Shown here piece after piece: positions 1 to 32,000 of a DNA stretch of 32,000 nucleotides. The position numbers and the translations under genes were made by a program. The notes beneath the pieces were generated by a model. The model saw only the letters and a list, made by a program, of their open reading frames with translations, made no database searches and had not been told where the DNA came from. The DNA comes from an uncultured archaeon (GTDB lineage Archaea; Asgardarchaeota; Thorarchaeia; Thorarchaeales; CAZPUN01): positions 1 through 32,000 of the forward strand of contig CAZPUN010000035.1 of NCBI GenBank assembly GCA_964589775.1, in the 5' to 3' direction. Every line of letters starts with the position of its first letter. The stretch's first letter is position 1.

Positions 1-19
1 AAAATAGTAAAACATTAGT

Positions 20-25
20 GGAGGT
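20..25 (+). promoter_or_regulatory. Shine-Dalgarno site GGAGGT for aIF2-gamma
   Basis: GGAGGT at 20-25, 6 nt before the in-frame CTG at 32. Confidence 0.7.
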
Positions 26-31
26 ATAAAA

Positions 32-1297
32 CTGACTAATTCAGATATAAAGGGCCCAAAATATAAAGGACAATCCGAAATTACAATTGGAACACTTGGC
101 CACGTTGACCATGGTAAAACAACATTAGTTGAAGCTTTAACAGGCGAATGGTCAGATAGACATTCAGAGGAAGTCAAACGTGGTATCTCAATTAAATTAG
201 GCTATGCAAGCACAAGTATTTTGAAATGTCCAAAATGCCCACCTCCACAATGTTACACAACAAAAAACCTATCCCCAGATGGTATTTGTAAACATTGTGG
301 TTCCAAATTAGAGGAACTACGAGAAATTTCTTTTGTCGATGCACCCGGCCATGAAATTTTAATGGCAACATGTTTAAGTGGTGCAAGTCTTCTTGATGCG
401 GCAATTTTAGTAATTGCAGCTGATGAGCCATGTCCACAACCACAAACTAGCGAACATCTTGCAGCATTAGAAATCGTTGGTGTAGATAACATAATAATTG
501 TACAAAACAAAATAGAATTAGTTTCTCGCGAAAAGGCTATTGAACATTATAATCAAATTAAGAATTTTATTAAAGGCACCATTGCAGAAAATGCACCAAT
601 TATCCCTGTATCAGCTATCTTTAAATCAAACATGGATATCCTATTGGAAACAATAGAAAAGCAAATTCCCACACCAGAACGGGATTTAGACAAACCCGCT
701 CGAATGCTAATTGCAAGATCTTTTGACATCAATAAACCAGGTACACCACCCGAAAAACTATTTGGTGGTGTTGTAGGCGGTTCAATCATTCAAGGAAAAC
801 TAAAAGTAGGAGATACAATAGAAATCCGTCCGGGATACAAAATAGACAAATCATACAAGCCATTAATTACAAAAATTGTTAGTTTAGTTTCGGGAAGTGG
901 AAATAAACTCGAAGAAGCATACCCTGGTGGATTAATTGGAGTAGGTACTGAATTAGATCCATCATTAACAAAAGCAGATAGATTGGTTGGAAATGTCTTA
1001 GGTGAAGTTGGAACATTACCACCGACGAAAGACATGCTTATTATAAAACCAACATTAATGAAAAGACTAGTCGGATCAAGAAAAGAACAAGAAATAGCAA
1101 ATCTTAGACAATCAGAACCATTAATGATAGTTGTAGGAACTGCTGCAACCGTAGGAATAATTCGAAAATTAGCAGGCGATAAAGTACATTTGGCGCTCAA
1201 AAGGCCAGTAGTAGCAGAACCAGGACAGAGAGTTGCAATTGGGCGAGCCATTGAAAAGAAATGGCGACTAATTGGTCATGGTATCATTGTAGAATAA
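32..1297 (+). CDS. eif2g: Translation initiation factor 2 gamma subunit (aIF2-gamma), probable CTG start
   Basis: Frame is open from 11. Upstream of the track's TTG at 221 it encodes G1 GHVDHGKTT and switch [18 protein letters not shown]. Then Zn ribbon CPKC..CKHC, DAPGHE, QNKIE and C-terminal WRLIGHG. In-frame stops at 5-10. Confidence 0.95.
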
Positions 1298-1311
1298 AAT
1301 CAAGAGTGAAA

Positions 1312-1719
1312 ATGAAAAAGATAATATTCGTTGATACAAATGCTCTTTTTATTCCAATACAATTTAAGATAGATCTCAAAGAAGCTATATTTGAAATCAT
1401 AGATGAGCCATTTGAAATTTATGTTCCAGATATTTGTATTCAAGAACTTAAATATAAGTTAGAAAGAACAAATTCTGTAAAGGAAAAACGAGATATTAAT
1501 TTTGCATTAAACTATAGCAAACAATTTAAACAATACAAAACAGCAGAATACCCAAAAGGAACAGATACTGATACAATATTATTGAACGAATCTATTAAAA
1601 AATCAGCAATAGTAATAACTAATGACAAAAAATTACGGTTACGATTAATTAAAAATAATATACCCGTGATTTCAATTAGGGGAAATAAACGTCTTGAATT
1701 TGCAAACCCAAAAAAATAA
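1312..1719 (+). CDS. PIN-domain ribonuclease (Fcf1/Utp24-like archaeal family)
   Basis: IFVDTNAL, DTD and VITNDKKLR PIN motifs; usual position after eif2g; ATG at 1312 behind GAGTG. Confidence 0.85.
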   Translation: MKKIIFVDTNALFIPIQFKIDLKEAIFEIIDEPFEIYVPDICIQELKYKLERTNSVKEKRDINFALNYSKQFKQYKTAEYPKGTDTDTILLNESIKKSAIVITNDKKLRLRLIKNNIPVISIRGNKRLEFANPKK

Positions 1720-1813
1720 ATTCGTAACAATAAAAATGCTTAAATGCACATAAATAAACCAGTCTAAATAATATAATATGCTTTTTGCACTTCATCATGC
1801 AGGAGAACAGCAA

Positions 1814-2407
1814 ATGTACTCACTAGTTACCGTAAAGGATGTAGTAAGAATACCTCCGTCCCAATTTGGGAATCCAATTGAAAAAGTTGCCCTCGAACAT
1901 CTCAGACAAAAATATGAAGGAGTATTAGATAGGGAAATTGGATTTATCTTAGCAGTTGTAGAAATAGATGATGTGGGTATAGGCCGTCTTCTTCCTGGAG
2001 ATGGCGCAACATATCATGAGATTGTATATAAGGTAATTGCATTTAAACCACTTAAAATGGAAGTCATCGAGGGCGAAGTTGTCGAAATAGTTGATTTTGG
2101 AATATTCATAAAATTAGGCCCATTAGATGGATTATGCCATATGAGTCAGATTTGTGATGATTTCATATCTTATGATCATAAGAGATCTGTTATGGTCGGA
2201 AAGAAAACAGGACGAATTGTACAAGAGGGCGATCTAGTACGCGCACGCATTGCGACAATAAGTTTAGATACCGGAAGCAGAACCGGAAAGCTAGGATTGA
2301 CAATGAGACAGCCATTCCTCGGAAAATTAGAATGGATCGAAGAAGAAATCAAAAAGTTAACTGAAGAACCTGAAGAGGTTGCAGATGATGAAGGAAAAAG
2401 CATGTAA
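1814..2407 (+). CDS. rpoE1: RNA polymerase subunit Rpo7 (E')
   Basis: DVVRIPP, GDGA, S1 domain GEVVEIVDFGIFIKLGPLDGLCHMSQI, GLTMRQPFLGK; AGGAG before ATG 1814. Confidence 0.97.
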   Translation: MYSLVTVKDVVRIPPSQFGNPIEKVALEHLRQKYEGVLDREIGFILAVVEIDDVGIGRLLPGDGATYHEIVYKVIAFKPLKMEVIEGEVVEIVDFGIFIKLGPLDGLCHMSQICDDFISYDHKRSVMVGKKTGRIVQEGDLVRARIATISLDTGSRTGKLGLTMRQPFLGKLEWIEEEIKKLTEEPEEVADDEGKSM

Positions 2408-2573
2408 ACAATGTCATACTTTGACAACTGAAAGCATTTGCCCGAATTGCAAAAGTACAAATCTTTCGTCGTCATGGTCAGGACTAGTCATTATAATAGA
2501 TCCTGAAGGCAGTCATATAGCACAAAGATTGAATATTACAAAGCCAGGGCGATATGCATTAAAAGTCAGATAA
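2385..2573 (+). CDS. spt4: Transcription elongation factor Spt4 (RpoE'')
   Basis: ACKQC..CPNC zinc site, WSGLVIIIDP, PGRYALKVR; overlaps rpoE1 end. Confidence 0.96.
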   Translation: MMKEKACKQCHTLTTESICPNCKSTNLSSSWSGLVIIIDPEGSHIAQRLNITKPGRYALKVR

Positions 2574-2695
2574 AAAATTGAGTATAAAGACAAACTTTAT
2601 TAGAAAATTATAATAGCAGTCCAATTTAGCGGAACAATAAACGAAAAAGAACTATAAGTTCTAAGCGCCAGTAATATCGAACGGAGCGTGACTCA

Positions 2696-3001
2696 ATGGA
2701 TTTCAATTTAAAAATTGTAGAAGATAAGGAAAACAAACTAATAGAACGAAGAGAAATACAATTTATTGTAGAGCATCTTGGCAATCCAACTCCAAGTAGA
2801 TTGGATATTAGAGCTAAACTAGCGGCAATATTAGATGTAAATCCAGAAACATTATTTGTGATTAAAACTGAAACTGAATATGGAATTGGAAGAACAAGAG
2901 GTTTAGCTCACATTTATGAGACTCTTGAAAGAGCAATGGCTATTGAATCAAAATATATAATTGAACGTCATCAACCCAAGAAGAAAGAAGAAGAGGAATA
3001 A
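2696..3001 (+). CDS. rps24e: 30S ribosomal protein eS24 (S24e)
   Basis: ENKLIERREI, TPSR, TEYG, AHIY motifs; gene context. Confidence 0.95.
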   Translation: MDFNLKIVEDKENKLIERREIQFIVEHLGNPTPSRLDIRAKLAAILDVNPETLFVIKTETEYGIGRTRGLAHIYETLERAMAIESKYIIERHQPKKKEEEE

Positions 3002-3016
3002 ATGGAGTGAGAAAAA

Positions 3017-3175
3017 ATGTCATATAAATATTATAAGGTAGAAAAAGACGGCAAAATAACACGATTAAGAAGGACATGTCCAAGATGCGGTAAAGGCGTC
3101 TTTATGGCAGAACATAAAGATAGATATTCATGTGGTAAATGCGGCTATACAGAATTCAAAAAGAAAAAGAAATAA
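3017..3175 (+). CDS. rps27ae: 30S ribosomal protein eS31 (S27ae), 52 aa, no ubiquitin fusion; absent from the ORF track
   Basis: Hand translation [52 protein letters not shown]; SD GGAGTGA at 3004-3010. Confidence 0.97.
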
Positions 3176-3202
3176 TGCCGCATCTCTCATTTTAAAATTA
3201 TT

Positions 3203-3469
3203 TTACGATATAACCAAGATTAGACCTTTTGTAATTATATGAATTGATACAATAATAGCGAGAAGAATATTAATTAGAGGAAGAACAGGTATAATTAAGA
3301 TAACAAGATCTACTAATTTTATAGAGATTGGAAATGTTATTAGAAATAATGATGATGCGATCAAATAAGATATAGACTCAGTGGATAATGCTACGCCGAT
3401 TGCGGAAACTAACCAACTCAAATATATTACAATAATTACAAAAATGATAATCATTTTAAATCGATACAT
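3203..3469 (-). CDS. Small hydrophobic membrane protein (~3 TM), unknown function
   Basis: Three long aliphatic stretches; fills the gap between rps27ae and kae1; start uncertain (3469 or 3454). Confidence 0.55.
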   Translation of the reverse strand: MYRFKMIIIFVIIVIYLSWLVSAIGVALSTESISYLIASSLFLITFPISIKLVDLVILIIPVLPLINILLAIIVSIHIITKGLILVIS

Positions 3470-3515
3470 AATATGATTAAAAGATATATAATCTTCACTA
3501 GGAGATAAATTACAA

Positions 3516-4511
3516 GTGACCATCGCACTGGGTATAGAAGGAACGGCACATACACTAGGAATAGGAATAATTGATGATACTGGAAAGGTCTTATCAAATG
3601 TATATGATATGTATTCACCTAAAACAGGAGGAATTCATCCAAGAGAAGCAGCAAATCATCATGTACTTAAAGCACGAGAAATTTTAGAACGTGCGTTAAC
3701 AGCAGCAAATCTAACAATTGATGATATAGATGTCATTGCATTTTCGCAAGGCCCAGGATTAGGACCATGCCTTAGAGTGACTGCAACAATATCTCGCGCA
3801 TTATCTCTTTTCAAAAATAAACCATTGGTAGGCGTAAATCACTCAATTGCGCATATAGAAATTGCACGAATGATCAGCAAAGAAGAAGACCCATTGACAG
3901 TATATGTCTCAGGAGGAAATACGATTATATCTGCATATACCGGAAAGCGATATCGCGCTTTTGGAGAGACATTAGATATAGCAATCGGAAATCTATTAGA
4001 CACTTTTGCAAGAGCTGCAGGAATCGCATATCCGGGAGGTCCTGTAATAGAGAAACTTGCGCGAAAAGCAAAAGTATACCACCAATTACCATATTCAGTT
4101 AAAGGAATGGATATATCATTTTCAGGAATACTTACAGCCGCAATACGTCTCTTAAAGGAGGATAAGGTCCCCTTAGAAGAAATTTGTTATTCACTCCAAG
4201 AAACTGTATTCGGGATGATTGCAGAAGTAACTGAGCGAGCTTTAGTACATACAAATAAGAGGTCAATTATATTAACAGGAGGCGTAGCACGAAATAGAAG
4301 ACTCCAAGAGATTCTACAAGGTGTTGCAGATGAACATAGCGCAAGTTATCATACAGTCCCCAAAGATCTTGCAGGAGATAATGGAGCCATGATTGCATGG
4401 ACCGGAATCTTACAATACAAGTATGGAAGAACACTAAAAATTGAAGACAGCTATGTACGCCCAAAGTGGCGAATTGAAGACGTTGAGATTCCATGGAGAA
4501 ATCAAAGATGA
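3516..4511 (+). CDS. kae1: KEOPS t6A threonylcarbamoyltransferase Kae1
   Basis: LGIEGTAHT, GGIHPREAA, GPGLGPCL, HSIAHIE, GETLDIAIGN, DNGAMIAW. Confidence 0.98.
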   Translation: MTIALGIEGTAHTLGIGIIDDTGKVLSNVYDMYSPKTGGIHPREAANHHVLKAREILERALTAANLTIDDIDVIAFSQGPGLGPCLRVTATISRALSLFKNKPLVGVNHSIAHIEIARMISKEEDPLTVYVSGGNTIISAYTGKRYRAFGETLDIAIGNLLDTFARAAGIAYPGGPVIEKLARKAKVYHQLPYSVKGMDISFSGILTAAIRLLKEDKVPLEEICYSLQETVFGMIAEVTERALVHTNKRSIILTGGVARNRRLQEILQGVADEHSASYHTVPKDLAGDNGAMIAWTGILQYKYGRTLKIEDSYVRPKWRIEDVEIPWRNQR

Positions 4512-5155
4512 TAAAGATACACCCGGAAAGCGTTATCACAAAAGGCGCCGAAGCAATTATTGGAACCACAAAATGGCTTAATAAAATTGCAATTATAAAA
4601 GAACGCATTGAAAAAAAATATTTAGATAAGAAATTAGACGCAATGATTAGGTCTGAGAGGACCAAAAAGGAAGCAAAGATAATTGTTACAGCTAAAACGA
4701 AAGGAATCCCAGTACCTACATTATATTATGTATCTCAAAAAGCAGGCCAAATAATAATGGAGTATATTGAAGGTATCAAGTTAAAAGATTACTTGGCAGA
4801 TCGCGAACCGGAGTTAGGAAAACGCTTTTTCAATAAACTAGGAGAATACATTGGTCGATTACATAAAATAGGAATAATTCATGGAGATTTAACGACCTCA
4901 AATATTATTGTAAAAAACGACCAATTATTCATAATTGATTTTGGATTAGCTAACTTTTCTTTTTCAGAAGAGGATAGAGGAGTTGATATACATCTCCTAA
5001 AACGCGCACTGGAGTCCACACATTGGAATTTTGCAAAAGAATATTTTGCATCATTCTTAGAAACATATTCAACAACATTGGGAATTCCAGAAGAAGAAAT
5101 AATTAGAAAAATCGAGGAAATAGAAAGTAGAGGCAGATATATTGAAAAGGATTAA
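4508..5155 (+). CDS. bud32: KEOPS kinase Bud32
   Basis: GAEA, HGDLTTSN, IDFGL, DIHLL..ALESTH, RGRY; ATGA overlap with kae1 stop. Confidence 0.96.
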   Translation: MIKIHPESVITKGAEAIIGTTKWLNKIAIIKERIEKKYLDKKLDAMIRSERTKKEAKIIVTAKTKGIPVPTLYYVSQKAGQIIMEYIEGIKLKDYLADREPELGKRFFNKLGEYIGRLHKIGIIHGDLTTSNIIVKNDQLFIIDFGLANFSFSEEDRGVDIHLLKRALESTHWNFAKEYFASFLETYSTTLGIPEEEIIRKIEEIESRGRYIEKD

Positions 5156-5255
5156 GTAGAAATTTTTTACATGACCCAAAAGCTTTAAATCAATACGATT
5201 TTTGATTTTCATTAGTTTTTGATTAAAGAAAAAATGAACCCATGGATGGTTAAAG

Positions 5256-6659
5256 ATGATAGATTATTCAGCTGTTAATTATCGAACTGTATCAAAAGTA
5301 ACAGGACCAATTTTAGTTGTAGAAAATACACATGACGTGGGATATAACGAAGTCGTAAAAATAATGACTCCAGATGGCGAAATTCGTACTGGAACAGTTC
5401 TAGAAACAGGAAAAGGCATGGCAGTTATACAGGTTTTCGAAGGAACACAAGGTTTGGATGTTGATAGAACTGCTGTAAGGTTTATTGGTGAAACACTAAG
5501 ATTACCTATGACAACTGAAGTTTTAGGTCGAATTTTAGACGGCTCAGGAAATCCAATTGACAATGGCCCTCCATTAACAGCAAAAGAATATGTAGACATT
5601 TATGGACTTCCAATCAATCCATATGCAAGAGAATATCCTAGAGATCCACTACAAACAGGAATTTCAGCAATTGATGGACTCAATACACTAGTACGAGGTC
5701 AAAAGCTACCTATCTTTTCTGGGTCTGGACTTCCACATAATACTATTGCTGCACAAATTGCACGCCAAGCAAGAATCCCAGGAGAATCCGGAGGATTTGC
5801 AATTGTTTTCGCTGCAATGGGAATTACTGATGTTGAAGCAAAATACTTCATGGATAGTTTTAGAGAGACTGGCGCCTTAGAACGAACGGTCCTTTTCATA
5901 AACCTTGCAAACGACCCGGCAATTGAACGTATTATCACACCAAGAGCAGCTCTAACAACTGCAGAATACTTAGCATATGAAGCAGACATGCATGTACTTG
6001 TAATACTTACAGACATGACAAACTATGCAGAAGCATTACGTGAAATAAGTGCAGCAAGAAACGAAGTCCCTGGTCGAAGAGGATATCCGGGTTACTTGTA
6101 TACAGACTTGGCATTAATTTATGAACGCGCAGGGCGTATTAAAGGAAGAAAGGGTACGATCACACAAATGCCTATTTTAAGTATGCCCCAGGATGATATG
6201 ACACATCCGATTCCAGACCTTTCAGGATACATTACCGAAGGACAGATCATTATTGATCGCGGAATGCATCGAAAAGGAATTTATCCACCAATTGATCCAG
6301 GTCCAAGTCTCTCTCGTCTTATGAAAGAAGGTATCGGTGAGGGACGAACAAGATTTGATCATAAAGAAGTACAAGCTCAACTCTATTATGCATATTCTGA
6401 AGGCCGCGATATTCGAGACTTAGTAGCTGTTGTAGGTTCAGAAGCATTATCAGAAGAAGACCAGAAATATCTGAAGTTCGCAGATGAATTCGAGAGGAAA
6501 TTCATTGCGCAAGGCGAATACGAGAATCGTACATTTGAACAAACATTAAATATAGGATGGGAACTTCTTTCAGTCTTTTCAGAAAGAGAATTGAAGCGAA
6601 TAAAACCCAAAACACTAGAATGGGCAAAGAAAGAAAAACTCTATGTGCCCAAGTATTAA
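5256..6659 (+). CDS. atpB: A/V-type ATP synthase subunit B
   Basis: [57 protein letters not shown]. Confidence 0.98.
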
Positions 6660-6681
6660 ATTCCAATTTTCTTTTTCTTTT

Positions 6682-7044
6682 TTAACGTGGTGCGCCCATA
6701 AAGTAAAATCCAGATTCTTTTTTCGAACCAAAACTACGAAGACCTTGTTCAGACAGCTGGCGTCTCAAATGATATGCATATTCTGAACTAATCTCGCCCC
6801 TACGTTCCATATAGTCAATAATTTCTAAAGCTTCAGACTCGGTATCACACCTACGAATAAAGTCAATGACCGTAGGCATAAATCCACGGAACGGATCTTT
6901 TTCAGCACTAGCAGTCTCTGGAACATTCTTACCCTGATCTTCAGGCGCAAGTGTTCTAACACCTTTTATGATTGTTCTTTTAGTTTTACCTAGTTTTATT
7001 TCATCATATAAGTGAGGATATTTTTCACGAAATTCATCGTCCAA
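6682..7044 (-). CDS. DUF2095 family protein
   Basis: FREKYPHL, PTVIDFIRRCDT..EALEIIDY, GLRSFG.KK..GFY; start uncertain (TTG 7044 or GTG 7059). Confidence 0.8.
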   Translation of the reverse strand: MDDEFREKYPHLYDEIKLGKTKRTIIKGVRTLAPEDQGKNVPETASAEKDPFRGFMPTVIDFIRRCDTESEALEIIDYMERRGEISSEYAYHLRRQLSEQGLRSFGSKKESGFYFMGAPR

Positions 7045-7119
7045 GGGAACACACCACACATGAACGTATTATGTATATATTATTAATTAATGTATAAATA
7101 ATCTATCGATATGAGAATT

Positions 7120-8643
7120 TTAAATTTTAATAAAGTCCCAAGGTACAGTATTATCATATTCTAGATTAAGTAGAGTATTCCAATCAAGATTAAGTTCTTT
7201 TATAGCGCGGCGCCAACTACCTAATGTATTCCCATACAAACTTACCAGTTCAATTAATGGGGCTAAGTTATTGCCGCCACGTGACAAAATAGCCTGTATG
7301 CGTGCCCAACGAACATCCATGCCTTCAAAATAAACTCTAGGTATATGCTTTAACGATTTTTCAGCCAATTTTCGCTTACGTCTTAATTCATCAAGTGGCT
7401 CCAATTTTTCATGCTCATAGGGTGTATGTGGTTTGGGAATAAAGGGGTTTAAACTTGCGGTAATTCTAAAAGGTTTCATATCAGAAATTTGGGAGAGCAA
7501 TTTAGAAATTCCTTTAATGTCATCATCGGTTTCCCCAGGAAGACCCATAAGAAAATATAGCTTAATAAAATTGATTTTTGCATTTATAGCATTTTCAACT
7601 GCATTGATAATTTGTGCATTAGAAATTCCCTTTGCAATTCGGTTTCTCAATCGTTCAGAACCAGTTTCTGGGGCAATAGTTAAAGTATGTTCTCCTCCCA
7701 AATAAAGTAATTCGGCAATATCTTCATCAATAGTATCAGCTCGTAAGGAAGGAACCGAAAATCCCAACCCATAATCAAGGATCCATTCAAGCAGATCTTT
7801 TAAATCCGGAAAATCACCAATTGAAGAACCAATTAATGCGACCTTTGTGTATAATCCATTCGCAGTTCCCTTTTTGATGATTTCTTTAACCATAGATAAA
7901 GATCTATATCTAACAGGTCGGACAGTGTGACCAATTAAACAAAATTTACAAGCATGCTTACAGCCTCGAACTAGCTCCAATAAATATGCATGACCATAAA
8001 CAGGAATTAACTTCGAATTTGATGATACATCCGGAAAAACTTGGTGAATTGCAAACGGTACATTATTTAAATCAGGAACATATAGACGCCGAACCGGATA
8101 TTTTCCAAAAGCAGGAATCCAGATACCTTCAAGAGATGCAAGTTCATTTAAACATTCATTACGACTGCTACAACTTAAAACAACATCAACGATTTTTCTA
8201 AGTACATCTTCGGCTTCGCCAATAATAAATGCATCAAAAAATTCGGAAATAGGCATAGGATTTGACCAAGAAATCGGGCCCCCTGCAATAATTAAAGGAT
8301 GCTGATCGGTACGATCTGAAGACTTAACGGGTATATTAGCCTCTCTAAAATATTTAACAACATATGGAAAATCTTGCTCAAATTGCAAAGATACACCAAC
8401 AATATCATTATCAATAAGTTTTCTTTGTGATTCTACAGAAAAAGTTGGTTTAGGAACATCCACAAGATAGTATCGTTCACATGAAACATAGTCAATACTG
8501 TTTAATATTGAGTATAAAATTTGGATTCCTAAATTAGCCATTCCAACCCGATAAGTACTCGGGTAGACCAATCCAAATTTTAAATCCACATAACGATTGT
8601 CTTTGACTATAGCATTGAATTCATTAATTTGTGGATGTCCCAT
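7120..8643 (-). CDS. Radical SAM protein with N-terminal B12-binding-like domain
   Basis: CKHACKFC (CxxxCxxC), YPSTYRVGMANLG, IAGGP..NP, SLRAD, TIAPETGSERLR, PFIPKPHTP. Confidence 0.88.
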   Translation of the reverse strand: MGHPQINEFNAIVKDNRYVDLKFGLVYPSTYRVGMANLGIQILYSILNSIDYVSCERYYLVDVPKPTFSVESQRKLIDNDIVGVSLQFEQDFPYVVKYFREANIPVKSSDRTDQHPLIIAGGPISWSNPMPISEFFDAFIIGEAEDVLRKIVDVVLSCSSRNECLNELASLEGIWIPAFGKYPVRRLYVPDLNNVPFAIHQVFPDVSSNSKLIPVYGHAYLLELVRGCKHACKFCLIGHTVRPVRYRSLSMVKEIIKKGTANGLYTKVALIGSSIGDFPDLKDLLEWILDYGLGFSVPSLRADTIDEDIAELLYLGGEHTLTIAPETGSERLRNRIAKGISNAQIINAVENAINAKINFIKLYFLMGLPGETDDDIKGISKLLSQISDMKPFRITASLNPFIPKPHTPYEHEKLEPLDELRRKRKLAEKSLKHIPRVYFEGMDVRWARIQAILSRGGNNLAPLIELVSLYGNTLGSWRRAIKELNLDWNTLLNLEYDNTVPWDFIKI

Positions 8644-8658
8644 GATAAATACCCAACT

Positions 8659-9921
8659 TTATTTCCAATCGCGAATATCATATTCCTGTTTTAAGAGGAT
8701 TAATTTATTTGCGGGTACATCACGATATACTACAACACCTGCACCAATAGCACTATTAGGATATAACATAACTCCAGGCATCATTAGAGTTCCGATTCCA
8801 GTACTTACATTGTCACCAATAATAGCGCCTAATTTTCTTCGTCCGGTATCAATAACCTTTCCTTTTACCACGGCTTTAATGTTTTTGCGGTCCAACCTAA
8901 GATTTCCAGTTATAGTACCTGCACCAAAATTTACATTTTCACCAATAACACTATCTCCAACATAGGATAAATGCCCGACATGTGTGCCATCCATAATAAT
9001 ACTATTCTTTATTTCAACTGCATTACCAATTCGCACATTATTTCCTAAACTCGTATATGGACGAATAAAACAATTAGGACCGATATCAGAATTAGAACCA
9101 ATTATAACAGGACCTATTATGTATGCACCAGATCTGATAATGGTTCCGGGGCCTATAATCACAGGATCTTTTATAGTAGCGCCATCTTCAACCGTACCTT
9201 CAATCTTTGTTTCAATACTTGAAAGAATTGCTTTGTTCGCTTCAAGCAAATCCCAAGGTCGCCCAACATCAATCCAGAACCCGTCAATTTCAAAATATCC
9301 AACATTACCATTCTTTGCTTGAATATTGATCGCATCAGTGAGCTCAAGCTCGCCCCGTGGTGAATAGCCTATTTCATGAAGCGTTTCAAAAATGTCAGGA
9401 CTAAATATATAGATCCCTGCATTGATTAAGACATTTTGAGCATTTTCAGGTTTCTCAATAATTCGGGCAAGCCTATCATCTTTAATATCTAAAACGCCAT
9501 ATGCTCGACCATCAGGAACGCGCTTGGCTGCAACAATAGTAGAAAACTTAGAATTGTGAAACATGTTATATAACCGTTGATAGAACCCATGAGGCACAAG
9601 AATATCACCATATATAGCAAAGAAAGGTTCATCAAGGTGTAAGTCTTCAGCAGTCATTACTGCATGACCCGTACCTTTTCTTTCATTTTGTGTGATAAAT
9701 TTGAATGAAATATCGCGGTATCGTAAAGTAAGAGCTTCTTTTAGAATGTTATCCAAATATCCAGTTACAATGTATATATCAGAGATACCGGCATCGATTA
9801 AATTATCGATCGTATGAAAAATCAAGGGCTTATTAGCTACTGGTATTAAATGCTTAGGTCGTGTAGAGGATAATGGTCTCATTCGGGTAGATTCACCAGC
9901 TGCGAGAATTAGCGCCTTCAT
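8659..9921 (-). CDS. glmU: Bifunctional sugar-1-phosphate nucleotidylyltransferase/acetyltransferase (archaeal GlmU-like)
   Basis: ILAAG..TRMRPL..RPK, EKP, SPRGELELTD, then hexapeptide repeats and HLSYVGDS. Confidence 0.9.
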   Translation of the reverse strand: MKALILAAGESTRMRPLSSTRPKHLIPVANKPLIFHTIDNLIDAGISDIYIVTGYLDNILKEALTLRYRDISFKFITQNERKGTGHAVMTAEDLHLDEPFFAIYGDILVPHGFYQRLYNMFHNSKFSTIVAAKRVPDGRAYGVLDIKDDRLARIIEKPENAQNVLINAGIYIFSPDIFETLHEIGYSPRGELELTDAINIQAKNGNVGYFEIDGFWIDVGRPWDLLEANKAILSSIETKIEGTVEDGATIKDPVIIGPGTIIRSGAYIIGPVIIGSNSDIGPNCFIRPYTSLGNNVRIGNAVEIKNSIIMDGTHVGHLSYVGDSVIGENVNFGAGTITGNLRLDRKNIKAVVKGKVIDTGRRKLGAIIGDNVSTGIGTLMMPGVMLYPNSAIGAGVVVYRDVPANKLILLKQEYDIRDWK

Positions 9922-10134
9922 ATATACACCTCAATTTTATATTTATATTCATAACAATGATATTCAAAGTATATAGCATTTTTAAACCAATTTATGATAA
10001 AATATTTTCCACATGAACGCCTATAAATTGCGTTTTTCACAGAGGATTAGTTGATATTGCGCCATATCGCGAAAAATTTTCATCGAGATATAAAAGTATG
10101 AGAAAATCTTATAAGTAAAAAAACATATATATAC

Positions 10135-10160
10135 ATCACACAAATAACCATTTGTGTGAT
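10135..10160. promoter_or_regulatory. Perfect 11-bp inverted repeat, candidate operator
   Basis: ATCACACAAAT-aacc-ATTTGTGTGAT just downstream of TATA-like ATATATATA (10125-10133). Confidence 0.6.
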
Positions 10161-10185
10161 AAAAAAATAGATGGATGTGGTAAAA

Positions 10186-10398
10186 ATGGAAGATGAAATT
10201 AAACTTACCAAAAGCCAGAAAATTGTACTTGAAGTTCTTCGCAAAGAAGGCGCAATGACTCCCAAATTACTCTTGGACAAAGTAGATTTTGCACCCAGAA
10301 CTGTAAGATATGCACTCAGAAAACTTTTGAAAAAGAAATTGATCAAGAGAATTCCAAACCTACAAGATATGAGACAGTGGGTATATGTTGCAGGATAA
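10186..10398 (+). CDS. Small MarR-like winged-helix DNA-binding protein
   Basis: RTVRYALRKL and DMRQWVY motifs typical of small archaeal wHTH proteins; start 10186 or 10171. Confidence 0.85.
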   Translation: MEDEIKLTKSQKIVLEVLRKEGAMTPKLLLDKVDFAPRTVRYALRKLLKKKLIKRIPNLQDMRQWVYVAG

Positions 10399-10460
10399 GA
10401 GATTTTTTCTTTTATCTTGCAACATTTAGTTTTTGATTATTTTAGATTTGAGGGATAATT

Positions 10461-11108
10461 ATGCAAAAATTCAAAGTAATTACAGGGGACAGAGCAATTG
10501 AAGCGATGCGATTACTAAGCGATAAAACAAGAAGACAAATTTTACATCTTTTAAGAGATAAATCTATGACTACCACCGATATTGCAGAGGCATTAGGAAT
10601 CACTGAACAAAATGTAAGATACCATTTATCAAAAATGGAAAGTATAGATTTAGTTGAAATTACTGGACAGCGCCCTTCTGAACGCCCTCATGTTCTTGAA
10701 AACTATTGGAGAGCAACGTCTGAGACTATATATATTAGTATTGGCGAAAATTCAGACATAATAGATCCTACAAAACAGGATCCAATACGTATAATTAAAA
10801 AAGTTTTATCAGAATTACCAAATCAAAAGAATAGTAGTATAGATATAGTAAAAATTTTTGAGAAATATGGTATTATTCAAAAGATCCTTGAGAAAGGCTC
10901 TAAAATTGCAGAACGAATAATAAACAATCATATTAAGGATATTGATCCCATAACTAAAAATACGATAATATCATTGATGAATAAAGTCTTTTTGGATGAA
11001 GAAGATTTCCAACTGATTAAAGATTTAGAAGAAGAAATAATCGAGGAACTCAGAAGTTTTTTTAAGCCAAAAATAATATTATCACAAACTCAGCAAATCA
11101 AAAAATAA
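10461..11108 (+). CDS. ArsR-type wHTH transcriptional regulator with C-terminal helical extension
   Basis: LSDKTRRQILHLL..MTTTDIAEALGIT.QNVRYHLSKM..LV..ENYW. Confidence 0.85.
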   Translation: MQKFKVITGDRAIEAMRLLSDKTRRQILHLLRDKSMTTTDIAEALGITEQNVRYHLSKMESIDLVEITGQRPSERPHVLENYWRATSETIYISIGENSDIIDPTKQDPIRIIKKVLSELPNQKNSSIDIVKIFEKYGIIQKILEKGSKIAERIINNHIKDIDPITKNTIISLMNKVFLDEEDFQLIKDLEEEIIEELRSFFKPKIILSQTQQIKK

Positions 11109-12024
11109 TAAATTTTGATTTATTTATTTTTACTTTCATAAGATCATATGCAACAATGGTATTTTCAAAAATTTCTTTTGCCTCGTTCAGTAAGATTTGA
11201 GGATCTTCATATCGTGGACTAATATGTGTAAGAATTAATAGATTCGCGTTCGATTTCTTAGCAAGTTGTGCAGCATCACTTGCAGTCATATGATAACGTT
11301 CAATAGCTAAAGATCTGTGTGCCTCTGAATACATAGATTCCGAAATAAGAATGTCTGAATTTTGCGCGTAAGATACAAGCTCATCAAAATATGCGGTATC
11401 TCCAGTATACGTAATTTTAAGTGGAGGTGGTGCAGGATCACATATTTGCTCAGGTCGTATTTCATTTCCATTTATAAAAACAGACTCACCTTTTTTGATT
11501 TTGCCCCAAAGATGTCCTTTAGGAATACCATATTCAATTGCCAATTCGGGATGAAATTTACCCATCGGCTTTTTATAGATTAGAGAATAACCAAATCCAG
11601 TAACACTATGCCTAATAGGAAATGCCGTGATAGTGATTTCATCATCTATAAATTTCCAATCTTGATTTATCTCATGAACATAAACATCAAAATTTGGCAT
11701 TAATCCTATGTTTTCACTTTGCGAACGAACATAATTAATTATATTTGGAGGCCCATAAATAGAGATTTTCTGTTTTCGCCCCAATAAAGACATCATGAAT
11801 AAAAGTCCGGGTAGTCCTATGATATGATCCCCATGCATATGTGAAATAAAAATATTCAAATGACGATTTAGTCCAAGCCTTGCCAGTTTATATCTTCGTT
11901 GAACATCTTCGCCAGTATCAAAAAGATATACTTTATTTTTGTAGCGTATTGCAATCGATGGTAAATTACGTGTACGTGTTGGGATACCACCAGAAGTACC
12001 AAGAAATATAATTTCAAATATAAT
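11098..12024 (-). CDS. rnz: Ribonuclease Z (tRNA 3' endonuclease), probable ATT/ATA start
   Basis: Frame extends upstream of the track's start to IIFLGTSGGIPTRTRN and FDTGE; SHMHGDH, exosite GIPKGHLW, YTGDT, HMTA, THISPRY; 308 aa from ATT 12024. Confidence 0.95.
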   Translation of the reverse strand: MIFEIIFLGTSGGIPTRTRNLPSIAIRYKNKVYLFDTGEDVQRRYKLARLGLNRHLNIFISHMHGDHIIGLPGLLFMMSLLGRKQKISIYGPPNIINYVRSQSENIGLMPNFDVYVHEINQDWKFIDDEITITAFPIRHSVTGFGYSLIYKKPMGKFHPELAIEYGIPKGHLWGKIKKGESVFINGNEIRPEQICDPAPPPLKITYTGDTAYFDELVSYAQNSDILISESMYSEAHRSLAIERYHMTASDAAQLAKKSNANLLILTHISPRYEDPQILLNEAKEIFENTIVAYDLMKVKINKSKFIIF

Positions 12025-12035
12025 AAGATACCCCC

Positions 12036-12785
12036 TTAGACAGATCTACTAACATTCCATAGAGAATCAAAGTAATTAGCAGCAATTGCAGCAAACAAAA
12101 TATGGTCACTATATATTGCGAGATAACTATCTGCAGATTCAGATAATATAATCATAGTATATTTGTTATCAATAACAAGACCCCCACCAAAAATTTTACC
12201 CCACAATCGAACTTCCGTATTGGGGGGTAGAACTTTTCGTATTTTATCAGATAGCTCGGTAGTAAGAATCTGCATTTTTATATTCTTTTTACGTGATATT
12301 TTCGAAATTACATCTGAAATTAATTCTTCAGAAATATCAATATTTGGAATCGAAAATTTTATGCTTTCTTCAGCATTTGAAATCATCTCAAATAACTTTA
12401 CAGCTATTGCAGCTTTACCATGCAATATCCAAACATTACGAGTTATTGCTTCACCACTATTTTCGTACAGAGGCTGTAATTCATCAATTATAATTTTACT
12501 ACAGCGATTTAATGTTTCTTCCCAATTATATTTTACAATTTTTACAACTTCAATTGGTGATTTTGCAAGATATCCTGTTGGACGCCCACGATTTATTTGT
12601 ATCCAACCCTTATTTTCTAATCTTCCAAGAACATCATAAATTCTAGAATAGGGAATACCACTTTTAGAGCTAATTTGTGAAGCATTCATTTCACCATATG
12701 TAATTAAGGTAACATATGCAGCAACTTCATAATCTGTAAGACCAAGTGTTTTTAGTGCTTCCAGTGCATCTTTTGAAATAGACAT
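12036..12785 (-). CDS. TrmB-family transcriptional regulator
   Basis: LGLTDYEVAAY, SGIPYSRIYDVL..LE.KGW..GRP..Y N-terminal HTH; PLD-like C-terminal region. Confidence 0.9.
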   Translation of the reverse strand: MSISKDALEALKTLGLTDYEVAAYVTLITYGEMNASQISSKSGIPYSRIYDVLGRLENKGWIQINRGRPTGYLAKSPIEVVKIVKYNWEETLNRCSKIIIDELQPLYENSGEAITRNVWILHGKAAIAVKLFEMISNAEESIKFSIPNIDISEELISDVISKISRKKNIKMQILTTELSDKIRKVLPPNTEVRLWGKIFGGGLVIDNKYTMIILSESADSYLAIYSDHILFAAIAANYFDSLWNVSRSV

Positions 12786-12788
12786 AAT

Positions 12789-13358
12789 TCAAGTCACATC
12801 CACATCTTTTAACCATTTTATTAATTTAGTAAATGCTTTTGTCCTATGTGAAATTTCGACTTTCTGTAATAAATCTAATTCAGCCAAAGTGTATTTCATA
12901 CCCTGTGGAATAAAAATGCTATCATAACCAAAGCCATAAGAACCTCGTTCATCTTCAGCAATTGTACCCTCTAAAACACCCAAAAAGGTTTTACAAATAG
13001 ACTCAGAAATACAAATAGATGCAGATGTAATGAATTTTGCGGACCTATTGGAAATTCCGTTCATCAATTTAAGAATTCCATGACGCCCAATCGTATCTAA
13101 AACGAAATGCGCATAGGGACCTGGAAATCCGTTTAATTCATCAATATATAATCCAGTATCATCAACAATTATTGGTTTTCTTATTTTATCATATGCCTTT
13201 CTTACTGCAAATTCAGAAATTAGTTGTAGTTCAGAATTTTGAATTTCTAATTTTTCGACCTTAGCTTGTTTTAAAACAATCCCAAATCTACTAAATAGAG
13301 GCGATAATTCTTCGATCTTATGTTCATTTGAAGTTGCTAAATATATTTCAGCAATCAT
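12789..13358 (-). CDS. rdgB: Non-canonical purine NTP pyrophosphatase (ITPase, HAM1/RdgB family)
   Basis: ATSNEHK, EIQ, DDTGL..LNGFPGPY, GFGYDSIF, SHR. Confidence 0.95.
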   Translation of the reverse strand: MIAEIYLATSNEHKIEELSPLFSRFGIVLKQAKVEKLEIQNSELQLISEFAVRKAYDKIRKPIIVDDTGLYIDELNGFPGPYAHFVLDTIGRHGILKLMNGISNRSAKFITSASICISESICKTFLGVLEGTIAEDERGSYGFGYDSIFIPQGMKYTLAELDLLQKVEISHRTKAFTKLIKWLKDVDVT

Positions 13359-13409
13359 AATAAATCCCAGAAAAATAATTAATTTTTAACATATAAGAAA
13401 ATCTAAACA

Positions 13410-13451
13410 TACAAAAAAATCAAAAATATAGGGAAGGGGAATACCCCTTTT
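13410..13451 (-). terminator. Hairpin plus U-tract terminator after actin
   Basis: Minus strand AAGGGG-tatt-CCCCTT (13449-13434) followed by T-rich runs. Confidence 0.55.
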
Positions 13452-13462
13452 ATTACTAATCT

Positions 13463-14608
13463 TTAGATACATCTGTGAATGACTTCTGGGCCTTGTTCTT
13501 CGAATTCCTTCTTTGAGACCCACATCTTCTGGAATGTCTTCAGAGAAGCGATAATTGAACCACCAATCCATACAGAGTACTGTCGTTCAGGTGGAGCAAT
13601 AATTCGAACTTCGACATTTTCAGGTACTAATTCGGAAATTTCCTTGTGAAGTCGCTCCTTAAGACCTGGGAACATTGTTGAACCGCCAGACAAGACAATG
13701 TTTGCATAGAGATCTCTTCGTAAGTCGACATCAGTTGCCTTAATCGCATCGACGATTTGTTCATCTAATGGAGCTGTATCAAGACCGATTGCACTTGGGT
13801 TGAAGAACAATTCGGGTGCAAGGAATCGCTCAGCACCAATTGTAATAACTTCACCGTCTGGTAACATGTATGGCTTGTCTACACCAGCTTTGTCTGCAAC
13901 TGTCTTTTCACGGTCTGGATCTAATGCGACATAACACAGTTTTTCCTTAATATCACGTACAATTTCTTTCTCAGCACCACTGACGAAGTTGTAACCTCTC
14001 TGACGGAGTAATCTTCGGAGATATTCGGTAATGTCACGACCTGCAAGATCAATTCTTCGGATTGCGTGTGAAATTGCGAATCCTTCGAAGATAGGGACAA
14101 TGTGAGTTACACCATCACCACTGTCTACAACAAGACCAGTAGTTCGTCCAGATGCGTATAGAGATAGAATTGCCTGAGTTGAGATATATACTGCGGGTAC
14201 ATTGAATTTCTCAAACATCATTGAAGCCATTCTTTCACGATTCTCACGTGGGTTAAATGAAGCTTCAGTTAATAGAACTGGACTTTCACTTGGATCCACT
14301 TTCAAGTCATTGTAGAATGTATATGACCAGATTTTTTCAATGGCTTCCCAATCTTCAATAACACCATGTTCAATTGGATAGATTAGTCTCAACACACCTC
14401 GAAGATTGCTTGCCTCTTCACCAATGTAGTAATCACGAGTATAGTGATCTACATCGGACATAATATGTTCATATCTTGGATATCCAATCAAAGTGGGCCA
14501 AACAGATCTGGGTTGGTCTTCACCAGCAAATCCGTTCTTAGATAAACCAGTTCCATTGTCTAGTACTATTGGCTTTGCGCCTAGATATTCATCCGGGATG
14601 TCTGCCAT
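13463..14608 (-). CDS. Actin, Asgard Lokiactin-type
   Basis: DNGTGLSKNGFAGEDQPRSVWP, YPIEHG, VLLTEA, LSLYASGRTTG, DSGDGVTH, LAGRDIT, EIVRDIKEKLCYVALD, LPDG, LSGGSTMFPG, APPERQYSVWIGGSI; SD GGAGG at 14618-14622. Confidence 0.97.
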   Translation of the reverse strand: MADIPDEYLGAKPIVLDNGTGLSKNGFAGEDQPRSVWPTLIGYPRYEHIMSDVDHYTRDYYIGEEASNLRGVLRLIYPIEHGVIEDWEAIEKIWSYTFYNDLKVDPSESPVLLTEASFNPRENRERMASMMFEKFNVPAVYISTQAILSLYASGRTTGLVVDSGDGVTHIVPIFEGFAISHAIRRIDLAGRDITEYLRRLLRQRGYNFVSGAEKEIVRDIKEKLCYVALDPDREKTVADKAGVDKPYMLPDGEVITIGAERFLAPELFFNPSAIGLDTAPLDEQIVDAIKATDVDLRRDLYANIVLSGGSTMFPGLKERLHKEISELVPENVEVRIIAPPERQYSVWIGGSIIASLKTFQKMWVSKKEFEEQGPEVIHRCI

Positions 14609-14644
14609 CTTTTTATTCCTCCATAATTAACAAGTTTACTGGAT

Positions 14645-14689
14645 CTCAATCATAAGATTGAGCAGAATTCCAATCTCAATATAATGAGA
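14645..14689. promoter_or_regulatory. Two related palindromes in the actin promoter/leader
   Basis: CTCAATC-ataa-GATTGAG (14645-14662) and TCTCA-atataa-TGAGA (14674-14689); ATCTCAAT repeated 30 nt apart; minus-strand TTAAATA at 14695-14701. Confidence 0.45.
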
Positions 14690-14730
14690 AGTTCTATTTA
14701 AGCGTTACCTACATTTTAGGTATTTTTTCT

Positions 14731-14768
14731 CATAAACTATATAAACAATATAGATTATATAGTTTATG
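14731..14768. promoter_or_regulatory. Perfect 14-bp inverted repeat over the TATA box and start codon of the wHTH gene
   Basis: CATAAACTATATAA-N10-TTATATAGTTTATG. Confidence 0.7.
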
Positions 14769-15440
14769 ATTATGATGACAATTATTAATGGAACCAAAAT
14801 AATAACTGAGGAAATTGGTGAAACACCTGCAAGAATGTATATACTAGAGGCGCTTGTTGAAGGTAACAAGAATGGTTCGGAATTAAGGAGGATATTACAG
14901 GAAAAATTGAATAAGACAAAGATAACAGATCCACAATTATATTATAATTTGAATAAATTAGAAAAACATGGAATAATAAAGAGTACGAAAATTTGGAGAG
15001 AGAAAAAATATTCATTAAATCCGATATATATACAACCTGTAAGAGACGTATTGAACATCACAAAACCAAAAATAATTTTCTTTAGCGTTTCAGACCCATC
15101 AGAAGTGCGAAATCGATTAAACAACATACTTAGAAAATACAGCATAAAACCACAGAAGATCTTTTTGATAGCAAAAAAGAGTACATTTAGAGGGGCAAGA
15201 CCAATAAGCAATGTATCACTTATTTTTTTCGATGAATCAACATATGATAAATCATTAAATTTTGCAAGACATGAGATTGAGGACTTAATACTTGCATATA
15301 TAAGCAATTACGAAATAATTTTTGACATCACATATTTTGGAATAGCGACCATAATAGCAATTACAGAATTATGCCTAAAGTATTCAATAAAGTGTTTGAG
15401 ATTCGAAACTGAATTAATCTGGATACAAAATATTAAATAA
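14766..15440 (+). CDS. Winged-helix regulator with C-terminal CARF-like (Csa3-like Rossmann) domain
   Basis: N-term PARMYILEAL..GSEL..LYYNLNKLEKHGII (wHTH); C-term KIIFFSV / KPQKIFLIA / EIIFDITYF pattern. Confidence 0.65.
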   Translation: MIMMTIINGTKIITEEIGETPARMYILEALVEGNKNGSELRRILQEKLNKTKITDPQLYYNLNKLEKHGIIKSTKIWREKKYSLNPIYIQPVRDVLNITKPKIIFFSVSDPSEVRNRLNNILRKYSIKPQKIFLIAKKSTFRGARPISNVSLIFFDESTYDKSLNFARHEIEDLILAYISNYEIIFDITYFGIATIIAITELCLKYSIKCLRFETELIWIQNIK

Positions 15441-15521
15441 AAAAGTATCGAAAACTAAATTAATGTGTAAACAGAAAGAATATGGTGCACGTCCAAACCT
15501 CATATATGGGGGAATAATTAA

Positions 15522-16499
15522 TTGAAAGTAGAATTAATAAATACACAAAAATTCGACAGTAAAATTACATCAATAGATATCATAAAATCAAAGGAAAATA
15601 AAAGTCATTGTATCATAATTGGGTTTGAAAATGGAACAATTGAGATATTTAAGTGGAATATAAAACAATTTGAACCAATTTATAAAAAGCAAACCCATGA
15701 CTTGGTTTTTTCAGTTAATGCTACGGACATTGATATGGACGATAACGAAGAAGCGATAATCACATACATTTCAGGTGATATTAAAGTATTCATGAAAGAT
15801 AAAGCAAATTTAATGGAAATCAGTTCAATTTCTCTTGGATGTACGCCAACCGCCATATGCTTAGCAAATGTTTCAAATGATAAAACAAATGAATTAATAG
15901 TTTCTACACAAGACGGCGCTCTTAGAGCCTATGGCTGGTTTTCAGGATATTTAGATAAATTAGCTCATAAAGTATTAGATAAGCCTATTGATATAATGAA
16001 ACCAATTAAATCTTACACACAGAGATATTCGCGCATTTTAACTAGCCAAGAAAATATAATTAAAGCATATGTTTATGCAGATGATAGACTACATGAGATA
16101 TATTCAATTAGTTTAGATGATGCTATAAAAGAAATGGAGATCGGCGATTTAGATCATGACCGAACAACAGAAGTAATTATATTAGATACAAAAAATAATT
16201 TGAAAATATATAAGCAAATTCAGAAAGGCTTGGATTTAGTGTCTACTCTAAAATTGGATAAAAATTTTGAACGCATGAATATAATTAATTATAAAGGCCA
16301 GGACTATCTTTTATTATCAAAAGAAGATAACGCATCGATTTGTAAAATAAATAATAACAAAATTGAGCCTATATTAAAATTTAAAATAAAAAACCATTAT
16401 GAGCGAACGTTATTTACAACAATGGATGTGGATGATAATACAAAAATTCTAATACATACGATAGACAACATTATGGAGATATTTAAAATAAAGGATTAA
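15522..16499 (+). CDS. Cytoplasmic beta-propeller with FG-GAP/VCBS-like repeats
   Basis: Repeats DIDMDDNEEAII, NVSNDKTNELIV, GDLDHDRTTEVII, each followed by a G/N-x-I/L-x-x-Y/F strand; no signal peptide or TM. Confidence 0.7.
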   Translation: MKVELINTQKFDSKITSIDIIKSKENKSHCIIIGFENGTIEIFKWNIKQFEPIYKKQTHDLVFSVNATDIDMDDNEEAIITYISGDIKVFMKDKANLMEISSISLGCTPTAICLANVSNDKTNELIVSTQDGALRAYGWFSGYLDKLAHKVLDKPIDIMKPIKSYTQRYSRILTSQENIIKAYVYADDRLHEIYSISLDDAIKEMEIGDLDHDRTTEVIILDTKNNLKIYKQIQKGLDLVSTLKLDKNFERMNIINYKGQDYLLLSKEDNASICKINNNKIEPILKFKIKNHYERTLFTTMDVDDNTKILIHTIDNIMEIFKIKD

Positions 16500-17368
16500 G
16501 AGGGAAATTCAGAATCCTCTTCTGAAATAGATCTAAATACACTATTTTCATTATGATTTATTACAGATTTAACCTCAGATAATACGAGTGGAGTATTATT
16601 TAAGAACAGCTCAAATTCCACATAAGGTTTAAGACCTGAAGTCTCCAATTTTTTACCCAAAACTTGCTCAACTTGGAATACACCAGCAGGGTTTTCCATT
16701 TCGATATGAATACAGACAGGACTGTTCTTACCTTCAACAATTTCGACTGTTTTTATAGCTAATGCGCTTATACTATGAATATCGATCTTACCCTTTGATG
16801 CGGGCAACCTACTACGTCCTTCAGTTAAGTCGCAGCCGTCCCCGACTTTGACTGCCCCGGCTTCAATTGTTAGACAGGGAATCTCGTCATCATGCGACAT
16901 AATTCCATGTAATATTAGACTGAAAATATCAGTGCGCTTTTGAAGATCATCAGGATACAAGTCATTGACAACTTTCTCTATGAAATCTTTTCCGAAAATT
17001 GCAGAATATGAGGGATGCCAAATTCTATGAACAATATGGCCAATATCATGCAAAAATGCAGAAGTGACAACAACAACGAGGGAATCATCTAAAGACCCAA
17101 TTCCTTCAGATACTACATTTGGCGAAATATGTTTAGATAGCGTTTTAAGAACCTTTATCGCATTTAAGGTTGCAATATGGGCATGTACAATACCATGATC
17201 ATTATAAGATAGACGATCTACTGCCATACGATTTCCAGATATGTAATAAGCATTTAATTTTTCATCAGATGATAACAGATTAAATGCGCGAATAGCCTTT
17301 GGAAAATCCTTAAGTTCATCTAGTATTTTTTTTCTATATTTTAATACGAATTTTGATGACACAATCAA
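16496..17368 (-). CDS. HD-domain phosphohydrolase (archaeal family)
   Basis: RLSYNDHGIVH, LHDIGH..HR..H, SHD, KVGDGCD..EGRSR, IHSISA. Confidence 0.88.
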   Translation of the reverse strand: MIVSSKFVLKYRKKILDELKDFPKAIRAFNLLSSDEKLNAYYISGNRMAVDRLSYNDHGIVHAHIATLNAIKVLKTLSKHISPNVVSEGIGSLDDSLVVVVTSAFLHDIGHIVHRIWHPSYSAIFGKDFIEKVVNDLYPDDLQKRTDIFSLILHGIMSHDDEIPCLTIEAGAVKVGDGCDLTEGRSRLPASKGKIDIHSISALAIKTVEIVEGKNSPVCIHIEMENPAGVFQVEQVLGKKLETSGLKPYVEFELFLNNTPLVLSEVKSVINHNENSVFRSISEEDSEFPS

Positions 17369-17458
17369 TAGCCTCCCTATAAGGACAAAAATCTATGTAA
17401 AAAAATATTATAAATTTTCCTAATTAATAAATAAAAAATAAAAAGAAGTAAAGAAGGA

Positions 17459-20400
17459 CTAATCACTAATTTCTTCCTTAAGTAGTAGTAGCAATGAATC
17501 AATCGCTGCGGAAGACTTGCGAATCTTCTTTTCATAATCTGCTTTCATCTTGTCATACACAGCACGAGTGATTGTACCGCGTTTCTTGTTTTTAATGAGT
17601 GTTTCAAGTCCAGCTTTAGCACCACTGATTTGTTGTTCATGAGTTTCAATATCTCTTGCAATATCCTTGTACTTCTGACCATATGATTCAAGTTCCTTAC
17701 GAACAACTGGTAGTTCCTTAGATATTTCTTTCAATCGAGTATTTATGTCAGATTTTCTTGCACGATATTCAGCACGAGTTATCTTTCTTCGTCTCAAGTT
17801 CTCATTCATCTTATCAAGCTCAAGGTTAAGCGCCATTTTATCGGCATATAATTCAATGAACTTCTGAATGAGTTCTGGAGGAGCACTAGTAGTTCGTGCA
17901 GTTGTTTCATGTGATTCTTCTGAAGTCGTTGGAATGATCTCGGTATGTCGCATTACAACATAGATTAATGCTACAAATCCGACAAGTAAGCTGAATAATA
18001 GTGGTCGAGCCCACACACCAGGGATAGTGACAACATATGTAATATATGGTGCATAATCGCCATAGCCTGTAGTATTAAAGTAATCGAAATAATATCCTTT
18101 TTCAAAAGGATAATAGTATATTCCTGAAACTTTTGGTGAATCAATGACAGATACATAATCAGGAAAGATATAGTTAATTCTGTGGAATCGGATAAGTGTA
18201 TTCATTAATTGTGGCACTTTGACATTAAGAGTGTAGCCGGTACCATTTGGCTTGGCGTAAACACTAAGAGGTGTTTTGAAGAATAGATGGAAAGTATAAT
18301 TCCAACCAGGTTTTAGACCATCTAATAGAAGGTCTCTATTGAAGTCTAAATCAAATGTTGCAGAAGCATTCTTGGGGAGACTGTCTTCGGGCTTTGAATT
18401 AGGTAGAATTCCGAGCTCATCATACACCTTAAAATCATACCAATATGCAGGGACAAGAATTGTATATCTGTTTAATGTTGCAGTGCCTACATTTCTTAGG
18501 GTTATGACATTATCATATACAACCCATCCCCATGGATCAACACGAATATTTGTGGTAATCTCAGCAATAACTTTTGTATGCGATGATGTGGTGTAAAATG
18601 CTGAAAATTCTACGAAACTAAGTGGATATATATTAAGACCTGCCATATTTCTAACGGCAATAGGTACATAATCGCCTTCAGGTGCAGTAACTTTACATGT
18701 TGCATTCTTAATGACGTATGGAATTGTGGGCCACTTATAGAAACTAAACTCATAGCGTGGATTTTGTGGATCCTCGACATAATATTGTACATCACTGTAC
18801 ACGGCAATAAATTTGAATTGGTATTTCTTTAGTGGATACAATGGTTCAGGAAACATAACTAAGTATCGCGAATAATTAGATGTGGGAGTTAATTTCTTTA
18901 CAACTATGTTTTCCATTGAGATTGTTGTAGCCCATACAGTTCTTAGGTATTTAGAATAATTCAAAGGAATAAAGACATAAAATGAATAAACTGGCTCTGA
19001 GCCATTATTTTCAATAACAAATAGATCGGATACTTGGAATAATTGATAAACTTCAATATGAATTTCACGAAATGCATCGATTGATAAGCCAGGTTCTGCT
19101 TCAAATGGATGTTCAATTGTAATGTTGAGCAATAATGGAGTTGTTGTTTCATTTGATGCATCTGTAGCTCGAATATAAATATGATGAACACCCAACTCAT
19201 ATTCACGCGGATCAAAATCAAAATGGAAGACATCATGTTCTGGGCCATAGAACATAGTAGTCCAATTTCCATCATCAATTTTGATTTCAGCTATCGAAAC
19301 ATAGTCATTATCTGTTGCATTTATTTTAATGGTTGTAAGTGTATTTATCATGGTGTTATTTGCCGGACTGATAATAGAGACTTCGGGTAATGTATTTACT
19401 AAGAATGACACATGATAGGGATTATCGAACGAACTATGAGCACTTGGGGCATCATTAAGATCATCCGATGGGGAATATGCAAATACAAATGTATAATTTA
19501 ACGTGTTATTTAGCAGATCGATTCCATTTGAATTATGACTCTTTAAGTCGATAACATATTCTAATACAGTGTATGCACCATTATCAGTACCATTAGCAGA
19601 GATAATTCGTGTCTGATTTTCGAATGGAACACGAGTATAATAGCCAACACCATATTGTTCAGAATAAACAATTTGACTTAATCGAGCTGGATTAATGCTA
19701 AATACAATATCTTGAATTTTAATTGATAAGCAATAGATAGTGAATATTAAAGGAAGCCCATAAAATTTAGACTCTGTAGATACATAACCTTTCTCAGGTG
19801 GAATAAATACATTACGTACTTCACCGACGCGCATGCCCAATAATCCTTCATAAAATCCTTCGATAACATTCGGATTCGAAAGATTAACAGTTAGTGGAGA
19901 ATAAGAATATTTGTCCAATCCGGCGGCCATTCCAATAGATTGAATTGAAGTATCAAATATAGTACCATTTGGAAATCGGCCTACATAATCAACGGTTATT
20001 TCATAAGGGGCTTTTGCGCGCAATACTGTACTATAAGTGTCATTTGGAGAATATCCAGTTATGAGGTCTAAACCCTCAAAGCCAGTATTACTTAGAGATG
20101 TAGTTCCGTTTGTCCAACCAAAGGTAATAGACCCTGAAGTCGGAGCACGCAATGCAAGATAAAGATATGTGCCATTTTGCTCAGCCCAGACTTTAATACC
20201 GGATACATTATCTGTAAATGACGCCTTATATTCATATGGATCTACAATTCCATCAGCATAACCATAATGTTTGTATACATATGGAATGCTCATGTTTATT
20301 GTCCCAAAAGAATCAGATGGTATGGGAGTTTTATTATTTATTGCACTATTGGGTAATGAGGCATTCATTTGTGCCCCAGAGTAACCCAAGGTATTTAGGA

Positions 20401-20464
20401 AGAGCGCTACGAATATAATTGTTATAATTAAACGCTGCTTTGAGTGGTTCAATTTCCTCGGCAT
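17459..20464 (-). CDS. Multidomain ribophorin I-like membrane protein (signal-DOMON[FKBP]-Ig-ribophorin I-TM-cytoplasmic helical tail)
   Basis: IRVDPWGWV..ITLRNVG, VYDELG, LKPGWNYTFHL and RPLL-TM resemble RPN1 motifs; FKBP VDYVG..NGTIFDTS..VIEGFYEGLLGMRVGE..IPPEKGY; likely start ATG 20464 (MPRK). Confidence 0.75.
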   Translation of the reverse strand: MPRKLNHSKQRLIITIIFVALFLNTLGYSGAQMNASLPNSAINNKTPIPSDSFGTINMSIPYVYKHYGYADGIVDPYEYKASFTDNVSGIKVWAEQNGTYLYLALRAPTSGSITFGWTNGTTSLSNTGFEGLDLITGYSPNDTYSTVLRAKAPYEITVDYVGRFPNGTIFDTSIQSIGMAAGLDKYSYSPLTVNLSNPNVIEGFYEGLLGMRVGEVRNVFIPPEKGYVSTESKFYGLPLIFTIYCLSIKIQDIVFSINPARLSQIVYSEQYGVGYYTRVPFENQTRIISANGTDNGAYTVLEYVIDLKSHNSNGIDLLNNTLNYTFVFAYSPSDDLNDAPSAHSSFDNPYHVSFLVNTLPEVSIISPANNTMINTLTTIKINATDNDYVSIAEIKIDDGNWTTMFYGPEHDVFHFDFDPREYELGVHHIYIRATDASNETTTPLLLNITIEHPFEAEPGLSIDAFREIHIEVYQLFQVSDLFVIENNGSEPVYSFYVFIPLNYSKYLRTVWATTISMENIVVKKLTPTSNYSRYLVMFPEPLYPLKKYQFKFIAVYSDVQYYVEDPQNPRYEFSFYKWPTIPYVIKNATCKVTAPEGDYVPIAVRNMAGLNIYPLSFVEFSAFYTTSSHTKVIAEITTNIRVDPWGWVVYDNVITLRNVGTATLNRYTILVPAYWYDFKVYDELGILPNSKPEDSLPKNASATFDLDFNRDLLLDGLKPGWNYTFHLFFKTPLSVYAKPNGTGYTLNVKVPQLMNTLIRFHRINYIFPDYVSVIDSPKVSGIYYYPFEKGYYFDYFNTTGYGDYAPYITYVVTIPGVWARPLLFSLLVGFVALIYVVMRHTEIIPTTSEESHETTARTTSAPPELIQKFIELYADKMALNLELDKMNENLRRRKITRAEYRARKSDINTRLKEISKELPVVRKELESYGQKYKDIARDIETHEQQISGAKAGLETLIKNKKRGTITRAVYDKMKADYEKKIRKSSAAIDSLLLLLKEEISD

Positions 20465-20688
20465 CCCGTGTATTTTTTTGTGATATATATGATAAATATG
20501 AATTTTAATAATCATACAAATTTGATTTTTAATAATCGAATCAAACTTAGAAGTTTTGAGGTGTTACGAAATTAAAAGGTTTTCGTTGCTAAATCTGATT
20601 CACACACATTTAAATTAATCTATGACAAACATCATGGAAAATATTTTTAGATGTTTCTTCACTTGCAGTAATGAGGAGTGCATGAAAG

Positions 20689-21666
20689 ATGATAATGATA
20701 TTACTTGCAGGCATATTTTCAGTGATAATTGCATTGGGACTTATTCCATTTACATTTGGAAAACTGAAAGAACGTAAAATGTATACCAAAGACATGCATA
20801 AACCGGGACAACCAGAAGTTCTAAAAGAAGGCGGCGTAGTGATCTTATTTGGCATAATTGTAGCGCTATTGCTAATAATAGGTATTAAGACATTTTCAGG
20901 AGAAATAATTAACAGTGCATTATTAGCATCTGTAATTTCTATTCTGATTGCGGGACAAATGGGGATTTTAGATGACATACTTGATTTTAGCCGATTAGTA
21001 AAGGTGTTCATACCATTTACAGCTGCCATACCATTAATGGCACTAAAAGCAGGAAATACAACAATGCAGCTCCCAATCATTGGGGTAATAGATCTTGGAA
21101 TAATATATCCATTGTTAGTTGTACCCTTAATTATAACATTTGTAATAGATTCAACAAACATGCTTGCAGGCATGAATGGTCTAGAATCAGGACTTGCAAT
21201 AATTAATGGCGTTGGAATCTTAATATTGTCAATAATAAAAGGGTTTAATGACGCTGCAATCGTATCGGCCACCTTAATTGGTGCTACACTTGTATTTTTC
21301 AAATATAACAAATATCCCGCAAAAATTTTACCGGGAGATGTTGGAAGACTGCCCCTTGGCGCAACTATGGCAACTGCAATTATTTTAGGAAATATGGAAA
21401 GATTTGCGATTTTTATGTTTTTATTATATTTCATTAACTTTATTCTCTTCATAGTACTTACAATTAAGGTAAAACGAACTGGAATGGAATGGCCAAAATT
21501 CGCAAAAGTAAACGATGATGGAACTTTGACTGCACCGGGTCCATATACAGTATACTGGATATTACCATACTTTAAGAAGGGGATCACCGAAAAACAAAAC
21601 GTATACGCAATCATGACATTACAAGCTATCATTGTATCTATTGGATTAATAATATCATGCATTTAA
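20689..21666 (+). CDS. Polyprenyl-phosphate GlcNAc-1-phosphate transferase (GT4/MraY-like; ALG7/AglH-type)
   Basis: DMHKPG..EGG, GILDD, STNMLAGMNGLESG, NKYPAKILPGDVG; about 10 hydrophobic segments. Confidence 0.9.
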   Translation: MIMILLAGIFSVIIALGLIPFTFGKLKERKMYTKDMHKPGQPEVLKEGGVVILFGIIVALLLIIGIKTFSGEIINSALLASVISILIAGQMGILDDILDFSRLVKVFIPFTAAIPLMALKAGNTTMQLPIIGVIDLGIIYPLLVVPLIITFVIDSTNMLAGMNGLESGLAIINGVGILILSIIKGFNDAAIVSATLIGATLVFFKYNKYPAKILPGDVGRLPLGATMATAIILGNMERFAIFMFLLYFINFILFIVLTIKVKRTGMEWPKFAKVNDDGTLTAPGPYTVYWILPYFKKGITEKQNVYAIMTLQAIIVSIGLIISCI

Positions 21667-22691
21667 AATTCATTTTCTATTTTTTCTTTAAGATATTTAG
21701 ATACAAAAGATAACCCCCAACGGCTCAATGCTTGTTGCTCTGCTCTTTTTCTGATTTTTTTAAATTCAAGCAATTGTGATTTCCAAGGTTCTTCTTTATA
21801 ACGCGGGTCCAATAAAAGTTCATCAATCTTTTTCAAATCAGCATCTGTTAAATTCATAGCTGGAAGTTGGTAATCCTCAATATCAGATGCATATACACCG
21901 ATCCATTTTGCATCAGGAGTTACTAAATCAGGAATATGTGCAGAATTGCGACTGCCATAAACAATTACGTTTGCGATATGCATCCCCCAAGGATCTGCAT
22001 CGGTAAATATGAAACATTTTAGTCCTAGTTCCTCATTTAATCGCTTGATAATCCGCCGAGCTGAACGAGGAGCTTGACCGCCAAGATGAATTAGTATTGC
22101 GTTCATACTCTTCCAAATACTCTCTTCAATTAATCTAGAGAACATACCACCGGATTCGATAGCTATGACAATTTGCGCATTTGTTTTAATAAATTTAGAA
22201 TTTGTAATAGAGGGCCCAATAGAAAACCCATCTGGATTAGATGAAAGATTTACAGATTTTCCTTCAAACCCATGAACTGTGTATTCAATAGTTAAATCAC
22301 CAAAAATAGCAGAACGCTCTTCAGGGAAAATACCAAAAGATTCACGAGGTACACCTAAATACGCCTCAAGATCAGTAACAATACGGTCTGATTCATCTTG
22401 ATCTTTAAAATTTACACCATACCCTTTACTCGAATAATATAAATCACGCAGAGAACTCGTTCTATTATTTTTTAATAATCGGTATACATAATATGCGGTC
22501 CACATAAATTGATGGAAATTCTTTGCATGCCGAATGTTTCTTGAATCTTTAGTTGATTTAAGATCCCCAACTTTGAATTTTCCTTCATCAGGTAAAAATA
22601 ATACATTCTTAGAGCTTCTATCAGGTAAAACTATTTTTGGGTATTGCCCATTGTTTATATCATTAAGTATTGAATTTGCAAGTTCCTTCAA
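21663..22691 (-). CDS. top6A: DNA topoisomerase VI subunit A (Spo11 homolog)
   Basis: SLRDLYY (catalytic Tyr), FKDQDESD, IESGGMF, FTDADPWG, EQQAL; start may lie slightly upstream. Confidence 0.95.
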   Translation of the reverse strand: MKELANSILNDINNGQYPKIVLPDRSSKNVLFLPDEGKFKVGDLKSTKDSRNIRHAKNFHQFMWTAYYVYRLLKNNRTSSLRDLYYSSKGYGVNFKDQDESDRIVTDLEAYLGVPRESFGIFPEERSAIFGDLTIEYTVHGFEGKSVNLSSNPDGFSIGPSITNSKFIKTNAQIVIAIESGGMFSRLIEESIWKSMNAILIHLGGQAPRSARRIIKRLNEELGLKCFIFTDADPWGMHIANVIVYGSRNSAHIPDLVTPDAKWIGVYASDIEDYQLPAMNLTDADLKKIDELLLDPRYKEEPWKSQLLEFKKIRKRAEQQALSRWGLSFVSKYLKEKIENEF

Positions 22692-22704
22692 TTTTAATAA
22701 AATA

Positions 22705-24204
22705 TTAATGATTATCCGCCTCCAAACGAGTTAATAATTTATTGAGCTCATGTTCTGTGGGTTCGTGGTCATAAAGAATATAGTAAGCATATTTCAAGGA
22801 TTTTCTCAAGTGCTGCCGTAATATCTTCTGTTGTTTCAAAGAATGCTGTACAGTTGATTCACCAACTATCATTTTTTCCAATTTTGAAAGACATTTAGAA
22901 GATATTTTGATTCCAGAATCATAGATCTCAGGAATAGTAGCTATTGCAGTTTTCTCAATATCTCTAAAAGGTACATGTGTAGAACATATATGAAATAAAA
23001 ATATTGGATATTTTTCTTTAAAAATGCGTTTATTAAATTTTAATCCTTTTATAATATTATAAAATACATCATCAGATTGAGAATAGATAAGTGGAACTCT
23101 ATTTGCAAATCTAATTAATTTAGGTTCATTATTAGAAGAAAATTTTTCACTGATAAATGCTATACATTCAATAATAAATGGATGCCCATGATGCGAACTA
23201 GGTTGAGAAATTTCATAAACAAACTGTTGTGATGAATACCTATTTTTAATAGATTCGGCAAGAAGTTTTTTTCCTAAAGGACTAAGACATTTTGCATCTG
23301 GCTTTGGAAAGTCGAATTTGGAAAGCTCTTTAAAGATAGAGTAAAGAGTGTTTTGTGAAAGATCATGAACCTTTATATTAGGGGATATATTTACAAATTT
23401 GAGAAATTTTTTTGCAGTAGAAACACCCACGCGCTGGAAAGTAGATGTGAAAAATTTGAGAATTGTCGCATCATTATCTTCTTGTGCATATCGCATAAAT
23501 GATTCAAAATCAATTCCATGAGGATGCGGCTTGCATTCTGGCGGACAATAAGGCATAAGTTTAGTAACACGTTCATATTTTAGAATTAATTTGTCATTCT
23601 CAATAAATTTTAGAGAAAGGTAGGGGGCAATTAGTGCTGTTAAATTGAGATATTCGAGAATTTTTTGCCTAGCACGAACATAATCGCCTTTCGCATAAAC
23701 TCTTACAGATGTACCAATCCAATTCTCTGTATTTTTGACCTTTTTCATTTCTTCAATAATCGGCTCATTATTTTTAATATCGATCTTAATTTTGTAATAG
23801 TATCGAAATATGCCATCAACAGACGTTTCTATTTCAGCAGGCATATTTGTAGAAATTTGTGAGTATAAGATAGCCATTGTGACACCCATACCTAAAGCGC
23901 CACGAGACTGACGATAACCGAATTTACTACCATAAAAAACTTTTCCAAACACATAAGGTACATTTTCAACAGGAATTCCACTACCATTATCAATAACAGA
24001 AATTACAATAAAATCAGTATTTTTAGAATCAATCGTTAACAAAATATTGGGTAATCGCCCAATAGATTCGCAAGAGTCTAAAGAATTATCAATAAGTTCT
24101 TTTACAATAGTGAATAAAGACCTAGACGGATTACTATAACCAGCCATTTGTCTATTTTTGTAAAAAAACTCTGAAGGACTCATTGATTTATAGTTGGATT
24201 CCAT
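22705..24204 (-). CDS. top6B: DNA topoisomerase VI subunit B (divergent)
   Basis: SPSEFFYKNRQMAG, ELIDNSLD, DNGSGI, GSKF..QSRG, PHPHG, H2TH FQRVG, RFANRVPL. Confidence 0.93.
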   Translation of the reverse strand: MESNYKSMSPSEFFYKNRQMAGYSNPSRSLFTIVKELIDNSLDSCESIGRLPNILLTIDSKNTDFIVISVIDNGSGIPVENVPYVFGKVFYGSKFGYRQSRGALGMGVTMAILYSQISTNMPAEIETSVDGIFRYYYKIKIDIKNNEPIIEEMKKVKNTENWIGTSVRVYAKGDYVRARQKILEYLNLTALIAPYLSLKFIENDKLILKYERVTKLMPYCPPECKPHPHGIDFESFMRYAQEDNDATILKFFTSTFQRVGVSTAKKFLKFVNISPNIKVHDLSQNTLYSIFKELSKFDFPKPDAKCLSPLGKKLLAESIKNRYSSQQFVYEISQPSSHHGHPFIIECIAFISEKFSSNNEPKLIRFANRVPLIYSQSDDVFYNIIKGLKFNKRIFKEKYPIFLFHICSTHVPFRDIEKTAIATIPEIYDSGIKISSKCLSKLEKMIVGESTVQHSLKQQKILRQHLRKSLKYAYYILYDHEPTEHELNKLLTRLEADNH

Positions 24205-24253
24205 AAAATCCACCACATAAAAATTAAAAAGATTTAAAATAAAAAAATGGGTA

Positions 24254-24829
24254 TTATTTAGGTTCGGGAGGTCGTTCCCAAATTTCTAAATCTTCAATTT
24301 TCATCTGACGCCGTTGATCTTCCAGATAACGATATACTGTTTTATGTGGAGCACCTTGAATAAGCATCTCGATTGCATGTTTTGCAATACGGAGCTCACG
24401 ATAGGTTCCAATAATTGCGGTTGTATATCCATAAACTGATACAAAAGTTCCGGTAGTTTCTTCGATTATTCGTTTTGTCTTTCCGCGCTCGCCAATTATA
24501 CGTCCTCTAATTCTGTGGATTCGAGCTTTTGAATTTCCGAGAATATCACGAAGAGAAATTATTTCAAGATAATAATCATCATCCAGTAGTTTAAATGCGC
24601 GCTCAGGACTGAAACCGCGACCTATCGCCTTTATAATGTCTCGAGCTTTCCAAACTTTTATTGGATCTTCATTGTTTGGTTTTGGATGGATAATAACTAG
24701 ACCAGTTCTACTATCAACTCTAATGATTGTTTCACTATATGATTCAATTTGTTTTTTTACGGTGCCATCTTTACCTAAAATAACACCAATTCTGTCTTCA
24801 GGTATCCTTACCTGCATTTCAGCTTGCAT
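24254..24829 (-). CDS. KH-domain rRNA processing protein (Pno1/Dim2 family)
   Basis: RIGVILGKDG, AIGRGFSPERA, RIRGRIIGERGKT, HKTVY. Confidence 0.93.
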   Translation of the reverse strand: MQAEMQVRIPEDRIGVILGKDGTVKKQIESYSETIIRVDSRTGLVIIHPKPNNEDPIKVWKARDIIKAIGRGFSPERAFKLLDDDYYLEIISLRDILGNSKARIHRIRGRIIGERGKTKRIIEETTGTFVSVYGYTTAIIGTYRELRIAKHAIEMLIQGAPHKTVYRYLEDQRRQMKIEDLEIWERPPEPK

Positions 24830-24842
24830 AATAAATCCCATC

Positions 24843-25619
24843 TTAATCGCTTTTTCCAATCACATAATCGTATACTTCTTCATATGAAGGAATTCCAATA
24901 CCTAATTTATCGAAAAATCGCAATATATTTTTTATATCGCGTGCAAGGTAGCGCTCGGAATATGGATGACGGATAGAGACAGCTTGTGAAACATCAATGA
25001 TTACTGGCTCATTATTTCTCATCAAGATATTATATTCACTAAGGTCTCCATGAACAAGTCTTGCTTTTGTATATGCTAGTCTAATTTGATCAATGATTTC
25101 AGACATCAGTGATTCTGGATCATTAATCTCAGAGTCCTTTAATTGACGTGCAGGCGACCCATCAACATGAATATATTCCATTACAAGAACATTTTTCTCC
25201 ACAGCAATAGGTTTTGGAACTCTTACACCAGCAGAATAAAACTCTTTGAGGTTACGATACTCTTTACTAGCCCACAATGGAATTAATACTCGAGGTGTTC
25301 GCTTTGACGCTTTAAATCTAGGATCACCCGCAATATAATCCCACATCCAATCAGGTTCCGCAGTAGTCATTCTATAAATTTTAACAACAACCGGTGAGCC
25401 ATCAGCCTGTCTTGCTAAGTAAACACCAGATTCTTTACCAGAGCTAATAACACCAACCATTTCATCAAACACATTATGATTGAGTAATTTATACAAAACT
25501 TTTAAGGTATAAGAATCTAAGACTGCTTCAATTACCTTAAATTGAGATTTGTCTTTACGACGCTTGAGATTGTCTTCAAATTTTAAATCAGCAAACTCGT
25601 CAAAAATATCGTCAGACAA
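24843..25619 (-). CDS. rio1: RIO1 kinase/ATPase
   Basis: ISSGKESGVY, KIYR, GDPRF, WASKEYRNL, HGDLSEYNIL, IDVSQ; TTG start with GGTGA SD. Confidence 0.95.
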   Translation of the reverse strand: MSDDIFDEFADLKFEDNLKRRKDKSQFKVIEAVLDSYTLKVLYKLLNHNVFDEMVGVISSGKESGVYLARQADGSPVVVKIYRMTTAEPDWMWDYIAGDPRFKASKRTPRVLIPLWASKEYRNLKEFYSAGVRVPKPIAVEKNVLVMEYIHVDGSPARQLKDSEINDPESLMSEIIDQIRLAYTKARLVHGDLSEYNILMRNNEPVIIDVSQAVSIRHPYSERYLARDIKNILRFFDKLGIGIPSYEEVYDYVIGKSD

Positions 25620-25634
25620 TTAAACATCACCAAA

Positions 25635-25955
25635 TTATAGGTCAGATAAATATCCTTTTCTCTTCAACCAATTAATATCGGTTTTTAAATATCGCCAGAC
25701 AACATCGCCCTTATCAGTGCTTTGAAAGTCCCAAGGCACTATGATGACAATGTCACCAACTCTAAGCCATACACGCTTTTTCATTCTACCAGGTATACGT
25801 CCAACTCTTATATGACCATCAGCACATTTTACTTTTACACGGTCATGACCCAACATTTGTATAACAACACCTAATATTTCACCTTCTTCAGGGTTCGGAA
25901 CCCTAACACGACCAGTCGTTTGTGATGCCGCGTCATTTTGTTTTTTCTTAGTCAA
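25635..25955 (-). CDS. eif1a: Translation initiation factor 1A
   Basis: MLGHDR, CADG..R.GRIPGRMKKRVWLRVGD, PWDFQ; TTG start. Confidence 0.97.
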   Translation of the reverse strand: MTKKKQNDAASQTTGRVRVPNPEEGEILGVVIQMLGHDRVKVKCADGHIRVGRIPGRMKKRVWLRVGDIVIIVPWDFQSTDKGDVVWRYLKTDINWLKRKGYLSDL

Positions 25956-26018
25956 ATTGAGATATAGCCTCCAAAATATTTTAGGAAATAATATGAAAAG
26001 GATTGTGAATTATATAAA

Positions 26019-27104
26019 TTATAATTCCCGTTCTTCATCTTTTATAAAGAAAAGCCTGCCTTTTAAGTTTACGCTATGTACAGATTCACCTGGAGAAAGA
26101 ATTAATGGAACTTGTTTGCGATCAATATCAATGATTTCATAATTTCCGTTATCCATTAATTGGATACTGGTAGGGGTCACCGAAAGAACCATTAATGTTC
26201 GCGTTTCAGAGCCATCCTTGAGAAAAACAATTTTTTGAAACTTGTTACTATCAATTGATACAGAAAACGTATTATGCTCGACAAGATTTAGACAAACTAA
26301 TCTTTTTCGTTCATTGCGTAAAACCATGGATGGAATTCGGTCAACTTCGATAAAATCACCCTTTCTGAAGCGAGGAAGCCGTACAACAACAGTTCGTAAA
26401 TATCTTCTTTCACCACTTTTAGGGTCGACTCCAACTAACTTGAAGGATTCTTTTATCGTCCCTAAGAACTGATCTCTTATTTCAACAGCAATTGCTTTAC
26501 AAAGATGCTCAGAGCCAACATCAAGAGTTAACCCGCCAAATCGCTCGTGAGTGATTTCAGAAATATATGCTTTTGAATCATGACCATAAGCATTATTTAA
26601 CATACTATATATTATAGAAGTGATCTCTCGTTCTTCACTCTCATCTAATTTACGTTCATCTGCACGAATTTGTAAAATAGATTCATGATGCCCGCCATGT
26701 CTAAGAGAACAACTACGACATAAAGAGAATTCGATTTTTATAGGCACCACATGTTTTTCAGGATAAGGGGGTATTAATCGATGTGTGGTCCCATAAATAA
26801 CAACTTCTGCCGTAGCATGAGTGTTATCGTGCTCCAAAATTTTTACGGTAATTGTATAATCCTTATTTTTGATATACTTGTCTCTTATTATTTTTGAAAC
26901 TGCCATTTCTAAGTGTTCAACATAATTAGTTGTCGTAGGAACAATCCACTTACCTCTATGCCAATAAGAATAACAATCCCTACAGATTTTTAATGTGATA
27001 TTAGGAATTGGATTAGACAAGGGGTGATCGTGTTTGTAACATTCAATACATTGCCCATCAATTAATGGGCCTTCACCCCCACAAACATAGCATACATTAG
27101 GCAT
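26019..27104 (-). CDS. nmd3: Nmd3 large-subunit biogenesis factor
   Basis: CYVCG..CIEC..CRDC..W..CRSC zinc ribbons, ILQIR, KLVG.D..G..Y, OB-like tail QLMD..YE. Confidence 0.92.
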   Translation of the reverse strand: MPNVCYVCGGEGPLIDGQCIECYKHDHPLSNPIPNITLKICRDCYSYWHRGKWIVPTTTNYVEHLEMAVSKIIRDKYIKNKDYTITVKILEHDNTHATAEVVIYGTTHRLIPPYPEKHVVPIKIEFSLCRSCSLRHGGHHESILQIRADERKLDESEEREITSIIYSMLNNAYGHDSKAYISEITHERFGGLTLDVGSEHLCKAIAVEIRDQFLGTIKESFKLVGVDPKSGERRYLRTVVVRLPRFRKGDFIEVDRIPSMVLRNERKRLVCLNLVEHNTFSVSIDSNKFQKIVFLKDGSETRTLMVLSVTPTSIQLMDNGNYEIIDIDRKQVPLILSPGESVHSVNLKGRLFFIKDEEREL

Positions 27105-27129
27105 ATCAAAACACCCCATAATGGATCCT

Positions 27130-27429
27130 TTATAGTCTCATCCATTGAGCATGGGGAACATCACCAATCCAGAGAACCGCTTCTTCATGAATGTATCCAG
27201 CTTTTATCGCACCTTGTACGGATTCCTTTCCGATAAGATTTGCAATTGTTGCTACACTTAATGCTTCAATTGCATTATCTAATGGAATTACTTTTCCACC
27301 GTAAAATGATTCGCTAATATTAAATTCGATATCGCCATGTTTCAATGTTTTTCCAAGTAATTCGTAATCACATAGGGTGACAATGACGTGACTTTCACGT
27401 CGTTTTATACTGAAATGAACATTCACCAT
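27130..27429 (-). CDS. DUF424 family protein
   Basis: CDYELLGK, FYGG, IANLIG, VPHAQ. Confidence 0.88.
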   Translation of the reverse strand: MVNVHFSIKRRESHVIVTLCDYELLGKTLKHGDIEFNISESFYGGKVIPLDNAIEALSVATIANLIGKESVQGAIKAGYIHEEAVLWIGDVPHAQWMRL

Positions 27430-27443
27430 CTAACGATCACCAA

Positions 27444-27860
27444 TTATATCAATTTTACAGATGTTCTAGCACCACATGCATGACAAACAAGAAACAATGT
27501 TTTCCCTTCACGCCTAAGTTCAGTATCAGGCTTATGGCAAACTGGGCATATTACGTACATATTTGTATATTCACGTATTGATTCATTAATTGAATCTGTT
27601 GAAAATTTACCTTGAAGAACCACACGATGGCCTTCAATAGTACCCGCAGTACCCAGTTGCCCAGATATGTACTTTAAAACTTCATGCACATCACGATTTA
27701 ATATGTCTACAATATCAAAGAAATTTCGAACAATCGTACGATTTCCTTCAATAAATGACACGGCTTCTGGAATTTTAAATCGTTCTCCTTTATCAAATGC
27801 GCCTTCTGGAATTTGAGAACGGGCACGATCTAGTAATTCTTCATAATCTTTGAGTTCCAT
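27444..27860 (-). CDS. eif2b: Translation initiation factor 2 beta subunit
   Basis: YEELLDRA, ERFKIP, EGNRT, LGTAG, CPVCHKPDT..CHACGA. Confidence 0.97.
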   Translation of the reverse strand: MELKDYEELLDRARSQIPEGAFDKGERFKIPEAVSFIEGNRTIVRNFFDIVDILNRDVHEVLKYISGQLGTAGTIEGHRVVLQGKFSTDSINESIREYTNMYVICPVCHKPDTELRREGKTLFLVCHACGARTSVKLI

Positions 27861-27871
27861 TTTATAATCAC

Positions 27872-28552
27872 CTATTCTAGAGATTTGAATTTTCCTTGAG
27901 TTGGCTCGTAGATTTCACCTTCAGATATTAAATTACGTAATGCATCTTTAATTTTATCTTCTGATACACCGGGGAGATTTTTGACGATTTCCGCATACGC
28001 TACTCCTGCAGATTTTCCTTGCCTTATAATATTAAGGATGCGTATGTCTAAGGGCGAATCATCATCTACAACCATTTCTTGTACGACATGCGCCTCAGGT
28101 GTAGTAGATTCAGTAGAAATATCAGAGATATTGCTTTTCTCACCCATTGTTAAGATAGCATATAATCGTTCCAGTCTGTGCAATGTTTCCCAATTCAAAT
28201 CATCGAGTTTTGATACTATTTCAGGAGAGATAAATCGTTCATTTCCCGACTCTCGAACCTTCCCAATAACGCGTACTAAATCTCCAACCTCAATATCTGC
28301 AAGAAGTGCCATTTCAGCTCTCCATGCTTTAATAGCGATCGTATCGGAACCATCATCCAATATTAGTGATCGAAATGAACGTTCAGGATTCCCAAACTCT
28401 GCAACAATCATCCCAACAATAGAAACTCTAAGTACACTTAATCCGGATGGTGTTTTAATTCGCTTACCTTCTTGTAAATCTAAAAATTCACCTTGTTTTA
28501 TATCACTGATGAGTACACGTATTGTGGGAATCCGCTTAAATCTACCAAACAT
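27872..28552 (-). CDS. RPA32/RPA2-like ssDNA-binding subunit (OB fold + C-terminal winged helix)
   Basis: RVSIVG, LDDGSDTI, GDLVRVIGKVRE (OB), S/T-rich linker, then L.NLISEGEIYEP (wH); SD GGAGA before ATG 28552. Confidence 0.85.
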   Translation of the reverse strand: MFGRFKRIPTIRVLISDIKQGEFLDLQEGKRIKTPSGLSVLRVSIVGMIVAEFGNPERSFRSLILDDGSDTIAIKAWRAEMALLADIEVGDLVRVIGKVRESGNERFISPEIVSKLDDLNWETLHRLERLYAILTMGEKSNISDISTESTTPEAHVVQEMVVDDDSPLDIRILNIIRQGKSAGVAYAEIVKNLPGVSEDKIKDALRNLISEGEIYEPTQGKFKSLE

Positions 28553-28670
28553 ATTCAAAATCTCCAATTTTGAGATTATTAAAATTCTCATATTTTTTAC
28601 TCATAAATTTATTTGTTTGCTATTATATAATAACTACTATTATTATAAAAAATAAAAGAATAAAATTATT

Positions 28671-29705
28671 TCAAAAGAAATCCTCAAGGCTCGTTTGAAT
28701 CCCAGATCCCTTTAACTTTTTGTAAGCATTGTTTAGACGAGAAATACCCTTTTCAACTCGTTCACGATTGAAATCATGCTCTTCACAAAGGAATTCAACA
28801 AGCTTATCAGGATCTGGAACAGAAAGATCTGGAATTGGCAAATCAATAACTTCGGGATTTAGAAAAATATTCCGTACTGTCTCATAATCAAAATCAATAG
28901 AGTAGTTCTTAGCTTTAACTATTTCATTAAATGAGCCATATTTCTTAATTAATTTCAAAGCTGTTTTGGGACCCACTCCAGGAATTTTATCATTAAAATC
29001 GGTTCCTATAAGAATACCAATATCAATTAACTGTTCATGTGAAATATCTAATTCAGAGAGAACCCGGTCTAATTCGATCAATGTAGGATAAACTTGAACA
29101 TAGATGTTTTTTCCAGGTAATTTTCGGCGCTCAGAAAGTGTAAGATTTCGTATCAAACGAGGAGATCCAAACAATAGAGAATCAAAATCTTGACTTGCAG
29201 ATGACCAAGCTTTGTTTTTCTTGACTAGAAAGGCAGCTTGGGCTTCACCTTCGGATGGAGCCTGTATAATAGGAATCCCCATATATGATAATAATTGCTT
29301 ACTTGATTCTATGATATCTTCAGATAAGCGTGAAGAAGACCTAGCAGCCTTATATGCATCTTCAATTCGTCCTTCTTTTAGAGCAGTTTTCCACTTTACG
29401 TAAGATTCCTCACGTATCTTTCTACGATTTTCTATTTCTTTTGCTTTTAATAATGGTGGCTTCCCATCAAATACAAATGCAACAATAACTTCAGATTCAA
29501 TAAGACTAATTGTTCTATAAAACAGACCAGTCAGATGGCTTGTGATGCGACCTTTAGAATCAACTAATGGCATTCCATCCGGCTGCCTAATTGTAGATAA
29601 AAATTGATATAAAACATTAAATGCATCAATTACGATTTTTTTCCCAGATAACTCATTTAAGCGAATTTCTTTTGAAGGCACAAGTTTGCCCAAGTCAGTA
29701 CCCAT
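28671..29705 (-). CDS. fen: Flap endonuclease 1
   Basis: IDAFNVLYQFL..IRQPDG, TSHLTGLFYRT, FDG, EGEAQAA, SQDFDSLLFG, GTDFN..GVGPK, PIP box QTSLEDFF. Confidence 0.98.
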   Translation of the reverse strand: MGTDLGKLVPSKEIRLNELSGKKIVIDAFNVLYQFLSTIRQPDGMPLVDSKGRITSHLTGLFYRTISLIESEVIVAFVFDGKPPLLKAKEIENRRKIREESYVKWKTALKEGRIEDAYKAARSSSRLSEDIIESSKQLLSYMGIPIIQAPSEGEAQAAFLVKKNKAWSSASQDFDSLLFGSPRLIRNLTLSERRKLPGKNIYVQVYPTLIELDRVLSELDISHEQLIDIGILIGTDFNDKIPGVGPKTALKLIKKYGSFNEIVKAKNYSIDFDYETVRNIFLNPEVIDLPIPDLSVPDPDKLVEFLCEEHDFNRERVEKGISRLNNAYKKLKGSGIQTSLEDFF

Positions 29706-29893
29706 AAGAGTCAGCTCCATCAAGTATAAAACAAAATACTTTTATCTCATTTACAGAATTTGTTTTCTAATTATCAATTTATCTCTTATTGATTTAAAAA
29801 TTTAAAGAAATGCAACTCTCGAAAGGTTTAAAACAAATTTAAAGTTTGAACACAATGCCGTGGGCGAAATTAAAAATTTCGGCGGGATGATAA

Positions 29894-30067
29894 ATGTCAA
29901 TAAAAATGCCAAAATGCAACTCATGTCATAATATAATTGCACCTGATGAATTATCAGTCAAATTCAAATGCCCAAATTGCGGTCAAGTTGAAATATGGCG
30001 ATGCGAAAAGTGTAGAGTGTTCTCTAATAAGTATCGCTGTCCAAAATGTGGATTCGAAGGCCCGTAA
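29894..30067 (+). CDS. Small double zinc-ribbon protein (DUF1610/HVO_2753-like); absent from the ORF track
   Basis: Hand translation MSIKMPKCNSC..FKCPNCG..IWRCEKCR..YRCPKCGFEGP, 57 aa; usual position before aEF-1beta. Confidence 0.92.
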   Translation: MSIKMPKCNSCHNIIAPDELSVKFKCPNCGQVEIWRCEKCRVFSNKYRCPKCGFEGP

Positions 30068-30081
30068 AAGGAGGATAAAAA

Positions 30082-30345
30082 ATGGGTAGTGTTTTAATAA
30101 CATATAAAGTAATGCCAGATGGTGTAGACACCGATTTGGAAGCAATAACAAAACAAATTAAAGACAAAGCACCAGAAGGTGTAGAAGTAGCTGGAGTAGA
30201 TAAACAGCCAATCGCTTTTGGACTTAATGCGCTAATAATTAATGTTGTTATGGATGAAAACCGGGATTCCGAAGATTTTGAGAAATTTATTAAACAGATA
30301 CCCGGAGTAAGCCAAGTTGATGTAGCGGGTATGACTCGCCTATAG
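30082..30345 (+). CDS. ef1b: Elongation factor 1-beta
   Basis: KVMP, PIAFGLNAL, IPGVSQVDV; SD GGAGG. Confidence 0.95.
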   Translation: MGSVLITYKVMPDGVDTDLEAITKQIKDKAPEGVEVAGVDKQPIAFGLNALIINVVMDENRDSEDFEKFIKQIPGVSQVDVAGMTRL

Positions 30346-30351
30346 ATTTTT

Positions 30352-30392
30352 ACAAACAATTTTCCGGGGTAAATTTCCCCGGAAGTTGTTGT
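30352..30392. terminator. GC-rich stem-loop after aEF-1beta (terminator or mRNA 3' structure)
   Basis: TTCCGGGG (30362-30369) pairs with CCCCGGAA (30377-30384), extendable by AACAA/TTGTT. Confidence 0.5.
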
Positions 30393-30453
30393 CATTAAGG
30401 AAATTGTTTTTAAATATAATAAAAGAAACTATTGATATGAGGTGGCGGCTTCT

Positions 30454-32000
30454 ATGAGTATCATTCTGAAAGTAGCTGAAGCAGAACATAGAGATATTGG
30501 ACGATTCATAGTTAGAATGTCTAGCGAAAATATGAGAAAATTAGGAATACGATCTGGTGAAGTAGTCTTAATAAAAGGAACAAGCACAACTGCTGCAATC
30601 GCATGGCCTGTATTTCAGAGCACTAGAGAAGAAAATATAATAAAAATGGATGGGCGCATTAGGAAAAACGCAGGTGTAAGTATAGGAGATAAGGTCGAAG
30701 TATCAAAAGCAGAAACAAAGACCGCAAAGCAAGTATTTTTAGCGCCAACATATGTACCATTTCAACCAGATTCAAAATATGAGGAATTTATTAAACGCCG
30801 CCTCCTCAATAATCCGATTACTGAAAACGATATTGTGGCGATACCGATATTAGGGCGTGCAATTCCATTTAAAGTTTTAAAAGTTAAACCTGAAGGCGTA
30901 GTAATTATTCGCGGAAATACAATTTTGAAAATATCAGACAGAGGCGTAGCTGATGCAATTAGTTCATCAGCGGTTTCGTATGAAGATATTGGAGGGTTAA
31001 GTGAAGCAAAAGAAAAGATCAGAGAAATGGTAGAACTTCCGTTACGACATCCAGAAATATTTAAGCGATTAGGAATTGATCCCCCCCGAGGAGTTCTACT
31101 ATATGGGCCACCAGGCTGTGGAAAAACTCTATTAGCACGAGCAGTAGCTTCCGAATCAGAAGCACATTTTATTCATATTAATGGCCCAGAAATTATGTCA
31201 AAGTTCTATGGCGAATCTGAGCAACGTTTAAGAAAGATCTTTGATGAAGCCGAGAAAAATGCACCAAGTATAATTTTTGTGGATGAAATCGATGCAATAG
31301 CGCCTAAGAGAGAAGATGTGCAAGGCGAAGTAGAAAGAAGAGTTGTAGCACAATTATTAGCAAATATGGATGGATTAAAAGAACGCGGACAAGTTATTGT
31401 AATTGGAGCTACAAATAGAGTAAATGCATTAGATCCTGCATTAAGAAGACCAGGACGATTCGATAGAGAAATTGAAATTGGTGTCCCAGATAACAAAGAG
31501 CGATTAGAAATCTTAGAAATTCATTCTCATGCAAAGGGTATGCCATTAGCTAAAGAAGGTCCCGATAAAGTAGATTTGGAAGCATTAGCAAATATGACAC
31601 ATGGATTTGTTGGTGCAGACCTTCAAGCATTATGTAAAGAAGCCGCAATGAAAGCATTAAGACGTTATCTACCAGAAATTGACTTAGATACAGAAATAAT
31701 TCCAGAGGACCTATTACTTCGAATGAAAGTAAGACAATCAGACTTCCTAGCAGCACTTAAAGAGGTTCATCCATCCGCAATTAGAGAAGTTTTTGTAGAG
31801 ATACCCAATGTTCATTGGTCAGATATTGGAGGCCTTAAAGAAACAAAACAAGAATTAATTGAAGTTGTAGAATGGCCAATAAAATACCCAGAAGCATTCC
31901 AAAGAATAGGAATACACCCACCTAGAGGCGTATTACTCTATGGGCCGCCCGGATGCGGAAAAACCATGCTCGCAAAAGCAATAGCTACCGAAAGTAAAGC
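30454..32000 (+). CDS. cdc48: CDC48/VAT AAA+ ATPase (runs off the window end; absent from the ORF track)
   Basis: ATG 30454 after GAGGTG; N domain [23 protein letters not shown]; D1 [31 protein letters not shown]; D2 [15 protein letters not shown]. Confidence 0.97.

Follow-up and report, generated by a model that had tools for sequence, protein, structure and literature searches.

Ribophorin I (Ost1), a helper subunit of the machinery for protein N-glycosylation, is among the eukaryotic signature proteins that connect Asgard archaea with the ER translocon. What it does at the molecular level is still poorly defined, in eukaryotes as well. In bacteria, PpiD and PrsA carry parvulin-type PPIase domains that are tethered to the outside of the membrane, close to where chains leave Sec. 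The cytosolic domain of OST1 from 'Ca. Prometheoarchaeum syntrophicum' MK-D1 (8WHN) binds ribosomes in pull-downs, and the corresponding domain of human RPN1 is also ribosome-binding (PMC11417166). In human, the membrane-bound FKBP11, whose C-helix binds ribosomes, is located beside OST-A at the secretory translocon (PMC12804085; 9N9J, 9YGY), an arrangement we counted as a precedent for an FKBP at the OST. In the human translocon, CCDC134 buries the pocket of FKBP11, and the authors argue against a role as a nascent-chain isomerase (PMC12804085). Within a window of 32,000 nucleotides, the whole stretch of DNA analyzed here, we found an archaeal Ost1 in which an FKBP is part of the same polypeptide.

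The whole gene (17459..20464, minus strand) encodes 1001 aa from M18 and consists of a Thorarchaeal Ost1/ribophorin I preceded by an N-terminal head, DOMON[FKBP]-Ig. It lies in a single open frame of 1018 aa without internal stops (17459-20515, minus strand), and residue numbers are counted from the upstream ATG at 20515, with M18 being the start at 20464. The M18 start agrees with the N-termini of homologues, and an identical 1001-aa protein is present in the protein database. The initial annotation had listed an anchor, a DOMON-like region, an FKBP, an Ig-like domain, ribophorin I lobes, a TM helix and a tail; each was recovered at approximately its proposed position, and the three family assignments (ribophorin I, FKBP and a DOMON-like fold) were right according to profiles, Pfam and predicted folds.

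Hydropathy peaks were observed at 28-48 and 831-857 only, plus a minor one in the FKBP core. The first (aa 28-48; 20372..20434, minus strand) is a signal peptide or signal anchor at the N-terminus, for which the 19-residue Kyte-Doolittle window exceeded 1.7 at 28-30, with homologues being equally hydrophobic at the same N-terminal place. The second includes the single TM helix (aa 833-857; 17945..18019, minus strand), where Kyte-Doolittle values peaked at up to 2.16 at 831-843 and a helix was predicted at 362-390 of the body model. A conserved R-P motif lies ahead of this helix, and its R837 and P838 are nearly invariant among homologues. The predicted topology strongly supports a type I membrane protein with an N-terminal signal, one TM helix and a cytosolic C-terminus. 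The 786-aa ectodomain contained 26 N-x-S/T sequons compared to 8.3 +/- 2.7 in shuffled sequences (0 of 2000 shuffles reached 26), one further sequon was observed before the anchor and none in the 163-aa cytosolic tail, which agrees with an earlier count of more than 20, all before the TM helix. The protein itself is probably heavily N-glycosylated.

The body of the protein (aa 478-832; 18020..19084, minus strand) is the extracytoplasmic portion of ribophorin I/Ost1 with its two beta-sandwich lobes, an assignment that is strongly supported by profiles and fold. An hhalign comparison of the C-terminal halves of the long, head-bearing forms with true short Asgard Ost1 proteins gave a probability of 100% (E 7.4e-91, 532 columns), using a short-form set that excludes one long form truncated by a contig end. 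With the Asgard short-form profile, E was 4.4e-41 for human RPN1 and 3.7e-22 for yeast Ost1. Asgard Ost1 proteins were also found by phmmer with this protein as query, and 25 of 45 of those match Pfam Ribophorin_I. The predicted model of aa 470-860 had a pLDDT of 89.8, and the first eight Foldseek ranks for the body model were all human RPN1 or yeast Ost1 (best 8b6l_O, E 7e-23, TMq 0.75), while the first unrelated match had an E of 1e-7 and a TM of 0.23. Scored directly on this protein, the Pfam Ribophorin_I model (PF04597) reached 13 bits, below the cut-off of 25, and the profile of long-form C-halves alone (Neff 2.7) matched only 8WHN in the PDB and not RPN1; membership in Ribophorin_I therefore rests on the short-form profile and the fold. 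One relative does have a precomputed PF04597 match. The claim that aa 478-832 match ribophorin I was thus borne out by hhalign, the short-form profile and Foldseek, as was the resemblance seen in the motifs IRVDPWG, VYDELG and LKPGWNYTF, which occupy columns matched in the family profile to IEVSHWG, YRDEIG and FPLFGGWK of the human protein.

Following the TM helix is a cytosolic helical tail (aa 873-1018; 17462..17899, minus strand) that shares homology with the four-helix bundle through which MK-D1 OST1 binds ribosomes. Residues 873-1009 matched 8whn_A at E 6.9e-9 (137 of 159 residues), and the family profile did so at E 1e-48. From this sequence homology, the tail may dock the ribosome. It is strongly supported that the C-terminal 550 residues, comprising body, TM helix and tail, form an ordinary Asgard Ost1. 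Coiled-coil matches of the tail (SMC, IFT57 and others) in the Pfam and NCBIfam scans were set aside as low-complexity noise.

The long form was not confined to this genome. Of 86 genomes in the neighbouring (sister) family, which belongs to the same order, 83 contained a full head within a frame of approximately 985-1010 aa, and these proteins share approximately 33% identity and many invariant residues with the protein described here. We found 12 database clusters of the long form (927-1010 aa), and a relative with 86-88% identity sits on a 320-kb contig. Residues at the junctions between domains are conserved among homologues. The other Ost1 matches from phmmer and the Asgard survey were 550-625 aa in length and lacked the head, and no fusion of head and Ost1 was found outside this order among 400 Asgard genomes. 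The long form is the standard Ost1 of Thorarchaeota, and the fusion is a selected, real architecture. At least two related genomes also encode the head alone, with a TM anchor of its own; Ost1 is thus not required for the head to function, a point that counts against the reading preferred below. A search for short proteins carrying the head returned only plain FKBPs covering approximately 24% of the query. One unrelated fn3-repeat protein turned up in the first homologue alignment. Relatives are labeled in public databases as 'FKBP-type peptidyl-prolyl cis-trans isomerase' (NCBI) or 'hypothetical protein', and our literature search found no paper describing this architecture. An earlier statement that the architecture had no description consequently holds for the literature, but the protein itself is common and present in databases under FKBP or hypothetical labels.

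The genomic context was examined for other components of glycosylation. No second full Ost1 was found with the family profile in this 96.75%-complete genome, and a single STT3 gene was observed on another contig, with an AglB frame of 922 aa. Matches to PF04756 (Ost3/6) in this genome were sub-threshold only. Upstream of the Ost1 gene, a divergent intergenic region (20465..20688, no strand) separates it from a GT4 GlcNAc-1-P transferase-like gene of the Alg7/AglH type (20689..21666, plus strand; Pfam Glycos_transf_4, E 4e-29), which is a separate gene and, among solved structures, comes closest to human DPAGT1 (E 1.5e-14). This head-to-head arrangement of Ost1 and the Alg7/AglH-like gene was kept in 12 of 12 related loci, with orthologues of the neighbour being 45-50% identical. 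The conserved divergent neighbour ties the locus to N-glycosylation.

Because this Ost1 carries an outward-facing FKBP head, it is likely a folding helper at the place where secreted proteins emerge. Our preferred reading, to which we give a probability of roughly 0.6, is that the protein serves as a translocon-tethered foldase, acting as prolyl isomerase and/or holdase, with the DOMON sandwich binding a ligand. By homology, the body would be positioned beside AglB/STT3 and SecYEG and the tail would dock the translating ribosome, with the Ig domain possibly acting as a spacer to keep the head over the channel exit. We infer that the FKBP functions as a prolyl isomerase and/or holdase on emerging unfolded chains, and it would do so outside the membrane, in a space that lacks ATP-driven chaperones. 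Some ligand may be bound by the DOMON sandwich, with a sugar or Ca2+ being likelier than heme.

The FKBP of the head is a complete, short, archaeal-type domain placed in a loop of the DOMON sandwich (aa 163-270; 19706..20029, minus strand). Pfam FKBP_C (PF00254) matched residues 168-250 with an E of 6.9e-13 and 49.2 bits (cut-off 21.1). The best sequence match was MtFKBP17 (1ix5, E 2.5e-12), with a bulge insert common to both, and VIA matches to SlyD and FKBP13 had Z scores of 10-11. The domain also aligned end to end with the free 108-aa FKBP of the same genome (37% identity, E 3e-23). We take the FKBP pocket to comprise Y26, F36, D37, V55, I56, W59, Y82 and F99 (FKBP12 numbering); in this protein all of these are kept except W59, which is F, as in MtFKBP17. 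In the rest of the order, F36 is mostly replaced by L, V, M or I, D37 by Q or E and W59 by Y, the bulge insert is mostly absent, and F99 is also replaced in most members. This drift of the pocket in most of the order indicates that catalysis may not be the conserved function, and the absence of the archaeal IF (insert-in-flap) chaperone insert from the nested FKBP weakens a holdase role.

These same observations are the strength of an alternative in which Ost1 carries its FKBP as a non-catalytic adaptor. On this view the head would serve as a platform for protein-protein contacts or for envelope binding, recruiting a partner or tethering the translocon to the S-layer or glycocalyx, comparable to FKBP11 as an adaptor for CCDC134. 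Consistent with an adaptor, most members of the order have substitutions at the pocket positions F36, D37, W59 and F99, while invariant residues of the FKBP surface and core include G227-M228-R229, G231-E232, P239 and Y244, the IF insert is lacking, and the buried pocket of FKBP11 led its authors to judge a catalytic role unlikely (PMC12804085). However, the canonical archaeal FKBP pocket is kept in the lineage of this genome, and Y26 and Y82 are invariant in 14 of 14 sequences. The head FKBP is also the only exported PPIase found in this genome: its two further FKBPs and its single cyclophilin have neither a signal nor a TM segment, and a search for parvulins found none. We regard the adaptor as a genuine, if rather unlikely, possibility compared to a foldase.

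The remaining alternatives concern the DOMON sandwich, whose N-terminal half (aa 75-162; 20030..20293, minus strand) and C-terminal half (aa 271-373; 19397..19705, minus strand) flank the FKBP and were identified by VIA-align, with the same structural matches spanning both halves. The head model (aa 60-475) was of moderate confidence (pLDDT 77.5), having been predicted from 14 sequences only. Over model residues 16-314 (protein 75-373), the best VIA-align match was the gamma subunit of ethylbenzene dehydrogenase (2ivf_C, Z 14.9, 167 aligned), with further DOMON matches to NxrC (7b04_C, Z 14.5), the DOMON domain of dopamine beta-hydroxylase (4zel_B, Z 12.6) and CDH cytochrome domains (Z 11.4-11.7), along with matches to CBM9 (1i82_A, Z 11.3) and a putative carbohydrate-binding protein (Z 10.9). 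FKBP matches covered model residues 104-211 and Ig matches 314-412, which places the FKBP inside the DOMON sandwich. The Big_7 Ig-like domain that follows (aa 374-471; 19103..19396, minus strand) was recognized by Pfam (PF17957, 377-446, E 1.1e-6, 29.6 bits, cut-off 24.1) and by VIA-align over model residues 314-412, with Z scores of 11-13 to Ig/fn3-like modules (9kvu_A, Z 11.2). The DOMON matches came from exhaustive VIA-align alone: Foldseek on the three-domain head returned FKBP and Ig matches only, an ESM Atlas shape search returned only Big_7 proteins (TM <= 0.36), no Pfam DOMON, CBM9 or EB_dh model matched this protein at E <= 1, and no NCBIfam DOMON match was observed, a result that is compatible with remote homology. 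Taken as a predicted fold, a DOMON-fold sandwich with a whole FKBP in its loop, followed by an Ig domain, is strongly supported for the N-terminal approximately 420 residues.

The initial annotation had proposed that the fusion couples N-glycosylation, proline isomerisation and ligand or glycan sensing in a manner resembling ER quality control, and had pointed to the pairing of mammalian RPN1 with malectin. In such a device, a CBM9-like DOMON lectin would read the N-glycans of new clients and be coupled to the FKBP. The CBM9 and carbohydrate-binding proteins among the structural matches are consistent with this, and the protein is linked to glycosylation by its Alg7/AglH-like neighbour and by the many sequons that it carries. 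The analyses gave no direct support to the likeness to ER quality control and malectin. Invariant residues of the sandwich were Y84, D88, D92, E95, Y96, D102, E112, N114, W134 and D150 in the N-terminal half and D311, E319 and H360 in the C-terminal half; judged on residue identity, these conserved acidic and aromatic positions are compatible with sugar or Ca2+ binding, with Y84, Y96, W134 and several D/E, together with the invariant W363, fitting such sites. The best structural matches, however, were heme-type DOMON domains and not lectins, no CBM9 or DOMON family match was found by sequence in Pfam, and we saw no sign here of a cycle of the deglucosylation/reglucosylation type in archaea. 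We consider glycan reading of this kind decidedly unlikely.

It is very unlikely that the sandwich binds heme b and that the head works as a redox module on the extracytoplasmic side, for instance in oxidative folding or in electron transfer, with the FKBP as a passenger. This explanation draws on the four best DOMON-type matches, which include heme-binding EbdC, NxrC and the CDH and PDH cytochromes (Z 11.4-14.9), but within the 14-sequence alignment the sandwich had no invariant Met, Lys or Cys and a single invariant His (H360). No conserved heme-type ligand pair (Met/His or Met/Lys) was observed in the sandwich, as read from sequence positions. No redox partner was found in the gene neighbourhood, and cysteine makes up 0.3% of the ectodomain; being almost cysteine-free, the protein itself does not suggest oxidative folding of neighbouring clients. 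Finally, an assembly chimera or a gene-call read-through joining an FKBP gene to an Ost1 gene, the former raised in the initial annotation, might be suspected from a single MAG of 64 contigs in which Pfam alone sees just FKBP and Big_7, but it is practically negligible given a frame without stops, the same architecture and length in 83 of 86 sister-family genomes from independent assemblies, the 12 clusters, the close relative on its 320-kb contig and the conserved junctions.

The order-wide fusion may be taken as a natural gene-fusion hint that emerging chains receive help with folding beside the OST, on the outer side of the membrane, and that a ligand or glycan is possibly read there too. 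A parallel is the recently described position of FKBP11 beside OST-A in human. Thorarchaeota are not the closest relatives of eukaryotes, and the fusion is specific to them, which makes convergent logic likelier than ancestry. A more far-reaching proposal, which we hold tentatively and think unlikely, is a one-chain, co-translocational station at the cell membrane to 'glycosylate, fold and check', in which a ribosome-docking OST subunit would have been fitted with a foldase and with a domain that binds a ligand or glycan, as an independent archaeal counterpart of, or Rosetta-stone pointer to, FKBP11/OST-A and malectin/RPN1. If true, the coupling of folding catalysis to N-glycosylation would predate or parallel the ER. 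The head (approximately 420 aa) and the tail (approximately 160 aa) are compact, expressible targets for tests of foldase activity, ligand binding and ribosome docking.

Several known systems share portions of this architecture. The DOMON superfamily (2IVF_C, 7B04_C, 4ZEL, CDH 1D7C, CBM9 1I82) matches the predicted fold of the sandwich at Z 11-15 over 140-186 residues, whereas the sandwich lacks a sequence-level family match and a conserved heme ligand pair, and we met no report of an insertion like its 108-residue FKBP in a loop of any DOMON domain. Among the archaeal short FKBPs MtFKBP17 (1IX5) and MjFKBP26 (3PRB), and SlyD, the nearest is MtFKBP17, with the same bulge insert and F at W59; in contrast to all three, the FKBP of the head has no IF domain, is exported and is placed inside another domain instead of being free in the cytosol. 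PpiD and PrsA are functional analogies to the head only, being parvulins and not FKBPs, outside any glycosylation complex and without homology. Among Asgard Ost1 proteins, the 607-aa MK-D1 OST1 (8WHN; PMC11417166) has in common with this protein a signal peptide, the two-lobed body, an R-P motif at its only TM helix and, in the cytosol, a bundle of approximately 160 aa, but lacks the approximately 420 extra N-terminal residues (DOMON, FKBP and Ig). Human RPN1 (6S7O, 8B6L) and yeast Ost1 (6EZN, 6C26) have the same luminal fold as the body (TMq 0.68-0.75), and RPN1 shows profile-level homology to this family over its full length, including the cytosolic bundle, with conserved motifs in the same columns; compared to these eukaryotic proteins, identity is approximately 15%, and the Thorarchaeal protein has the extra head and is placed in the cell membrane instead of the ER. 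The whole-length long-form profile matched the FKBP11 chain at E 1.7e-4, its PDB matches being swamped by FKBPs, and we treat the likeness to FKBP11 as an analogy that does not imply common descent. In both proteins, an exoplasmic FKBP would lie near the OST and the ribosome-bound translocon, with a membrane anchor and a cytosolic ribosome-binding element, the latter assigned here by homology. FKBP11, however, is a separate and dynamically recruited protein, whereas the Thorarchaeal FKBP is of archaeal type and a covalent part of Ost1.

The Ost1 gene was read as a single uninterrupted frame of 1018 aa (17459-20515, minus strand). The initial annotation had placed its start at nt 20464, that is at M18, in agreement with the alignment of homologues, and this start gives a 1001-aa protein that is also present in the protein database; residue numbers here run from the upstream ATG (20515), the same numbering as in that annotation. 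The window is AT-rich (~34% G+C), and the eukaryote-like actin (Pfam Actin, E 3e-132), topoisomerase VI A and B, RIO1, NMD3 and Krr1/Pno1-type KH protein encoded in it point to an Asgard archaeon as the source. The neighbours of the actin (within 13463-17368) are a protein of the PadR/HTH type, a beta-propeller that carries BBS2/BBS7-like repeats but no signal, and a protein with an HD domain. Topoisomerase VI B and A occupy 21663-24216, and the double KH protein, RIO1 kinase and NMD3 form a eukaryote-like ribosome-biogenesis cluster at 24254-27119 (minus strand).

Hydropathy placed an N-terminal anchor at residues 28-48 and one TM helix at 831-857. More than 20 N-x-S/T sequons, all before the TM helix, had been claimed by eye, and we counted 26 in the 786-residue stretch between anchor and TM helix, with none in the basic 163-residue tail. 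Composition-matched shuffles gave an expectation of 8.3 +/- 2.7, and 26 was reached in 0 of 2000. Homologues carry 14-24 sequons, again with zero in the tail, and several positions are invariant (e.g. N114, N183-T185, N399). Judged from sequence, this distribution and its retention in homologues fit an N-out, C-in, heavily glycosylated protein.

Sequence profiles and a predicted structure together identify the C-terminal 550 residues as ribophorin I. A Pfam scan of the protein returned FKBP_C at 168-250 (E 6.9e-13) and Big_7 at 377-446 (E 1e-6) and no other family, and the sole match to the Ribophorin_I model across the whole genome, within the Ost1 frame, scored 13 bits, so family membership had to come from indirect evidence. 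Residues 470-860, used as the query of an exhaustive phmmer search, returned 57 proteins, mostly of 550-625 aa, and 25 of the 45 that were aligned matched Pfam Ribophorin_I (best E 7e-26). A profile of 40 short proteins, P0004 among them, matched the full length of human RPN1 (E 4.4e-41), and also yeast Ost1 (E 3.7e-22) and 8WHN, the cytosolic domain of MK-D1 OST1 (E 2e-50). The short-form profile A7 was built without P0004, which is in fact a long form cut off by the end of its contig, and A4, the profile of long-form C-halves, aligned to it over 532 columns with a probability of 100% (E 7.4e-91). The three motifs picked out in the initial annotation fell in family-profile columns aligned to human IEVSHWG, YRDEIG and FPLFGGWK. 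The AlphaFold2 model of residues 470-860 (pLDDT 89.8, pTM 0.82) contained two beta-sandwich lobes and the TM helix, and Foldseek ranks 1-8 with this model were all RPN1/Ost1 chains of OST structures (8b6l_O, E 7e-23, TMq 0.75; 6ezn_A, E 1.8e-19), followed by unrelated structures at E 1e-7 and TM ~0.23. The cytosolic tail (873-1009) matched 8WHN directly (E 7e-9); the solved structure of the MK-D1 domain is a bundle of four helices whose topology matches that of the cytosolic domain of human RPN1, and ribosomes were pulled down with it (PMC11417166).

A nested head, an FKBP within a DOMON sandwich, makes up the N-terminal 420 residues together with the Ig domain that follows it. Residues 60-475 were modelled from 14 homologues (pLDDT 77.5), and Foldseek with this model matched the FKBP and Ig parts but not the DOMON fold. 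Exhaustive VIA-align on model positions 16-314 (protein 75-373) placed DOMON-superfamily structures on top, including ethylbenzene dehydrogenase gamma (Z 14.9, 167 residues), NxrC (Z 14.5), the dopamine beta-hydroxylase DOMON (Z 12.6), the cytochrome domains of pyranose and cellobiose dehydrogenase (Z 11.4-11.7) and CBM9 (Z 11.3). FKBP structures (SlyD, FKBP13) aligned to model positions 104-211 and Ig modules to 314-412, so that the sandwich strands flank the FKBP on both sides, as in a domain insertion, and the boundaries first drawn from the sequence were correct within ~10 residues. Invariant acidic and aromatic positions of the DOMON halves include Y84, D88, D92, E95, Y96, D102, E112, N114, W134, D150, D311, E319 and H360. 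No invariant Met, Lys or Cys was present in the DOMON halves among the aligned homologues, which argues against heme ligation of the cytochrome type. Heme is a minor guess for the ligand, and our preferred guess is a sugar or Ca2+.

The nested FKBP is a complete short FKBP of archaeal type. Its closest solved relative is MtFKBP17 (1ix5, E 2.5e-12), with which it shares a long bulge segment, although unlike MtFKBP17 it does not have the insert-in-flap (IF) chaperone domain. Its nearest relative within the genome is a free, signal-less, cytosolic short FKBP of 108 aa (contig C23:121060-121356), which has the archaeal bulge insert, is without IF, and aligns end to end over 102 residues (37% identity, E 3e-23). 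Pocket positions are given in FKBP12 numbering. The Ost1-borne domain and that of its close relative P0003 retain Y26, F36, D37, V55, I56, Y82 and F99, with F at W59, the archaeal-FKBP state. The other 12 aligned members of the order have L, V, M or I at F36 (F in one), Q or E at D37 (with one exception) and Y at W59, and do not have the bulge segment. With the pocket kept here and drifted in the other 12, this genome's lineage has the most canonical pocket; what is new from this window is that a divergent lineage with a small genome has retained a canonical archaeal FKBP pocket. The Ost1-borne FKBP was also the only PPIase with an export signal found in the genome: the other two FKBPs, the 108-aa protein and a cytosolic 242-aa long form with IF and C-terminal domains (contig C17:6644-6907), and a cyclophilin do not have one, and no parvulin was found in the genome.

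An assembly chimera was rejected, the full architecture being order-wide in independent database clusters and genomes. Twelve further clusters of 927-1010 aa, from Candidatus Thorarchaeota or Promethearchaeota MAGs, have the full architecture, and their heads are 33-37% identical to this one; in NCBI they appear under the names 'FKBP-type peptidyl-prolyl cis-trans isomerase' or 'hypothetical protein', and one has precomputed FKBP_C and Ribophorin_I matches in the same protein. A relative with 86-88% identity was observed on a 320-kb contig of a different assembly. The head profile, run against 400 genomes of the phylum, gave full-length matches (E < 1e-100, frames of ~985-1010 aa) in 83 of the 86 genomes of a neighbouring family of the same order, and outside the order FKBP-only or Ig-only fragments alone matched. 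The genome studied (2.16 Mb, 96.75% complete) is the sole representative of its family, and its Ost1 has 31-33% identity to the sister-family proteins. Presence in both the sister family and this divergent one makes an origin of the fusion at the base of the order most likely.

A family-profile search found no second Ost1 in the genome. Its other match was a 334-aa protein (L004:1201-2205, minus strand, contig C21) with a signal peptide, one ribophorin-lobe-like sandwich, a TM helix and, on the cytosolic side, a MarR-like winged helix. The sandwich matches the Asgard profile in its first ribophorin I lobe (E 1.9e-11), and the protein may regulate transcription from the membrane through an Ost1-like sensor domain. 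STT3/AglB is a single gene on a contig other than that of Ost1 (C13:2325-3554). About 5 kb from it, a 184-aa frame gave a weak Ost3/6-like match (C13:8527-8844, minus strand; 21 bits, below the cut-off). Head-to-head with Ost1 is a gene for an Alg7/AglH-like GT4 GlcNAc-1-P transferase (20689-21666, plus strand; Glycos_transf_4, E 4e-29), for which human DPAGT1/Alg7 is the closest relative of solved structure (E 1.5e-14), above MraY. All 12 related Thorarchaeota loci examined, from three genera, kept the two genes divergent, with topoisomerase VI A coming next. The 350-aa ORF opposite the GT4 gene (20610-21662, minus strand) had no family match and is probably a shadow ORF.

While the identity and arrangement of the Ost1 parts were observed, its mechanism is one we infer. 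Homology to OST-A and MK-D1 suggests that the tail docks the ribosome and that the two lobes sit beside AglB and SecYEG. The Ig domain would be a spacer holding the head off the membrane, and the FKBP would serve as a prolyl isomerase and/or holdase for chains as they emerge. The initial analogy of the head to quality control may still hold, with low probability. Asgard Ost1 is well known (PMC10307638, PMC11417166), and the literature searched contained no mention of an FKBP- or DOMON-bearing one; the fusion is confined to one order. The foldase proposal draws on the FKBP being the only exported PPIase found, on its intact pocket in this lineage, and on a human parallel, the membrane protein FKBP11. 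Evidence against a strictly catalytic role comes from the drift of the pocket in most of the order, from the absence of IF, and from the occurrence of the head alone in at least two related genomes (L018:1830-3590 and L019:1821-3608, both plus strand, in G336 and G317). In these free-standing paralogues of 586 and 595 aa, which have no ribophorin part, a signal precedes the FKBP-bearing DOMON and the Ig domain; a further Ig-like region, a linker rich in Ser/Thr and a TM anchor at the C-terminus follow. Human FKBP11 bears on both the foldase proposal and a non-catalytic role, since it is a membrane FKBP located beside OST-A at translating translocons and has been argued to be an adaptor with a buried pocket (PMC12804085).
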